From an uncultured Verrucomicrobiae bacterium (GTDB taxonomy: Bacteria; Verrucomicrobiota; Verrucomicrobiia; Chthoniobacterales; UBA10450), in the NCBI GenBank assembly GCA_963834385.1, contig CAWIBO010000003.1, forward strand, positions 384,001 to 448,000: a DNA stretch of 64,000 bases, in the 5' to 3' direction. Positions 1-64,000 of this stretch are shown in pieces (the first letter of the stretch is position 1; every line of letters starts with the position of its first letter). Position numbers and translations under genes: made by a program. The notes under the pieces are model-generated. The model did not search any database and was not told the origin of the DNA. It was given only the letters and a program-made list of their open reading frames with translations.

Positions 1-1512
1 TGCCCGCAGATAGAGACGCGACGTGTCCTGGTAGGGCCGGATGCGAAGCGGCTCGGTGAAATAGGTGTCGCGTAACCGGGCCTCCACCTCCTTGATCTTT
101 GCCTCCTGCACGAGCAGGAAATCGGCGTCGAGGGTGCCGGGCAGATTATCCTGCTCGTAATAGCCGACCCGGGTGAAATCGCCCAGGACCCAGGGGAGAG
201 GATAGGAGCTGGGCCGGATGAGATGGCCCACGAGATGATAATTGGCGGGATCTTCCCGGGCGAGAGCCAGGAGCGGGTCGGTCAGCCGATTAATCTCCGA
301 GTAGGTCTGCACGTAGACGTACGGTTCCTTGTCGTCTTCATAATGGAAGAAGTTGAGCCAGATGGAGTGGCCAAGCGACCAGGCGAGGAGAAGGCTGGCG
401 AAAAGGACGGCGAGACGGGGCAGCCGCGCAAAAAGGGCGAGGACGCCGGCCCCGAAAAGAAAAAGAAGGGGCCAGACCATGCTGATGATGCACCAGGGCG
501 TCTTGTAAGGAACGATGCTATAGGCGGCGAGCACGCCCACCCCGTAGATGGCGAGATAACGCAGGGCGACGTTGCGCAGTGTCTGGCAAAAGACGCAGAA
601 GAGGAGGCCGAGCCCGACCGGAATCTCGTAGCGCCCGATGAGCATCAGCCAGTACCACCAATCTTTCTCGTGGCCGTTGCCGGCCTTGCCGGTCTCGAAC
701 CAGGCGGAAAAGGTCAGGTAAAGGCCTTTCACCCCCTCCCAGTTGAAGAAGGTGCCGGAATAAAAGAAGACGACGAGAAAAATGGCGCTGAGAACGGCGA
801 GAGCGAGATCGAGGAAACTCCATTTCTGCTCGGCCCGGTCAAAGTCGGGCAGGGGCGTGATTTTCTGCGAGACCACCGCGACCGGGAAGGCGAGGAGGAC
901 GCAGCCGAGGTGAATGATGTAGGTCTCCTTGGTCAGGACCATGCCGGCCAGGCCGAGGAAGGTGGCCCAGAGATAGGAGCGGGCGCCGGTTTTCCAGAGG
1001 CCGAGAAGGCCCAGGAGGAAGAGCATGTTGAAGAGGAGAAGCCAGACCTCGTGGATGGAGTAGCGGCCGTAGAAAACGAACGCGGGCGAGACGGCCATGG
1101 CGAGCGCGGCCAGAAGGGCGGCGCCGCGCCCGACCACGACCTCGTAGCGCAGGGCGAGGAAAACACAGCCAAGACTGCCGAGCGCCACCGGGAGCCGGAT
1201 GGCCCAGAGGTTGCGCCCGAAGAGCGATTCGAAAAGGAAAAGAATATAGAAGTGGAGTGGGCCGTGATAGTTGGTCGGGTCGTAGCGATAAAATCCCGTC
1301 CGGGTCATCTGGTCGACGAACCAGCCGTTGATGCCCTCGTCGAAATGCGGGGCCTTGATCCCGAGAAAAAGAAAGCGCAGGGCGGCGGCGAGCGCGAGGA
1401 TCAGCCAGGGCGTCCACCGATTTTCCGCGAAGGCCTCCCACCAGTCGTGGAACCGGGGAGAAACCGCTGGCGCCCCCTTCCCACCCCTGCTAGTAGGGCC
1501 TGCGATGCGCAT
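1..1512 (-). CDS. Agl23/TIGR03663-like membrane glycosyltransferase (GT-C/PMT-like), runs off the left edge; start uncertain
   Basis: Manual translation: ...WLILALAAALRFFFLGIKAPHFDEGINGWFVDQMTRTGFYRYDPTNYHGPLHFY... (HxDE and YxYDPxxYHGP motifs); the reading at base 1 is in the same frame; not in the ORF track because the stop lies outside the window. Confidence 0.75.
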   Translation of the reverse strand, partial: MRIAGPTSRGGKGAPAVSPRFHDWWEAFAENRWTPWLILALAAALRFLFLGIKAPHFDEGINGWFVDQMTRTGFYRYDPTNYHGPLHFYILFLFESLFGRNLWAIRLPVALGSLGCVFLALRYEVVVGRGAALLAALAMAVSPAFVFYGRYSIHEVWLLLFNMLFLLGLLGLWKTGARSYLWATFLGLAGMVLTKETYIIHLGCVLLAFPVAVVSQKITPLPDFDRAEQKWSFLDLALAVLSAIFLVVFFYSGTFFNWEGVKGLYLTFSAWFETGKAGNGHEKDWWYWLMLIGRYEIPVGLGLLFCVFCQTLRNVALRYLAIYGVGVLAAYSIVPYKTPWCIISMVWPLLFLFGAGVLALFARLPRLAVLFASLLLAWSLGHSIWLNFFHYEDDKEPYVYVQTYSEINRLTDPLLALAREDPANYHLVGHLIRPSSYPLPWVLGDFTRVGYYEQDNLPGTLDADFLLVQEAKIKEVEARLRDTYFTEPLRIRPYQDTSRLYLRA

Positions 1513-2494
1513 TTTGGTCACCGGTGGCTGCGGATTCATCGGGAGCAATTTCATCCGTTATATCCTGCAACATTACAAGCAGACGTACGTCAGTAATGTG
1601 GATGTGCTGACCTACGCGGGGAACCCGGCCAACCTCGACGGGGTGGCGGAGGAATACGGCGATCGCTACGAATTCACCCGGGCCGATATTGCGGCCCCTG
1701 CGGCGATCGAGGCGCTCATGGCGAGCCATCCCTTTTTTGCCGTGGTCAATTTCGCGGCCGAATCGCACGTCGATCGCAGCATCGATTCGCCCCAGAACTT
1801 TGTGCATACCAACGTCGTCGGCACCAGCGTGATGCTCGACGCCGCCCGGCGCCACGGCGTGCGCCGGTTTGTCCAGGTCTCGACCGACGAGGTTTACGGC
1901 TCGCTTGGCGCCACCGGCCGTTTCACCGAACAATCGCCCCTCGAGCCCAGCTCGCCTTATTCCGCGAGCAAAGCCGGGGCCGACCTGATCGCGCTCGGTT
2001 TTCACAAGACCTTCGGGCAGGAGGTGGTGGTGACCCGTTGCTCGAACAATTACGGGCCGTATCAATTCCCCGAGAAATTGATTCCGCTCATGATCATCAA
2101 GGCGATGCGCGGCGAGCCGCTCCCGGTCTACGGCGACGGCCTGAACGTGCGCGACTGGATCCACGTGGAAGACCATTGTGCCGGGGTCATTGCCGCCCTT
2201 TTCGAGGGGAAACCGGGCGCCGTCTATAATTTCGGCGGGAACAGCGAGATGCCGAACCTGGAGGTGGTGAAGCTGATTCTCGATCGGCTGGGCAAATCCC
2301 ACGATCTTATCAGTTACGTGACTGACCGGCTCGGGCATGACCGGCGTTACGCCATCGATTCCTCCTTTGCCCTCCAGGAGCTGCGGTGGAAACCGCTGCA
2401 CACCTTTCGGGAAGGCCTGGAATCGACCGTCGACTGGTATCTGCGGAACGAGCCGTGGTGGCAGCCGCTCCTGGAACGGACCGGCCGCTACTAG
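1505..2494 (+). CDS. rfbB: dTDP-glucose 4,6-dehydratase
   Basis: MRILVTGGCGFIGSNF, NFAAESHVDRSI, STDEVYG, YSASK, GHDRRYAID motifs. Confidence 0.96.
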   Translation: MRILVTGGCGFIGSNFIRYILQHYKQTYVSNVDVLTYAGNPANLDGVAEEYGDRYEFTRADIAAPAAIEALMASHPFFAVVNFAAESHVDRSIDSPQNFVHTNVVGTSVMLDAARRHGVRRFVQVSTDEVYGSLGATGRFTEQSPLEPSSPYSASKAGADLIALGFHKTFGQEVVVTRCSNNYGPYQFPEKLIPLMIIKAMRGEPLPVYGDGLNVRDWIHVEDHCAGVIAALFEGKPGAVYNFGGNSEMPNLEVVKLILDRLGKSHDLISYVTDRLGHDRRYAIDSSFALQELRWKPLHTFREGLESTVDWYLRNEPWWQPLLERTGRY

Positions 2495-2631
2495 TTGGGC
2501 CTGTTCTGGTTCGGGTAGGGCACCGGGACGGGGCCGGATGGCTTCGTTTTGCCGCCGCCGGTCGGGCCTTTTCGTGGGACCATGTCCCGGACTTTGACGC
2601 TGTTTTTCCTCGCCTTTTTGGTGTTCTTCAT
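2491..2631 (-). CDS. Small basic protein (46 aa) with a GG motif and GPVPVPYPN
   Basis: MKNTKKARKNSVKVRDMVPRKGPTGGGKTKPSGPVPVPYPNQNRPN*; its stop overlaps the rfbB stop (CTAG); upstream TTGCCT-N18-TAGGAT promoter-like sequence. Confidence 0.55.
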   Translation of the reverse strand: MKNTKKARKNSVKVRDMVPRKGPTGGGKTKPSGPVPVPYPNQNRPN

Positions 2632-2771
2632 GCTGGTTTGGGTTTCCCCCATCCTATGAACCCGAGTGCGGTGAAGGCAAGAAGGAGCTAGTTTTCACGG
2701 CACACGCCCGAAAACCCCCTCATTTCCGATTACTGCGATGAGAAAGGGCCAGCACTTGATCTGCTGGTCCC

Positions 2772-3185
2772 GTGGAACGAGATAATCGACTAATTGTGAA
2801 CATTTTACTGGTGGAGGACCACGCGGATACGCGGATCGTATTCACAAACCTGCTGCGACGCTGGGGGCATTACGTTTTCCAGGCGGCCCGGGTGGATGAG
2901 GCGTTGACCCTGCTGGGCGACCTTCGCTTCGATCTTCTCATCAGTGATATCGGCCTGCCGGACGGGGAAGGGTTTGCCGTCGCGGAAGCCGCCAAGAAAC
3001 AGCCGTCGCTGCGGGCGGTCGCCGTGACCGCCTGGGGCACCGATGGAGACAAGGAACGCGGGCGCCAGGCCGGCTTTGATTATTACCTGACCAAGCCGAT
3101 CGACTTCGGGCGGTTCCGCCGGGTCCTGGCGGAATGTTCCATCCGCCCGGGCAACGGTTCGGCGCCGGTCACGGCGGAAACCTGA
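2772..3185 (+). CDS. Single-domain response regulator (CheY-like receiver)
   Basis: ILLVEDH, LLISDIGLPDGEG, AVTA, GFDYYLTKPID. Confidence 0.9.
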   Translation: MERDNRLIVNILLVEDHADTRIVFTNLLRRWGHYVFQAARVDEALTLLGDLRFDLLISDIGLPDGEGFAVAEAAKKQPSLRAVAVTAWGTDGDKERGRQAGFDYYLTKPIDFGRFRRVLAECSIRPGNGSAPVTAET

Positions 3186-3229
3186 TTTTCCCGCTTCGCC
3201 CCGGGGAGAGACCGGCTATTTTGGCCCGC

Positions 3230-4108
3230 GTGACGACAAGCGGGAACATTGTCATCGTGGGGAGCGGCGGCCGGCTGGGCGCGGCTCTGCATCGTGGCTT
3301 CGGGCAAAAAGCGATTGGTTTTTCCCGGGCCGACCTTGATCTGGCGCGGCCGGGAGAGATCAGCCGGCGACTGGACCCGCTGGAGTTCGGGGTGGTGATC
3401 AACTGCGCGGCGCAGACCAACGTGGACCGGTGCGAAACGGAAAAGGCGGAAGCCTTTCGGATCAACGCCGAGGCGCCGGGTGAGCTGGCAGCCTTGTGCA
3501 GGGAAAAGGGCGCGCGCCTGGTGCACATTAGTACCGATTACGTTTTCGACGGGGAGAAAACGACTCCTTACACCGAGGAGGACGAGGCACGGCCCCTCAG
3601 CGTTTATGGCGAATCGAAACGGGCCGGCGAGGAAGCCGTTCTGGCTCAGGATCCGCGGCACGTGGTCGCGCGGGTCTCCTGGGTCTTCGGGCCCGACCGT
3701 CCGAGCTTTGTCGATGCCATGATCGAGCGGGCGCTGGCCTCGGAGAAGGTGGAAGCGATCGCGGACAAGTTTTCCACGCCTTCCTACACGATCGACCTGG
3801 CCGGGATGCTGGCGGCGGTGCTCGACCATCCGGAAGCGGCGGGGTTGCTGCACCTGGCCAACGATGGGGCCTGCAGCTGGCAGGAATATGCCCAATGGGC
3901 GCTCGACTGCTGCGTCCGCGAGGGGTTCCCCCTGAAAACACGGACGGTGGAGCCGCTCCGGCTGGCGGACCTGCGTGCCTTCAAGGCCCGCCGCCCTGTT
4001 TACACCGTGCTCGCCACAAAAAAATTCCAGGGACTTACCGGAATGCAACCGCGCCCTTGGCGGGAGGCCGTGGCGGAGTATGTTGCCCGACTACCCCGGA
4101 AATCATGA
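3230..4108 (+). CDS. rfbD: dTDP-4-dehydrorhamnose reductase
   Basis: GSGGRLG, INCAAQTNVDRCE, HISTDYVFDG, YGESKRAGE. Confidence 0.94.
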   Translation: MTTSGNIVIVGSGGRLGAALHRGFGQKAIGFSRADLDLARPGEISRRLDPLEFGVVINCAAQTNVDRCETEKAEAFRINAEAPGELAALCREKGARLVHISTDYVFDGEKTTPYTEEDEARPLSVYGESKRAGEEAVLAQDPRHVVARVSWVFGPDRPSFVDAMIERALASEKVEAIADKFSTPSYTIDLAGMLAAVLDHPEAAGLLHLANDGACSWQEYAQWALDCCVREGFPLKTRTVEPLRLADLRAFKARRPVYTVLATKKFQGLTGMQPRPWREAVAEYVARLPRKS

Positions 4109-4770
4109 AAAAAATGAAATGGATGCTGCTGATCGTGACCGGGCTGGCGCTGACCGCGCCGGCGCGGGCGGAATTGAAATGGGACCAAAAGGAGATCGAA
4201 CTTCGACCCGGACTTAACGACGAGACGGCGGTGGCCCATTTCAAATACGAGAACACCGGGCCGAACCCGGTGACGGTGAAGGCGATCAAGGCTTCCTGCG
4301 GCTGCACCGTGCCGTCGTTGAAATCCGACAAGATCGCGGCGGGCGACAAGGGAGAGCTGACCGCCACCTTCAAGATCGGCAACCGCACCGGAATCCAGCA
4401 GAAATCGGTGGTGGTGCACACGGACGACCCGGCCAACCCGACCCATGTGCTGATGCTCAAGGCGTTCATCCCTTCCCTGCTCGAGATCCAGCCCGTCTTT
4501 GTGAACTGGAGCCCGAATGAACCGCTCGAACCGAAGGTGATCACGGTAAAGGCTGGGAAAGATGCGCCGGTCAAGGATCTGACCGTGGTTTCCTCGAGTG
4601 CCGATTTCGACACGGCGGTCAAGGCCGACCGCAAGGCGCGCGAGTGGAAGATCAGCGTAACACCGAAAGACAACTCGCAGACGCGCGTGGCCACCCTCAC
4701 GATCAAGCCGGACCAACCCGCTTCCGGGAAGGTTTTCTACGCCAGCGCGCGGGTCACCAAGGCCCAGTAG
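4105..4770 (+). CDS. Secreted DUF1573 domain protein
   Basis: Signal peptide; FKYENTG...ASCGCTVP; ATGA overlap with rfbD. Confidence 0.8.
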   Translation: MKKMKWMLLIVTGLALTAPARAELKWDQKEIELRPGLNDETAVAHFKYENTGPNPVTVKAIKASCGCTVPSLKSDKIAAGDKGELTATFKIGNRTGIQQKSVVVHTDDPANPTHVLMLKAFIPSLLEIQPVFVNWSPNEPLEPKVITVKAGKDAPVKDLTVVSSSADFDTAVKADRKAREWKISVTPKDNSQTRVATLTIKPDQPASGKVFYASARVTKAQ

Positions 4771-4794
4771 ACCCTGGTTTCGCGCAGCGCCGAC

Positions 4795-5709
4795 GTGATG
4801 GTGCACGTGCTCGATTCGCGGCAGCTCGGCCGGCCCGGGATCATTGCCGCGACCGCGCTCGAGACGAACGCCGGCGTGGCCCTGTTTGATACCGGTCCGG
4901 AGTCGACCTTCGAGAACATTGCGGGGGAACTGCGCGAGTTGAACATGAAGCCGGAGGATGTCCGGCATGTTTTCCTGAGCCACATTCACCTGGATCATGC
5001 CGGGGCGGCGTGGCGGTTTGCCCGGCTCGGTGCGACCGTTTATGTCCACCCGCGCGGCGCGCCGCATCTGCTCGATCCGCGTCGCCTGGTTGAGTCAGCC
5101 ACGCGCATCTTCGGCGACCAGATGGAAAAGCTCTGGGGTCGGGTGGAGGCGGTGCCGGCGGAATCACTCCGCGTTTTGGAGGACGGAGCTGTGGTTGATC
5201 TCGGGAGCTGCCGGGTGCGGGCGCTGGCCACGCCCGGCCATGCCAGCCATCACCATGTCTATCACTGGGACGATTCTCTTTTTGGCGGCGATGTCGCCGG
5301 TGTCCGGCTGGGGAGCGGACCGCCCATCCCGCCCTTTGTGCCGCCGGAACTCGAGGTGGAGCAATGGCTGGAGTCAATCGACCGGATGCGGGGTCTCGAC
5401 GTTGCCCGGATGTTTCTCCCGCACTTCGGTGCGGTCCCGGGACCGGTGGCGCCGCACTTTGACGCCTTAGAGGAACGGGTGCGGCGTTGGTCGGCCTGGT
5501 TCGGCGAAAAGTTTCGCGCCGGGCGGAAGGCGGAGGAGTTGTTCGGGGAGTTCGCGGCCTTCGAGGCGGACGAACTGGTGCGCGGGGGAGCGACGCCGGA
5601 AGGGGTGGATGATTACGAGGCGGCGGACCCGAGCGCGATGGCGGTGACGGCGGGTCTGCGTTACTGGCGGAAACGGCTGGAGGTCGCGCCGGGGTCCGCG
5701 GTGCGGTAG
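4795..5709 (+). CDS. MBL-fold metallo-hydrolase
   Basis: SHIHLDHAG, TPGHASHH, FGGD, PHFG. Confidence 0.9.
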   Translation: MMVHVLDSRQLGRPGIIAATALETNAGVALFDTGPESTFENIAGELRELNMKPEDVRHVFLSHIHLDHAGAAWRFARLGATVYVHPRGAPHLLDPRRLVESATRIFGDQMEKLWGRVEAVPAESLRVLEDGAVVDLGSCRVRALATPGHASHHHVYHWDDSLFGGDVAGVRLGSGPPIPPFVPPELEVEQWLESIDRMRGLDVARMFLPHFGAVPGPVAPHFDALEERVRRWSAWFGEKFRAGRKAEELFGEFAAFEADELVRGGATPEGVDDYEAADPSAMAVTAGLRYWRKRLEVAPGSAVR

Positions 5710-5718
5710 AGTGCGCCA

Positions 5719-6144
5719 ATGGGCTCCACGATCCGACAGATGTTTCTGCTCCTGCTGCTGGCGCTGCTGCCGGCGGCCGGACAGGCGCTTTTTCTGCGCG
5801 AGACCGTCCCCTGGACCGCGGCGGCGCGGGCCACGGACGAGCTGGAGATCCAGGCGGCCCTGGCCCTGGGCGACAAGGTGCTTTGGGTGGATGCGCGCAC
5901 GGACCGTGAGTTTGAAGAGGAACATATCCCGGGCGCGGTGCAGCTGAACGAGGACCGCTGGAACGAGTTGCTCCCGCAGATTTTCATGAACTGGTCGGCC
6001 GACAAGACCGTGATCGTCTATTGCGACAGCGAGCAGTGCAACGCCAGCCGGGATGTGGTCCGGCGCCTGCGCAAGGAGGCCGAGCTGGAGAATGTCTTTG
6101 TGCTCAAGGATGGCTGGAAAGCCTGGCGGGAGGCGCAGCCATGA
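5719..6144 (+). CDS. Rhodanese-like domain protein with N-terminal signal/anchor
   Basis: WVDAR...FEEEHIPGA...IVYCDSEQC...LKDGW. Confidence 0.85.
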   Translation: MGSTIRQMFLLLLLALLPAAGQALFLRETVPWTAAARATDELEIQAALALGDKVLWVDARTDREFEEEHIPGAVQLNEDRWNELLPQIFMNWSADKTVIVYCDSEQCNASRDVVRRLRKEAELENVFVLKDGWKAWREAQP

Positions 6145-6563
6145 TTTGGCGCGCGCTCGACCTGGTCGCCGGGGGACTGTTCATCTGGGCCGGGGTGCTC
6201 AAGGCCCTTGATCCGGGCGGTTTTGCCGAAGACATCTTCAATTACCGCATGCTTCCCTGGACGGTCGGCCTGCTCTTTGCCTTTCTGCTTCCGTGGCTGG
6301 AGATTTTTTGCGGGCTGGCCCTGGTCCTGCGCCGTCTTTATGCCGGGGCGCTGGCGACGCTCCTGCTCCTCGTGATCTTTTTCACCGGGGCCACCGTGGC
6401 GGCGCGTGCGCGGGGACTCGACATTTCCTGCGGCTGCTTCGGGAAGGCGAGCATGGGCTGGAACTTTTGGGTGCACGTGAGCGTGCTCGCGGGCTTGTTC
6501 GGCCTTCTGCTTCTCCTGGCCTGGCGCCACCAGCGCGCCCCGGGGAGGCCGGGATCAGCGTAA
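6141..6563 (+). CDS. MauE/DoxX family redox-associated membrane protein
   Basis: AGVLKALDP, LPWLE, GLDISCGCFG. Confidence 0.85.
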   Translation: MIWRALDLVAGGLFIWAGVLKALDPGGFAEDIFNYRMLPWTVGLLFAFLLPWLEIFCGLALVLRRLYAGALATLLLLVIFFTGATVAARARGLDISCGCFGKASMGWNFWVHVSVLAGLFGLLLLLAWRHQRAPGRPGSA

Positions 6564-6583
6564 ACGCCGGGCGAACCGCACGG

Positions 6584-8179
6584 CTATTCCCACTCGATCG
6601 TGGAGGGGGGCTTGCTCGAGATATCGTAAACCACCCGGTTGACGCCTTTGACCTCGTTGATGATCCGGCTCGAGATGCGGGCGAGGACGTCATAGGGCAG
6701 CCGGACCCAGTCGGCTGTCATGCCGTCGCGGCTTTCCACCACGCGGAGGGCAATCGTGTTCTCGTAGGTGCGCTGGTCGCCCATGACCCCGACTGATCGA
6801 ACCGGCAAAAGGACGGCAAAGGATTGCCAGACGCGATAGTACCAGTCCGACGATTCCATCTCGCTTTCGACGATGGTATCGGCGTCGCGCAGGATGCGAA
6901 GATGCTCGGGCGTGACCTCGCCGAGAATGCGCACGGCCAGGCCGGGGCCGGGGAAAGGCTGGCGATGGACCACCTCCTTGGGCAGGCCGAGCTGGAGGCC
7001 GGCCTGGCGAACCTCGTCCTTGAAGAGTTGGCGGACCGGTTCCACCAGCTCGAAATGCATTTTCTCGGGAAGACCGCCGACGTTGTGATGGCTCTTGATG
7101 AGCGAGGCGGGATTGCCGGCGATGGCCACGCTCTCGATCACGTCCGGGTAAAGGGTGCCCTGGGCCAGGAAACGGTAGCCGCCATGTTCCTTGGCGCCGG
7201 CGGCCTTGTCCTCTTCGAGAAGCTCAACCGTCGCCTCCTCGAAGACCTTCACGAATTCGTTCCCGATGATTTTGCGCTTGGTTTCGGGATCTGTCACCCC
7301 ACGCAGGAGGGCCAGGAACCGTTCCGAGGCATCCACATACTTGAGGCGGACATGGAAATTTTCGCCGAAGACGCGCTGGACCACTTCTTCCTCGCGCGCG
7401 CGCAGAAGCCCGTTGTTGACGAAGATGCAGGTGAGCTGGTCGCCGATCGCCTTGTGCAACAGGGCGGCGGTGACGGAGGAATCGACGCCGCCGCTCAGGC
7501 CGAGCACGACTTTTTCGCGGCCGACCCGGGCGCGCACCTGCGCGCAGGCCTCTTCGATGAACGAGCCCATGGTCCAGTCCATGCCGCAGTGGCAGATGTG
7601 GTAGATGAAATTCTGGAGGATCTCCTTGCCGCGCGGGGTGTGGTGCACCTCCGGGTGGAACTGGAGGCCGTAGAGCATGCGCGCGGGATCCTCAATCGCG
7701 GCGTAGGGCGAATTTTCCGTATGGGCGGCCGTCTCGAACCCCTGTGGGAGCCGGGTGACCTTGTCGCCATGGCTGTTCCAGATGTCGACCAGTTCGCCGA
7801 CGCCTTCGAAGAGGCGGGAAGCCTTGGCTACGTGCAGGAGACCGGCGCCATACTCCCGGTGGGTGCTGTGTTCGACTTCACCCCCGAGGTGGTGCGCCAT
7901 CAGTTGCATGCCGTAGCAAATGCCCAGGATGGGAAAACCGAGCCCGAAAATGGCCGGGTCGATCTGCGGGGCGTTCCGATCGTAAACGCTGGAGGGTCCG
8001 CCGGAGAGAATGATGCCGTTGGGCTGCGAAGCGCGGACTTCCTCCGCAGTGATGTCAAAACGGACGATCTCGGAGTAAACCTGGCACTCGCGAATGCGCC
8101 GGGCGATGACCTGGGTGTACTGCGACCCGAAGTCGAGAATCAGGATCTTCGAATGACGTTTCGACCCCGCCTCGTTCAC
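6584..8179 (-). CDS. guaA: GMP synthase (glutamine-hydrolysing)
   Basis: [40 protein letters not shown]. Confidence 0.98.
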
Positions 8180-8376
8180 GGGGTGGGCAGGGGACGCGCC
8201 GAATCGCGGTCATCCACGAAGGGATCGTCGCTGCGGTCGATCGGGCCGAGGCGGCCTTCGCCGGTGAAGCCCCGCTGCAGTTGGTCGCCGACCTCCTCGG
8301 GGGTCGGCCCCTCATTGGCGCAACTGCCCAGGATCAGCCCGGCCGCGAGCAGGGCGGCAGGCAGGACGAGTTTCAT
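8176..8376 (-). CDS. Small lipoprotein
   Basis: Lipobox-like LGSC after a hydrophobic stretch; overlaps the guaA start. Confidence 0.65.
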
Positions 8377-8467
8377 CGCGCTAGATTAGGAGGCGGCCCC
8401 TGCTTTGCAAGAAAATGCCGCATCCCTTTGCCCACTCTCCCCGGTTTCGCGTAGATTCCCTCTGCCG

Positions 8468-9058
8468 ATGCATGCTCCCAACCGCCGGCTGATCGATCCC
8501 GACCTTCTGCTCGAGGGTTATCGGCTCGGTATTTTTCCGATGGCCATGGAGGATGGCTCGTTGCAGTGGTTTTCGCCGGAACCGCGGGGCGTCCTGCCGC
8601 TGCGCTCGTTTCACCTGCCGGCCAGCCTCGAGCGGACCTGGCGCCGGGGCCTTTTCGAGATCCGGGTAAACACGAGCTTCGGCGAGGTGATCCGTGCCTG
8701 TGCCACCCGCGAGGAAACCTGGATCGACCAGCAGATCATCGAGAGCTACGAGAAGCTCCACGAGCTGGGCTTTGCCCACTCGGTCGAGGCCTGGCGGGAG
8801 GGAGCGCTGGCCGGCGGTCTTTACGGTGTCTCGCTCGGCGGCGCTTTTTTTGGCGAATCAATGTTCCACCGGGTGCGCGACGCCTCCAAGATCGCGCTCG
8901 TCGGGCTGGTCGAACGGCTGCGGGCCCGGCGTTTCACCCTGCTCGACACGCAATGGCTCACGCCGCACCTGCGGCAGTTCGGCGGCGTCGAGGTTTCCCG
9001 GGCGCAATACCTTCATCTGCTCGGGCGGGCCGCCGCTCTTCCGCGCAGCTTTGCCTGA
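8468..9058 (+). CDS. aat: Leucyl/phenylalanyl-tRNA--protein transferase
   Basis: YRLGIFPM, WFSPEPRG, HSVEAW, GGLYGV, FFGESMF, DTQWLTPHL. Confidence 0.94.
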   Translation: MHAPNRRLIDPDLLLEGYRLGIFPMAMEDGSLQWFSPEPRGVLPLRSFHLPASLERTWRRGLFEIRVNTSFGEVIRACATREETWIDQQIIESYEKLHELGFAHSVEAWREGALAGGLYGVSLGGAFFGESMFHRVRDASKIALVGLVERLRARRFTLLDTQWLTPHLRQFGGVEVSRAQYLHLLGRAAALPRSFA

Positions 9059-9067
9059 AGCGGACGG

Positions 9068-10405
9068 TTATTTGACGCGGCGGCCGTGTTTCACGATCAC
9101 GTCGACCCGTTGCAGCAGGTCGATGTGGCGCAGGACGTCGCCTTTCACGGCAATGATGTCGGCATATTTTCCGACGGAGACCGAGCCATAGTCCTTGTCC
9201 ACCTTCATCTGCACGGCGGGCCAGTAGGTGGCGGCGCGGAGGGCCGTCATCGGATCAACCCCGAGGTGGTTCACCCAGGCGTCGAGTTCCTTCCAGGTGG
9301 AGTTGCTGTGGAACTTCATGGGAATGCCGCTGTCGGTCCCGATCAGGAGCACGGCGCCGGCCTCCTGTAACTGCCGGAACTTGTTGCGCACGGTCTTCGC
9401 CCGCAGCGGGGTGATCTGGTAGTAGCTCAACTGCCCGGGGTGCGTGATCGAGCGTTTGATGTCGGCCACGATATCGTCCGGCACGCCCGCATACGCGTCG
9501 GGATCGTCCAGTTGCTCGGGATTTTCCACCAGGTTTTCATAATTGATGAAGCCTTCAATGGTGGGGCACCAGAAAAGCGGCCCCAAACTCATCTGGGCCG
9601 TCCGCGCCGCCAGCGCCTTGAGCACTTCGTCGGGATAACCAGGCGCGGTGGAAAGGCCGGTGTGCTCGAAACAATCGGCCCCGGCAGCCAGTCCTCGGAC
9701 GATTTCCTCCGGGCGATGCCCATGGGCCACCACCGGCAGCTTGTGCAGGTGCGCCTCGTCCACCACCGCCTTCACTTCCTCCATCGTCATCAGGTCCTGG
9801 TCGATCAGCTTGATGATGTCGACCCCGGCCTGGGCGAGTTTCTTCACCTTGGCCCGGCCATCGGCCGCGCCTTTTACGCCCCAGCGAAACGCTTCCGTGT
9901 TGGGATAAGGCTCGTGCTGGAGGAAAGGACCGGAGACGTAAAGCGTGGGACCGGGGATCTCCCCTTTCTTGATCCGGTCCCGCACCTGGATGCTTTCCTC
10001 CAGCGGCGCCCCGAGGTCACGGGCGCTGGTGACGCCGGCGAGGAGAAGCTGTTTCGCGGCCGCGGGCATGATCTCGGCCCCGAGTCGTTTGAGATATGTC
10101 CGGTCCCAGTGATCATAGTCCGAATGGCCGAGCAACATGGTGTGCACGTGGCAGTCCCAGAGGCCGGGGAGCACGGTCATGCCTTCGGTGGAGATGACTT
10201 CGGCGCCCGGCGGCACCGGGAGGGTGGTCACCGTGCCGATGGCGGAAATTCGGTCGTTCTCGACCAGGACGACGCTGTTGGCCAGGGGCGGGCCGCCAAA
10301 CCCGTCGACGAGGCGTCCACCGACCAGCGCGAGCGTTTTCGCCTCGAGAGCGGATGAAACAAAAGCGGCGAGAAGGAAGAGAAGAGAGAGCGTGCGCGGC
10401 AGCAT
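9068..10405 (-). CDS. Secreted amidohydrolase family protein
   Basis: Signal peptide; LPGLWDCHVH, IGTDSG, GKYADIIAV. Confidence 0.9.
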   Translation of the reverse strand: MLPRTLSLLFLLAAFVSSALEAKTLALVGGRLVDGFGGPPLANSVVLVENDRISAIGTVTTLPVPPGAEVISTEGMTVLPGLWDCHVHTMLLGHSDYDHWDRTYLKRLGAEIMPAAAKQLLLAGVTSARDLGAPLEESIQVRDRIKKGEIPGPTLYVSGPFLQHEPYPNTEAFRWGVKGAADGRAKVKKLAQAGVDIIKLIDQDLMTMEEVKAVVDEAHLHKLPVVAHGHRPEEIVRGLAAGADCFEHTGLSTAPGYPDEVLKALAARTAQMSLGPLFWCPTIEGFINYENLVENPEQLDDPDAYAGVPDDIVADIKRSITHPGQLSYYQITPLRAKTVRNKFRQLQEAGAVLLIGTDSGIPMKFHSNSTWKELDAWVNHLGVDPMTALRAATYWPAVQMKVDKDYGSVSVGKYADIIAVKGDVLRHIDLLQRVDVIVKHGRRVK

Positions 10406-10520
10406 GCCGGGACGCTACGCCAGCGCGGGCCTGCTGACGAGTTGGGAAATCATTTTTTGGGAGCGAAGGCCGTGACCGCAAAGAAGTTGTGGCTCTGCCC
10501 GGCCCCGATATGCTGCACGG

Positions 10521-10766
10521 GTGAAAGTAAAGGTGACGGTGACTCCGAAGGCGGCCGTGCTCGACCCGCAGGGCGCGGCGGTGCGCGAGGCCATGCAACA
10601 TCATGGTTTGCCCGAGGTGAAAAGCGTGCGCATCGGCAAGTACATGGAGATCGAGCTGGAGGAAGGCGTGGCCGATGCCGAACAGCGCCTGCATGCCCTT
10701 TGCCGCGATCTCCTTTCCAACCCGGTCATCGAGGACTACGAGCTGCGCACGGAGGAAGAGCGGTGA
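10521..10766 (+). CDS. purS: FGAM synthase subunit PurS
   Basis: VLDPQG, VRIGK, LLSNPVIEDY. Confidence 0.95.
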   Translation: MKVKVTVTPKAAVLDPQGAAVREAMQHHGLPEVKSVRIGKYMEIELEEGVADAEQRLHALCRDLLSNPVIEDYELRTEEER

Positions 10767-11473
10767 AATTTGCCGTGGTCCGGTTTCCCGGCTCGAACTG
10801 CGACCAGGATTGTGTCGCCGCGCTCGACGGTCTTGACGGGGTGACGGCTGATTACGTCTGGCATAAGAATGATTCGTTGGCCGGTTTCGACGCCATTGTC
10901 ATTCCGGGCGGTTTTTCCTACGGCGATTATCTGCGCACCGGGGCCATTGCCACCTTCTCGCCGATCATGAAAGCGGTCGCCCGGGCCGCGCAGGAGGGCA
11001 TGCTGGTCCTCGGCGTCTGCAACGGTTTCCAAATCCTCTGCGAAGCCGGCCTGCTTCCCGGCGCGCTCGTCCGCAACCGCGGGCTCCGTTTCATCTGCGA
11101 GATGGTGACTCTCCGGGTGGAGGTTCCCGACTCGCCTTACACGCGCGGTTGTCCCGAGGGAACCCTGCTGCGGCTCCCCATTGCCCACGGGGAGGGCTGC
11201 TTTTTCGCCGGTGAAGAGGTCCTGCGGGAATTAAATGCCAACCGCCAGGTGCTGGTTCGCTACTGCGATGAACAGGGGCAGGTCACCCCCGCCGCGAACC
11301 CGAACGGGTCCGTCGAAAATATCGCGGGCATCTGCAACCGGGCCCGCAACGTCTTTGGGCTGATGCCGCATCCCGATCGCGCCTGCGCCACCGCGCTCGG
11401 CAGCAGCGATGGCCTTACGATCTTTCGTTCCATGATCGCTTCCGTGCGCGAACAGGCGGCGCGCGCCGCCTAG
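10763..11473 (+). CDS. purQ: FGAM synthase glutaminase subunit PurQ
   Basis: [31 protein letters not shown]. Confidence 0.96.
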
Positions 11474-11479
11474 CTTCCC

Positions 11480-12130
11480 TTGGTCCCCGGGATCTTTGTC
11501 ACCGGTACCGACACAGGAGTCGGGAAAACCGTCCTGGTTACGCGGCTCCTGCGCCAACTTCGTGAGGAGGGAATCCGGGCCGCCGGCTTCAAGCCGATCT
11601 GCTGCGGCGACCGGGGGGACGCCGAACGCATCCTGGCCGAAAGCGCAGGCGGTTTCACCCTCGACGAAATCAATCCCTGCTGGCTGCGCACACCGGCCGC
11701 GCCGTTCACTGCGGCACAGATCGAGAAGCGGGAGGTGGCGATCGTGCCGTTGCTGGAGGCATTTCGCCGTTTGCAGGCGAAAACCGAGGTGGTCGTGGTC
11801 GAGGGCGTCGGCGGCTGGCTGGTGCCACTTGGGCGTGGCCTCTATGTGGCCGATCTCGCGGCGGCGCTGGCGCTCCCGGTCATCGTGGTGGTGGCCAACC
11901 GGTTGGGCTGCCTGAACCACGCCTTTCTCACCCTGGCCGAGGTCGAACGCCGGGGATTGTCCTGCGCCGGGATGGTCTGCAACCGGATCGGCGAAGAAAA
12001 TGTGGCCACCGCGACCAACGAGCGGGTGCTTGGCGAGCTGGCGAAGGCGCCGCCGCTGCCCTTTCCGGAGGCCGGCGGGGGGTTGTCCCGGGAATGGCGT
12101 AACAGCCTCGGATTTTCGCCGCCGGTGTAA
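11480..12130 (+). CDS. bioD: Dethiobiotin synthase
   Basis: FVTGTDTGVGKT, FKP, VEGVGG, LGCLNH. Confidence 0.94.
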   Translation: MVPGIFVTGTDTGVGKTVLVTRLLRQLREEGIRAAGFKPICCGDRGDAERILAESAGGFTLDEINPCWLRTPAAPFTAAQIEKREVAIVPLLEAFRRLQAKTEVVVVEGVGGWLVPLGRGLYVADLAAALALPVIVVVANRLGCLNHAFLTLAEVERRGLSCAGMVCNRIGEENVATATNERVLGELAKAPPLPFPEAGGGLSREWRNSLGFSPPV

Positions 12131-12221
12131 AGCCGTCGGTGTTGCGAAAACGACACAAGTGTCAGCATTCTTTACACTTTTTGCCGACACTCCGAAGGGC
12201 GCTACGAGGGAAGAAGGGTGG

Positions 12222-12237
12222 TGGCACCTCCATTGCT
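12222..12237 (+). promoter_or_regulatory. Sigma-54 (-24/-12) promoter
   Basis: TGGCACCTCCATTGCT matches TGGCAC-N5-TTGC(A/T); 21 nt upstream of ATG 12259. Confidence 0.8.
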
Positions 12238-12258
12238 AAATGAAACGGCACAACCCTT

Positions 12259-12735
12259 ATGCTCCTTCAAAAAACCCTGCACATGAATCAAGCCGCCGCG
12301 GAATGCCGTTCCCGCCTGGCCAGCATTCAGTCGTATAGCCGCCAATTCGTCATGGTGACGAAGGCGACGGTGACTTCGTCCAAGACGATGGATTTCAGCT
12401 TCCGGGGGCCGCTTGGCTTCCAGGCCAGCACCATACTGATGGGCCAGGAAACCGGTGACCCGAACCAGTACGCGTTCGAGTCGGCCGGCGGTAACATCGA
12501 GATCATGGGCCTGGTCGATTTCACGGAGGTGCGCCCGCATTGCACCGAGGTGACCCTGGCGGTGCATTACGAGCTGAAGAACAAATTTTTCGCGTGGCTG
12601 GACCGTCGTTTCCACTTTGTGGACGCGTTCCTGAACGCCGAGTTGCGCAGCATCCGCTCGCACTTCGAGGGAATTGCGGCGCCGATCACGGAGAGCTATC
12701 CCGCCCTGGCGATGCTCGAGCCGGCTCACGCCTAG
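12259..12735 (+). CDS. Hypothetical protein, possible SRPBCC/START fold
   Basis: 158-aa ORF; beta-rich core with a C-terminal helix (TEVTLAVHY...LRSIRSHFE). Confidence 0.6.
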   Translation: MLLQKTLHMNQAAAECRSRLASIQSYSRQFVMVTKATVTSSKTMDFSFRGPLGFQASTILMGQETGDPNQYAFESAGGNIEIMGLVDFTEVRPHCTEVTLAVHYELKNKFFAWLDRRFHFVDAFLNAELRSIRSHFEGIAAPITESYPALAMLEPAHA

Positions 12736-12807
12736 CAACATTTCTGCAGCAGATAGAGGGCGCGAAGTTGGGGGACTTCGCGCTCTTTTTCTGTACCGGG
12801 ACGATGC

Positions 12808-13977
12808 TCAGGAAAGGCGCACGGCGCGGGTCTTGTCGAGGCGAAGCACGTCGCCCTTTTTCAAGGCCACTCGCACCTTGGGATCCCGGATCTTTTCGCC
12901 ATTAAGCTGGACGCTGCCCTGTTCCAGGAGACGACGCGCCTCGGTCTTTGACTTCGCGGTCTGGAACGATTCGGCGTAGACCTGCACCACCAGCGCGGCC
13001 GCCTCGGTTGCGTCCGACGGCGCGGCGAAGGCTGGCAGGTCCGCTTCGGCCAGCCTTTTTTCGCTGAAGCGGGCATTCCAATCGGCCAGCACGCGGGCGG
13101 CGGTGTCGGCTCCGTGGTAGGTCTGCGTGATTTCGCGCGCCAGCTCCTTCTTGGCCTCGAGCGGGTGCATCCCGGGCGCGGGCGTGCGCCCGAGCAGCAG
13201 TTCGTAGTAGCGCGCCATGAGGGTGTCGGAAATGCTCATGATCTTGCCGAACATTTCCGGGGCGGGTTCGTTCACCCCGACGTAATTGTTCAGGCTCTTG
13301 CTCATTTTCATCGAGCCATCGAGCCCTTCCAGGATCGGGACGAGCAGGACCACCTGCTGCGGTTTGTTCTCGGCCTTTTGCAGGTCGCGCCCGACCAGAA
13401 TATTGAAAAGCTGGTCCGAGCCCCCCAGCTCGACGTCCGCCTCCACCATGACCGAATCCCAGCCCTGCATGATGGGATACTGGATTTCATGGGCCCGCAC
13501 CGGCTGGTCCTGTTGCAGGCGCGTTTTGAAATCCTCCCGCTGCAGCATCTGCTGGAGGGTAACGCGGCTGTTGAGCTGGATGACCTGTTCAAAGGTCATC
13601 GGGCGGAACCATTCGCTGTTGTAAACGATGCGGGTCTTTTTCTCGTCGAGAATTTTCAGGGCCTGTTCGCGATAGGTCGTGGCATGCGCCTGCACCTGGG
13701 CGGGCGTCAACTGGGGGCGCGTGACCGACCGGCCGCTGGGATCGCCGATCAAGGCCGTGAAATCGCCGATGATCAGGATGGCCTCGTGGCCCAGGTCCTG
13801 GAACTGGCGCAGCTTCCGAATGGCCAGGGTATGTCCGAGATGAATGTCGGCGCTGGTCGGGTCCACCCCGAGCTTGACCCGGAGCGGGCGGCCCAGGGCG
13901 AGCTTGGCCTGAAGTTCCGCCGGACTGATGACCTGGGCGGCCCCGCGCGTGAGCAGGGCAAGGGCGTCATCAGGCAT
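12808..13977 (-). CDS. tyrS: Tyrosine--tRNA ligase
   Basis: GVDPTSADIHLGH, GGSDQ, KMSKS, C-terminal S4-like domain. Confidence 0.97.
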   Translation of the reverse strand: MPDDALALLTRGAAQVISPAELQAKLALGRPLRVKLGVDPTSADIHLGHTLAIRKLRQFQDLGHEAILIIGDFTALIGDPSGRSVTRPQLTPAQVQAHATTYREQALKILDEKKTRIVYNSEWFRPMTFEQVIQLNSRVTLQQMLQREDFKTRLQQDQPVRAHEIQYPIMQGWDSVMVEADVELGGSDQLFNILVGRDLQKAENKPQQVVLLVPILEGLDGSMKMSKSLNNYVGVNEPAPEMFGKIMSISDTLMARYYELLLGRTPAPGMHPLEAKKELAREITQTYHGADTAARVLADWNARFSEKRLAEADLPAFAAPSDATEAAALVVQVYAESFQTAKSKTEARRLLEQGSVQLNGEKIRDPKVRVALKKGDVLRLDKTRAVRLS

Positions 13978-14007
13978 GGGAGCAGGAAAGAGATCGAGGC
14001 GGGCGCC

Positions 14008-14511
14008 TCATTTACTCTTGTTCAACAGCTCGCGCACCTGGTCAATCGTCAGCGGAGTGTCCTTTTGGCTCAGCGCTTTCTGGCTTTTGCCCTCGCCGAG
14101 GAAAGGGCGGGTGTTCCCATAGGACCGCACGGCCTGGCTGCGTTCGCCCTGGGCGGCGGCGCGGACCGGCGCCCGTTCCTGCGCGAGCGTGAGCTCCCGA
14201 GCCTGGTGGGCTCGGGTGGAACCATGGGCCACGGCCGAGCCGTCGCGGAAAAGAAAGGCCGCGTGTTGCCGGGAAGTGAATTCCGGCTGGACGGCAAAAG
14301 TCCGCAACGTCTTTTCCTTTTTCACCGTGAGCGCCCGGACACGGGCCTCCTTTCCGGCAAAGCCGCCGGCCCGGGCTTGAAAGGCCTTGGCTTGCGCGGG
14401 GTTTTGCAGCTCCGTGTCGGGCCGCAAAAGGCGGTCGATCAGTTTGCGTTCCTGTTCCTGCGCGAAGAGGGACCCGGTGAGGAAAAAGAGAAGGAAGGCG
14501 AGCGGCCGCAC
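14008..14511 (-). CDS. Secreted hypothetical protein
   Basis: Signal peptide; ends PLTIDQVRELLNKSK. Confidence 0.65.
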   Translation of the reverse strand: MRPLAFLLFFLTGSLFAQEQERKLIDRLLRPDTELQNPAQAKAFQARAGGFAGKEARVRALTVKKEKTLRTFAVQPEFTSRQHAAFLFRDGSAVAHGSTRAHQARELTLAQERAPVRAAAQGERSQAVRSYGNTRPFLGEGKSQKALSQKDTPLTIDQVRELLNKSK

Positions 14512-14573
14512 GAGGCGAACCTGCCGAAAGCCGGGGGAGTTTGTAAAGACAATTGTCCCCTTGGCGGGCCGCT

Positions 14574-15224
14574 CTACCAGTGCAGCAGATCGAGCAGGCG
14601 GCGGGCCCCGGCGGGCGGCCGGGCCTTGCCGCTCAGGATGGTCCCGGCGCGGACGCGCCGGCCGTAATACCGCGCGTTCGAGCTTTTCTGAGTGGCGATG
14701 ACCGCGCCCTCCAGGGAAACGCCGGCGAAAAGGCCTTTGCTGCGGCTGTAGGTGTAGACCGCGGCGGTGGGCATGACGCCCGCCTGCAGGTTGCGCCCCA
14801 CCGGGCCGGCGGCGGCGCTGAGATCAGCTCCCAGGGTCACGTTTCCCTCCTCGGCGAAGGCCTGCACCGCCTGCGGGGTGTTGAGCACGAAAACAAAATC
14901 GGTTACCTGCGCGCCAATTTGCAGGCCCCAGCCGGCTCCGCCCGTGCCGACAAAGGAAGGCCCCGACCAGTTGCCGGAGCGGGTCCGCGCGACCACCACA
15001 CCCTGCCCGCCTTTTCCGCTCAGGCCAAAGCCGACCTTGATCACGCGCAGGATGGCAAGGCCGCGCGCGTCGCTCAAGACATTGGCCGGAATGGCGCTCT
15101 CGGGCATGCGGCGGAACTCGCGGATGATCTGGGCGGCTTCGTTCACGGTTTCCTGCGGCGTCGCGGCCTGGGCCGGGATGGGGCAGAGGGCGAGGAACAG
15201 GAGGGCGCAAAAAATCGTTCTCAT
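14574..15224 (-). CDS. Lipid-binding SYLF (Ysc84-like) domain protein
   Basis: GLSGKGGQG, WSGPSF, GLQIGAQ, AAAGPVGR, YSRSKGLFAGVSLEG. Confidence 0.92.
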   Translation of the reverse strand: MRTIFCALLFLALCPIPAQAATPQETVNEAAQIIREFRRMPESAIPANVLSDARGLAILRVIKVGFGLSGKGGQGVVVARTRSGNWSGPSFVGTGGAGWGLQIGAQVTDFVFVLNTPQAVQAFAEEGNVTLGADLSAAAGPVGRNLQAGVMPTAAVYTYSRSKGLFAGVSLEGAVIATQKSSNARYYGRRVRAGTILSGKARPPAGARRLLDLLHW

Positions 15225-16216
15225 CTGGTTGACCCTTCGAATCCGGACCGCGGCGCGGACGCTTTTTTTCCTTCGCCCGGCCCGTCGATCTTCTTTTCGC
15301 CCAGGCCCTGTTCGGCGCGTTTCTGCTGGTCGATAAACTCGGCGTGGGCGGAAGGGACGATGCCGGAGCCGTGGCAACGGGAAAATTCCTTGGTAAACTC
15401 CGCCCCGAAAAGAAAGATGGTGGTGGAATAGTAGACCCAGACCAGGATCAGGATGAGGGCACCCGCGGCGCCGAAACTCGAGGCCACGCTGCTGGTGCCG
15501 AGATACCATCCGATGAGCATTTTGCCGATGGCAAAGAGGACCGCGGTGACGGCGGCCCCGATCCAGACGTCCCGCCATTGAATGCGGACGTCCGGGAGCA
15601 CTTTGTAGATCAGGGCGAAAAGAACCGTAAGGAGGATAATCGAGAGGACAAAATCCAGCGGGGCGGCAAAGGAAGGGAGCGGGAGATAGCCGCTCATGTA
15701 GTTGCTGATTGCCTGCAGGACGGCGCTGAGCACGAGCGAGATCATGAGGAGAAAGCCAATGGCAAGGACCATGGAGAAGGAGAGGAGATAGGTGCGGGCC
15801 ATGGCGAACCACCCGCGTTTGCGGAGCCGCACGCCCCAGATGGCGTTGAGCGAGTCCTTGAGCTGGCCGAACACGCCCGAGGCGCCGAGGATCAGGGTGG
15901 CCACGCCGACGATGCTGGCCAGCAGGCTTTTGGGGCGGTCGCTCGAGGCCTGGATGATATTCTGGATCTCGCCGGCCGCCTTGGGACCGATCAGCCACTC
16001 AATCTGCTCGTAAAGCTGGCCGCGCGCCGCTTCCTCGCCAAAGAACAGGCCGGCACTGGCAATGACGATGATGACCAGCGGCGCCATGGCAAAGATCGAA
16101 TAGTAGGCCAGGGCGGCGCTGAAGCGCAGGACCCGGTCCTCCGACCATTCCCGGTAGGTGGAAAGGAACATCGGTCCCCATGAACGCAGCCAATCAAATT
16201 TCGCTTTCTTTCCCAT
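15221..16216 (-). CDS. YihY/virulence factor BrkB family membrane protein
   Basis: SAALAYYSIF, LNAIW, FGAAG, LFGAEF. Confidence 0.92.
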   Translation of the reverse strand: MGKKAKFDWLRSWGPMFLSTYREWSEDRVLRFSAALAYYSIFAMAPLVIIVIASAGLFFGEEAARGQLYEQIEWLIGPKAAGEIQNIIQASSDRPKSLLASIVGVATLILGASGVFGQLKDSLNAIWGVRLRKRGWFAMARTYLLSFSMVLAIGFLLMISLVLSAVLQAISNYMSGYLPLPSFAAPLDFVLSIILLTVLFALIYKVLPDVRIQWRDVWIGAAVTAVLFAIGKMLIGWYLGTSSVASSFGAAGALILILVWVYYSTTIFLFGAEFTKEFSRCHGSGIVPSAHAEFIDQQKRAEQGLGEKKIDGPGEGKKASAPRSGFEGSTR

Positions 16217-16266
16217 CTCCCTCTAAAACTACGGTCAGCGTCGCGCCGGTGCGCGTTTTTTTCACC

Positions 16267-16758
16267 ATGGAAGACCCGATCATCGACCTGCAAAGCGATT
16301 CCTTTTTCATGCGCGAAGCGCTGCGGCTGGCGCAGAAGGCCTTCGCGGCCGGGGAAGTCCCGGTGGGCGCCGTGGTGGTGCAGGCGGGCCGGATCATCGG
16401 CCGTTCCCACAACCAGGTGGAGATGTTGAAGGACGCCACCGCGCATGCGGAAATGCTGGCCCTGACCCAGGCGGAAGCCGCCGTGGGCGACTGGCGCCTG
16501 GTCGACTGCGACCTCTATGTGACCAAGGAGCCCTGCCCGATGTGCGCCGGAGCCGCGGTGCATGTGCGGTTGCGCCGGGTCATTTTTGGATGTGCCGACG
16601 AGCGGGGCGGAGCCGCCGGAGGGCTGCTCAATCTCCTGCAATTGCCCGGGTTGAATCATCGCTGCGAGATCACGCCGGGCGTCCTGGCCGAAGAAGCGTC
16701 GGCGCTCCTGCGCTCGTTCTTCCAGGCGAAACGGGCCCGGACGGCCCCGGAGGCGTGA
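16267..16758 (+). CDS. tadA: tRNA adenosine(34) deaminase
   Basis: GEVPVGAV, TAHAE, EPCPMC, LNH. Confidence 0.93.
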   Translation: MEDPIIDLQSDSFFMREALRLAQKAFAAGEVPVGAVVVQAGRIIGRSHNQVEMLKDATAHAEMLALTQAEAAVGDWRLVDCDLYVTKEPCPMCAGAAVHVRLRRVIFGCADERGGAAGGLLNLLQLPGLNHRCEITPGVLAEEASALLRSFFQAKRARTAPEA

Positions 16759-16790
16759 GCGGCCGCCGCGGCGCGGGTTGGAGGCGGGGA

Positions 16791-16864
16791 TGGCTGCCTC
16801 GCAAGGACTCGAACCTTGACAAAGAGATCCAGAATCTCTCGTGCTACCATTACACCACGAGGCA
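16791..16864 (-). tRNA. tRNA-Gln (CTG anticodon)
   Basis: TGCCTCG...AGAGA-TTCTGGA-TCTCT...GGTTCGAGTCC...CGAGGCA-G-CCA cloverleaf with encoded CCA. Confidence 0.96.
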
Positions 16865-16937
16865 AAATCGGGCGGGTGACAGGTAAGACCGTTCCCGGCC
16901 ATCGCGCAAGTCGCGGGCCCGTGAAATTCCGGGCTTC

Positions 16938-17888
16938 TTAACCGTTCTCGCGGCGGTCGAGGACGATCTCGTCTCCCTCGCGCGCGGCTTCCACGGTCAG
17001 AGCCCGGCCGCTTTCCGCCACCTGCCGGCGGGCCGTCTTCACCATGCCGTCGATAAAAGCATCATCGTGGTTCGGGTCATGGTGAAAAAGCAGGAGCCGC
17101 TTCACCCCCGCGTCGAGCGCCAGCGAGATCGTGGCGCTGATATGGCCATGTCCCCAGCCCACTTTCTCCGGATATTCCTCGTCGGTATATTGGGTGTCGA
17201 GAAGGAGCACATCGGTGCCGGAAAGGAACTGGACCAGGCCGTCGCGTTCCTCCCGCGCGACCGAGGCCGCCTGCTCGATGCTGGCGTTTTCCCGCTCGGC
17301 CATCTGCCGCCGCAGGTGCTCGAACGGTTCGTTGTCCGGCAGATAAGCCACGGAGCCGCCGCTGGTGAAGAGGCGGAAGCCGCTGCAATTCCCAGGGTGA
17401 TTTACGAAACGGGCGGCGATCCTGACCTGGCCGACCTGAAATTCCATTTCTTTCAGCTCGCGGATGGCCACGCAGCCGAAGACATCATGCAGTTTGACCG
17501 GGAAGAAGGGGTTCTCCATCTGTTCGGAAAGGATGGCGGCGAGACCGTTGCTGGCCCCTTCGTAACCGAGAATGTGGATCTCATTTTTCTTCTGGTAGGC
17601 GGGAAGAAAGAAGGGGAGGCCCTGGATATGGTCCCAGTGCGAATGGGTCAGGAGCATGGTCAGCTTGATCGGGCGCTCGCCAAATTCACGATCGAGGGAA
17701 AGGCCGAGCGGGCGGATGCCCGAGCCGGCATCGAGGACGATGATTTCGCCATCGGCCCGCAGCTCCACGCAACTGGTGTTCCCGCCGTAACCGATGGTGG
17801 ACTGCCCCGGGACCGGGATCGAACCGCGCACGCCCCAGAGACGGAGGCGGGGTGCGGCCGGGTCCGGACTGGAAGAGGAACCGGTCAA
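16938..17888 (-). CDS. MBL-fold metallo-hydrolase (phosphodiesterase-like)
   Basis: WGVRGSIP, GGNTSC, THSHWDHIQG, GWGH, FHHDP. Confidence 0.9.
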   Translation of the reverse strand: MTGSSSSPDPAAPRLRLWGVRGSIPVPGQSTIGYGGNTSCVELRADGEIIVLDAGSGIRPLGLSLDREFGERPIKLTMLLTHSHWDHIQGLPFFLPAYQKKNEIHILGYEGASNGLAAILSEQMENPFFPVKLHDVFGCVAIRELKEMEFQVGQVRIAARFVNHPGNCSGFRLFTSGGSVAYLPDNEPFEHLRRQMAERENASIEQAASVAREERDGLVQFLSGTDVLLLDTQYTDEEYPEKVGWGHGHISATISLALDAGVKRLLLFHHDPNHDDAFIDGMVKTARRQVAESGRALTVEAAREGDEIVLDRRENG

Positions 17889-18113
17889 AGCAGGAAGGGG
17901 GTTTGCGCCATGATCCGATTTTCCCGGCGCGATCCCGCGCGGCGGCCGGGTCCTGACCTGCTATTGGCGCGCGCGGCGCCCATCCAATTCATTCGTTTAG
18001 TTCCGGCGGTCGGCATTGTTGCGCGCGAAGTCTGTCATGCCCGCCAGCGTGAACCAAGTGTTTTTCGCGCGTCTTGTGTAGCGTGGAGCGAGCGGGCGAC
18101 GCGCGCCATTTGG

Positions 18114-18152
18114 AAACAAAAACGGCCACCGGGCGAACCGCGGTGGCCGTTT
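18114..18152 (-). terminator. Intrinsic terminator after the PEP-CTERM gene
   Basis: Minus strand AAACGGCCACCGCGG-TTCG-CCCGGTGGCCGTTT-TTGTTT: GC stem, UUCG loop, U tract. Confidence 0.8.
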
Positions 18153-18170
18153 CCGAGGAGAAACGATTTT

Positions 18171-18746
18171 TTAGCTGTCTTTGCGACGGCGGAAGATCGT
18201 GTTGGCAACCCCAATCATGCCAAGACCCAGCACGCCGATGATCGGCGCGAGAGCGGACATCTCCGGCACCGGCACCGCGACTGAGCCGATGTTGTCAACC
18301 GGCGTGCCGTCGTTGCCACCGCCGTTGCGGGTGGCCGAGGCGGCGAAGTTATCGGTGCGCTGCTGATTGGTGTTGGAGACGGCTGAGAAGATGCCGAGGG
18401 CGTTCGGGCCCACGATGCTCTCCTGGCCGATATAGGTCCAGGTCAGGTTGAAAACACCCGCGTCATCCATCGGCAGGACGGTGGAAGGCGTGGTCCCGAT
18501 GAGCGAGGACGAGAAGGTCCAGTCCATCGGCTGCGCGTTGGAGCCGGGGACGAAACCGCCGAAATCATAAATCGTGAAATAATCGCCGGACTGCACCCGC
18601 TGGTCCAGGGTCGCATTGGCGGAATAGTTCCACTGGAAATTCGGGCCAACCGAAGCCGTGCTGTCGAAAGTGGGAATGATGTCCGCGGAGGCAGAAATCG
18701 CCATCCCTGTCGCTGCTAGTAAACCTAGAAAGTATGTCTTACGCAT
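18171..18746 (-). CDS. PEP-CTERM-type sorted surface protein (VPEM variant)
   Basis: Signal peptide; C-terminal VPVPEMS + hydrophobic TM + RRRK. Confidence 0.85.
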   Translation of the reverse strand: MRKTYFLGLLAATGMAISASADIIPTFDSTASVGPNFQWNYSANATLDQRVQSGDYFTIYDFGGFVPGSNAQPMDWTFSSSLIGTTPSTVLPMDDAGVFNLTWTYIGQESIVGPNALGIFSAVSNTNQQRTDNFAASATRNGGGNDGTPVDNIGSVAVPVPEMSALAPIIGVLGLGMIGVANTIFRRRKDS

Positions 18747-18868
18747 ATAGTTTGGGTTGTTTCCATCCGTTATTTCAGTTTTGCGTCGCATCGTCAATAG
18801 AAAAGTCGTGCCACGGCTGAATAAATTTTTCCCACCCTTTCTCCGCGGTCTGTTCTAAAATCACCCCC

Positions 18869-20487
18869 GTGCCCGTTGCCGCCCCCGCCCACCACACCTC
18901 CAGCAACCACCCCGCGTCCCCTCAGCCGGGACGGTTCTCCTGGGAAAATGGGCTCGCCCTTTTCCTCTGGGCCTGGGCCATCTGGAGCTGCGCCGAGCAC
19001 TGGGAAAACAACCCGAACTACTCCTATGGCTGGGCCGTTCCCGTCCTTGCCCTCGGCTTTGCCCTGCGGCGCTTTTTCCTGGCTCCTGCCGCGACCACGG
19101 GCGGGCACTCTGGCCCCGGCAGGGCCTGGCTGCTCCTGGCTGCGGCCGGTGCGGCGGCGTGGGTCTTCGGTCTGGAATATGCCCGTTTACAGGTCTGGCG
19201 CCCTCAGGTCGTTCTCACGGCCATTTGTTTTGGCGCCATTTTCTGGACGTTTCTCGTCCTCTGGAGCCATGGCGGTTTCCCGCTCCTGCGCCGCCAGCTT
19301 TTCCCGGTTCTTTTCTTTCTCACCGCGGTGCCCTGGCCGCCGCGGTTCGAACAGCCGCTCACGAGTGCGCTCATGGTGGGGGTGGCGCAGGCGACGGTGG
19401 AACTGCTGCACTGGAGCGGAATCGAGGCGAAACAGGCGGGAGGCGCCATTGCCCTGAGCACGGGTCTGGTGGGCGTGACCGAGGCCTGCAGCGGCATCCG
19501 CTCGCTCCAGGCGGGGATCATGTTTGGCCTGGCCATGGGCGAATGGTTTTTGCTGGGCGTGGGGCGACGCCTGCGTTCTCCTGGCGGCGGCCATCGGGCT
19601 CGCGCTGGTGACGAATCTCGGGCGCACCCTCGCCTTGTGCCTGCAGGCGGAGTGGCATGGCGTGGCCGCGGTGGAGAAAGTGCATGACCTGATCGGCACC
19701 GTGGTGATGACCGTTCTCATCGGCGGGATCTGGTTCGCCGGGCGGTTGCTGCGCGGCCCGCGAGGAGAAATGATTCCCGCGAAGGAACAGCTCCGGGCGA
19801 GGCTGGGCGCGCTGGCGGCGGGATGGAGACAGGCGCGTTTTCCGAACTTCTGGCTGGTGGTCCTCGTCGCCTTGTTGAGCTTCCTGGCGGCGCAATTCCT
19901 TAACGCGCGGCTGGAAGCGCGCGACCAGACCCAGCGCGAGCCCTTTTTCGCGGTGCAACCCTCCTTCCCGGGCAACAGCCGGGTGGAGGTGCCGCGCGAG
20001 ATCATGCGCGCGCTCAATCCGACCAGCGGCGAATACATCCGGCGCGAGGACGCGTCCCTTCCGCGCGGGACCGGCGACGGTTACCATTTCTTCTGGAAGC
20101 CGTCGCCCTGGAACCGGTTTGTCCTCGTGCATCGCCCCGATATCTGCATGCCCGGGATCGGCTGGCAGCTGGCTGGCCCGCCCGAGCCGGTCGAGGTGAA
20201 GTTCGGGGCGCGCACGCTGCTCTTTCACGCCTTTCGTTTTCAGCGGGGCGATCTGCATGCCCTGGCGCTCTGGGGTGCCTGGCGCAACGGCGACCCGGTC
20301 CTGATTGATTACCAGCCGGACGAGGTCCTGGGGGCGGGAGGGGCGCCACCCCCTGCTGGAGTTGCAGGGAAAACGGCGTTCCGCCACCGAGATCGTGGCC
20401 GGTCACGTCATGCAAAGGGGGGAAAAGCCCGCGCTGGAAAATGCTGTCGCCCTCCTGCGTGCGCTTTTCGTATACAAGGGAGAGTGA
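18869..20487 (+). CDS. Exosortase fused to an EpsI-like C-terminal domain (apparent frameshifts near 19574 and 20350)
   Basis: YSYGW, VTEACSGIRSL (Cys), TNLGR (Arg), VHDLIG (His), HRPDICMPGIGW; pieces lie in three frames. Confidence 0.85.
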
Positions 20488-20495
20488 ACGAGAAC

Positions 20496-22214
20496 ATGGA
20501 GAAACCGCGGTTGAGCGACCGGGCGCAACGGCGTCTGCGGCAGAAACGTCGAACGCTTATCCTGGTCGCGTCCGGGTTGGTTTTCGTTCTTCTTCTCTTC
20601 ACGGCGCGTCCGGCCTATCGCTGGTTCAAGGAACGGCGAGCCAACCAGTTTGCGGCCCAGGCGGAGGAACTGGTGGCTGAGGGAAAAATGGCCGAGGCCG
20701 CGGCAAAATACCGGGCGGCGCTGCAGCTGGACAAGCTGGGTTACCGCCCGCTCGCGGGGGCGGCCCGCCTGGCCACGCGTTTGAATCGTCCCGAAGCGGA
20801 GGGCCTCTGGCAGGAGGTGATGAAACTGCCGCAGCGCAGTCCGGCTGACCGGCAGGAATACATCTCGCTTTTGCTCCAGAAAAATCGGTTTCGCACCGCG
20901 GAAGACCAGCTCAAGCAACTCCTGCGGGTGCAAGCCGATGCCCGGGCCATGATGCTGGCCGCCCGCTACAAGCTGCGGGTGGGGGATGTGGCCAAGGCGA
21001 TCGAGTTTGGCCGGGCCGGTGTGCGGATGGAGCCAAAGAACGATGCTGTCCGTTTTCAACTGGCCGAAGCGCTGGCGTCGGCGACGGAACCGGCTTTGCG
21101 GGCCGAGGCGAGATCGATCTTGTGGGAAATGACCCAGCGTGAAGGCTCGTTCCGGGCCGCGGCGCTGGAAGGGCTGGCACAGGCCCCGGAGCTGACACAG
21201 GAGGAACGGCGCACGCTCCTGGGGACGTTCGAGGCGTTGAAGGATCCGACCGCGAACCAGGCGGTCTTCGCGGCGGAATTGCGGTTGCAGCTCAATCCCG
21301 GCGAATCGGAGCAGATCTACGACAAATTATCCGCGCGCCTGGGGCAGGGTGACGAGGGGGACCTGAACGAGCTGGCGCGCTGGCTGAACCTGCACAAGCA
21401 ATACGGCCGCGTGCTCAAGATGGTCCCGGAGGAAAAGGCGAAGAAGTCGAGCGACCTGATCCTTTCCCGGCTTGATGCTCTTGCCGGCCTGGAAAAGTGG
21501 GCGGAGATCGACACCATGCTGGGCAGCCCTGAGGTCAACCTGACCCCGGCCGTAATTGAAGCTTTTCGGGCCCGCGCCGCCCTTGGCCGGAACGACACCC
21601 TTAACGCCACGTTGCACTGGAACCGCGCGCTGAGCGCGAGTGGCGACGATCCCGAACGGCTGCGGCTGGTGGCCCATTTCGCCGAGCAGTCAGGCGCCAA
21701 TGAGATCGCCGCCCGGGCCTTTGAACAGCTTTCGCGCTCGCCAGAACACGCCGCCTTCGCCTTTCGCGGAATGCAGCGTCTGGCCGACAAACGGGGCGAT
21801 TCCGTCGCCCTCCGTTCCGTCAGCGACCGACTGGCCGAGGTGACACCGGAGGATGCGGATGCGCAGAACCAGGCGGCCTACATGAATCTCCTGCTGAAGA
21901 ATGACGTGGAAAAGAATGCCGCGGTGGCCCGCCGCCTGGTGGAGAAACACCCGACGCGGCTTGCTTTCCGGGTCACCGCCGCCCTGGGAGCCCTGCGCCA
22001 GCACAATGCCGCCGGGGCGCTCGCGCAATTCGAGGGTCCCGAGATCGAGTGGCGCCGGACGCCGCCGGCCTGGCGGGCGGTGTATGTCGCCGCGCTTCTG
22101 GCCAACGACCAATCGGCCAGGGCGGACTCCATCCGGCAGACGATTGACCCGGCCGGGTTGAAACCCGAGGAGCGGGCTCTGCTGGAGCGGGCGGCCGCCC
22201 CGGCGCAGGGTTAG
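20496..22214 (+). CDS. Membrane-anchored TPR-like protein linked to the exosortase
   Basis: N-terminal TM followed by Ala/Leu-rich helical repeats. Confidence 0.75.
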   Translation: MEKPRLSDRAQRRLRQKRRTLILVASGLVFVLLLFTARPAYRWFKERRANQFAAQAEELVAEGKMAEAAAKYRAALQLDKLGYRPLAGAARLATRLNRPEAEGLWQEVMKLPQRSPADRQEYISLLLQKNRFRTAEDQLKQLLRVQADARAMMLAARYKLRVGDVAKAIEFGRAGVRMEPKNDAVRFQLAEALASATEPALRAEARSILWEMTQREGSFRAAALEGLAQAPELTQEERRTLLGTFEALKDPTANQAVFAAELRLQLNPGESEQIYDKLSARLGQGDEGDLNELARWLNLHKQYGRVLKMVPEEKAKKSSDLILSRLDALAGLEKWAEIDTMLGSPEVNLTPAVIEAFRARAALGRNDTLNATLHWNRALSASGDDPERLRLVAHFAEQSGANEIAARAFEQLSRSPEHAAFAFRGMQRLADKRGDSVALRSVSDRLAEVTPEDADAQNQAAYMNLLLKNDVEKNAAVARRLVEKHPTRLAFRVTAALGALRQHNAAGALAQFEGPEIEWRRTPPAWRAVYVAALLANDQSARADSIRQTIDPAGLKPEERALLERAAAPAQG

Positions 22215-22215
22215 G

Positions 22216-22611
22216 CTAAAGCAGACTGGGACCGAAGGCGCCGGGCGCGCCTTTCTTCCAGCGCAACTCGGGATGCAGGTTGATCTCGCTTGCCGGCACG
22301 TTGAAGCCCGCGGCCCGCAGGAGGTAGGAAACGCCTTCCCGGCTTTCCATCGTCTCTTTCAGGCTGCGCGCGAACAGCTCGATGTATTCCTTGTAGGATT
22401 CCAGCTCGAGTTTGCCCTGCGCGAAATGCTCCGCCAGCGCCTCGTCGTGATAATCGATCAGGTCAAAGAGCGCCCGCCGCAATTTCATCCGCATCTCCGG
22501 GTCGACCACCAACTTGAACGGGGTGCCGGCCGGGTCGGGCAGAGAAAGGGTCTTGGTCTCCGGCAGCGGCTGGGCTGGGTTGATCAGCTGGTAATCGCGC
22601 GGCTCTGGCAT
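22216..22611 (-). CDS. Hypothetical protein
   Basis: 131-aa ORF fitting between neighbours. Confidence 0.6.
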   Translation of the reverse strand: MPEPRDYQLINPAQPLPETKTLSLPDPAGTPFKLVVDPEMRMKLRRALFDLIDYHDEALAEHFAQGKLELESYKEYIELFARSLKETMESREGVSYLLRAAGFNVPASEINLHPELRWKKGAPGAFGPSLL

Positions 22612-22677
22612 GGAAAAGTTCTCCGGGCGGCCCGGGCTACGAGCGCGCTTCAGGGGGAGAATAACCGGTCGGTTCTT

Positions 22678-24770
22678 CTAGAAAAAGATCGGAATGATAA
22701 GAATGGCGACGATGTTGACCACCTTGATCATCGGGTTGATCGCGGGCCCGGCGGTGTCCTTGTAGGGATCGCCCACGGTGTCCCCGGTGACCGAGGCGGC
22801 ATGGGTGGCGGAGCCTTTCCCGCCCAGGTTGCCTTCCTCGATGTATTTCTTGGCGTTGTCCCAGGCGCCGCCGCTTGAGGTCATGGCGATGGCGACAAAC
22901 AACCCGGTCACGATCGTTCCCACGAGAAGCCCGCCGAGGACCACGGGCCCGAGCGGCTTGATCGCGGCCACGGCCAGGACAAAAGCCACCGGGAGCAGCG
23001 CCGGCACAATCATCTCGCGCAGCGCGGCCTTGGTCACGATATCGACGCAGGTGCCGTACTCCGGGGTGTCTTCGCCGCGCAGAATGCCCGGCTTGGCCTG
23101 GAGTTGCCGCCGCACTTCCACGACGACGGCGCCGGCGGCCTTGCCCACCGCGTCCATGCTGAAGGCGGTGAAGATGAAGGGAAGAAGACCACCGATAAAG
23201 AGGCCGATGATGACCTTCGGATCGCTCAGGGAGAAGGTGAGAAGCCGTTCCGCTTCGGCCAGGCCCATGCCATGGGCGATCAGGTGCGCCTTGAGGTCGA
23301 CTCGCGTAGGAACCGAATAGGACGAGGGCGGCGAGGCCGGCGGAGGCAATGGCGTAACCTTTGGTCACCGCCTTCATGGTGTTACCCACCGCATCCAGCT
23401 CATCGGTCGTGTCGCGCACTTCCTTGGGCAGGTTGCTCATCACGGCGATGCCGCCGGCGTTGTCGGTGATGGGTCCAAAGGCATCGAGCGAAATGATGAT
23501 GCCGGCCATGGAAAGCATGCTCATGACGGCGATGGCAATGCCGTAAAGCCCGGCAAAATGATACGACCCGAGAATGGCCGCGCCGATGAAGAGAACCGGA
23601 AGCGCGGTGGCATGATGACCGATGGCCAGGCCGGCAATGATGTTGGTGGCGTGCCCGGTCTGCGAAGCCTCGGCGATCTTCCGCACCGGCCGGTACTTGG
23701 TCGAAGTATAGTAATTGGTGATGACCACGACGATGCCGGTCATGAGCAGCCCGATCAGGGCCGCCAGGTAAAGGCCGCCGGGCGTCCGCAGGATGCCGTT
23801 GATGGCGACGCCGTCCGGGAAGAAAAGATAGGTGGCCGGGTAGAAGAGCACGGCCGAGACAATCCCGCTCGCGGCCACTGCGGTCATGAGGGTGGCCGTC
23901 GGTTTGCCGCCGGTCAGGTTCACGTAAAGGATGCCGCAGATTGCGCCCAGGACGGAAATGCCGCCGAGGACAAAGGGATAAACGACCGCGGCCGGGTTGC
24001 CCACGATGGTGAGCGCGCCCACCAGGATCGCGCCGATGAGACTGACCGCGTAGGTTTCAAACACGTCGGCGGCCATGCCGGCGCAGTCGCCCACGTTGTC
24101 GCCCACGTTGTCCGCGATCGTGGCCGGGTTGCGCGGATCGTCTTCATCGAGGTTGCTCTCGATCTTGCCCACCAGGTCGGCGCCGACATCGGCCGCCTTG
24201 GTGTAAATGCCGCCGCCGAGACGGGCAAAGACGCTGATCAGGCTGGAGCCGAGGGCGAGCCCGACCAGGCTGGTCGACAGCGGCTCCCGCCCCCACCATG
24301 CTGGTGGCGACGAGGTAAAAGGCGCCCACGGAAAGGAGGGCGAGGCCGACCACGAGCAGGCCGGTGACGGCGCCGCCGTTGAAGGCGACCCGGAGGGCGG
24401 CGGTGCGTGAGGTGATGGCCGCCTGGGTGGTGCGGACGTTGGCCAAAACGGCAATGCGCATGCCGATGTAGCCGGCCACGAGGGAGCAAAAGGCGCCGAT
24501 CAGAAAGCCGATGGCAGTGGCCTTGTCCTTGAAGATAAAGAGCAGGACGAAGATGACCGCGGCAATGGCGGAGATGGTGATGACCTGCCGGTTCAGGTAG
24601 GCCTTGGCCCCTTCCTGCACCGCTCCGGCGATCTCGCGCATGCGCTCGTTACCCGGCGACGCGCGCAGGATCGAAAGAATGAGAAAAACGGCGAAGCCGA
24701 GCCCGGCAACGGCGCAAAGCATGGCGAGCCAGATGCCAGAGCCAAGAATGTTAAGAGCGAAAAAAGTCAT
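22678..24770 (-). CDS. hppA: Membrane-bound H+-translocating pyrophosphatase (apparent frameshifts near 24285 and 23305)
   Basis: [54 protein letters not shown] across three frames. Confidence 0.93.
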
Positions 24771-24993
24771 AGATTATCTCCCCGGTGCGGAAAGTGGCGG
24801 ACATTAGTCGGTTTTATCGCGCTGGCAACCGGTGAGTCCGTCCTTCCGGGTGCCAGCGACCGAAGCCGGGGAGGGGGCGGTCCGCTTTTGCGGGGGCGCG
24901 GTCATCTTATAATGCTGGCGGGCAGCGGCTTGCCCGGAAAGGGGGCGGGCCGAATTTGCGGGTTTTTTCGATGGGCCGCGCTAAGCTGGCGGC

Positions 24994-25521
24994 ATGAGAA
25001 GGCTGTCATTTTTTCTGTTCGCGTTGCTGAGCGCGCCGTTGCTGCCCGCCCAGGCGCCCAATCCGGCGGAACAAAAGGAGGCGATGCAGAAGCTCGACTT
25101 CATGATCGGCGAGTGGGAGGGCGAAGGCTGGATGGACCGAGGCGGCCAGCGCGCGACCTTCAAGGGGGGCGAGATCGTGCAGGCGAAGCTGAACGGCATC
25201 GCCCTGCTCGTGGAAGGGAAGTTCAAGGCCCCGGTGCAGGGGGAGGATCGGACGGTGCACGAGACGCTCGGGATCCTGACCTATGATCCGGCGAAAAAGA
25301 GCTACCGTTTCCGCACCCATCTGGCCATGGGAGCAAGCGGCGACCACGAGCTGACGCTGCTGGACGGCGGCTGGCGCTGGAGCCTCCAAGGTCCGCAGGG
25401 CCAGATGCGCTACACCATGAAGCTCAACGAAAAGGGGGAATGGTTCGAAATCGGGGAGCGTTCCACCGACGGCGAAAAATGGGAGCAGTTCTTCGAGATG
25501 ACGCTGCGCAAGAAGACGTAG
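24994..25521 (+). CDS. Secreted DUF1579-like beta-barrel protein
   Basis: Signal peptide; LDFMIGEWEGEG...WFEIGERS...FFEMTL. Confidence 0.7.
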   Translation: MRRLSFFLFALLSAPLLPAQAPNPAEQKEAMQKLDFMIGEWEGEGWMDRGGQRATFKGGEIVQAKLNGIALLVEGKFKAPVQGEDRTVHETLGILTYDPAKKSYRFRTHLAMGASGDHELTLLDGGWRWSLQGPQGQMRYTMKLNEKGEWFEIGERSTDGEKWEQFFEMTLRKKT

Positions 25522-25527
25522 CCCGGC

Positions 25528-26916
<1,389 letters not shown>

Positions 26917-27021
26917 CGGGTGAATGTGGCCGGTGCGCGCGTTCCGACAAGAAAAAGCGTCCTCGAAAAAAGGAAGGGCCCGATTTCACCTGCACAATCG
27001 TGATTTCGATTATTGTGTCTG

Positions 27022-28176
27022 GTGCACAGGATCATTCTTCCCCTCCTCTTTTTTTCTTTTCTCGCTCCGCTCGCGGCGGCCCCGGCGGAGTTCCGCGGCG
27101 CCTGGGTGGCGACCGTTCATAATATTGACTGGCCGTCGCGCCCCGGCCTCTCCGCGGGCGAACAAAAGGCGGAACTGCGGCGCCTGCTCGACCGCGCGGC
27201 CGGCCTCGGCCTGAACGCCATCCTGCTTCAGGTGCGCCCGGCCAGCGATGCCCTTTATGCCTCCGAGATCGAGCCCTGGTCGCAGTTCCTCACCGGGCGC
27301 CAGGGCGTCTCGCCCGGGTATGATCCGCTCGCCTTCGCCGTGGCCGAGGCGCATGCGCGCAACCTTGAACTGCACGCCTGGATCAACCCGTTCCGGGCCG
27401 CTTCCAACACCGCCACCCCGCTGGCCGCCAACCACGTGGCCAAAAAGCGCCCGCAGTGGGTGCGCCGTGTCGGCAAACAGCTCTGGATCGACCCGGGTGA
27501 ACCGGCTGCGCGCGAGTATGTGCTCGGCGTCGTGCGCGACATCGTCCGGCGCTACGACGTCGATGGGGTGCACATCGACGATTACTTTTATCCCTACCCG
27601 ACCAAGGGAAGTTCCACTTTCCCGGATTCCGCGAGCTGGGCCCGGCATGGAAAGGGCAGCGGCTTGAGCCGGGCCGACTGGCGCCGCGAGAACATCAACG
27701 ACTTCGTCCGCTCCCTTTACCGGACGGTGAAATCGACGCGCGCCTCCGCCCAGGTCGGGATCAGCCCATTTGGCATCTGGCGCCCGGGGGTGCCGGCCAC
27801 GACGACCGCCTCCCTCAGTGCGTTTGATCATCTCTACGCCGATTCGCGCAAATGGCTCGCGGAAGGGTGGTGCGATTACATGGCGCCGCAGCTTTACTGG
27901 GGCATCCAGCCGGCCAAGCAAAGTTTTCCGGTCCTGCTGCAATGGTGGCGGTCGCAAAGCCGGGGCCGGCCGGTCTGGCCCGGCATCGCCACCGAGCGCA
28001 TTGGGCGGGCCCGGCCCGCGCGCGAGATCATCAACCAGATCGCCCTGACCCGCGAAGGGACCGACACCCCGGGGCACATCCATTGGAGCATGAAAGCGCT
28101 TCTGCGGAACCAGGGAGGCATTTCCGAGATGCTCGCGGAAGGACCGTACCGCGAACGCGCGGCCGCGCCGAGGTAG
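27022..28176 (+). CDS. GHL10/YddW(DigH)-like glycoside hydrolase
   Basis: EFRGAWVATVHNIDWPS, LHAWINPFR, HIDDYFYPY, GISPFGIW, PQLYW. Confidence 0.9.
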   Translation: MHRIILPLLFFSFLAPLAAAPAEFRGAWVATVHNIDWPSRPGLSAGEQKAELRRLLDRAAGLGLNAILLQVRPASDALYASEIEPWSQFLTGRQGVSPGYDPLAFAVAEAHARNLELHAWINPFRAASNTATPLAANHVAKKRPQWVRRVGKQLWIDPGEPAAREYVLGVVRDIVRRYDVDGVHIDDYFYPYPTKGSSTFPDSASWARHGKGSGLSRADWRRENINDFVRSLYRTVKSTRASAQVGISPFGIWRPGVPATTTASLSAFDHLYADSRKWLAEGWCDYMAPQLYWGIQPAKQSFPVLLQWWRSQSRGRPVWPGIATERIGRARPAREIINQIALTREGTDTPGHIHWSMKALLRNQGGISEMLAEGPYRERAAAPR

Positions 28177-28203
28177 ACTTCGCGGTTGTCGCGAGCTCCG
28201 CGG

Positions 28204-29710
28204 TTACAGCTCGAAGAACGCCTTTGACCAGGCGAAGGAAGTTCGCGCTGTATTCGCGTGTCCGGCTGGCGCGTTCCGCCACCGGCATCGCTTCCAGGAC
28301 GATGCCTTCCGTCTCCAGCTTGCGGCGGGCCAGCAGGTCGCTCAACTGCGTGGCGCACTCGGGCGCCTCATGCAGGATTTTCGCCATGACCGGCTTGCTG
28401 ATCTCGAGCACTTCGCAATCCTCGGCGGCCCGGACGGTGGCCATGCGTGGCTGCCCCGTGAGCAGTGACATTTCGCCGAAGCAATCGCCGCTCTGCAGCA
28501 CGCCCACGCGGATAACGTTCCCCTCCCGCCGCACGGAGACGCTGGCGCTGCCGTTGATCATGACGAACATGGAGGAGCCTTCCGCGTTTTCCTCGATGAT
28601 CGGTTCGCCGCGTCCGTATTTTTTCAGGACGGAATCCTGCAGGAGATTGTGCAGGTTCTCCTCGCCCAGCGCCTGGAAAAGGGCGTCCTCGGTCAGGACA
28701 TCACGCGCTTTCTCGCGATGCCCGCGCTCGGCCGTTTCCCCGCGCCGTTCCACCTGCACGGTGCGGATGGGGAACGGAATCCGGATGTTGTTGCGGCGAA
28801 AGGCGTACCAGATGTTGGTCCGGAGTTCATCCGTGATTTCGTTGGAACGCGCATGCCCGGCGATGGCATATTTGACCTCGTAGATCATCGCGAAGTCGGC
28901 GAAATCGACCAGGAAGACTTTGGTTGGGGGTTCCGGGAGAATGTCTTCCACCCGGCGGGCGGCCCGCAGGATGACGTCCTTCACCCGGTTCGGCGGCTGA
29001 TTGTAATCGACTCCCACGCGGAGGCGCATCGAGTGCACCGGCGTCGGATAGTGCAGGTTGATGATGGTGGTTTTGACGATCTCGTTGTTGGGCACATCGA
29101 GATAGATGCCGTCCTTGGTGCGCAGCCGGGTGGAGCGCCAGTTGATTTCCATGACCTCGGCGTGGGTCTCCTCGATCCGCAGCCAGTCGCCCACCTTGTA
29201 AGGCTTGCTGATCTGGAGCGACATGCCGGCGATGATGCCGCCCAGCATGTTCTGCGCGGCCAGCGCGAAGATGATCGCGACCACGCCGGAACCGGCGAGC
29301 AATCCTTTCAGCTCGGCATCGGCTTTGTAGCCAAGGCTCAGGACCAGGAGAAGAACCACCAGGAAAAGGACAAGGGCCACGATCTCCCGCAGGAAACTCG
29401 GGATGGGCGTGCCGCGGACCCGTTCGAAATAATAGTCCCAAAGGAAGCGATTCAGCAGGGCCACCACGACGAAGGTGCTGCTGAGAACGACCGCGGCGCC
29501 CACGTGGTCGCGGAAGCTGGATTCCAATCCCCAGGTCCAGAGCGCCGCGTAGAACGCCACCACGAAGCTGAAACAACGGAAAAGAAAACCGAGGCGAACG
29601 CCGGCCCGGCGTTTGAGCAATCGCCCGATCGTGATCAGGAGCGAGAAAGTGCCGAGGAAAACCGCGGCCGTGACCAGGGCGCGATGTGATTCCAGGAGAT
29701 TCTCGAACAT
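28204..29710 (-). CDS. MscS family mechanosensitive channel with a C-terminal cNMP-binding domain
   Basis: TM helices, KVGDW, INWRSTRL, PFP, GDCFGEMSLLTGQPRMATV; the ORF track runs to 28031, but removing one A near 28223 gives a natural KAFFEL* stop at 28204. Confidence 0.88.
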
Positions 29711-29770
29711 GACCGTGCTCAGGTTAGCAGCCGGGGGAAGGGAACGGAAGTCTCCGCCCGGTCCCTTTGC

Positions 29771-30112
29771 TCACGGGCGTCCGTGCCAGGCCAGCCAGGC
29801 CCAGCCGGCCAGAAAACAGAGCCCGCCCAGCGGCGTGACGGCCCCCAGCCAGCGGACGTTGCTCAGGCCCATGAGATAAAGGCTGCCGCTGAAAAGCACG
29901 ATGCCGGCGACGAAGAGCCAGCCCGCGCCCTTCGGCAACTGGGGAAAAAGACTCACGGCCAGGAGCGCGAGCGCATGGACGAAATGATAAAGGACCGCCT
30001 TCTCCCAGGCGCCGGTCATTCCGCGCTCCTGCAGCATCAGCTTGAGCCCGTGCGCGCCGAAGGCCCCAAGGGCCACGGCCAGAAAAGCCAGAACGGCGGC
30101 GAGACGAAACAT
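29771..30112 (-). CDS. DUF423 family membrane protein
   Basis: GAFGAHGL, YHFVH, LFSGSLY, VTPLGG. Confidence 0.92.
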   Translation of the reverse strand: MFRLAAVLAFLAVALGAFGAHGLKLMLQERGMTGAWEKAVLYHFVHALALLAVSLFPQLPKGAGWLFVAGIVLFSGSLYLMGLSNVRWLGAVTPLGGLCFLAGWAWLAWHGRP

Positions 30113-30260
30113 GCGTGCCGTGACGAAACAGGATCAGACGGTGCAGAGCAAGAACTCAAAGTGGGGCGCCATCCGCGTGACGCTCTTTCGCCCCGGGGCG
30201 GCCTCAGCTTCTCCGTGATCGGCATCGACATCCGGGGACATCTCTCGTTCCCTTTCGTTG

Positions 30261-30662
30261 ATGGAATTGGCGGTCGAGCGATTCTTGGCGTTGTCACTGC
30301 TTGTGACCGGCCTTTCGCATGCGTTGCAGCCGCGCGCCTGGATCGAGTTGTTTATCCGTCTGCGCGGCCTGGGCGACGGCGGCATTCTCCTTGTCGCGCT
30401 CATGCATCTCCCGTTCGGGCTTTTGATCGTGACCTTTCACAACGTCTGGCACGGGCCCGGGACGGTGGTCACTCTTCTCGGCTGGGGTTTGACGCTTAAA
30501 GGTTCTCTCTACTTCTTTTTTCCGGCGGTGGGCCGGTGGGGGCTGCGCCGCGTCGCTCCCGGGCGTGCCTTCGAATTCATTCTGGCCGGCCTGGCGGCCA
30601 CGGCGCTTGCGGTCTTTATCGCGTGGCACGCTTCCCCGGCGCGCCAGCCGTTCACCCCATAA
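30261..30662 (+). CDS. Hypothetical membrane protein
   Basis: Several hydrophobic segments; HNVW...LLGW. Confidence 0.7.
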   Translation: MELAVERFLALSLLVTGLSHALQPRAWIELFIRLRGLGDGGILLVALMHLPFGLLIVTFHNVWHGPGTVVTLLGWGLTLKGSLYFFFPAVGRWGLRRVAPGRAFEFILAGLAATALAVFIAWHASPARQPFTP

Positions 30663-30810
30663 ACCGCCGCACCAGCCAGATCAGGCCGAGAATAATCGCG
30701 GCAATCCAGAGCAGATGAAGCGCGAGCGAGGTCAGGGCCAGGACCACCCGGGCCACGATCCAGATCACGACGAGGACCACGGCCAGCCAGATCAAGGTGT
30801 GCGGGTTCAT
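30652..30810 (-). CDS. Small 2-TM membrane protein (52 aa)
   Basis: MNPHTLIWLAVVLVVIWIVARVVLALTSLALHLLWIAAIILGLIWLVRRFMG*; purine-rich RBS; below the ORF-track cutoff. Confidence 0.7.
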   Translation of the reverse strand: MNPHTLIWLAVVLVVIWIVARVVLALTSLALHLLWIAAIILGLIWLVRRFMG

Positions 30811-30840
30811 CCCTTCTTCTCGCAAAACCGCGGCAGGGCG

Positions 30841-31999
30841 TCAATTTTCGGGCTGGTCCGCCCGGCGCACCACTTCCACGAAACGCGCCAGGCGTTCGTC
30901 GTTCCCGGCGCGCGCCGGCAGCCAGGCGAGGAGATCAGCCAGCGCGCCCGGCTCCATCGGCTCTTCCGCGCGCAGGAGAAGACCGAAGCGCGCCGCGGCC
31001 GCGGCCAGCCGCAGATCGGCGGAGGCCTTGTCGAACTCCGGTCCGGGGCCCGCCAGCGCCTGTTCCATCGAGGCGACGAGTCCGCGGGCCGTGCGGTAGC
31101 TCAGATGAAATTGCAAGAGCGGCCCGGTTGCGGCGGTGGCGCCGCGGAGCGGCCGGATCTGATAAAGCACGGTCAGCCGGAAGCCGGCAGGAACCGTGGG
31201 TGCTTCCCCCGGCCCCTCGTCCCGATCGTAACCGAGCAGGCGATACGATTCCACCTGTGCCGGATTGAACCGGACCTCGGCCGCCACCACCGGAAGCGCC
31301 GGCGCGGATTCACCGGTCTTGAGCGCAACGCGCACCAGCTGGTCGCCCGGTTCCCACGGACAATGCGCCGCTTCAAGAATCAGCCCAAGCGGCTGATCCG
31401 GCTCCGGCTCCGGGTAGTCGTAGGCGAAGTAATTGATCAACCCCTCGACCGCGATCTCTGCCGCCGCCGGGCGGCGCCCGGCCAGGATCTCGTTCTCGAT
31501 GCGGGCGAAAGCTTCCGGCACTGGGCGGAGAGGAAGCGCGGCGACCGGAGCCTTGCGTGTGGAAACGAATCCGCGCTGAGCAGCCGACCCGGGAGCTGGT
31601 TCCTCCATGGTCGCATCGACGATAAACGATTCCTCCGCGGCTGGGGGTGGCGGAGCGGGCGGGTTGGTTGCCAGATCGGGGGAATCTGATTGGAGAATCG
31701 ACGACGCCGGCCACCACCGCGGCGGCGATGACCGCGGCCGCGACCGCCGAAACAGGCCAGAACGAGTCGCGCCAGAAAACGCGCCCGTAAGGGTCGGGCA
31801 AAATCGAGTGGTCCGCGGTCGTGTCGGGCTGGTCCGCCTGGGCGAACGATTTCTCCACCTGCCGGGCCAGAGCGCGGATTTCGTTCACATAAGCCTGCGC
31901 CTCGGGCGAGGCCGCGACCCGGGCGGCCATGCGGGCACGTTCGGGCTCCGGCAGTTCACCCAGGGCGAAGGCGGTCAGGTTGGGATCGTCGAGGTTCAT
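30841..31999 (-). CDS. Anti-sigma-type membrane protein with YfbK-like (vWF_A/DUF3520) segments; apparent frameshift(s) near 31620-31710
   Basis: DDPNLTAFALGEL N-terminus, TM, then LINYFAYDYP...PW...FNPAQVESYRLLGY...LAAAAARFGLLLR. Confidence 0.75.
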
Positions 32000-32538
32000 G
32001 AATTTTTGCGGGGTTCGAAGTCGAGAAAATCGCGCGCGGTTTTTTCGTGCAGCTGGCGGAGGCGGCGCAGGGCGTTGTGGATGATGACGCCGACATTGGA
32101 AACGGAGAGGCGAGTGACCTCCGCGATCTCGGCGTAGCTGAGGCCGCCCTGAAATTTGAGCTGCAGAATTTCCTGCTGGCGCAGCGGCAGGGTGGCGATA
32201 ATGCGCTGGAGGAACTCCGATGCTTCGCGTTTCTCGAGTTGCGCGGAGGGGGACGGATCGGCCGCGGCCCGGTCTTCGACCACGTTGTCCTCGAGGAAAA
32301 GGAGCCGGCGTTCCTTGCGGCAGACGTTCAGGGCCCGGTTCCGGCAGACGGTGAAAAGCCATTTCACCGGGTGCGAATCGGTTTCGCGGCGGTCGGAACG
32401 TTCCAGCTCGAGGAAAGTTTCCTGGACCACGTCGCGGGCCCGTTCCTGGTCCCCCAGGATGCGGGCGGCATATTGCCGCAACGGTCCTTCAAACCGTTGC
32501 ATCAGGGCCGCAAGATCGTGGTCAGGCTGCGCGCTCAT
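31996..32538 (-). CDS. ECF RNA polymerase sigma factor
   Basis: ARDVVQETF, WLFTVCRN, GLSYAEIA. Confidence 0.93.
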   Translation of the reverse strand: MSAQPDHDLAALMQRFEGPLRQYAARILGDQERARDVVQETFLELERSDRRETDSHPVKWLFTVCRNRALNVCRKERRLLFLEDNVVEDRAAADPSPSAQLEKREASEFLQRIIATLPLRQQEILQLKFQGGLSYAEIAEVTRLSVSNVGVIIHNALRRLRQLHEKTARDFLDFEPRKNS

Positions 32539-32603
32539 CGTGATGGCGAGCGGCATGCTAGCCGCTCGCCCGCCCGATGCCAGCCTCGCCCGGCCGCTCC
32601 TGC

Positions 32604-33217
32604 TCAGAAAACCACTCCCGAGAGGGTGAACGTCACCGGGGTGGCGACGCGGGAAACTGTTCCCGGCTGGAAACGCCAGCGGCGAAAGGTAGTCAGCACC
32701 GCCTGGTCGAGGAGCGCGCTGCCGGTTGATTGCGCCATGGTTACCTCGATCACCCGGCCGCTGCGCACGTCCACCCGGAGCAGCGCCACACCGGAGCCGG
32801 TCACGTTCGCGCGCCGGGCGGCATACGGGTATTGCGGACGTGGGGCGTGCGTGGCCAGGACGCGCGGATTTCCGGTATAAGAGGTGGGTGGGCCGGTCGC
32901 CGGACGGGAGATCGGCGCGGGGCGCAACGGGCGTATCACCGGCGGCGGAGTGGAGGGGGGCTCGATAAACTCGGGCTCCTCCACCTGGCGCGGCGGTTCC
33001 GGCACGGGCAATTCCTCGAGCGCTGGTGCCGGCAGGACCGGGTCATCGGAGGTCGTCAGGTCACAAACGATCTCGGGAAAGTCGCCGGCGGACCGGCCAC
33101 GACCGTCTCACCGGACCCGGCCAGGCCCACGGCCGCGGCGTGCAAAAGAAGGGCGCCGACAAACGCGAGCAGGATGGGGGTTCGTCGCGGAGAAGCTGGG
33201 AGCCAGAGTGTATGCAT
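32604..33217 (-). CDS. TonB family protein (apparent frameshift near 33080)
   Basis: TM with ALLLH, Pro-rich linker, PQYPYAAR...STGSALLDQA...WRFQP. Confidence 0.82.
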
Positions 33218-33357
33218 GGTGGAGTTTCCTTCTGCGGAGAGAGACACGCGTCCCGGGAAAGAATTACGGATTCTTTCGTGAAAGAATGAAGGAGTCGGCC
33301 GGGGCGGCGGAGAAAAGGCTTGCCCGGCTTTGACCCGCTCCCAAGACTGCCAAAGCC

Positions 33358-34468
33358 ATGATTGTGAAACGCCTGCTCAAGTGGTCCGCTCTTTCTGCTC
33401 CTGGTCATCCTGCTGCTCGTGACCGGTCTGGTGGTCTTCGCTTACTGGCGCTCGGACAATGATTGTGCGGCGCTCACGGCCGCTCCCTCCGGCGAAACGA
33501 TGAAGGCGATCATCCTCTGCGATTACGGCGGCCCGGAAGGTTTGAAACTGGAAACGATCGCGAAGCCGGTGCCCAAGGACGACGGGGTGCTGGTGCGGGT
33601 GCGCGCCGCCGGGGTGAATCCCTACGACTGGCATTTGATGCGCGGCGAACCGTTCCTCATGCGGATGGACTTCGGTTTGCGTAAACCGCGCGGCATGCGC
33701 CTGGGCGTTGACTTCGCCGGGACGGTGGAGGCGGTCGGGAAGAATGTCACCGGCTTCAAGCCAGGCGACGAGGTTTTCGGCGGCAAGGTGGGCGCGTTTG
33801 CCGAATACGTGGCGGTTTCCGAGAGGTCGCTCGTCCTGAAACCGGCCAACGTCAGCCTGGCGCAGGCGGGCGCGGTGCACATCGCCGGCTTGACCGCGCT
33901 CCAGGGGCTGCGCGACCAGGGCCGGCTGAAGGCCGGCGAGAAGGTGCTGATCAATGGCGCCTCCGGAGGCGTGGGAACTTTCGCCGTGCAGATCGCCAAA
34001 ACGCTGGGCGCCGAGGTCACGGGTGTGTGCAGCACGCGCAACGTCGAGATGGTCAAGTCACTGGGGGCGGACCACGTGATCGACTACAAGAACGAGGATT
34101 TCACCAAGGGAACGGAACGCTACGACCTCATCCTCGATATGGTGGGCAACCGCAGCCTGAATGAATGCCGCGGTGTGCTGAAACCGGAGGGCCGCTACGT
34201 CATGGTCGGCGGTCAAAGCGGACGCTGGATCGCGCCGATGGACCGGGCCCTGCGCGCCACGATTCTTTCCCTCTTCGTGGACCAGGAAATGGGGATGATG
34301 CTTTCCGAGGCGAAGAAGGAGGACCTGGCCACGCTGCGCGACCTCATGGAGTCAGGCAAGGTCACGCCGGTAATCGACCGGCGTTATGCGCTGGCGGAGG
34401 TTCCCGAGGCGATCCGATATCTCGAGGAAGGCCACGCCCGGGGCAAGGTGGTCATCGACGTCGAGTAG
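33358..34468 (+). CDS. NAD(P)-dependent alcohol dehydrogenase / quinone oxidoreductase (MDR); apparent frameshift near 33390
   Basis: YGGPE, AAGVNPYDW, GASGGVG, GHARGKVV. Confidence 0.9.
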
Positions 34469-34553
34469 AACAAAGCGTCGGCCTCCGTAGAACCGCGGCG
34501 TTCGATTAACGACTCGTTCGAGGCCGTCGCGTGGGCGGCCTGGTCGCCATCTC

Positions 34554-35105
34554 CTACCCGCCCCCGCCCTGTTCGAGCTCTTTCAACTCCCTTTCCAGGC
34601 GCTGGCGTTCGCGTTCCATCTCAAGGATCCGCCGGTTTTCCTCCTCGATCTTCGCGTTCTCCCGGGCCACCTCTGCCGCCGCCGCTTCTCTCTGCTTCGC
34701 GGCGGTGTCCGCAGCGGTGTTCGTGGTGGTCGGTTCCGCGACGGTAGGTTCGACGGCGGCTGCGGTGGCCTCCGGTTTCGCTATTGTCTCCGGCTTCGCG
34801 GTGGTCCTCTTTGCCGGGGCCGTTTTCGCGGCGGCTTTCGCGCGGTCGGTTCGGGCTTTCACCTCCGCAATCCTCGCCTTTAAGCGCGCGGCGGCTTTGC
34901 CCTGGCGGGCTTCCTGCCTTTGCGTTTTTTCCGCCTGCCGCTCACCCGCCTTCTCCGCCCTGGCCTGTCGTTTGGCGGCCTTGGTCTGGCGGACGTTCTC
35001 CGCGGCTTCGTTATCCGGGAGTTGCGCCGGGAGACGGTCCACGGCCAGGAGTCCGGCGAGCGCGATGAACGCGGCCAGCATTCGGGTGCGGGGGAATGTT
35101 CTCAT
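34554..35105 (-). CDS. Secreted low-complexity coiled-coil hypothetical protein
   Basis: Signal-like N-terminus; A/E/K/R rich. Confidence 0.55.
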   Translation of the reverse strand: MRTFPRTRMLAAFIALAGLLAVDRLPAQLPDNEAAENVRQTKAAKRQARAEKAGERQAEKTQRQEARQGKAAARLKARIAEVKARTDRAKAAAKTAPAKRTTAKPETIAKPEATAAAVEPTVAEPTTTNTAADTAAKQREAAAAEVARENAKIEEENRRILEMERERQRLERELKELEQGGGG

Positions 35106-35157
35106 TCTCCCAGTTTGAGCCCCGGGCCGCGGTCCGGCCAGACCAAAGCGGCCGGTC

Positions 35158-36006
35158 TCAGCCTTTGCCGCCGGTCGTGGCGATGCCCTCGACAAACGCG
35201 CGTTGAGCGAGAAAGAACAGGACCATGACCGGCAGGACCACGAGGGTGGAGGCGGCCATCAGGTGATGCCACGGGGTGCCGCCGAGCTGGCTTTGAAAGC
35301 TTTGCAGGCCGAGTGCGAGGGTGAACTGTTTTTGCTCGGTCAGAAAGATGAGGGGCCCGAGAAAATCGTTCCAGGTGGCCATGAACTGGAAGAGCGCGAC
35401 GACGAGCAGGGCCGGCTTTGAGAGCGGCAGGATGATGCGCCAGAAAATCTGGAACTCGCTGCAGCCATCGAGCCGCGCCGCTTCCGACATGTCCCGCGGG
35501 AGGGTGAGGAAAAACTGGCGCAGGAGAAAGACGTTGAAAGCGCCGGCGAGAAACGAGGGAACCCAGAGCGGCGCGAACGTTCCGATCAGGCCGGCCGCCT
35601 TGAAGAGGCCGTAGATCGGCACCATCACGACCGGGAAGGGGATCATCATGGTGGCGAGCAGGACCAGGAAGACCTTGTCGCGACCCGGCCAGTCGATGCG
35701 CGAGAAACCGTAGGCGGCGAGCGAGCTGCTCGCGACTGTGCCGACGACCGTGAGCAGGCAGAGGAAGACGGTGTTCCCGGTGTAGCGCCAGAAATAGCCC
35801 ATCGCCTCGATCGCGTCCGGGTAGTTGCGCCACTGGAACGTGCTCGGAATCCACTCGGGCGGCAGGGACATGGTCTCGGGCAACGGTTTGAGCGAGGTGG
35901 AGATCATCCAGGCAAACGGGGCCAGGAAGGCGACGCCTGCGAGGATGAGCACGGCCAGGACGAGGAGGTTGCGGACGCGCCGGGCGCTGGTGTTTCGCAT
36001 CGTCAT
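35158..36006 (-). CDS. Carbohydrate ABC transporter permease (MalG-like)
   Basis: AAYGFSR, EAARLDG, WNDFLGP. Confidence 0.92.
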   Translation of the reverse strand: MTMRNTSARRVRNLLVLAVLILAGVAFLAPFAWMISTSLKPLPETMSLPPEWIPSTFQWRNYPDAIEAMGYFWRYTGNTVFLCLLTVVGTVASSSLAAYGFSRIDWPGRDKVFLVLLATMMIPFPVVMVPIYGLFKAAGLIGTFAPLWVPSFLAGAFNVFLLRQFFLTLPRDMSEAARLDGCSEFQIFWRIILPLSKPALLVVALFQFMATWNDFLGPLIFLTEQKQFTLALGLQSFQSQLGGTPWHHLMAASTLVVLPVMVLFFLAQRAFVEGIATTGGKG

Positions 36007-36923
36007 TTCGCGGCGTAGTAGATGTGCCGCTCGGAGAGTTTCGTGGCCGCGTAGGTCAGGCCCAGGATGAGAAGGAAGAGCACCAGCCCGATGGCGCAGG
36101 CGTAGCCCATGTTCCAGTAATCGAAGGCGTTCTGGTAAAGATAGGTCGCCATGAAAAGGAGCGAACGCTCCGGGCCGTCGCCGCCGCCGGTCATGACGTA
36201 AGGCACGGCAAAGACCTGGAACGACCCGATCAGGCCCATGATGGTGTTGAAATAGATGACCGGGGAAAGGATCGGCACGGTGATGTGCCGGGTCTTGTGC
36301 CAGAAATTGGCGCCGTCGATCTCGGCGGACTCGTAAAGATGCCGCGGCACGCTCCTGGAGACCGGCGAGATAGATGACCACGGCGTGGCCGATGCCCCAA
36401 AGGCTCGTGAAAATGATGCCCCACTTCGCGTAACGCGCTTCCATGAGCCAGTTGGGCGGGGTCGAGTTCCGTCCCGAGGAGTGCGTTGATCCCGCGGAAG
36501 AACGGCAGGAGCGCGTTGTTGATCAGCCCGAGTTCGCCGTTGAGCATCCATTGCCAGAGGACCGCGAGGCAGACCATCGGCACGAGCGACGGCAGAAAGA
36601 AAATCGTCCGGAGAAGGCCGCGCGCGGGGATGTCGAAATTGAGGAGGATGGCCAGGGAGAGCGACATCACCAGTCCGAGCGGAATGGCAAAAGCGGCGAA
36701 GAAAAGCGTGTTGTAGAGCGCTTTCCAGAAGACGGCGTCGGTGAACAGATCGATGTAGTTTTGCGTGCCGACGAAAACGGCGGGCGAGAGCACGGAATAA
36801 TCGCAGAGCGAGAAATAGAGGCTGCTCAGGAGCGGATAAACGCACAGGGCCAGGAACCCGAGGATCCACGGGACTGATGAAGAGCAGCCCGAGCCGGAGG
36901 TTGCGTCGTTCCTCCCGGGTCAT
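36003..36923 (-). CDS. Sugar ABC transporter permease (MalF-like), several apparent frameshifts
   Basis: GLLFISP, FVGTQNY, FFLPSLVP, LYESAEIDGA, MGYACA in different frames. Confidence 0.85.
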   Translation of the reverse strand: MTREERRNLRLGLLFISPVDPRVPGPVRLSAPEQPLFLALRLFRALARRFRRHAKLHRSVHRRRLLESALQHAFLRRFCHSARTGDVALPGHPPQFRHPRARPSPDDFLSAVARADGLPRGPLAMDAQRRTRADQQRAPAVLPRDQRTPRDGTRPRPTGSWKRVTRSGASFSRAFGASATPWSSISPVSRSVPRHLYESAEIDGANFWHKTRHITVPILSPVIYFNTIMGLIGSFQVFAVPYVMTGGGDGPERSLLFMATYLYQNAFDYWNMGYACAIGLVLFLLILGLTYAATKLSERHIYYAAK

Positions 36924-38277
36924 GGCTGTTCCTCCCGCCATTCCTCGGTCAGCTTGTGCGACACGCGCTCCCAGCGGTTCCGGCGATGGTCGAAGACCGC
37001 CTGCTACATGCTCCTGCACGTCGTGCAGAGCCACCGCCGCGTCGGTCTTGCCCGACCAGATCCGGCCGACGGCGTTGCGCATGTCGTTGCGGTAAATCGA
37101 TCCAGATGGTCATCTGCGGGGACAAAGCGCGTTCGGGCTTTTGGCCAGCTCGAGGAATTCGCCGATGTAGGGATTGGGATGGCGCTGGAAAAACTCGGGG
37201 CTGACCTCGCGCAGCGGCGTGAACTTGCGCTGGCCCAGGCAGAGTTTTTCCATCGGCTTCTGCTGGTTGACGTAGCGGATGAATTCGAAGGCTTCTCGCG
37301 GATGACGGGCCCCCGCCGGAATGACGAGCAGATCGGCTTCGACCATGGTCACGGGCGGACTTGCTCCGGATCTGGGCCTGCGGAAATGCGGCCACGCCCC
37401 ATTCGAAATCCGGCGGCGCGTAATTCTTGATGAAATTGTAGATCCAGGCGCCCTGCAGCACCATGGCGACTCGACCGGAAAAAAACGGATTCTGCGGAGA
37501 AGCGAAATTGCCGAAACTGTCGCGGAACGCGAGCAGGTCACGCGCGCCGAAGCGTTCGGGATAGGACTCGATCCAGCGGTAGGCCGCGATGTTTTCCGGC
37601 GAGGCTGCCGTGATTCGTTCCCTGGCCGTCCCAAAGCCGGCCGCCGAACCACCAGCCCCAGATGTCGCTGCACCAGTCGGGCTCGGCCGGGAGATGGCCG
37701 ATGGCCTCAAGGCGGCCGTCCGGCCGGCGCTTGACCAGCTTCTCATTGAACTCCTCCAGCTCGGCGATCGAGCGCGGCGGCTGTTCCGGATCGAGCCCGG
37801 CTTCGCGGAAAAGTTTCTTGTTCCAGACCAGGGCGAGCGCGCCCGGCGTGCTCGGGAGAGCCCAGAGATGGTCGCGATGGGAGCACAGGTTCCAGAAGAC
37901 GTCGATGTATTGTTCGGCCGAGACGCCGCCTTCCGCCGCCAGCCGGTCGAGCGGCGTAAGCGCGTTGTTCTCCGCGTAAACCGCCACCATGCGTGACCAG
38001 ATCCCGGCCACGTCCGGCGGTACGCCGCCCGCCGTGGCGAGCATCAGGCTTGCGGTCGAGTCTGGCTGACGCTCGAGTAATCGACAAAGATGCGGTCCTG
38101 CGCGGCGTTGAAGTCGTCCACCACCGCGCGCATCGCGTCGGCCTCGAAGCCGGTCCATTTTTCCCAGTATTTGATGATCACGCGGCCTTCGCGCTGGCCC
38201 GTGCCCGCCGGGGTGCACGCGCCCAGAAAGGCGCCGAGCAGGAGCACCAGACCGCAACCGTGGCGGACGGCCGTCAC
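36920..38277 (-). CDS. Sugar ABC transporter substrate-binding lipoprotein, several apparent frameshifts
   Basis: LGAC lipobox, YWEKWTG, PPDVA, WNKKLFREAGLDP, FFSGRVAM in different frames. Confidence 0.82.
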
Positions 38278-40694
38278 GAAATCACCTCGGCCTCCAGCCG
38301 AAAGTCGCGGCCGTCGTTCTCGAGCCATGCGCTTCCCTCCGCGAGCTCGAGTGCCGCGCCGTCGAGGGTAAGCCCGCGGCAGGCCGCGCCGTGCCAGCAA
38401 AGACGAAACCGTTCCCTTCGAAACTCCGGGTAGCCTTTGCCGGTCACGGTCGCGCTGAGGCTCAGCCGGTTTCCTTTCCGCTCGAGCAAAAACTCGGTGC
38501 GATAAAACGCGCCCCGATCCGCGGCGAAAGTCACGCCATCGTCCTCCTGCAGGAGCGAACGCGTGGCGCCCTCTTCTTCCGGGACGAAAAGGTGGAGCTC
38601 GATCTCGGTCGGATGAAAATCCCGGGTCGAGGGCGGCGCGCCCGGCCACAACGGAATGATCGCGCCGCCGCGCGCGTAAAGCGGAATGAATTCGAGCGGC
38701 GCCGCCGCCCGCACCGTCCGGCCGCCGTTGATCCTCTCGCCCGTGTGCCATTGGTGCCATGTGCCCGCGGGGAGATAGACCTCGCGCTCCCGAGCCTCCG
38801 ACTCGCAGATCGGCGCCACCAACAGGTGGTCGCCCAGGAGATACTGGTCGTCGATGCCATGGGTGGCCGGGTCCGTTTGATAATCGAAGAGGAGCGGTTT
38901 CTGCACCGGCTCGCCTGTTTCGGTCGCCCGGACAAAGCTCGCGTAGAGATAGGGGAGCAGCCGGTAACGCAGTTCGATCGCCTCACGGCAAAGGCGTTCG
39001 GTTTCTTCGCCGAAAGCCCACGGATATTGGTCGGCCCGCCCGGCGCAGTTGTGGTTGCGGCAAAAAGGGGTGAGGACGCCGCTTTGATACCAGCGCACGA
39101 GCAGTTCCGCGGTGGTGTCTCCCATGAAACCGCCAATATCGGCCCCGACAAAGGGCTGCCCGGAAACGCCGAGGCCGAGCGCCATCGGAATGCTCAGGCG
39201 CAGATGGTCCCAGCGGGAAACGTTGTCGCCCATCCAGTTGGCGGCGTAACGCTGGAGTCCCGGCGAGCCCGCCCTTGAGAGGACGAAGAACCGCTGGTCC
39301 GGGCGCGCTTTTTGCAGGCCTTCCACCGTGCCCATGGCCATGAGCAGGGCATACTGATTGTGATACTGCTCGTGCGAAAAGCGGCCACGCCCGAAGCGCA
39401 TGGCGTGGTCCGGCACGTCGCCCGTCGCCGGCTCGTTCATGTCGTTCCAGATGCCGGCAAGCCCGGAGCGGACATGCGCGGCATTGAGTTCGCCCCACCA
39501 GGCCCGCGTTTCCGGCAAAAGAAAATCGGGGAAAGCGGTCCGGCCCGGCCAGACCTGCCCGATGTAGACCGCGCCGCCTTCCGTTCGGCAAAGGAGATCG
39601 CGGCGCAGAGCCTCGTCGAAAACGGCGTAGCCTTCCTCCTCTTTCACGCCCGGATCAATGATCGTGACCACGCCGAAACCCTGTTCACCGAGACGGGCCA
39701 GCATTTTTTCGGGTGTGGGAAAGCGGTCGGGATCCCAGGTGAAAACGCGGTAACCGTCCATGTGATCGATGTCGAGCCAGAGGGTGTCGCACGGAATGTT
39801 GCGGGTGCGAAAGGTCTGCCCGAGTTCCTCCACCTTCTCCTGGCTATAGGCGAACCACCGGCTTTGGTGATGGCCTAGCGCCCAGAGCGGCGGCAGCTTC
39901 ATCCGGCCGGTCAGCCAGGTGTAGCCGACCAGGATGTCGCGCATCGACGGCCCGGCCATGATGTATTCGGTGTACTGGCCGCCGGTGAAATGGATGCCGT
40001 AGTGCTCCGCGCCGGCGAAATCGCAATGGCTCCGGTAACCATTATCGAAAAAAAATCCGGCGAGGTTGCACGAACCCGCGGGCCGATGATAAAAAAACGG
40101 AATCGAAATGTAGTAAGGATCGAATTCGGTGCTCGTCGGGTCGCGCGGGTCGGCCCCGTCGGTCCCTTCGCGGTAGCCGCCGCTGACCGCGGGTGCGAGC
40201 ACGTCGGAGTTCCAGAGGGTGAAGGTGCGGCCACGGCGATTGAAGCTCCCCGTTTTTTCCCCGAGCCCGAAGAAAGCGTCCCCCGGATCGCAGGCGCGCC
40301 GGGTGACCCATTCGTCATTAAGGGTGCCATGGAACGCGCTTGCTCCATCGTCGCCAACGAATTCCCGGAGGATAACGGTGCCATCGACGCGCGTCACCTC
40401 GAGCCCGAACGGGCGTTTGTGCACCGTCACGGTTAGAGCGGAGGTCCGAAGCCGGACCAGGTCGTTCTCTTCCTCGATCGTGAAAGGGGGCGGCTCGGGA
40501 AATTCCGCGCAGACGGCAAACGTCGGCTGATCGTCGAACCGGCCCTGTCGGGAAATCCGGAGGCGCACGATATCGTCGCGGATCGCATCGATTTGCAAAC
40601 GCTCGCGCAAAGGCGCCAGCGCGAGCTCGAGTCCGCGCGCGGTCCGGCGCACCTCCGTCACGCCTTCGATGAACTGGAAATGAGCGGTGTTCAT
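38274..40694 (-). CDS. Glycoside hydrolase family 31 (alpha-glucosidase-like)
   Basis: GLGEK, WLDID, WNDMNEP, WMGDN, GADIGGF. Confidence 0.95.
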   Translation of the reverse strand: MNTAHFQFIEGVTEVRRTARGLELALAPLRERLQIDAIRDDIVRLRISRQGRFDDQPTFAVCAEFPEPPPFTIEEENDLVRLRTSALTVTVHKRPFGLEVTRVDGTVILREFVGDDGASAFHGTLNDEWVTRRACDPGDAFFGLGEKTGSFNRRGRTFTLWNSDVLAPAVSGGYREGTDGADPRDPTSTEFDPYYISIPFFYHRPAGSCNLAGFFFDNGYRSHCDFAGAEHYGIHFTGGQYTEYIMAGPSMRDILVGYTWLTGRMKLPPLWALGHHQSRWFAYSQEKVEELGQTFRTRNIPCDTLWLDIDHMDGYRVFTWDPDRFPTPEKMLARLGEQGFGVVTIIDPGVKEEEGYAVFDEALRRDLLCRTEGGAVYIGQVWPGRTAFPDFLLPETRAWWGELNAAHVRSGLAGIWNDMNEPATGDVPDHAMRFGRGRFSHEQYHNQYALLMAMGTVEGLQKARPDQRFFVLSRAGSPGLQRYAANWMGDNVSRWDHLRLSIPMALGLGVSGQPFVGADIGGFMGDTTAELLVRWYQSGVLTPFCRNHNCAGRADQYPWAFGEETERLCREAIELRYRLLPYLYASFVRATETGEPVQKPLLFDYQTDPATHGIDDQYLLGDHLLVAPICESEAREREVYLPAGTWHQWHTGERINGGRTVRAAAPLEFIPLYARGGAIIPLWPGAPPSTRDFHPTEIELHLFVPEEEGATRSLLQEDDGVTFAADRGAFYRTEFLLERKGNRLSLSATVTGKGYPEFRRERFRLCWHGAACRGLTLDGAALELAEGSAWLENDGRDFRLEAEVIS

Positions 40695-40734
40695 GTCGCG
40701 GCGTGGGCGCTTCCCGGTGAAGCGCCGAGGGACC

Positions 40735-41961
40735 TCACTGGCCGATGGTCGAAAACATGCCGGGCCGGCTGCTGCTTTCGGCCCGCCAGATTGGTCCTTC
40801 CTCGGAATGCGGCGGGAGCTTTTGCCCGGCCCCGAGCGGGAACGGTTTGGCCGGGCCCATCCGGAACACCGGCAGAATCGGGTTGCCGCCCGGTTCCTTG
40901 GGATAAGTGGCGCCTTCCTTCTCGATCAGGAAAATCGCGGAAAATTGGCCGCCCGGCTGTTCGCCCACGAGGATTTCGATGGGATACGATTTGCCCGCCT
41001 CCACCTGCACGCGTTCGCCTTTCACAAACCCGCCCGGCTGCTCCGGCTCGCGCCATTTGTAATGATAATTGCCGAGTGACTTTGTGATTTTCTCCGAGTT
41101 GATGTTCCAGCAGGCGCCCAGGACCGTTTTGCCGCGGAACCGGACAAAGAGAACGTCGTCGCCCGCGCCGACGAAACTGAAGGTGCCGCTTTCGGGCGCG
41201 ATGACGTCGCCTTTGTACCAGGCCAGCCACATTCTCGGTTGCACGTCGCGGCCGACGTCAAACGCCTTTGGGCCTTCCTCGGCCGGGATCGCCGGGATGA
41301 GGAAACGCGTGGCGTAAAGCGGGCTGGGCGCGCGATAGAATTTGTTCAGGACGGTGGCGTTCCAGCCTTCCTGGATGAATTCGTAAACGAGCGCCCCGTA
41401 TTTGTCCGGGTCCATCTCGGTCGGTTTGCGGCCGGCGGTTTGTTTCAGGTCGTAGAACGTTCCCTTGATTCCGCCCGAGCTGGCTTCGCGCAGGCCGAAC
41501 ATGGAGACCGGGCCGCCGCCCGCGCTCGAGGCGGCCGCGCCCGCCGGCCCGCCGAGGGCGCCAAGGTTCATCCCGGTGGCGCCCGCCATCTGGTTCGGTT
41601 TCACCGCGGCGCGCGGCATGGCCGGCATTTCCGGGAGAGTGAATTTGGCTGCGCCGGTGCTGACGATCCGTTTGACCGCGGGCGCGCTCATCATGTTCTG
41701 TTTTTTCGCCATCTGTACTTTGTGCTCGATCGCGCGGCTGGCGCGGTTCGGGGAAGGGGCGCCCGCCTTGAAGGTGAGCTTGCGGGTGGCGGCATATTGT
41801 TGCACCACCCAGACCGCGGCGATCAGCCCGAGCACGAGGTGAACAATGATGGAGATGAAAAGGAACCGCATCCCCATGAGGCGGCGGAGCCAGCCCGCGG
41901 GCGGTTTCGCGGCGGGAGTTTCGAGCTGGACCGGTTCTGTCTCTCGCGTCTCGACGGGCAT
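40735..41961 (-). CDS. Membrane-anchored hypothetical protein with a possible PA14-like C-terminal domain
   Basis: TM ISIIVH, low-complexity linker, GTFYDLKQ...GTFSFVGAGDD...YPIEILVGE. Confidence 0.65.
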   Translation of the reverse strand: MPVETRETEPVQLETPAAKPPAGWLRRLMGMRFLFISIIVHLVLGLIAAVWVVQQYAATRKLTFKAGAPSPNRASRAIEHKVQMAKKQNMMSAPAVKRIVSTGAAKFTLPEMPAMPRAAVKPNQMAGATGMNLGALGGPAGAAASSAGGGPVSMFGLREASSGGIKGTFYDLKQTAGRKPTEMDPDKYGALVYEFIQEGWNATVLNKFYRAPSPLYATRFLIPAIPAEEGPKAFDVGRDVQPRMWLAWYKGDVIAPESGTFSFVGAGDDVLFVRFRGKTVLGACWNINSEKITKSLGNYHYKWREPEQPGGFVKGERVQVEAGKSYPIEILVGEQPGGQFSAIFLIEKEGATYPKEPGGNPILPVFRMGPAKPFPLGAGQKLPPHSEEGPIWRAESSSRPGMFSTIGQ

Positions 41962-42078
41962 CAAATCAGGGGAAGGCAAAAACGGGATTTTTCCCGCTCC
42001 ACAGTATCAGCGCTCTCTCGAAACGGAAGGGGCCGATGCCTTTTTTCCGTCACTTTGAGTCAGACGAAGAAGATTGAG

Positions 42079-42230
42079 GTCCGCAGATTACGCAGATGGA
42101 CGCAGATTTTGGGGGAGGTGCCGGCGGCGCGACGGTCGGTGGCGGGTCCGCTTCTCTCTTCCGTCATCCTGAGCGAAGCGAAGGACCTCCCATGCCAGCA
42201 CAACGCGACGCTTCCAGTTGCACCCTGGAG
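42079..42230 (+). repeat. Composite direct repeat, copy 1 (RCAGATT tandem + REP-like half element)
   Basis: CTTCCGTCATCCTGAGCGAAGCGAAGGACCTCCCATGCCAGCAC at 42158-42201 is identical to 42967-43010. Confidence 0.9.
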
Positions 42231-42241
42231 AGATCGCCAAT

Positions 42242-42270
42242 GTGACAGCGTCTGGCGCTCGTTGTAGAAT
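42242..42270 (+). promoter_or_regulatory. Sigma-70 promoter, probable leaderless transcript
   Basis: GTGACA-N17-TAGAAT, 6 nt before GTG 42277. Confidence 0.65.
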
Positions 42271-42276
42271 CGTTGC

Positions 42277-42498
42277 GTGAGCACTGTCACCGAGATTCGC
42301 GAAGCGATCCGAAAGCTGCCAAGCGAGGACGCGTGGAAGCTGGCGGCTGAGTTGCGGGAGTATCTCGACGTTCTTTGGGATCGGCAATTCGAAGAGGATG
42401 TCAAAGCTGGTCGCCTGGACGATATAATCGCACACGCTCGCGAAGCGCACGCCGCGGGCAAGAGTCGGCCGATGGATGAAATCATCGGGAACGACTGA
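42277..42498 (+). CDS. Putative type II antitoxin (RelE/ParE-associated)
   Basis: MSTVTEIREAIRKLP...WDRQFEEDVKAGRLD pattern; overlaps a toxin-like start. Confidence 0.75.
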   Translation: MSTVTEIREAIRKLPSEDAWKLAAELREYLDVLWDRQFEEDVKAGRLDDIIAHAREAHAAGKSRPMDEIIGND

Positions 42499-42548
42499 CT
42501 TCTGGCGACTTTATCGGCGGTTGCCGGAGCCGGTGGCAAAGAGATCGA
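42476..42548 (+). pseudogene. Truncated RelE/ParE-like toxin (N-terminus only)
   Basis: MKSSGTTDFWRLYRRLPEPV, then runs into antisense hicA/hicB. Confidence 0.65.
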
Positions 42549-42549
42549 A

Positions 42550-42591
42550 GGATACCTCGTTGGCTGTGCGAACAGGGAAGCGTTCGCTCAC
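42550..42591 (-). pseudogene. Truncated HicA-like toxin (N-terminus only)
   Basis: GTG overlapping the hicB stop; MSERFPVRTANEV, then no GSH motif. Confidence 0.55.
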
Positions 42592-42791
42592 GCGAGGGCA
42601 ACTTCCAACACCTTTGCACTCGGGGATAAACGAACTGGGCTGGGCTCAAACCATAGCTCCAAAGCCTCCTTGGCGTTGTGAACTGCCTCTTCCTCGGTTT
42701 CACCAGCCGAGGCGCACCCAGGCAGCTCGGGAAAAAACGCGGCCCAACGATTCGTTTCCCGGTCCTGTTCCACCACAAGGCGCAATTTCAT
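42588..42791 (-). CDS. HicB family antitoxin
   Basis: FPELPGCASAGETEEEAVHNAKEALELW. Confidence 0.9.
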   Translation of the reverse strand: MKLRLVVEQDRETNRWAAFFPELPGCASAGETEEEAVHNAKEALELWFEPSPVRLSPSAKVLEVALA

Positions 42792-42797
42792 GATCGA

Positions 42798-42826
42798 ATG
42801 GTATGCGGTTCTTCTCTTGACGACAA
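42798..42826 (-). promoter_or_regulatory. Sigma-70 promoter of hicB, probable leaderless transcript
   Basis: TTGTCG-N17-TACCAT, 6 nt before ATG 42791. Confidence 0.65.
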
Positions 42827-42889
42827 ACTCTCAATCCGATGTCGAGAAGAAGGAGGCGTGGCGATGCCGCGGAGCCTAACGAAGATGAA

Positions 42890-43040
42890 GTCCACAGATT
42901 ACGCAGATTGACACAGATTAGGGGGAGGTGCCGGCGGCGCAACGGCCGGCGCCGGAGCTGCTTTCCCTTCCGTCATCCTGAGCGAAGCGAAGGACCTCCC
43001 ATGCCAGCACCCGCAACGCCCCCAGTGTTACCTTGGAGGA
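42890..43040 (+). repeat. Composite direct repeat, copy 2
   Basis: Aligns with 42079-42230, including a 44-bp identical block. Confidence 0.9.
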
Positions 43041-43120
43041 CCCGATAGGCATAAAATGCGATAGCGAATGCAGCTCGCAGCGGAGAAGTTCCGCCACTGC
43101 GAAGGGTGCCCTTCCGAGGC

Positions 43121-43453
43121 TCAAGGTTTATCAATGGGAACCAGATCGACCATGCTGATCACCGCGTCCACGCGTCCCGTCTCCCGATGAATCCCAACCC
43201 GATAAATCTCCCCGGCTTGTAGAAGGAATCGGACAACAAAGATGGGGATGCTCCCACCCGATTCCGGTTCAATCGTTCCCTCCGTCACTTTGACGATGGT
43301 CGATTCGGGCAGCCTGTGCCCGTCGCGTTCGAGAGCCCCCTTGGCGATTCGAATGGCCTCACGCTGCGACACTGGTTGATGCCTGGTAAGCTGATCATCT
43401 TTGAAGGAGCAGCCCGCAACCAACAAAGTGACGACAAGAAAGAAACGTCTCAT
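43121..43453 (-). CDS. Hypothetical lipoprotein (PepSY-like pattern)
   Basis: VAGC lipobox; VSQREAIRIAK...YRVGIHRETGRV. Confidence 0.7.
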   Translation of the reverse strand: MRRFFLVVTLLVAGCSFKDDQLTRHQPVSQREAIRIAKGALERDGHRLPESTIVKVTEGTIEPESGGSIPIFVVRFLLQAGEIYRVGIHRETGRVDAVISMVDLVPIDKP

Positions 43454-43508
43454 GGGCCGGGAGCCGTTTTTCCTTTGTCCATTGGGAAGGGTTGACGTGA
43501 CTTTAGCC

Positions 43509-43566
43509 GAACGGAAGATCTCGGAGAGCGATTTTTCTTGGGTCGAGCCTTTGGAACCTTTTTGAC
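43509..43566. repeat. Imperfect direct repeat, copy 1
   Basis: ACGGAA...GCGATTT.TC.TGGGTCGAGCC...TTTGGAACCTTTTTGAC shared with 44253-44325. Confidence 0.75.
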
Positions 43567-43591
43567 CTCGGCGGTCTGCGTCCGGGCGCGG

Positions 43592-44128
43592 CTAAAGATC
43601 GCCGTATGCGCGGCCGGTATAATCTTCAAATTTAAAGCCGCTGCGCTCAGTGATCTTGCGCTGTGCTTTTAGAACAAATGTGAAAAGCAGGTGGCCACGG
43701 ATGCCACGCGCCGCCACCAGGCCATCGCCGGTGCCGAACGAATACGACTTCACGATTTCAAGACGCCGATCGTCGTAGCCTATCCAGAAGGGGAGGCGGA
43801 CGAAGCCCAAGTCGTTTTTGAGCTGGAAAAGCGCTGCTTTTACCGGTTCGTTTCCTTCCGAAAACTCGCCCAACGCCATGACAAACCACGCGATGTCAAC
43901 GATGGCGGGATGCTGTTCCCATGAGAGTGCGGGATGCGCATTTAAGTCGAGATGGGCTGCTGCGGCGGACTCACGCAGCCGAGTGACCGCGAGTTCCAGC
44001 CCGCCAAGGACCATCTCTTCGTCGTATCTGATATCGACCGACGTCGTGCCTTCCGCCTCAACAGCCCGAATCGGCGAGCTGCCTGCGAGGCAGAACAACA
44101 CAGCTATAACGACCTTCCTAGATGTCAT
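43592..44128 (-). CDS. Secreted hypothetical protein
   Basis: Signal-like MTSRKVVIAVLFCLAGSSPIRA. Confidence 0.55.
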   Translation of the reverse strand: MTSRKVVIAVLFCLAGSSPIRAVEAEGTTSVDIRYDEEMVLGGLELAVTRLRESAAAAHLDLNAHPALSWEQHPAIVDIAWFVMALGEFSEGNEPVKAALFQLKNDLGFVRLPFWIGYDDRRLEIVKSYSFGTGDGLVAARGIRGHLLFTFVLKAQRKITERSGFKFEDYTGRAYGDL

Positions 44129-44252
44129 CTGTATCTGCAGGTGCCATTCTCTACGGTGTAGCACTATCATGAGCAGGAGCAGGAGTCGCGGCAAAAGCCG
44201 CGGAGCCTACACGGTCCGCTACGTTCTTGTCATTTTCGGCTTTTCTTAAAAT

Positions 44253-44325
44253 GAAACGGAAAAACTGCGAAGGCGATTTCTCCTGGGTCGAGCCCTTGAA
44301 TCGACCCATTTGGAACCTTTTTGAC
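44253..44325. repeat. Imperfect direct repeat, copy 2, with hairpin
   Basis: Contains GGGTCGA-GCCCTTGAA-TCGACCC. Confidence 0.75.
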
Positions 44326-44377
44326 ATTCTGCTTAAATACCCGGCAAAACCGGACGCGAGATCCTGTTTTTCCAGGG

Positions 44378-46033
44378 TTACGGACCCTCGTTTGATACCC
44401 TTTTGACAGTTGGCGGCGAACATTGGTCCTCACTCGGCATCGCTATTAGACGCTCCAACGCTGTATAATGTCGATCAAGCCGCGGGTGTCTTGCGCGCAG
44501 TATTTTTCGAGTGCTCTTCCTGACACGGCGTCGTTCCCACCAGCTAATTTGAGAAACGCTGATCCGCATGAATTCGCGGCTGGCGATCTCACCGTCGCTG
44601 ATCTGCAGGCCGTCGTAGGACGTCGCTGTCAATGCCGGCAACACCGCTTTGAGCGACGCGCTGCCATTCTGCGATGGATGATAATATGCCATCCCGCGGA
44701 ATACTTCGAGCAAATCGAGAAAACGCCGCGACACTGCGCTGACCCACTGAGCGCACTCCGGGAAATACAACGCACAGTCGGCTAGTCTCTTGGCTTCGAA
44801 GTTCGTGTTGTAGCCAACGATGCTGCCGCGCTCGCCTAACAGCTCTCTGAGCTCAAGGAGGAACGCTGGTCGAGGATCGTCGTTGCCGTCGGCAAGAAAG
44901 CTGTGGTGCTCCACCCGCGCGCCTTTGCTTCTGATGATGTGGAGGGAGAATTGAAACGGGATCTGGGTGTACGGGCGGGACCGGTCGAATAGCGGAACAG
45001 CCGACTGGATTGTTTCGAAATCGAGGAAATGCAACGGATACTCGAGTCGCGACAGGAATTGTCTTATCGCTGCGCGATCTACGTGTGGCGTTCCGCTTCG
45101 GTGAGATGCGACCTGTCGAACCTGCGCGTCGGTTAGAACCATATCTGATGGCATGTCTTCGATTCGAAGAATCCCTCGAGCGAGCAGATCCCAAGGCCGG
45201 CTTTTTGCGTTCCGTAAATCGAACACGCTCGGTTTCGGGAGAAAAGCCCAGCACGATTCCATCAGCGAACAGTCATATGGGTCCGTGCAATGACGTGACA
45301 CCTTCACGTCCGGACATTCCGCTAAAGCCAAAACCGGTTTCATTTCTTCCACCTTTCCATGAACCGCCGGTAGCAGTGCGTTGATCGGGACGGTTACGTC
45401 AATTCGGGTTAGCAATTGATGCGGATTAATGTCGCCGGTCCGAATGTATTTTTTGTTCACCAACAGCAGGTAACAGTTCCTAATCGATAGTCCTGCGCCT
45501 TCGTAGACGTAGCGTTGGAAGGCGAGATCCTGGAGATAAACCTCTCTGAGATCATCTAAGTCTTCGGGGACTCCTGAGCTCTTTACCTCGATGACGTCCC
45601 AGCGCCCATCTGCCGTTGGAGCAAGAATGTCCGCTCTGCTAAAGCACCCGTTGTAAATGAATGAAGCTTCGAAGATCGCTTTACCTTGGCGCAGCGCATC
45701 GCGAGTCGCGCTAACGGGTTCGGCAAAGCCACCTATATCGCCAAGATCGACACCGCCAGGATATAGCTTCTTCGCCCACTGGCCGACTTTGTGGCCCTGA
45801 TCGAAAATGGCTTCCAAGGTGGCGTCAACCGGCGGAAGCAGAGCCTTGTTGTTATAATGAATCCAGAGCGCTTTCGGACACTGCAGGCCAACCAGATACT
45901 TTGTCTTCGATATTAACGGCGGCCCTTTGAGCGACGCCTCGTTTTCTAGAGCGAACCAGCCGGTAAGCAACCGACCTAGGGATAAAACAGCCGATCGCAT
46001 CATGACAAAGCCGCGAACTACTTGCCGAACCAA
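44378..46033 (-). CDS. DUF2779-type protein (PD-(D/E)XK/Cas4-like nuclease + RNase H-like domain); start and 3' end uncertain
   Basis: ISKTKY..GLQCPK, ADIL...IEVKSS, DLAFQ, C...C..C...CW, FLDFET, IPFQFSLH, GSASLKAVLP; YCAQDT lies in a shifted frame near the end. Confidence 0.85.
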   Translation of the reverse strand: MVRQVVRGFVMMRSAVLSLGRLLTGWFALENEASLKGPPLISKTKYLVGLQCPKALWIHYNNKALLPPVDATLEAIFDQGHKVGQWAKKLYPGGVDLGDIGGFAEPVSATRDALRQGKAIFEASFIYNGCFSRADILAPTADGRWDVIEVKSSGVPEDLDDLREVYLQDLAFQRYVYEGAGLSIRNCYLLLVNKKYIRTGDINPHQLLTRIDVTVPINALLPAVHGKVEEMKPVLALAECPDVKVSRHCTDPYDCSLMESCWAFLPKPSVFDLRNAKSRPWDLLARGILRIEDMPSDMVLTDAQVRQVASHRSGTPHVDRAAIRQFLSRLEYPLHFLDFETIQSAVPLFDRSRPYTQIPFQFSLHIIRSKGARVEHHSFLADGNDDPRPAFLLELRELLGERGSIVGYNTNFEAKRLADCALYFPECAQWVSAVSRRFLDLLEVFRGMAYYHPSQNGSASLKAVLPALTATSYDGLQISDGEIASREFMRISVSQISWWERRRVRKSTRKILRARHPRLDRHYTALERLIAMPSEDQCSPPTVKRVSNEGP

Positions 46034-46293
46034 TCCGTGATATCGAAAAAGACGCTTAACTCCTTCCCGTCCGGTCCCTGCAAGATGATTTCATCGATCT
46101 GACGACCCGCTTCGTTTTTGCGAGAACGCTGGCGGAGCTTCTGATGCCGCGGGAACTGCGCTTTTATCCACGCTTTTTCAGCGGCAACACCCTGCTGCTC
46201 GTTCTTTGCCTTTGGCAGCGTGATGTGAGCCGAAGCATCCGCGGCCCAATTGGGATCGATCATCCAGTTTTGTTGGTCGTCTTCTTCTAACAT
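46018..46293 (-). CDS. Hypothetical protein ending FFDITDWFGK
   Basis: 91-aa ORF; GVAAEKAW...FFDIT..FGK. Confidence 0.65.
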   Translation of the reverse strand: MLEEDDQQNWMIDPNWAADASAHITLPKAKNEQQGVAAEKAWIKAQFPRHQKLRQRSRKNEAGRQIDEIILQGPDGKELSVFFDITDWFGK

Positions 46294-46299
46294 TGTCTT

Positions 46300-46518
46300 T
46301 CAGCTGCGGTTCCGACCAGCCAGACTGCCCAGCCAAAGTCTGCGGTTCCGCGTCGAGTCCGAGGCAAGGCCGCTGATTTTGCGCTGAGCGTCGACAATCG
46401 CTTGGGCGTCCCGTTTGTCAGCGACCCAGGCGATTAATTTCTTTTGTGGCCCGACAATCGCCCACGGAAATCCATTCGGCGGATTAATCTGTGCTGCGTC
46501 AATTTTCCACTGATTCAT
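46300..46518 (-). CDS. Small hypothetical protein
   Basis: 72-aa ORF in a co-oriented string. Confidence 0.5.
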   Translation of the reverse strand: MNQWKIDAAQINPPNGFPWAIVGPQKKLIAWVADKRDAQAIVDAQRKISGLASDSTRNRRLWLGSLAGRNRS

Positions 46519-46597
46519 GTCCTTAAGCTTAGCCGCGAGAAGGCGCTAACTTCAGGACAAAGTTCGGGGACGGAATCCATCCAGCCATTAGTCGCCA

Positions 46598-47209
46598 TCA
46601 AATGTAATTTGCAATCGCATCGGCGATCTTGAATCGGCATCCAAGCGACTGAGCCCTTAACGGGTGAGCGGGCGCGGTTGATAGTGATGGGGGATTATAA
46701 ACTACTTTCGAAGTAGCGCCGTTTAAATAGAACGGACTCGGACGCGGACTGAGGGATGACAATGCAGCTAAAGCGGAAGCAGCCTGGCCCTTCGGAAAAT
46801 TACTCCCCCAAGCAAACCAACAAAATCTCGCGCTGCGATTGGGTGATTGGTCGCCTGGACACAGGCTTTTCAACGCAGCGTAAACATTTGAGTTGCATAA
46901 ATAAAAAAGGTTTAGAATCTCGACATAGTCTCCTATTTTCGGGCCTCCGCGCTTCGCCTTTAGTTGCGCTTCATTCAGGATTTTGATCACCGCGTGCATC
47001 GTGTTGTCTAGCGTCGGCCAAACGCCCCAAGTAGTCGTTGCGGCTACCGGCTTCTGTGTGCCGGGATTGCACATCCAAATGATACCGACACAATTACCCT
47101 GATGCTGCTGGTAACTTTGGATAGGCGTCGTGGCAGGCAGAAAGTACGCCCTAGTGTCCTTACGCGTGTGCGGCGGACCTACATCCCATTGTCCGTAAAC
47201 GAGCGCCAT
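46598..47209 (-). CDS. Hypothetical protein, DUF1643-like
   Basis: WMCNPG...DNT...ILNLF...FAWG...PAHPL motif order. Confidence 0.6.
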   Translation of the reverse strand: MALVYGQWDVGPPHTRKDTRAYFLPATTPIQSYQQHQGNCVGIIWMCNPGTQKPVAATTTWGVWPTLDNTMHAVIKILNEAQLKAKRGGPKIGDYVEILNLFYLCNSNVYAALKSLCPGDQSPNRSARFCWFAWGSNFPKGQAASALAALSSLSPRPSPFYLNGATSKVVYNPPSLSTAPAHPLRAQSLGCRFKIADAIANYI

Positions 47210-47223
47210 ATTCTTGAGCCGCT

Positions 47224-48270
47224 TTAACCCTTCTGAAGCAATTTTCGCAGCCGACGAAAATCGCCGGAATCCTTAAACCCGATCTTTGCGGCAACAAACT
47301 CATAGCGTTTGTCACCTTTCAATCCTTGTCGGCGCGCAAAGCGATCAGCGAGCTTTGCCTCTCGTTTAAGGCCGACTAGTTCGCGTCGGCCGATTGAAAA
47401 GCCTAGCCCTTGTCGGGCGATACCCCGTGCTCGATGTAGCTGCATCACTTTCGAAAAATCGAGGTCACGCTTCGGGTCCAAGCTGAGATATCCCGGAATG
47501 AACAATTGCGTTCCATACGGAGTAAAGACGACCGACGTTTTCAGCAGCAGTGGTGTGTCGTCCTCCATTCCCCACAGATAGTACTTCCAGCAAAGTAGGT
47601 CGAATAAGGCTTGGAAACGCGCGCCGTCATCGGTGAACTCGGCGCCCGGACCGCGTTCCCAATTCCGTTCTGGCATTAAGGAGCGATTGATTACTTTCTT
47701 CCGAGCGATCGATTGCGGGAAAGTTTGTTTGAGAAGGGCCCATTCGTTTCGAAAGTCTTCTGACTGCTCCAGATAGAATAGATACTCATCATACTTCTCC
47801 TGCGCCCTCAGGTAAAATTCGTAGCGCCCTTCATGCACCAGCGTTTCTGATTCTCGGATCACCCCCGGCGCGGCAACCTCCAGTCGATTGAAACCGCATC
47901 GACCGTCAGCGGCATTAAACTGAACAATCATTTCAGCGAGGAGGATCGCCGCGGGATCCGGCGAGGCTGAAGTGAGCGCGCTCTTCAAGTAGTTGGCGTA
48001 ATTTTCTGGAAACGCGGGGAAGGCGGATTCGCACTGCCAAAAAGCGTAACAGCACCAGCCTAGTGCTTCGGCCAGCAGCTCCACGTTGGGATCGTCATTT
48101 TTCGCCAGGACTTTCGGAACTCTTGCAAACAGAAATTCGATTAGGGATCGCGCCTCGGTCGAATCGACAAACGGTAGCGATTTTAGATGAGCGACGACTT
48201 TGGATCGCCATCCCGTTTTAGGGAGACCAAACCGATTCAACCATGTCGCCGCGAACGCCTGTTCACGCAT
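47224..48270 (-). CDS. Hypothetical protein (348 aa)
   Basis: Long ORF, basic C-terminus, no recognised family. Confidence 0.7.
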   Translation of the reverse strand: MREQAFAATWLNRFGLPKTGWRSKVVAHLKSLPFVDSTEARSLIEFLFARVPKVLAKNDDPNVELLAEALGWCCYAFWQCESAFPAFPENYANYLKSALTSASPDPAAILLAEMIVQFNAADGRCGFNRLEVAAPGVIRESETLVHEGRYEFYLRAQEKYDEYLFYLEQSEDFRNEWALLKQTFPQSIARKKVINRSLMPERNWERGPGAEFTDDGARFQALFDLLCWKYYLWGMEDDTPLLLKTSVVFTPYGTQLFIPGYLSLDPKRDLDFSKVMQLHRARGIARQGLGFSIGRRELVGLKREAKLADRFARRQGLKGDKRYEFVAAKIGFKDSGDFRRLRKLLQKG

Positions 48271-48361
48271 CAGTTACGTTATACGCGGCACGGCAGGAAA
48301 CGCGAAGGCTGAAGATTGGTCCCATACTCAGTCCTGAATTTCCTCTTCGACATCCAGTAAG

Positions 48362-49387
48362 TTGGCGGCGTTGAAAACGATTGGGCCAATCATAACCGCA
48401 CTAGATATCGGCCACTCGAAGTGCTGCATGGCCTGCGCCGAGGCAGACCCGCGCGGGTTTCTCCAGCTAATCGGAGTCGCCGAACGGTCATTCCTGATCG
48501 ATCCGCCCCAAGCGAACGCATCAGCCGATTTATTGCAGAGAACGATCGCCGATCTCGTTAGACATTTCGAGCAGAAACACGAAATTGTAATTCACACTGT
48601 TCAGCTGGCCGTCAACGGAAAGGACATTCGAGGCGAAACATTCGCCGATGCCGAGCAAGCGGCCATCCCCTTCGGGAACGAAATCATTCATCGGTTCGAT
48701 AGCTGCGGTCGCGAAGTTGATTGGTGGAATTTCGCGCAGGGACACATCATTCACGCGAAAAGAAGTTCGATCGAAGAGAAAATAAGGATCGCACGCCGCG
48801 CCGGTCTCCAGGTGAATCGACTAGTTCTCACTAGTTTGGCCAGCGCATTTGCCGTGACTAGATCGGCGGAACGCGACGGTCGGAATTGCCTGGTGATCGA
48901 TATTGGCAGTAGCAGTGCCGGCTATGTTTTATTTTACGAGGGCAGCATTGCAGCCAGCGGAGTCATCGAAGCCGGAGGACATCTAATCACCGCCGAAATT
49001 GCGTCTTCTCAAAATGTCTCGTGGGCAAAAGCGGAGCAACTAAAACTGGCCCCGCCCAATGACTCGGCAGAAAGCGAGATCATCGCGCGTCATTTGATTG
49101 AGCTTTTTTGCAATGTCGCTGAGAAGGTCCGCAGTGGGTTATCGAAGACTGGGTATGTCTACCTGACTGGCGGAACGAGTCGATTTCCAAACATCGAACT
49201 GATTGCCGCGGGAGTGTTCGATCGACCGGTTTATCGCGCTGCCGCGTTGAACTTCGTGGGCGAATGCGAGCCTACGCGACCGGAACAATCCACTGCGTTG
49301 GGGTTGCTAAAATACGCCGTGTCACACGGTAGCGTCCCGCGCAAAGAATGGCAGGCACGGCGCTGCACCAGGAACCCAGTTTTATGA
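48362..49387 (+). CDS. Divergent, shortened FtsA-like actin-fold protein
   Basis: ALDIGHSK, LASAFAV, VIDIGSSS, GGHLITAEIA, AEQLK, LTGGTS, STALGLL. Confidence 0.8.
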   Translation: MAALKTIGPIITALDIGHSKCCMACAEADPRGFLQLIGVAERSFLIDPPQANASADLLQRTIADLVRHFEQKHEIVIHTVQLAVNGKDIRGETFADAEQAAIPFGNEIIHRFDSCGREVDWWNFAQGHIIHAKRSSIEEKIRIARRAGLQVNRLVLTSLASAFAVTRSAERDGRNCLVIDIGSSSAGYVLFYEGSIAASGVIEAGGHLITAEIASSQNVSWAKAEQLKLAPPNDSAESEIIARHLIELFCNVAEKVRSGLSKTGYVYLTGGTSRFPNIELIAAGVFDRPVYRAAALNFVGECEPTRPEQSTALGLLKYAVSHGSVPRKEWQARRCTRNPVL

Positions 49388-50505
49388 AAACAACCCCTCA
49401 GCCAGAAATGAAAACCACACCTCTTGCGCTCACACACGGTGTCGTTACCACCCGATGGCCAGATCAGTATTCGAATGATCCATTCGCGATCGGAGCCACG
49501 CAAGGTTGGCATTCGATGTCCCGATCGGGGCGATGGAATGCCGCAAAAATGATGCATGATTTGCACGCAGCTTTAATTCACTCCCGCGCCGCTGATCGCA
49601 CAGGAGTCTCAAAAACCGGGAAGGTCTATTGGGGAACGCTAATCTTCGCCCCCGACAAAAGCCGTTATGTGGCTTTGCATCATTACGGGGATGAGATCTG
49701 GTTCCTTCGCGTTTGGGCGAATTCCGCCGTTGTCGCGGCCAGCGAATTCAACCGCTTGAGAAAGAGGTATCTCTTGGCCGATCGTGACGACGGCTCTGGA
49801 GAATTCTTCATTTTAACCCATGGAATGGCTGGACCAGATAAGCGTCGTATCAAGGTGCCGGAGCGGAAACTGAATGAAGCAGAATTACATCTGCACTATG
49901 GCGACGACTTTGTTGTTTGGCATACGCAATTGATGGAGCTAATCCGTACCCAAAAGACCGGTGTCACTATTCTGCAAGGACCGCCCGGGACCGGTAAAAC
50001 GAGCTACCTTCGCCATCTGCTGTTCGCAACGCAGAAAACGCATCGCTTTTACTATCTGCCGATCAGCGTTTATCCGATGCTCGTAGCACCGACATCAGTG
50101 GACTTCTGGATTGGCGAGAATGAGACAACCGAGTGCCTAACTAAAGTGGTCGTAATCGAAGACGCCGAAGCGCTCCTCATGCAGCGGGACAACGGCAACC
50201 AGGAATCGGTTTCTAATTTACTCAACATTGCAGACGGATTCCTCGGCGACTTTCTGAAACTGCACGTGATCTGTACCATCAACGCGCCGGTTGAGAAGCT
50301 GGACCCGGCGGTAACACGACCGGGGCGTCTGATTGCCTCACGCCAATTTCGTCGCCTAACAACTAGCGAGGCAATGCGCTTGGCAAACGCAAAAAATCTC
50401 AGGCTCGAGCCGCGCGAGGACTATTCCCTAGCCGAGATTTATAACGGTTCTGCCGCCCGGCTTGACGAATCTAATGATCGAACTCTAGGATTCTCCCCTC
50501 ATTAA
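49384..50505 (+). CDS. AAA+ ATPase
   Basis: GPPGTGKT, VVIEDAE, SNLLNIADG, LDPAVTRPGRL; ATGA overlap with the FtsA-like stop. Confidence 0.88.
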   Translation: MKTTPQPEMKTTPLALTHGVVTTRWPDQYSNDPFAIGATQGWHSMSRSGRWNAAKMMHDLHAALIHSRAADRTGVSKTGKVYWGTLIFAPDKSRYVALHHYGDEIWFLRVWANSAVVAASEFNRLRKRYLLADRDDGSGEFFILTHGMAGPDKRRIKVPERKLNEAELHLHYGDDFVVWHTQLMELIRTQKTGVTILQGPPGTGKTSYLRHLLFATQKTHRFYYLPISVYPMLVAPTSVDFWIGENETTECLTKVVVIEDAEALLMQRDNGNQESVSNLLNIADGFLGDFLKLHVICTINAPVEKLDPAVTRPGRLIASRQFRRLTTSEAMRLANAKNLRLEPREDYSLAEIYNGSAARLDESNDRTLGFSPH

Positions 50506-50523
50506 CCAGATGACTTCAATTCT

Positions 50524-50709
50524 ATGAAACAAGACAATCAGCATCCACCACGCAAAGGTGAGACCTCGGCCAAATCTGCCTCGGTCAAAAACGACAAACT
50601 AGCTGCCAACGTTCAAGCGAGCCTAGAGCAGTTAAAAAAAGACGTAAAAGCGGGCGATCGCAAAGCCGCTGAGTTTCAAAAGTTGCTAAATGCCTTTCGG
50701 AAACATTGA
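50524..50709 (+). CDS. Small hypothetical protein
   Basis: 61-aa ORF 18 nt after the ATPase. Confidence 0.5.
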   Translation: MKQDNQHPPRKGETSAKSASVKNDKLAANVQASLEQLKKDVKAGDRKAAEFQKLLNAFRKH

Positions 50710-50766
50710 AGTCGCGACGATGGATCAAGCATCTGCGAGCACACCCTTGTCTTGGCAGATTCCTAA

Positions 50767-51086
50767 ATGACTGATCTGGAATATCAACTACGCGTCAGCG
50801 AATTAGACGTTCGTGATAAAGAAGCGCGATTGAAAGAAGCGCGCACCCGGTTCGATACCACTGCAGCTAAAGGTCGATCTGAGGTGCAGCTAAAGGTCGA
50901 TCTGAGGTCGAAAAAGCCAAAGCAGATCTCAGCAAGATTGAAGCGGAAACTATCGCGGCTTACGAAAAGGCCAAGCAGGACTTGGAGCGCGCACAGATAG
51001 ATTTGGATCGCGAGAAGTGCGGTCTTGAATATGCACGCGCGAACCTCGCCCGGGGATCGGATCATAAATCTCCGACTCAAGAGTAA
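50767..51086 (+). pseudogene. Coiled-coil ORF frameshifted by a 23-bp tandem duplication
   Basis: TGCAGCTAAAGGTCGATCTGAGG at 50862-50884 and 50885-50907; removing one copy gives a 98-aa ORF ending at TAA 51086. Confidence 0.65.
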
Positions 51087-51450
51087 TGATGAATTTTGAT
51101 TTGCCGCATGGCTATTCGTCTACGCCTTGACCCGTTGCCAGCCTGCGACGTGCGCCGGAACAAAATGCGGCGTTTGAATCCACCGGGAATTGGCATCTTT
51201 TGGCGCCGACGGCGGGCGCTGGCGGATCTGTGGTGTCGCGGGACGCGGTCATTTTCGCTCGGTTTTCGACAGGCAGATGTTCCTGCTGGTCTCGAGTGAT
51301 CATTTTAACCGGAAGAAGTTCGTCCGACCCTCATCAATTTACGGAATCACTACGACAACATCTGGATGATTGGTTCTAAGATGTGCTCGAGAATACCGAG
51401 GATTAACTGTTTAGGCCTAACCAGCCTGAGTTTTCGTATTACAGAAATCC

Positions 51451-51524
51451 CGGAGCCTACGGGGCTCGAACCCGCAACCTCTGCCGTGACAGGGCAGCGC
51501 TCTAACCAATTGAGCTAAGGCTCC
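51451..51524 (-). tRNA. tRNA-Asp (GTC anticodon), CCA not encoded
   Basis: GGAGCCT-TAGCTCAATTGGTTAGAGC-G-CTGCC-CTGTCAC-GGCAG...GGTTCGAGCC...AGGCTCC-G. Confidence 0.96.
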
Positions 51525-51653
51525 TCGAAGAGGGGGACAGATTAGTCGGGGCCGCGGGCGGTTCAAACGGTTTTTCGGCGGCGCTGACTCGCCCGCGATT
51601 CTTTTCCCGCACGCTTTCGTCACCGAGGAGCCCGGCGCAGGGCAAAACCCCGC

Positions 51654-52157
51654 TTACCGGTTCTTCCAGATGACGAGGCTGCCGGCCAGTTTGTCGTGCC
51701 AGCCTTGTTTCCGGCCGTCCCATGCCACCCAGAGCAGCCCGAGAAAAAGCGGAATGATGGAGACGAAATAGCCGAGGTAGCGAATCACGCCCTGGAGCAG
51801 ATCGAGTTTTTCGCCCGTTTTCGCGTCGACCACGTGCAGCCCAAGGATCAGTTTCCCCGGGGTGCCTTTGCAGGTGATCCAGAGAAGGATGATCAGAATG
51901 GCCGGGAGAACGTAGGAGATGAGGAAGTCCGCCGGGCCCTTGATCAGTTCCGCCGAAGTAAAATACTCGCCGCCATAAATGGCGAACAAGAGCGGCAGGG
52001 TCAGGATGACGACAACGATCGTGTCAATGATGCTGGCCACGACCCGGATCCAGAACCCGGCCGGCCGGGGAACAACCGGAACCTGAAGGGGAATGGCCGG
52101 GGGAATGGTGCCGGGCGCGGCGGCAGCCGGTGGCAGGGGAGGCGGTGTCTGGTCCAT
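51654..52157 (-). CDS. RDD family membrane protein
   Basis: AGFWIRVVASIID, TPGK, KQGWHDKLAGS. Confidence 0.92.
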   Translation of the reverse strand: MDQTPPPLPPAAAAPGTIPPAIPLQVPVVPRPAGFWIRVVASIIDTIVVVILTLPLLFAIYGGEYFTSAELIKGPADFLISYVLPAILIILLWITCKGTPGKLILGLHVVDAKTGEKLDLLQGVIRYLGYFVSIIPLFLGLLWVAWDGRKQGWHDKLAGSLVIWKNR

Positions 52158-52168
52158 GGGGGCAGGCT

Positions 52169-53932
52169 CTAGTTGAGAAGCTCGGGATCGGGCATCTGCA
52201 CGACGCTGGCGCCGGCGGATGAATCAAGCTGTGAAAGCGCCTTCAAGGCCGGGCGCAACGGCGCGATGGCCTGGATGAGCGACCGGACAAGGACCTGCTC
52301 CGAGTTCTCCTTCTTTTTGCCGGCGAGGGCCTCGATCAGCGACGGCGGTTTTGGGTACCGCACGAGCTTCACGTTCTCTTCCGGTTTGATCCCGGAAAGT
52401 TCCTTGGCCAGTTCGACTGCGCGCTCGAATCCGCCCAGCTCGTCCACCAGCCCGAGTTTCTTCGCGTCTTCGCCACTCCAGACGCGGCCCTTGGCAATCT
52501 CGAGGACCCGTTCCTTCGGCAGGTTGCGGCCGGCCGCGACCTTGTCGGTGAACTCCTGGTAAATGCGGTCGAGCCACGAGTTGAACTTGGCCCACTGCTC
52601 GGGGGTGTAATCGTGCAGCCCGGAATACATGAGGGCGTTCTTGCCGGTCTGGACGCTGTCGAAGGTGAGCCCGAGCTTGTTGTTGAAGAAATCGCGGGTG
52701 AGCAGCTTGAAGGCGAGCACACCGATCGAGCCGGTGATGGTGGCGGGCTGCGCGATGACGCGGTCGGCCGCGAGCGCGACGATGTAACCGCCCGAGGCCG
52801 CGACGTTGCCCATGCTCACGACCACTTTTTTGCCCTTGTCGCGCGCGCGCTTCAGCTCGCGCAGGACGGCATCGGAGGCGACATACGAGCCGCCGGGACA
52901 ATCGATGCGGAAGAGGATCGTCTTGATCTTGTCGTCGTCCGCCGCGGCCCGGATCCCGGCACAAACGGTGTCCGAGCCCATGACGGTTTCGCCGGTAAAT
53001 GGGTTGCTCTGGCTTTCGCCGCGCTGGACGCCACCGACGCCGTAAACGATCGCGATCGGTTCGCCCTCCTTGAAGGGATGATCGCGCTTGTCGAGGTACG
53101 CCTTGAGATAGAGCAGGCGCGCATCTTTCACTTCGTTCCGGGCCTGCTCGTAGACTTCGTCGCGGTAAGCCAGTTGGTCGACCAGCCCGAGCTCGACCGC
53201 GTTGGTCCCGAGGTAGGGGCCGTTATTGATCAATTCCTCGACTTTTTCCGGGGGCATTTTGCGGCCCGCGGCGATCCCGGCCACGATCTGGCGGTGGATC
53301 GACTGGAGGAGAACGGTGACCGCTTCGCGGAAAGCCGGCGTCATCTGTTTTTCGGTGAAGACGTCGAAGGCGTTCTTGTATTCGTAGCGTTGCCCGCCGC
53401 GCGGGACGATCTCCAGCTTGTCGAGGAGGCCGCGGAAGAACATCGGCTCCGTCGCGGTGCCGGTCAGCCCGACATCGCCCGAGGGCTGGAGATAGATTTT
53501 GTCGAAAGCGGTGGCGAGATAATAGCTCCCGGTGCCGCCGGAGAATTCGCCGAAGGTCTCGGCAAAGGCGTAGGCTTTTTTGCCGCTCTGGCGAAAAGCG
53601 AGGATGGCGTTGCGCAGGTCCTGCCGCTGGGCCAGGCCCATCTCGCCGGTGCCGAGGCGCACGACCAGGAGTTTGACCCGGTCATCGCCGGTGGCCGAGC
53701 GGAGCCCGGCGAGCAAATCCTGGATGGTGGTGCGCTGCTCGAAACCGAGCTCGGCCAGCGGGGAGGGGTCGGAATCCTCGACCACGGCTTTTTCGAGGTC
53801 GAGTTCGAGAATGATCGCCTTGCCGCTGCGGTCGGCGAGACCGCGGCCGACGAAAAGGAGGAAAGCGCCGCCGAAGACAACCAAAAGGAGGAGAACGGCA
53901 ATGACGTTACGGAGAGTTTTTCGCTTTTTCAT
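52169..53932 (-). CDS. sppA: Signal peptide peptidase SppA (67K type)
   Basis: YYLAT, YKNA, IDCPGGS, SMGNVAASGGY, TGSIGV, GRVWSG. Confidence 0.93.
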   Translation of the reverse strand: MKKRKTLRNVIAVLLLLVVFGGAFLLFVGRGLADRSGKAIILELDLEKAVVEDSDPSPLAELGFEQRTTIQDLLAGLRSATGDDRVKLLVVRLGTGEMGLAQRQDLRNAILAFRQSGKKAYAFAETFGEFSGGTGSYYLATAFDKIYLQPSGDVGLTGTATEPMFFRGLLDKLEIVPRGGQRYEYKNAFDVFTEKQMTPAFREAVTVLLQSIHRQIVAGIAAGRKMPPEKVEELINNGPYLGTNAVELGLVDQLAYRDEVYEQARNEVKDARLLYLKAYLDKRDHPFKEGEPIAIVYGVGGVQRGESQSNPFTGETVMGSDTVCAGIRAAADDDKIKTILFRIDCPGGSYVASDAVLRELKRARDKGKKVVVSMGNVAASGGYIVALAADRVIAQPATITGSIGVLAFKLLTRDFFNNKLGLTFDSVQTGKNALMYSGLHDYTPEQWAKFNSWLDRIYQEFTDKVAAGRNLPKERVLEIAKGRVWSGEDAKKLGLVDELGGFERAVELAKELSGIKPEENVKLVRYPKPPSLIEALAGKKKENSEQVLVRSLIQAIAPLRPALKALSQLDSSAGASVVQMPDPELLN

Positions 53933-54078
53933 GGGGGAGCACCTTCTATATCCATTTGTCGGCTGGATTCGACCGATAATTTTGGAGGGACACCGCCGGA
54001 CCGGGCCTCGGCGATTGCGGTGGCCGACCGGCGCAGGTATATTCACGGCATCGTGCGCGCGACGGGAAGGGAACGCAG

Positions 54079-55755
54079 GTGAGTCAGGAACACGACGAGG
54101 GAATTTCCCCGGCCGGACGGCCGAAGACCGTGCTGGAGGCGGTTGACCGTCTCCTGGTTTCGCTGCCGGAAAACGACCCGGTGCGGACCGAGCTGGCGGC
54201 GCTGCGCGAGGAGGTGGCCGGCCAGGAGGAGATCATCGGCGAAGCGCGGCAGGTGATCGAAAAGCTGGAGCAGGTGATCAAGAAAGTGACCTCGCCGGCC
54301 AACCGGATCGGGACGTTCCTCGGCGCGGTCGGCCGCGACACCGCGCACATTGTCGTCGGCGGCTCCGATTATTTTTGCAACATCGATCCGCGCCTGCCGC
54401 GGCGGAGCCTGCGCAAGGGGACGCGCGTCCTCGTCAACGAAGCCTACGTCATTGTCGGTGATCTCGGCTACGAGACGGCCGGTCCGGTGGCGCGGGTGAC
54501 CGAGGTGCTTGGCTCCGAGCGTCTGCGGGTGGGCTCGGAGCAGGGGCTGCAATCGGTGGTGCTGGAGCGGTCCGACCGGCTGGAGGGTGTGGCGGTAAAA
54601 GTGGCCGACGAGGTGCGAGTCGATCCCGGTTTCCGGATGGCGCTCGAGGTCATGGCGCAGGGCAAAGCGCAGCAGCATTTCCTGGATGCGGTGCCGGAGT
54701 TGCCCTGGGAAAAGGTGGGCGGGCAGGAGGCGGCTTTGCAGGCGATTCGCGACGCCATCGAGTTGCCGCTTTTGCACCCGGAACTCTTCGAGAAGTTCGA
54801 TCATGCCACGCCCAAGGGTTTTCTCCTGCACGGCCCGCCGGGTTGCGGCAAGACCCTGATCGGCAAAGCCACGGCCTATAACCTGACGCGGCAGCTCCGG
54901 GAAAAGACGGGCGCCGACATGACGGAATATTTCATGCACGTGAAAGGCCCGGAAGTGCTCAACATGTGGGTGGGGGAATCCGAGCGCATGGTCCGCGAGA
55001 TCTTTGCCACCGCGCGCGAGAAAAGCCGGGAGGGATTCCTGCCTTTCCTCTTCATTGACGAAGCCGAGAGCATTCTGGGAACCCGGCGCGCCTCGCGTTT
55101 CTCCAACATTCTTTCCACGCTTGTGCCGATGTTCTGCGCCGAGATGGACGGGATCGATTCGCTGCATGAGGTGGTGATCATCCTGGCCTCGAATCGGGCT
55201 GACCTGATCGACCCGGCCATCCTGCGCCCGGGCCGGATCGACCGAAAGATTCGGGTGCGTCGGCCGGACAAGGCAGGGGCGCGCGCGATTTATCGGATCT
55301 ATCTGACGGATCGGCTGCCCTACGAAGGAGTGCTGGCGAAAGAAGGGAAGGGGATCGGGCCGGCCCTCGATCGGCTGGTGGAGCGCTTTGTGGACTGGCA
55401 GTTTGCGCGGCGGGACGAGAACCGGTTTTTGGAGGTCACGCTGCGGAGCGGACGCAAGGAAGCGCTTTATCGGAGCGATCTGTTGAGCGGCGCGCTCATT
55501 GCCTCCGTGGTGGAACGGGCCAAGGCCTACGCGATCAAGCGGGCCATCGCGACGGGGAACGAGGAGGGCATCAGCGAGGCCGATTTGCAGGCTTCGTTTC
55601 GAGCCGAGTTCGTCGAGAACGATATTTTTCCGCCGACTGATATCACGGAGGACTGGCTGAAGCTGATCGACTACGAGCCCGAGAACGTGGTCAAGGTCGC
55701 GCCGGTCCGGCCGGCGGGTGCGCGTCGGCGGGAACAGCCTTCCGCCGTGATCTAA
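54079..55755 (+). CDS. arc: Proteasome-associated AAA ATPase (ARC/Mpa-like)
   Basis: N-terminal coiled coil + OB region, DAIELP, GPPGCGKTLIGKA, VKGPEVLN.WVGESER, FIDE, IDPAILRPGR, SGA. Confidence 0.9.
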   Translation: MSQEHDEGISPAGRPKTVLEAVDRLLVSLPENDPVRTELAALREEVAGQEEIIGEARQVIEKLEQVIKKVTSPANRIGTFLGAVGRDTAHIVVGGSDYFCNIDPRLPRRSLRKGTRVLVNEAYVIVGDLGYETAGPVARVTEVLGSERLRVGSEQGLQSVVLERSDRLEGVAVKVADEVRVDPGFRMALEVMAQGKAQQHFLDAVPELPWEKVGGQEAALQAIRDAIELPLLHPELFEKFDHATPKGFLLHGPPGCGKTLIGKATAYNLTRQLREKTGADMTEYFMHVKGPEVLNMWVGESERMVREIFATAREKSREGFLPFLFIDEAESILGTRRASRFSNILSTLVPMFCAEMDGIDSLHEVVIILASNRADLIDPAILRPGRIDRKIRVRRPDKAGARAIYRIYLTDRLPYEGVLAKEGKGIGPALDRLVERFVDWQFARRDENRFLEVTLRSGRKEALYRSDLLSGALIASVVERAKAYAIKRAIATGNEEGISEADLQASFRAEFVENDIFPPTDITEDWLKLIDYEPENVVKVAPVRPAGARRREQPSAVI

Positions 55756-56537
55756 CGCCAGCGACGCCACCAGCGGCGGCGGGGCGGGGGAGCCGGCGGC
55801 CGGAGCGGCCGGGGTTTGATGACTTCGACCGAGGCGGCGAGAGCATCGTTGAATTCGCGGCGAATTTGTTCCTCCCGCCGGGCGTAGTGAACGCCCCAGC
55901 CGCGGGAGAAATCGGCGTCGGAATGGCGCGGCAGCATCTCGCGGGTGCGAGCAAGAAGATAATCGACCCCGAGCTGTTTGTAGTGGAGAAGGGCGACATC
56001 GCGTTTTCCCGGGACGGTATTGCCGGTGGGCGCGCACAGATGCCGGCCGGGCGTGTAGTTCATGGCGTCGATCTGGTTTGGATCGAAGATGCAGATTTTA
56101 TCGAGGTAAAACTGGCGCGACCCGCGTACCAGCGCCCGGCAAAGATCGGTCCTGGGCGGTGGAAACGTTTCGCTGATCATGTCGTAGCCGTTTGTCTGCA
56201 CCAGGGTGATGCCGTTTTCCTTTGCGAGGGCGAGATAACCACGGAGATCGCGGTGATAAAGGAACTCATCGATGTCGACCATGATGGTCCAGTCGCACTG
56301 TCCGCGGCTCTCCTGCATGATCGGCTTCTCGAGAGAGAGCTGGGCGTCGATGAAGGATTCGGCCCTCGGCAGCTCGCGCAATTCGACTTTGGGCGAGGCG
56401 GCCAGCAGCTCGCATGAACGGTCCGTGGAACCGTCATCGTAGATCACCATCCGGTCGGCGATCGGTTCGTAATGCGCCAGGAAAAACGGGATGAGTTGTT
56501 CCTCGTTCCAGCAGGGGGCATGAAGATCGATTCGCAC
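55752..56537 (-). CDS. Glycosyltransferase family 2-like protein
   Basis: WNEE, FFLAHY, YDDGSTD, VDIDEF, LLHYK. Confidence 0.85.
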   Translation of the reverse strand: MRIDLHAPCWNEEQLIPFFLAHYEPIADRMVIYDDGSTDRSCELLAASPKVELRELPRAESFIDAQLSLEKPIMQESRGQCDWTIMVDIDEFLYHRDLRGYLALAKENGITLVQTNGYDMISETFPPPRTDLCRALVRGSRQFYLDKICIFDPNQIDAMNYTPGRHLCAPTGNTVPGKRDVALLHYKQLGVDYLLARTREMLPRHSDADFSRGWGVHYARREEQIRREFNDALAASVEVIKPRPLRPPAPPPRRRWWRRWR

Positions 56538-56631
56538 CGCGCCGAGTGTGGGGGCGTTTTTTCGTGCGCGCCACGCTTTTTCGGGCGGCGACGGTCGACG
56601 AGGCCGGGGGATGCCCTAAGCTTTATCCGGG

Positions 56632-58108
56632 ATGAAAAGCGTTTTCGGGCTGGAGACGGAGTATGGGATCACGGTGGCGGGCGCCGAGTCGGAAATCGAC
56701 GTGGTGGCGGAGTCGATCGCGCTGGTCCGGAGCTACACTGAGCACGGAGCGCACATGAAGTGGGATTACGAACTGGAGGATCCGCACCAGGACGCCCGCG
56801 GGTTCCGCGCGCGGGAGCTGCTCCAGGACACGGACGAATCGGCCTACTACGAAGTGGACCGGCGGCGCGCGCTCACTTTCGAGGAGATCAAGAGCGACCT
56901 CGTGCTCTCCAACGGCGCCCGTTTTTACAACGATCATGCGCACCCGGAATATTCCACGCCGGAATGCAGCTCGCTGCGCGAGTTGGTGGCCCAGGACAAG
57001 GCGGGCGAACGCATCCTGGCCGAATGCGCGCGGCGGCGGCAAATCCATCTGCCCGGAAGGCCGCGCGCTCCGCCTCTACAAGAACAACACGGACTTCGTC
57101 GGGCACAGCTACGGCTGCCACGACAACTACCTGGTGGCCCGCGCGGTTCCCTGGAACGATCTCGTGGCGGGCATTCTTCCGTTTCTCGTCACCCGCCAGA
57201 TCTTCGCCGGCGCGGGAAAAATGGGCGTGGAATCGGAGAGCGCGGCCGGCCAGCCTGGTCTTTACCAGATCGCGCAGCGTTCGGATTTCTTCAGCGTCCT
57301 CGTGAGCATCGATACCATGAACCGGCGGCCGCTGGTGAACACGCGGGACGAGCCGCATGCCGACCCGGCGAAATACCGGCGGTTCCACGTGATCATTGGC
57401 GACGCCAACATGAGCGAGTGGGCCACGGCGATGAAAGTGGGGACCACCGCGCTCATTTTGGAGCTGATCGAGCGGGGAGAAGTCCCGGCGGTGGAGCTGG
57501 CCCAGCCGATCGAGGCCACACGGTCGATCAGCCGCGACCAGGATCATCAATGGATCGTGGAGCTGGCGGACGGCCGGAAAATTTCGGCGGTTGATCTGCA
57601 GCGGCTTTACCTGGCCGCGGCGCAGCGTCTGCCGGCGGAATCGATGGCGGAGCAGGGATGGATTCTCCAGGAATGGGAGAGCGTCCTGAACGATTTGGAC
57701 GATGACCCGACGAAAACCCGGGACCGGGTGGACTGGGCGGCGAAAAAAGAACTGCTCTCCGCCCTGCGCGAGGAGGAGAGACTGGAGTGGAGCGACCCGT
57801 GGCTGCAGGCGATCGACCTGGAGTATCACAACATTGACCCGGAGAGCGGGCTGGCGAGTGAACTGACCAGGCAGGGGTCGCTCCGGCGGCTCGTGACGGA
57901 GGAGGAAATCAAGGCGGCCATCTTCAATCCGCCCGAGACCACGCGCGCCTTCTTTCGTGGACGGGCCGTGGCGCAGTTCAATTCGCGGATCGAATCGATC
58001 CAGTGGGACGAGATCGTGTTTGCCGCAAAAGGTGGAAGCCGGCGCATAGCCCTCCCAGAGCCTGGCGCGAGCTACCGCGAGATGCTGGAGGAGATCAGGA
58101 CCAGCTGA
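56632..58108 (+). CDS. dop: Dop-like depupylase/deamidase (PafA/Dop family); apparent frameshift near 57055
   Basis: FGLETEYGI, Dop-loop WDY...[58 protein letters not shown]. Confidence 0.88.
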
Positions 58109-60647
58109 TCAGCCGCAGTTCGTGGCTCTGCTGGAGGTGCGGATGAGTGGGCACGGCGCGGACACTGAACGCATAGGCGCCGCTCTCGGTTGCCGGGATG
58201 TCGCCGGCATAACTGTATTCGCCGTGGGCGGCACCGCCTGCGGCCTGAAGCACCGTGGTGGCGGGATGCCTGATATCGCCGTTCTCCGTCTCGCCGTAAT
58301 AGGCTTCCACCCGCACGTTCCGCGGATCGACGGCGCCGAGGTGAACCCGGGCCGTCACCTGGAGTTTCTCGCCCACGAGGACGTTTTGCCGATCCTTGTT
58401 CCCCACCTGCACATCGGTGATGCGGACCTGCGCCCAGTCCTTGCGGATCCGTGATTTCCACTGGCTCAGCTCGGTCGCGGCCTGGCAGTTATCTCGCGAA
58501 AACTCGGCGAAACCGGCGGCGGCGGGCGCATAAAGCCGCTCGGCGTATTCCTTGACCATGCGGTGCGTGTTGAATACGGGGGTGACGCTGCGGATGGAAT
58601 CGCGCATCAACTGCAGCCAGGCCAGGGGAAGACGGCCGTCGGGCTTGGCGTAATAGAGCGGCACGATCTGGTTCTCGAGCAACTGGTAGAGGCTGTTCGC
58701 GTCCACCGCGCTCTGGAACTCCACCGTGCCGGTCTCGATTTCGGCCCCGATGGCCCAGCCGTTCTTGCCGTTGAAACCCTCGCACCACCAGCCATCGAGC
58801 ACGCTCAGGTTGAGCCCCCCGTTCGGGGGCGCCTTCATCCCGCTGGTCCCGCTCGCCTCGAGCGGCCGCAGCGGATTGTTCAGCCAGAGATCGACGCCCT
58901 GGACGAGCCGGCGCGCGATGTAGGTATCGTAATCCTCCACGAACACGATCCGGTTCTCCAGCCCGGCCTCGCGCGTGAACTCGTAGACTTCCTGGATGAG
59001 CGCCTTGCCCCCCTCGTCGCGCGGATGCGATTTGCCGGCAAAGATGAACTGCACCGGGCGGGTGGAATCGTTCACCAGGCGCTGCAGGCGTTCCTTGTCG
59101 GAAAAAAGCAGGGCGCCGCGCTTGTAGGTGGCGAAACGGCGGGCGAACCCGATGGTGAGGATCTCGGGATCAAGGATCTGGTTGATCTGGCGGATGGCCT
59201 CGGGCGCTTCGCCGATGCGGAGGGCGCGCTGCCGGGTGCGTTCCCGCACGAACTGGACGAGGCGCAGCTTCAGTTTCTGGTGTGTTTCCCACAGTTCCGT
59301 GTCGGGAATCTCGATCACGCCGCGCCAGAAGTCGGGATCGGTCAGGTTTTCCTCCCAGTCGCCGAGATACTTCGAGTAGAGGGCGGAGAACTCGGGGGCG
59401 AGCCAGGTCTTGGTGTGAATGCCGTTGGTGATGCTGGTGATCGGGACCTCGTGCTGCGGCACGCCGCTCCAGACGTCCTTCCAGAGACCCTGGCTGACCT
59501 TGCCGTGCAGCGCGCTCACGCCATTCGCGTGGCGCGAGGCGCGCAGGGCGAGAATGGTCATGCTGAAAGGATCATCGGCGTTCACGCGCGTCTGGCCGAA
59601 GGAGAAGAGTTCGTCGAAGGGAAGCCCGATCTCCTTCGCGAAATCGCCGAAATACTTGCGCATCATTTCGCGCGGGAAGGAATCGTTGCCCGCGGGCACG
59701 GGGGTGTGCGTGGTGAAAACGTTCGCGGCCGCGACCACCTGTAGGGCGGAATAGAAATCGAGCCCCTTTTCCTTGATCAGGAGACGGATGCGCTCGAGCG
59801 CGAGAAAGGCGGAATGCCCCTCGTTCATGTGAAAAACTTCCGACTCGATCCCGAGCAGACCGAGGACGCGGACGCCGCCGACGCCGAGGAGAATTTCCTG
59901 GCGCATGCGCATTTCGAGGTCGCCCCCGTAGAGTTCCGCCGTGATCAGCCGGTCTTCCGGCGTGTTCTCGGCCACGTCGGTATCGAGCAGGTAGAGGTTG
60001 ACCCGGCCGACGTGGAGTTCCCAGATTTTCGCCACGACTTCGCGGTCGAGGATGCGCACGGAAACGAGGACGCGCCGGTCATCCTTGCGCACCTCGCGGA
60101 TGGGCAGGTGATGGAAGTTCTGGTTCAGGTTGATCGCCTCCTGCATCCCGGTGCGATCGATTTGCTGGCGGAAATAGCCGTGCCGGTAAAGCAGGCCGAT
60201 GGCGTTGAAATTCAGGTCGAGATCGCTGGCCGACTTGCAATGGTCGCCGGCGAGAATGCCGAGGCCGCCCGAGTAATTGGGGATCGATTCGTGGAAACCG
60301 AACTCAGCCGAGAAATAGGCAATCGGTTTTTGCAGGACCTTGCCGGCGCCGGTCTTGCCGTAGGTGTCCTTGCGCGCCATGTAGCGCTTGAAGGCGTCGT
60401 GCACTTCCTTGAGTTCGCGCAGGAAATTCTTGTCCTGGGCCAGCTCCTCGAGGCGCGCCTGGCGCGAGAGCTGGAGCATCCGGATCGGGTTATGGTTGGT
60501 CCGGTTCCAGAGTTCGGGGTCGAGATGACGGAAAAGACGGCGGGCGGCCGGCTCCCAGGTCCACCAGAGGTTGAAGACCATTTCGCGCAACGGCTCGAGA
60601 GCGGCGGGAAGAATCGGGGCGACGTGATAGGTAAGATAATTCGGCAT
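58095..60647 (-). CDS. glgP: Alpha-glucan (glycogen) phosphorylase
   Basis: YSGGLGILAGD, HMNEGH, FARRFATYKR, EASGTSGMK. Confidence 0.96.
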   Translation of the reverse strand: MPNYLTYHVAPILPAALEPLREMVFNLWWTWEPAARRLFRHLDPELWNRTNHNPIRMLQLSRQARLEELAQDKNFLRELKEVHDAFKRYMARKDTYGKTGAGKVLQKPIAYFSAEFGFHESIPNYSGGLGILAGDHCKSASDLDLNFNAIGLLYRHGYFRQQIDRTGMQEAINLNQNFHHLPIREVRKDDRRVLVSVRILDREVVAKIWELHVGRVNLYLLDTDVAENTPEDRLITAELYGGDLEMRMRQEILLGVGGVRVLGLLGIESEVFHMNEGHSAFLALERIRLLIKEKGLDFYSALQVVAAANVFTTHTPVPAGNDSFPREMMRKYFGDFAKEIGLPFDELFSFGQTRVNADDPFSMTILALRASRHANGVSALHGKVSQGLWKDVWSGVPQHEVPITSITNGIHTKTWLAPEFSALYSKYLGDWEENLTDPDFWRGVIEIPDTELWETHQKLKLRLVQFVRERTRQRALRIGEAPEAIRQINQILDPEILTIGFARRFATYKRGALLFSDKERLQRLVNDSTRPVQFIFAGKSHPRDEGGKALIQEVYEFTREAGLENRIVFVEDYDTYIARRLVQGVDLWLNNPLRPLEASGTSGMKAPPNGGLNLSVLDGWWCEGFNGKNGWAIGAEIETGTVEFQSAVDANSLYQLLENQIVPLYYAKPDGRLPLAWLQLMRDSIRSVTPVFNTHRMVKEYAERLYAPAAAGFAEFSRDNCQAATELSQWKSRIRKDWAQVRITDVQVGNKDRQNVLVGEKLQVTARVHLGAVDPRNVRVEAYYGETENGDIRHPATTVLQAAGGAAHGEYSYAGDIPATESGAYAFSVRAVPTHPHLQQSHELRLISWS

Positions 60648-60772
60648 GAAATCGGGCGGGCTGGGAAGTAAGCCGGGAGTGTGGCAGGAAAATTTTTTGC
60701 AGCAAGCGTTCACCGCGGCGTTTTCCCCGGTAGAGTGAGCGCCCGCCGGTGGAGCCGGCGGGGAGACCGCCC

Positions 60773-62158
60773 ATGAACTTTCGCTCTTTTACCATCCTGG
60801 CCCGTTCCCTCCGGCACGAGGGGGCGGCGACCATGGCGCTGGCCCTGCCGATCATCGGCGGGCAGCTCAATCACATGGTCATCGGGCTGACCGACACCCT
60901 CATGGTCGGCCGGTTGGGCGTGGTGCCGCTGGCCGCGGCCACCTTTGCCAACACCGTCCTGCAGGTTCCGTTGATCGTCGGCATCGGCATCAGCATGGCC
61001 GTCTCCATCCGGGTCTCGCAGGCGCGCGGCGCCGCCGACGTGCAGGGAGCGCGCATGGCCCTGCGCCACGGCCTTTATCTCGGCCTGGCCATCGGTCTTC
61101 TCACCATGCTGGGGGTCTGGAGCATCCAGCCGTTCCTTGGATTGTTCCGGCAGGAACCGGCCATCATCGAGGCGGTTCCCCGCTATTTTCTCCTGATCGC
61201 TTTTTCCATGGTGCCGGCGCTCGGGGCGATGGCGGTGAAGAATCATGCCGATGCCATGAACAGCCCGTGGCCGCCGTTCTGGATTCTCTCGGGCGGCTCG
61301 GTCCTGAACATCCTTTTAAACTGGATTTTCATCTATGGAAATTTCGGCTCGCCGGCGCTCGGGCTGGACGGGGCCGGGGTCGCCACCTTGCTGACCCGCA
61401 TCGCCACTTTGGCGGCCCTGCTGGCCTGGTGCCGTCAGGCGCCGGCGGTGCGCGATTGGGTGCCGCAACGCTGGCTTCGCCCGCCCTCCTGGCCGGCAGT
61501 GCGCAGCCTGCTCGCGGTAGGTTTCCCGGCCACCCTGCAATTGCTCGCGGAGGTGAGCGCGTTTGTCATGGCGACCCTTCTCATCGGCACGCTCGGCGCG
61601 GTGGCGCTGGCTTCCCATCAGGTGGCCCTGAGCTGCGCGGCCATGGTCTTCATGGTTCCGCTCGGGCTTTCCATGGCCCTGACCGTGCGGATGGGCGCGG
61701 CCTGGGGCGCGCGCGATCAATCACGGCTCCGTCCGATTTTGCTGAGCGGCTGGCTCCTCGCTTTCGCCTTTACCCTCATCAGCGCGCAAATCTTTCTCTA
61801 TTTTAATGAGATGATTGCCGGCGCCTTCCTGACCGATCCGGTGGCGATTCGCCTGACCGCGACCCTTCTCCTGGTGAGCGCGGCGTTTCAGATGGGTGAC
61901 GCCATGCAAATCTCCTCCGTCGGGGCGCTCCGCGGCCTGAACGACGTCAAGGTGCCGGCGGCGCTTTCATTTTTCGCCTACTGGGTGATCTCGATCCCGG
62001 CCGGATGGGCCCTGATGTTCCCGGCGGGTCTCGGCGTTCCGGGCATGTGGTGGGGAATAACGATCGGGCTGACGCTGACGGCCGTGCTTTTGGGCGTTCG
62101 TGTCTGGCGCCTGACCGCCCGGGCGTGGTCGCTTTGGCCGGTGGAAGAGGCGCGATGA
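60773..62158 (+). CDS. MATE family efflux transporter
   Basis: LALP..., DTLMVGRLG, GAGVAT, ASHQVA, GALRG. Confidence 0.92.
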   Translation: MNFRSFTILARSLRHEGAATMALALPIIGGQLNHMVIGLTDTLMVGRLGVVPLAAATFANTVLQVPLIVGIGISMAVSIRVSQARGAADVQGARMALRHGLYLGLAIGLLTMLGVWSIQPFLGLFRQEPAIIEAVPRYFLLIAFSMVPALGAMAVKNHADAMNSPWPPFWILSGGSVLNILLNWIFIYGNFGSPALGLDGAGVATLLTRIATLAALLAWCRQAPAVRDWVPQRWLRPPSWPAVRSLLAVGFPATLQLLAEVSAFVMATLLIGTLGAVALASHQVALSCAAMVFMVPLGLSMALTVRMGAAWGARDQSRLRPILLSGWLLAFAFTLISAQIFLYFNEMIAGAFLTDPVAIRLTATLLLVSAAFQMGDAMQISSVGALRGLNDVKVPAALSFFAYWVISIPAGWALMFPAGLGVPGMWWGITIGLTLTAVLLGVRVWRLTARAWSLWPVEEAR

Positions 62159-62176
62159 CGCGTATTCCTGCCCGGG

Positions 62177-63634
62177 TCACGCTGCCCGGGACGTGCTGGA
62201 TTTTGGCGAGAGGAACAGGCCGAGCAGAAGGCCGGCGGCCAGTCCGCTCAGGTGCGCAGCCATGCTGATCTGCGGGGTGGAAAGGTCAAAGGCCGTCTGG
62301 ATCACGACGATGAGGATGACATTGCGAAGACGCCGCCGGGCCTGCGGCGCGTGTCGATTCATGATTAGGTAACCGGCCCAGGCGCCGACCAGCGCCATGA
62401 CCGAGCCGGAAGCGCCCACGACCTGTTCGGCGGCCGTCCAGTTTTGCAAACGGGCGAAGACGACGCCAAGGCCGGAGCCAAGACCTCCGAGGAGATAAAT
62501 CGCGGCGAAGCGCCAGCGCCCGACGGCGCGTTCCAGGCCGGGGCCAAGGAGGATCAGGCCGTAAAGATTGAAGAAGAGGTGGAGCGGACCGTAGTGGAGG
62601 AAGGTGGAAGAAAGCAGCCGCCAATATTCCTGACGATAAACCACGGAAAATGGCTCCAGTTGGCCGAGCCGGTGCAGGGTGGCGGGATTGGTGGAACCGC
62701 CGAGGCGCAGTTCGACGAGGAACATGGCCACGTTGAGCAGGCCAAAAACGAGCACGACCAGGCTGAGCCGTGGAAAAAAGCGGGCGGCGGGGCGTTCCCA
62801 GGCCGGGCTGCCGGTTTTGATCCGCTCGATCACGCGGCGGGCGCCGGACGAGAGCGGTTCTTCCGGCGACCGCCTGCCGGAATCGCCGGTCCAGAACTGG
62901 CGCGCGGACGCGGGCAAACGGGAAAGCCGGGTGGCGAGAAGGCGCTGGGCGAGATCGTGCTCGCCCGTGAAGGTAAGCACGATCAGCTCGCAAATGGCGC
63001 GGAGTTTTTCGCCTTCCGCGCTGCGGCTGAGCAGACCCGTCTGCGCGGCATGCTGCATGACGAGTTCGTCCTGCTGGCCGGTTTCGCCGAGCGCGCGGAG
63101 AAAGAAAGGGAGCAGGTGCGCCTCGCGATCCCCGCGCTCGAGTCCCTGCTGGAACCATTGAAGAAAGCCGATCCAATCCCCGCGCAAACTGAAGCGGTGA
63201 GCCGCGGCCAGGCGGGCAACCGGGGTGGCGTCGTCGGGGAAAAGCGTGGCAAGCCGATCCGCTGCGGCCGCCGGCCCAGCCGGCGCGTTTTCCAGGATCG
63301 CAAAAAGCCGGGCCTGCTCCGGGACGCCATCGGCTGGATGGACCAGGCGGAGCCATTGGGCGAGGCGGCGCGCGAAACGATGGCGCTGTTCCAGGGCCAG
63401 GCTTTCCAGCTTGCGCATCCCGATGGCCGGGCAAAGCAGAAACAAAAACCAGGCGGTGCCGCTGATGTATCCGGCCACCGGGCGCGCGAAAAACCAACTG
63501 GCCGCCACCGTGGCGAGGACGAGGAGCGCGGCCCCGGTCCATCCCGCGAGCTGACGCGGCCGCCGCAGCGTGCGCACCAGAACCAGGAGGGGAGAAATTC
63601 CCGCAATGAAGAGAAGGACGTGATTCAACTCCAT
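62177..63634 (-). CDS. Rhomboid family intramembrane serine protease with a long N-terminal region
   Basis: YWRL, FLH...HLFFN, GASG, AHLSG. Confidence 0.9.
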   Translation of the reverse strand: MELNHVLLFIAGISPLLVLVRTLRRPRQLAGWTGAALLVLATVAASWFFARPVAGYISGTAWFLFLLCPAIGMRKLESLALEQRHRFARRLAQWLRLVHPADGVPEQARLFAILENAPAGPAAAADRLATLFPDDATPVARLAAAHRFSLRGDWIGFLQWFQQGLERGDREAHLLPFFLRALGETGQQDELVMQHAAQTGLLSRSAEGEKLRAICELIVLTFTGEHDLAQRLLATRLSRLPASARQFWTGDSGRRSPEEPLSSGARRVIERIKTGSPAWERPAARFFPRLSLVVLVFGLLNVAMFLVELRLGGSTNPATLHRLGQLEPFSVVYRQEYWRLLSSTFLHYGPLHLFFNLYGLILLGPGLERAVGRWRFAAIYLLGGLGSGLGVVFARLQNWTAAEQVVGASGSVMALVGAWAGYLIMNRHAPQARRRLRNVILIVVIQTAFDLSTPQISMAAHLSGLAAGLLLGLFLSPKSSTSRAA

Positions 63635-63715
63635 GACCGCGCGGCAGTCTCGCATGTCCGGCGCGCCCGTCATCCCCGGCCTTGCCGCGAGGCCGGGCGG
63701 GGGGCAGGATGAAGC

Positions 63716-64000
63716 GTGCGCCTGCGCGTGACCCAGTATCTCGACGTGATCTCCTCGTGGTGCTTTTGGGCTTTCCCTGCCTGGCAGGAGTTGCAGGAGC
63801 GCTACCGGGGCCGGGTGGAGTTTAACTGGAAGATCGCGCTCATGGATGCCGCGGCCCTGCCGCCGACAGAGGAAGCAACCGCATGGTATTACCGGCGCAG
63901 CGGCATGATCATGCAATCGCCCTTTATGCTGAGCACCGGCTGGTACGAGGGGTTGCCCGAGTATCTCGCGCCCAATTGCGTGGCCGAGGCGGGCAAGGAT
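63716..64000 (+). CDS. DsbA/FrnE-like thioredoxin-fold protein, truncated by the window edge
   Basis: Manual translation: RLRVTQYLDVISSWCFWA...VEFNWKIALMD. Confidence 0.7.
   Translation, partial: MRLRVTQYLDVISSWCFWAFPAWQELQERYRGRVEFNWKIALMDAAALPPTEEATAWYYRRSGMIMQSPFMLSTGWYEGLPEYLAPNCVAEAGKD

Follow-up and report, generated by a model that had tools for sequence, protein, structure and literature searches.

A minimised FtsA homologue coupled to a BCS1-like AAA+ ATPase on a tRNA-associated island of Verrucomicrobiota

The locus and its island setting

The window is a stretch of 64,000 nucleotides from an uncultured Verrucomicrobiae bacterium (source genome G000), and within it lies a gene for a minimised, FtsA-derived actin-fold protein of 341 aa, here called the short FtsA (48362–49387, + strand; start TTG at 48362 or 48371), whose subdomain 1C is remodelled and which is without the 2B hairpin and the membrane helix. 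Its stop codon overlaps, in an ATGA at 49384–49387, the start of a gene on the same strand for a 373-aa BCS1-like classical AAA+ ATPase with an N-terminal domain (49384–50505). Two small genes follow, as an earlier note made from the sequence alone had said; both are on the + strand, and only the first lies within the end that the note gave (50709). This first gene is a 61-aa ORF (50524–50709), and its homologue in a second genome, G011, is the C-terminal part of a 153-aa fusion gene 3' of the short FtsA. The second (50767–51070) has a coiled-coil look by eye; a 24-nt direct repeat (50862/50885) has shifted its frame, leaving an open frame at 50767–51000, and in G011 it is intact, at 92 aa.

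On the other side, a 348-aa gene of no known family (47224–48270, − strand) points away from the short FtsA at each of the two loci that were read directly, and it heads a DUF1643-like/DUF2779 cassette. Between the divergent genes lies a 37-bp intergenic element (48302–48338) with 84% identity at the same place in G011, a candidate shared promoter or operator; a promoter scan gave a result at chance level. A 91-aa gene (46018–46293, − strand) has its G011 homologue directly 3' of the short FtsA, in the place taken by the ATPase here. The DUF2779 gene has a weak Cas4 match, and a HicB gene is close by.

The setting is the low-GC island at a tRNA that the earlier note had described: in 500-bp windows over 43001–51500 the GC content was 0.48–0.57, against 0.63–0.64 for the contigs, and GC3 was 0.59 and 0.56 in the short FtsA and ATPase genes as compared with 0.84 in the host ftsA. 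The tRNA-Asp(GTC) gene (51451–51524, − strand), whose 3' end faces the island, is the likely integration site. A 10-bp direct copy of that 3' end at 44201–44210 (22/2000 shuffles; three copies in the genome) gives a weak indication of an att-like left boundary. Queries from G011 and G237 found no integrase in the source genome; the G011 integrase is a by-eye assignment without a Pfam match. As a core protein of division, FtsA usually comes from a single gene copy. A canonical ftsQ-ftsA-ftsZ cluster is present elsewhere in this genome (G000:C2:589549–593610), with a host ftsA of 403 aa at 591044–592255, which answers a check that the earlier note had proposed.

Descent, shape and surfaces of the short FtsA

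The earlier note's assignment of an FtsA-fold reading frame overlapping an AAA+ gene was borne out. The short FtsA scored 55.2 bits against Pfam FtsA (cut-off, 31.8) and 106.3 bits against the FtsA equivalog TIGR01174, under its cut-off of 175.85. A structure model from a five-sequence alignment reached a pLDDT of only 37.9, and a deep alignment of 138 rows, mostly canonical FtsA, was used instead, giving a pLDDT of 92.8. This model superposed on E. coli FtsA with Z 36.9 and an rmsd of 2.2 over 305 residues, and in a structural ranking its top matches were all FtsA (Z 30–37), followed by PilM (29.3), EutJ (24.5) and MreB (23.2). PilM (2YCH, 5EOU) and the Amuc_1101 PilM-like family also have an FtsA-type fold without a membrane helix (Z 29.3 and 26.2). 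We rejected a PilM identity, which the earlier note had kept as an alternative, since both structure and profile are nearer FtsA (TIGR01175, 22.5 bits; NF045709, 37 of 650) and no pilMNOP-like neighbours, including pilN/O/P-like ORFs, were recognised nearby. A functional analogy for a repurposed module comes from EutJ (3H1Q) and similar minimal, chaperone-like proteins with an actin fold, which are small, soluble and outside the cytoskeleton. Their origin is separate: EutJ profiles gave 31–38 bits against cut-offs of 152–182, and no eut genes were recognised.

Compared with the host FtsA, the short FtsA misses 22+7+5 aa (34) of 1C and 26 aa of the 2B hairpin. According to the accessible part of PMC7613929, 1C supplies nearly the whole lateral filament contact of FtsA, and that text and the part of PMC5832921 available to us place membrane attachment in the C-terminal helix. 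Both regions are present in 141 of 159 aligned rows; the 18 rows that do not have both are the eight members of the short FtsA family, fragments, and paralogues in which shortening took place separately and left the hairpin in place. The R286 hairpin of 2B is gapped in all eight members, and none of the eight matched SHS2_FTSA (PF02491). Likewise, no member has a C-terminal amphipathic tail (moment of at least 0.6 with at least four hydrophobic residues), as compared with 56% of 129 other FtsAs, and the host copy passes (0.81). The shortened 1C, the lost hairpin and the missing tail, which the earlier note had read by eye, are all confirmed. The short FtsA has in common with canonical FtsA (TIGR01174; 7Q6D from E. 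coli, 7Q6F from V. maritimus) the fold, the phosphate-1, phosphate-2 and adenosine motifs and the AExxK helix, but it is ~60 aa shorter, with SHS2/1C remodelled, and its gene overlaps that of an AAA protein; the two loci read lie on islands and not in the dcw cluster. We conclude that the protein is an FtsA descendant with an FtsA fold that fails six canonical FtsA features; an ordinary FtsA identity was rejected on the TIGR01174 score, the 1C, 2B and membrane-helix losses, the replaced R300 and D242 equivalents and the place outside dcw.

The family consists of the window copy, P0002, P0003, P0004, P0009, P0010, P0158 and the G011 copy, together with the fragments P0011 (99% identical to P0158) and P0159. 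The seven further full-length homologues show 40–75% identity, and all eight proteins group in a single clade (100/100) whose stem is long. The 1C deletion, the 2B-hairpin deletion and the loss of the membrane helix are common to all of them, and the deletions, which the earlier note had allowed might be unique to a decaying copy, are thus a family trait. Between the window and G011 copies, pN was 0.36 and pS 0.79 (saturated), with identities of 0.59/0.68/0.35 at the three codon positions; the short FtsA is under purifying selection. That we are looking at a decaying ftsA pseudogene is hardly credible. The long stem branch points to fast change, dN is above that of two neighbour genes, P0011 and P0159 are fragments and one neighbouring ORF is frameshifted, but seven other full-length open frames carry identical deletions, pN is far under pS and the family has invariant residues of its own. 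The deletions common to the family largely rule this reading out.

Within Verrucomicrobiota the family is rare and old, and it is carried on islands as a module. With its own genome included each time, the short FtsA was found in 2/355 genomes of a taxonomic family sample, 1/401 of a class sample and 2/401 of an order sample; the unpublished genomes G002, G007 and G014 were counted in these tallies only. It accounted for four clusters at the top of the 50% library, and a GTDB pattern scan returned one locus, L018, with the same sequence as L014 (counted once). No short FtsA was found in annotated phages. The plasmid collection gave 13 matches at only 22–30% identity, of which the four annotated are all labelled ftsA, and Atlas matches were generic FtsA/PilM clusters. 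Three metagenome or viral pattern matches (L019, L020, L075) were spurious, being a 40-aa match inside a by-eye Mu-type capsid gene.

The nucleotide core is invariant in 8/8 members (D/E15, G17, K20, D180, G182 and TGGxS at T269-G271), and E225 and K228 are retained with it. The phosphate-1 residue T17 is H, L or Q in the family and the phosphate-2 GGTTD motif is eroded; because these two elements are altered, hydrolysis may be weak, and the short FtsA is probably a poor ATPase. In the part of PMC10213515 open to us, E14 and D210 are phosphate-motif residues of FtsA. An IP..H stretch is common to the short FtsA, the host FtsA and related FtsAs. Elsewhere the surface has changed: the 1A SxGxxKG loop is lost, and G42, G46, D137, P145 and G204 (host numbering), which are 93–98% conserved elsewhere, are replaced; the glycines and motifs lost from the 1A loop, 1C and the end of the 2A helix as a whole are 75–98% conserved in other FtsAs. 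New invariants have appeared, including C21, C25, D29-P30 in a DPxG hairpin, W121-W122-F124 (WWxF) in the 1C remnant, R167, Y267 and Y291. These patches are not AAA-specific, because they also occur in members without a linked ATPase.

In E. coli FtsA, R300 and D242, and also E303, are the residues that we take to bind the FtsZ tail. The earlier note held that the FtsZ-binding Arg was kept, but the Arg of IIARHL is R243, which sits one residue before the R300 equivalent, H244, and is itself not conserved in the family. The R300-equivalent residues of the eight members are H, H, N, Q, Q, H, A and F, so that Arg occurs in none, as compared with 120/130 other FtsAs, and the D242 equivalent is E or A in 8/8 as compared with D in 121/130. 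This bears on the function that the earlier note favoured, in which a soluble FtsA would bind the FtsZ tail as a sequesterer or decoy and strip FtsZ off the membrane. The model contains helices H6 and H8, the E303 equivalent (E247) is acidic in 5/8 members, and E. coli FtsA without its membrane helix still binds FtsZ, as stated in the accessible part of PMC8897712. A sequesterer would be expected to preserve the FtsZ-binding surface best, however, and the replacement of both R300 and D242 throughout the family makes this function very improbable.

A second division-related possibility is a poison that would join host FtsA filaments by a residual longitudinal face, cap or destabilise them and arrest division, as abortive infection or dormancy, with the AAA+ ATPase removing or releasing it. 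The E201/R202-equivalent helix (E170, R171) and the AExxK helix (E225 in 8/8, K228 in 7/8) are retained. The near-exclusive role of 1C in the lateral contact also favours such an action, as does the description, in the part of PMC11323482 available to us, of E. coli FtsA subunits unable to make lateral contacts as dominant negative. The family has nevertheless lost G42, G46, D137, P145, G204 and the R286 hairpin, has no membrane helix with which to reach the septum, and in G011 has an intact gene without the ATPase; we regard a division poison as unlikely.

The ATPase and its association with the short FtsA

The ATPase carries a Walker A (GPPGTGKT), a Walker B (VIEDAE) and an SRH (DPAVTRPGR), and in a set of 99 homologues the Walker A, Walker B and RPGR motif residues show at least 90% conservation. 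It scored 39.9 bits against PF00004 (AAA) and resembles DUF5925-associated, often viral AAA clusters; the Atlas clusters that match it at 0.99 are AAA, with DUF5925 in 10–95% of their members. The protein gave weak PDB matches to BCS1, and relatives occur in 100 phage records, one of them annotated as BCS1-domain. It is the same classical AAA module as the BCS1-like/DUF5925-associated AAA proteins of bacteria and jumbo phages, with the EDAE Walker B and RPGR fingers. It differs from them in having no N-terminal membrane anchor evident by eye and no Pfam match to DUF5925 itself, and in belonging to a distinct clade tied to the short FtsA. We found no paper on DUF5925 in the open-access literature, and a viral pattern scan found no viral locus for the short-FtsA-linked AAA. 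The accessible part of PMC7824862 states that BCS1 binds folded proteins and describes phage BCS1 orthologues, which are proposed there to handle folded proteins.

The wider AAA family is promiscuous cargo, because it occurs in 14/355 other genomes of the family sample with no FtsA-like gene at those 14 loci (hmmsearch, family profile), three of them adjoining RtcB. It is present without a short FtsA in 13 other genomes of that sample and unlinked to it in G011. The lineage to which the window ATPase belongs behaves differently. P0161 (an AAA homologue at 84% identity; JGI, 1 contig, 3753 bp) matches the short FtsA P0002 in source, contig count and size; P0162 (64%; Logan, 2 contigs, 7083 bp) matches P0010 in the same three respects, and P0165 (62%; ENA, 1 contig, 6219 bp) matches P0011. 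These three are among the five closest AAA homologues of the matches listed, and the chance of a size match is ~0.5–1% per length (against the whole list of 119). When the window ATPase is added, the four make up an exclusive clade (99/98 among 19 rows; 99 among 42 rows) marked by 13 clade-specific residues, nine of which fall in the N-terminal half. No short FtsA of matching contig size goes with P0163, P0164 or P0166, the ATPases that come next in closeness. For the 92-aa ORF a single homologue was found, and its contig matches no short FtsA in size. The pairs have co-diverged, with identities of 39–44% for the FtsA-like proteins and 56–65% for the AAA proteins, apart from one close pair (75%/84%). 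We infer that this ATPase lineage was co-inherited with the short FtsA in 4/8 members, one seen directly and three deduced from matched contig sizes.

The association is not universal. G011 holds the one other short FtsA locus read directly, and no ATPase of this clade adjoins it there, in an island syntenic with the window (348-aa divergent gene, DUF1643-like, DUF2779, two small ORFs). There the short FtsA overlaps the 153-aa fusion gene by the same ATGA, in place of the ATPase. The only AAA match in G011 is partial, at 43%, and on another contig (the genome is 97% complete, and the locus contig ends 190 bp past the operon). The ATPase is not an obligatory partner, because the G011 overlap joins the short FtsA to a different one. 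P0003, P0004 and P0009 have no size-matched AAA among the best 120 of 215 matches, the P0003 contig being too short to hold both genes whole, and the same holds for the fragment P0159 on its 1.35-Mb contig. The G011/P0004/P0009 subclade (100/99) looks like a loss or replacement of the ATPase, a reading that depends on where the tree is rooted. The earlier note's question of whether the pair recurs elsewhere is therefore answered in two parts: three further members, through matched contig sizes, and an exclusive AAA clade support the pairing, and G011 lies outside it.

These data also allow co-inheritance without a functional link, in which both genes would be cargo of one element lineage and the FtsA derivative would act alone or with the small downstream genes. 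Such an arrangement fits the G011 copy, whose ATGA overlap is with another gene, and it fits the 61-aa, 92-aa and 348-aa neighbours common to both loci read and the promiscuity of the AAA family. Against it, the pair has stayed together over the 39–44% identity range seen among the FtsA-like proteins, with the neighbours changing around it, and a short FtsA accompanies each of the four AAA-clade members, in three cases by inference from contig sizes. On balance, mere co-inheritance seems somewhat unlikely.

Proposed function and relation to known systems

The reading that we prefer, with a probability of about 0.4, is that the short FtsA has been repurposed as a soluble nucleotide-binding module that does not polymerise and has an AAA+ remodeller of its own, its role being probably one in conflict. 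The sequence comparison shows a duplicate of ftsA that has shed its division surfaces (the 1C lateral face, the 2B hairpin, the 1A SxGxxKG loop, the Arg of the FtsZ-binding helix and the membrane helix) while retaining the actin-fold nucleotide pocket and gaining the new invariant patches. On our proposal the product would be soluble and monomeric and would act as a nucleotide-binding switch or adaptor. A BCS1-like AAA+ ring dedicated to it may take it as a folded client via the N-terminal domain and load, reset or release it, and one short FtsA subclade would have lost or replaced this ATPase. The output would most likely be a conflict function, anti-phage or anti-element, exercised with the small neighbour genes and the nuclease cassette, and not septation.

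The conflict or defence output is suggested by the island context, namely the DUF2779 gene with its weak Cas4 match and the HicB gene. The earlier note had put forward a defence module, and that context agrees with it; on the other hand, PADLOC 2.0 (2023 library, described systems) matched neither the FtsA-like protein nor the small ORFs, and its matches to the ATPase were weak, for the most part short, and in the P-loop region. Type III CBASS offers a precedent for the proposed architecture, in that a switch-like HORMA adaptor is co-encoded with a dedicated AAA+ remodeller, TRIP13/Pch2, in a defence island. The likeness is analogy alone: the adaptor is not homologous to the short FtsA, the TRIP13 profile match of the ATPase covers just 20 residues at Walker A, and no cyclase or effector was found. 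A bolder version of the same idea is a conflict system of a new class. Its domesticated FtsA would serve as a hydrolysis-poor sensor of a nucleotide or phage protein, armed and reset by the BCS1-like ring, which would handle it as a folded client, and signalling to the small proteins or the DUF2779 nuclease cassette. We consider this version doubtful. The open-access literature yielded no description of a cytoskeletal actin homologue as such a switch.

We likewise found no description of the paralogue or of the FtsA-ATPase pair in the open-access literature (titles and abstract openings; most subscription papers lie outside it). What we describe is a real and apparently undescribed variant of FtsA that recurs in a pair with a single ATPase clade. 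In the short FtsA family, a duplicate of FtsA has come to lie on mobile islands, has been reduced to its nucleotide-binding core and has long stayed under selection. It constitutes a natural "minimal FtsA", in which nucleotide binding stands apart from polymerisation and from the binding of membrane and FtsZ. It is also a candidate client for the BCS1-like ATPases of bacteria and phages, whose role is so far a proposal in the accessible part of PMC7824862. Both questions would be cheap to test, since they come down to two small soluble genes.

Repeats and small genes in and around the island

At the left edge of the island lies an element of ~95 bp (window 44316-44414), with a 44-bp partial copy at 43510-43553. 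Two further copies are present in G011, a second genome carrying the short FtsA, where they form direct repeats (87% and 83%; locus L068, 8626-8719 and 11322-11422) flanking a 2.6-kb segment which contains a distant homologue of the BCS1-like AAA+ ATPase. The copies in the window and in L068 are possibly cassette-boundary repeats. A second pair of repeats, ~160 bp each and 85% identical (window 42068-42229 and 42880-43037), encloses two genes, one encoding a 73-aa protein and the other HicB-like, and their short cores are dispersed across the genome.

Two small genes on opposite strands and 4 kb apart in the window (46018-46293 and 50524-50709) correspond to a single fused 153-aa gene in G011 (L014, 532-993); the homologue P0282 is the same fusion. 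Judging by eye, we also noted a proteasome-ATPase-like AAA ORF (window 54079-55755) and a split PafA/Dop-like ORF (56632-58108).

Neighbours of the ATPase homologues

Among 14 loci in other genomes encoding homologues of the ATPase, three (L065, L066, and L069) have a distant homologue with an RtcB RNA-ligase gene immediately downstream. In three others (L058, L059, and L060), which lack the short FtsA, homologues of the 348-aa gene divergent from it in the window lie 2-3 kb from the ATPase homologue, hinting at a common element backbone.

Separately shortened FtsA paralogues

P0030, P0082, P0112, and P0115, and also P0020 and P0060, are FtsA paralogues whose shortening is separate from that of the short-FtsA family. 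Subdomain 1C is mostly deleted in these proteins, and the 2B hairpin and the H8 Arg are apparently retained. In the tree, P0082, P0112, and P0115 group together with support, close to verrucomicrobial FtsA, and by eye P0082 and P0112 start with RRxF twin-arginine-like stretches. The earlier note had proposed that the short FtsA interferes with division as an FtsZ sequesterer or decoy; that idea fits these separately shortened paralogues better than the short-FtsA family.
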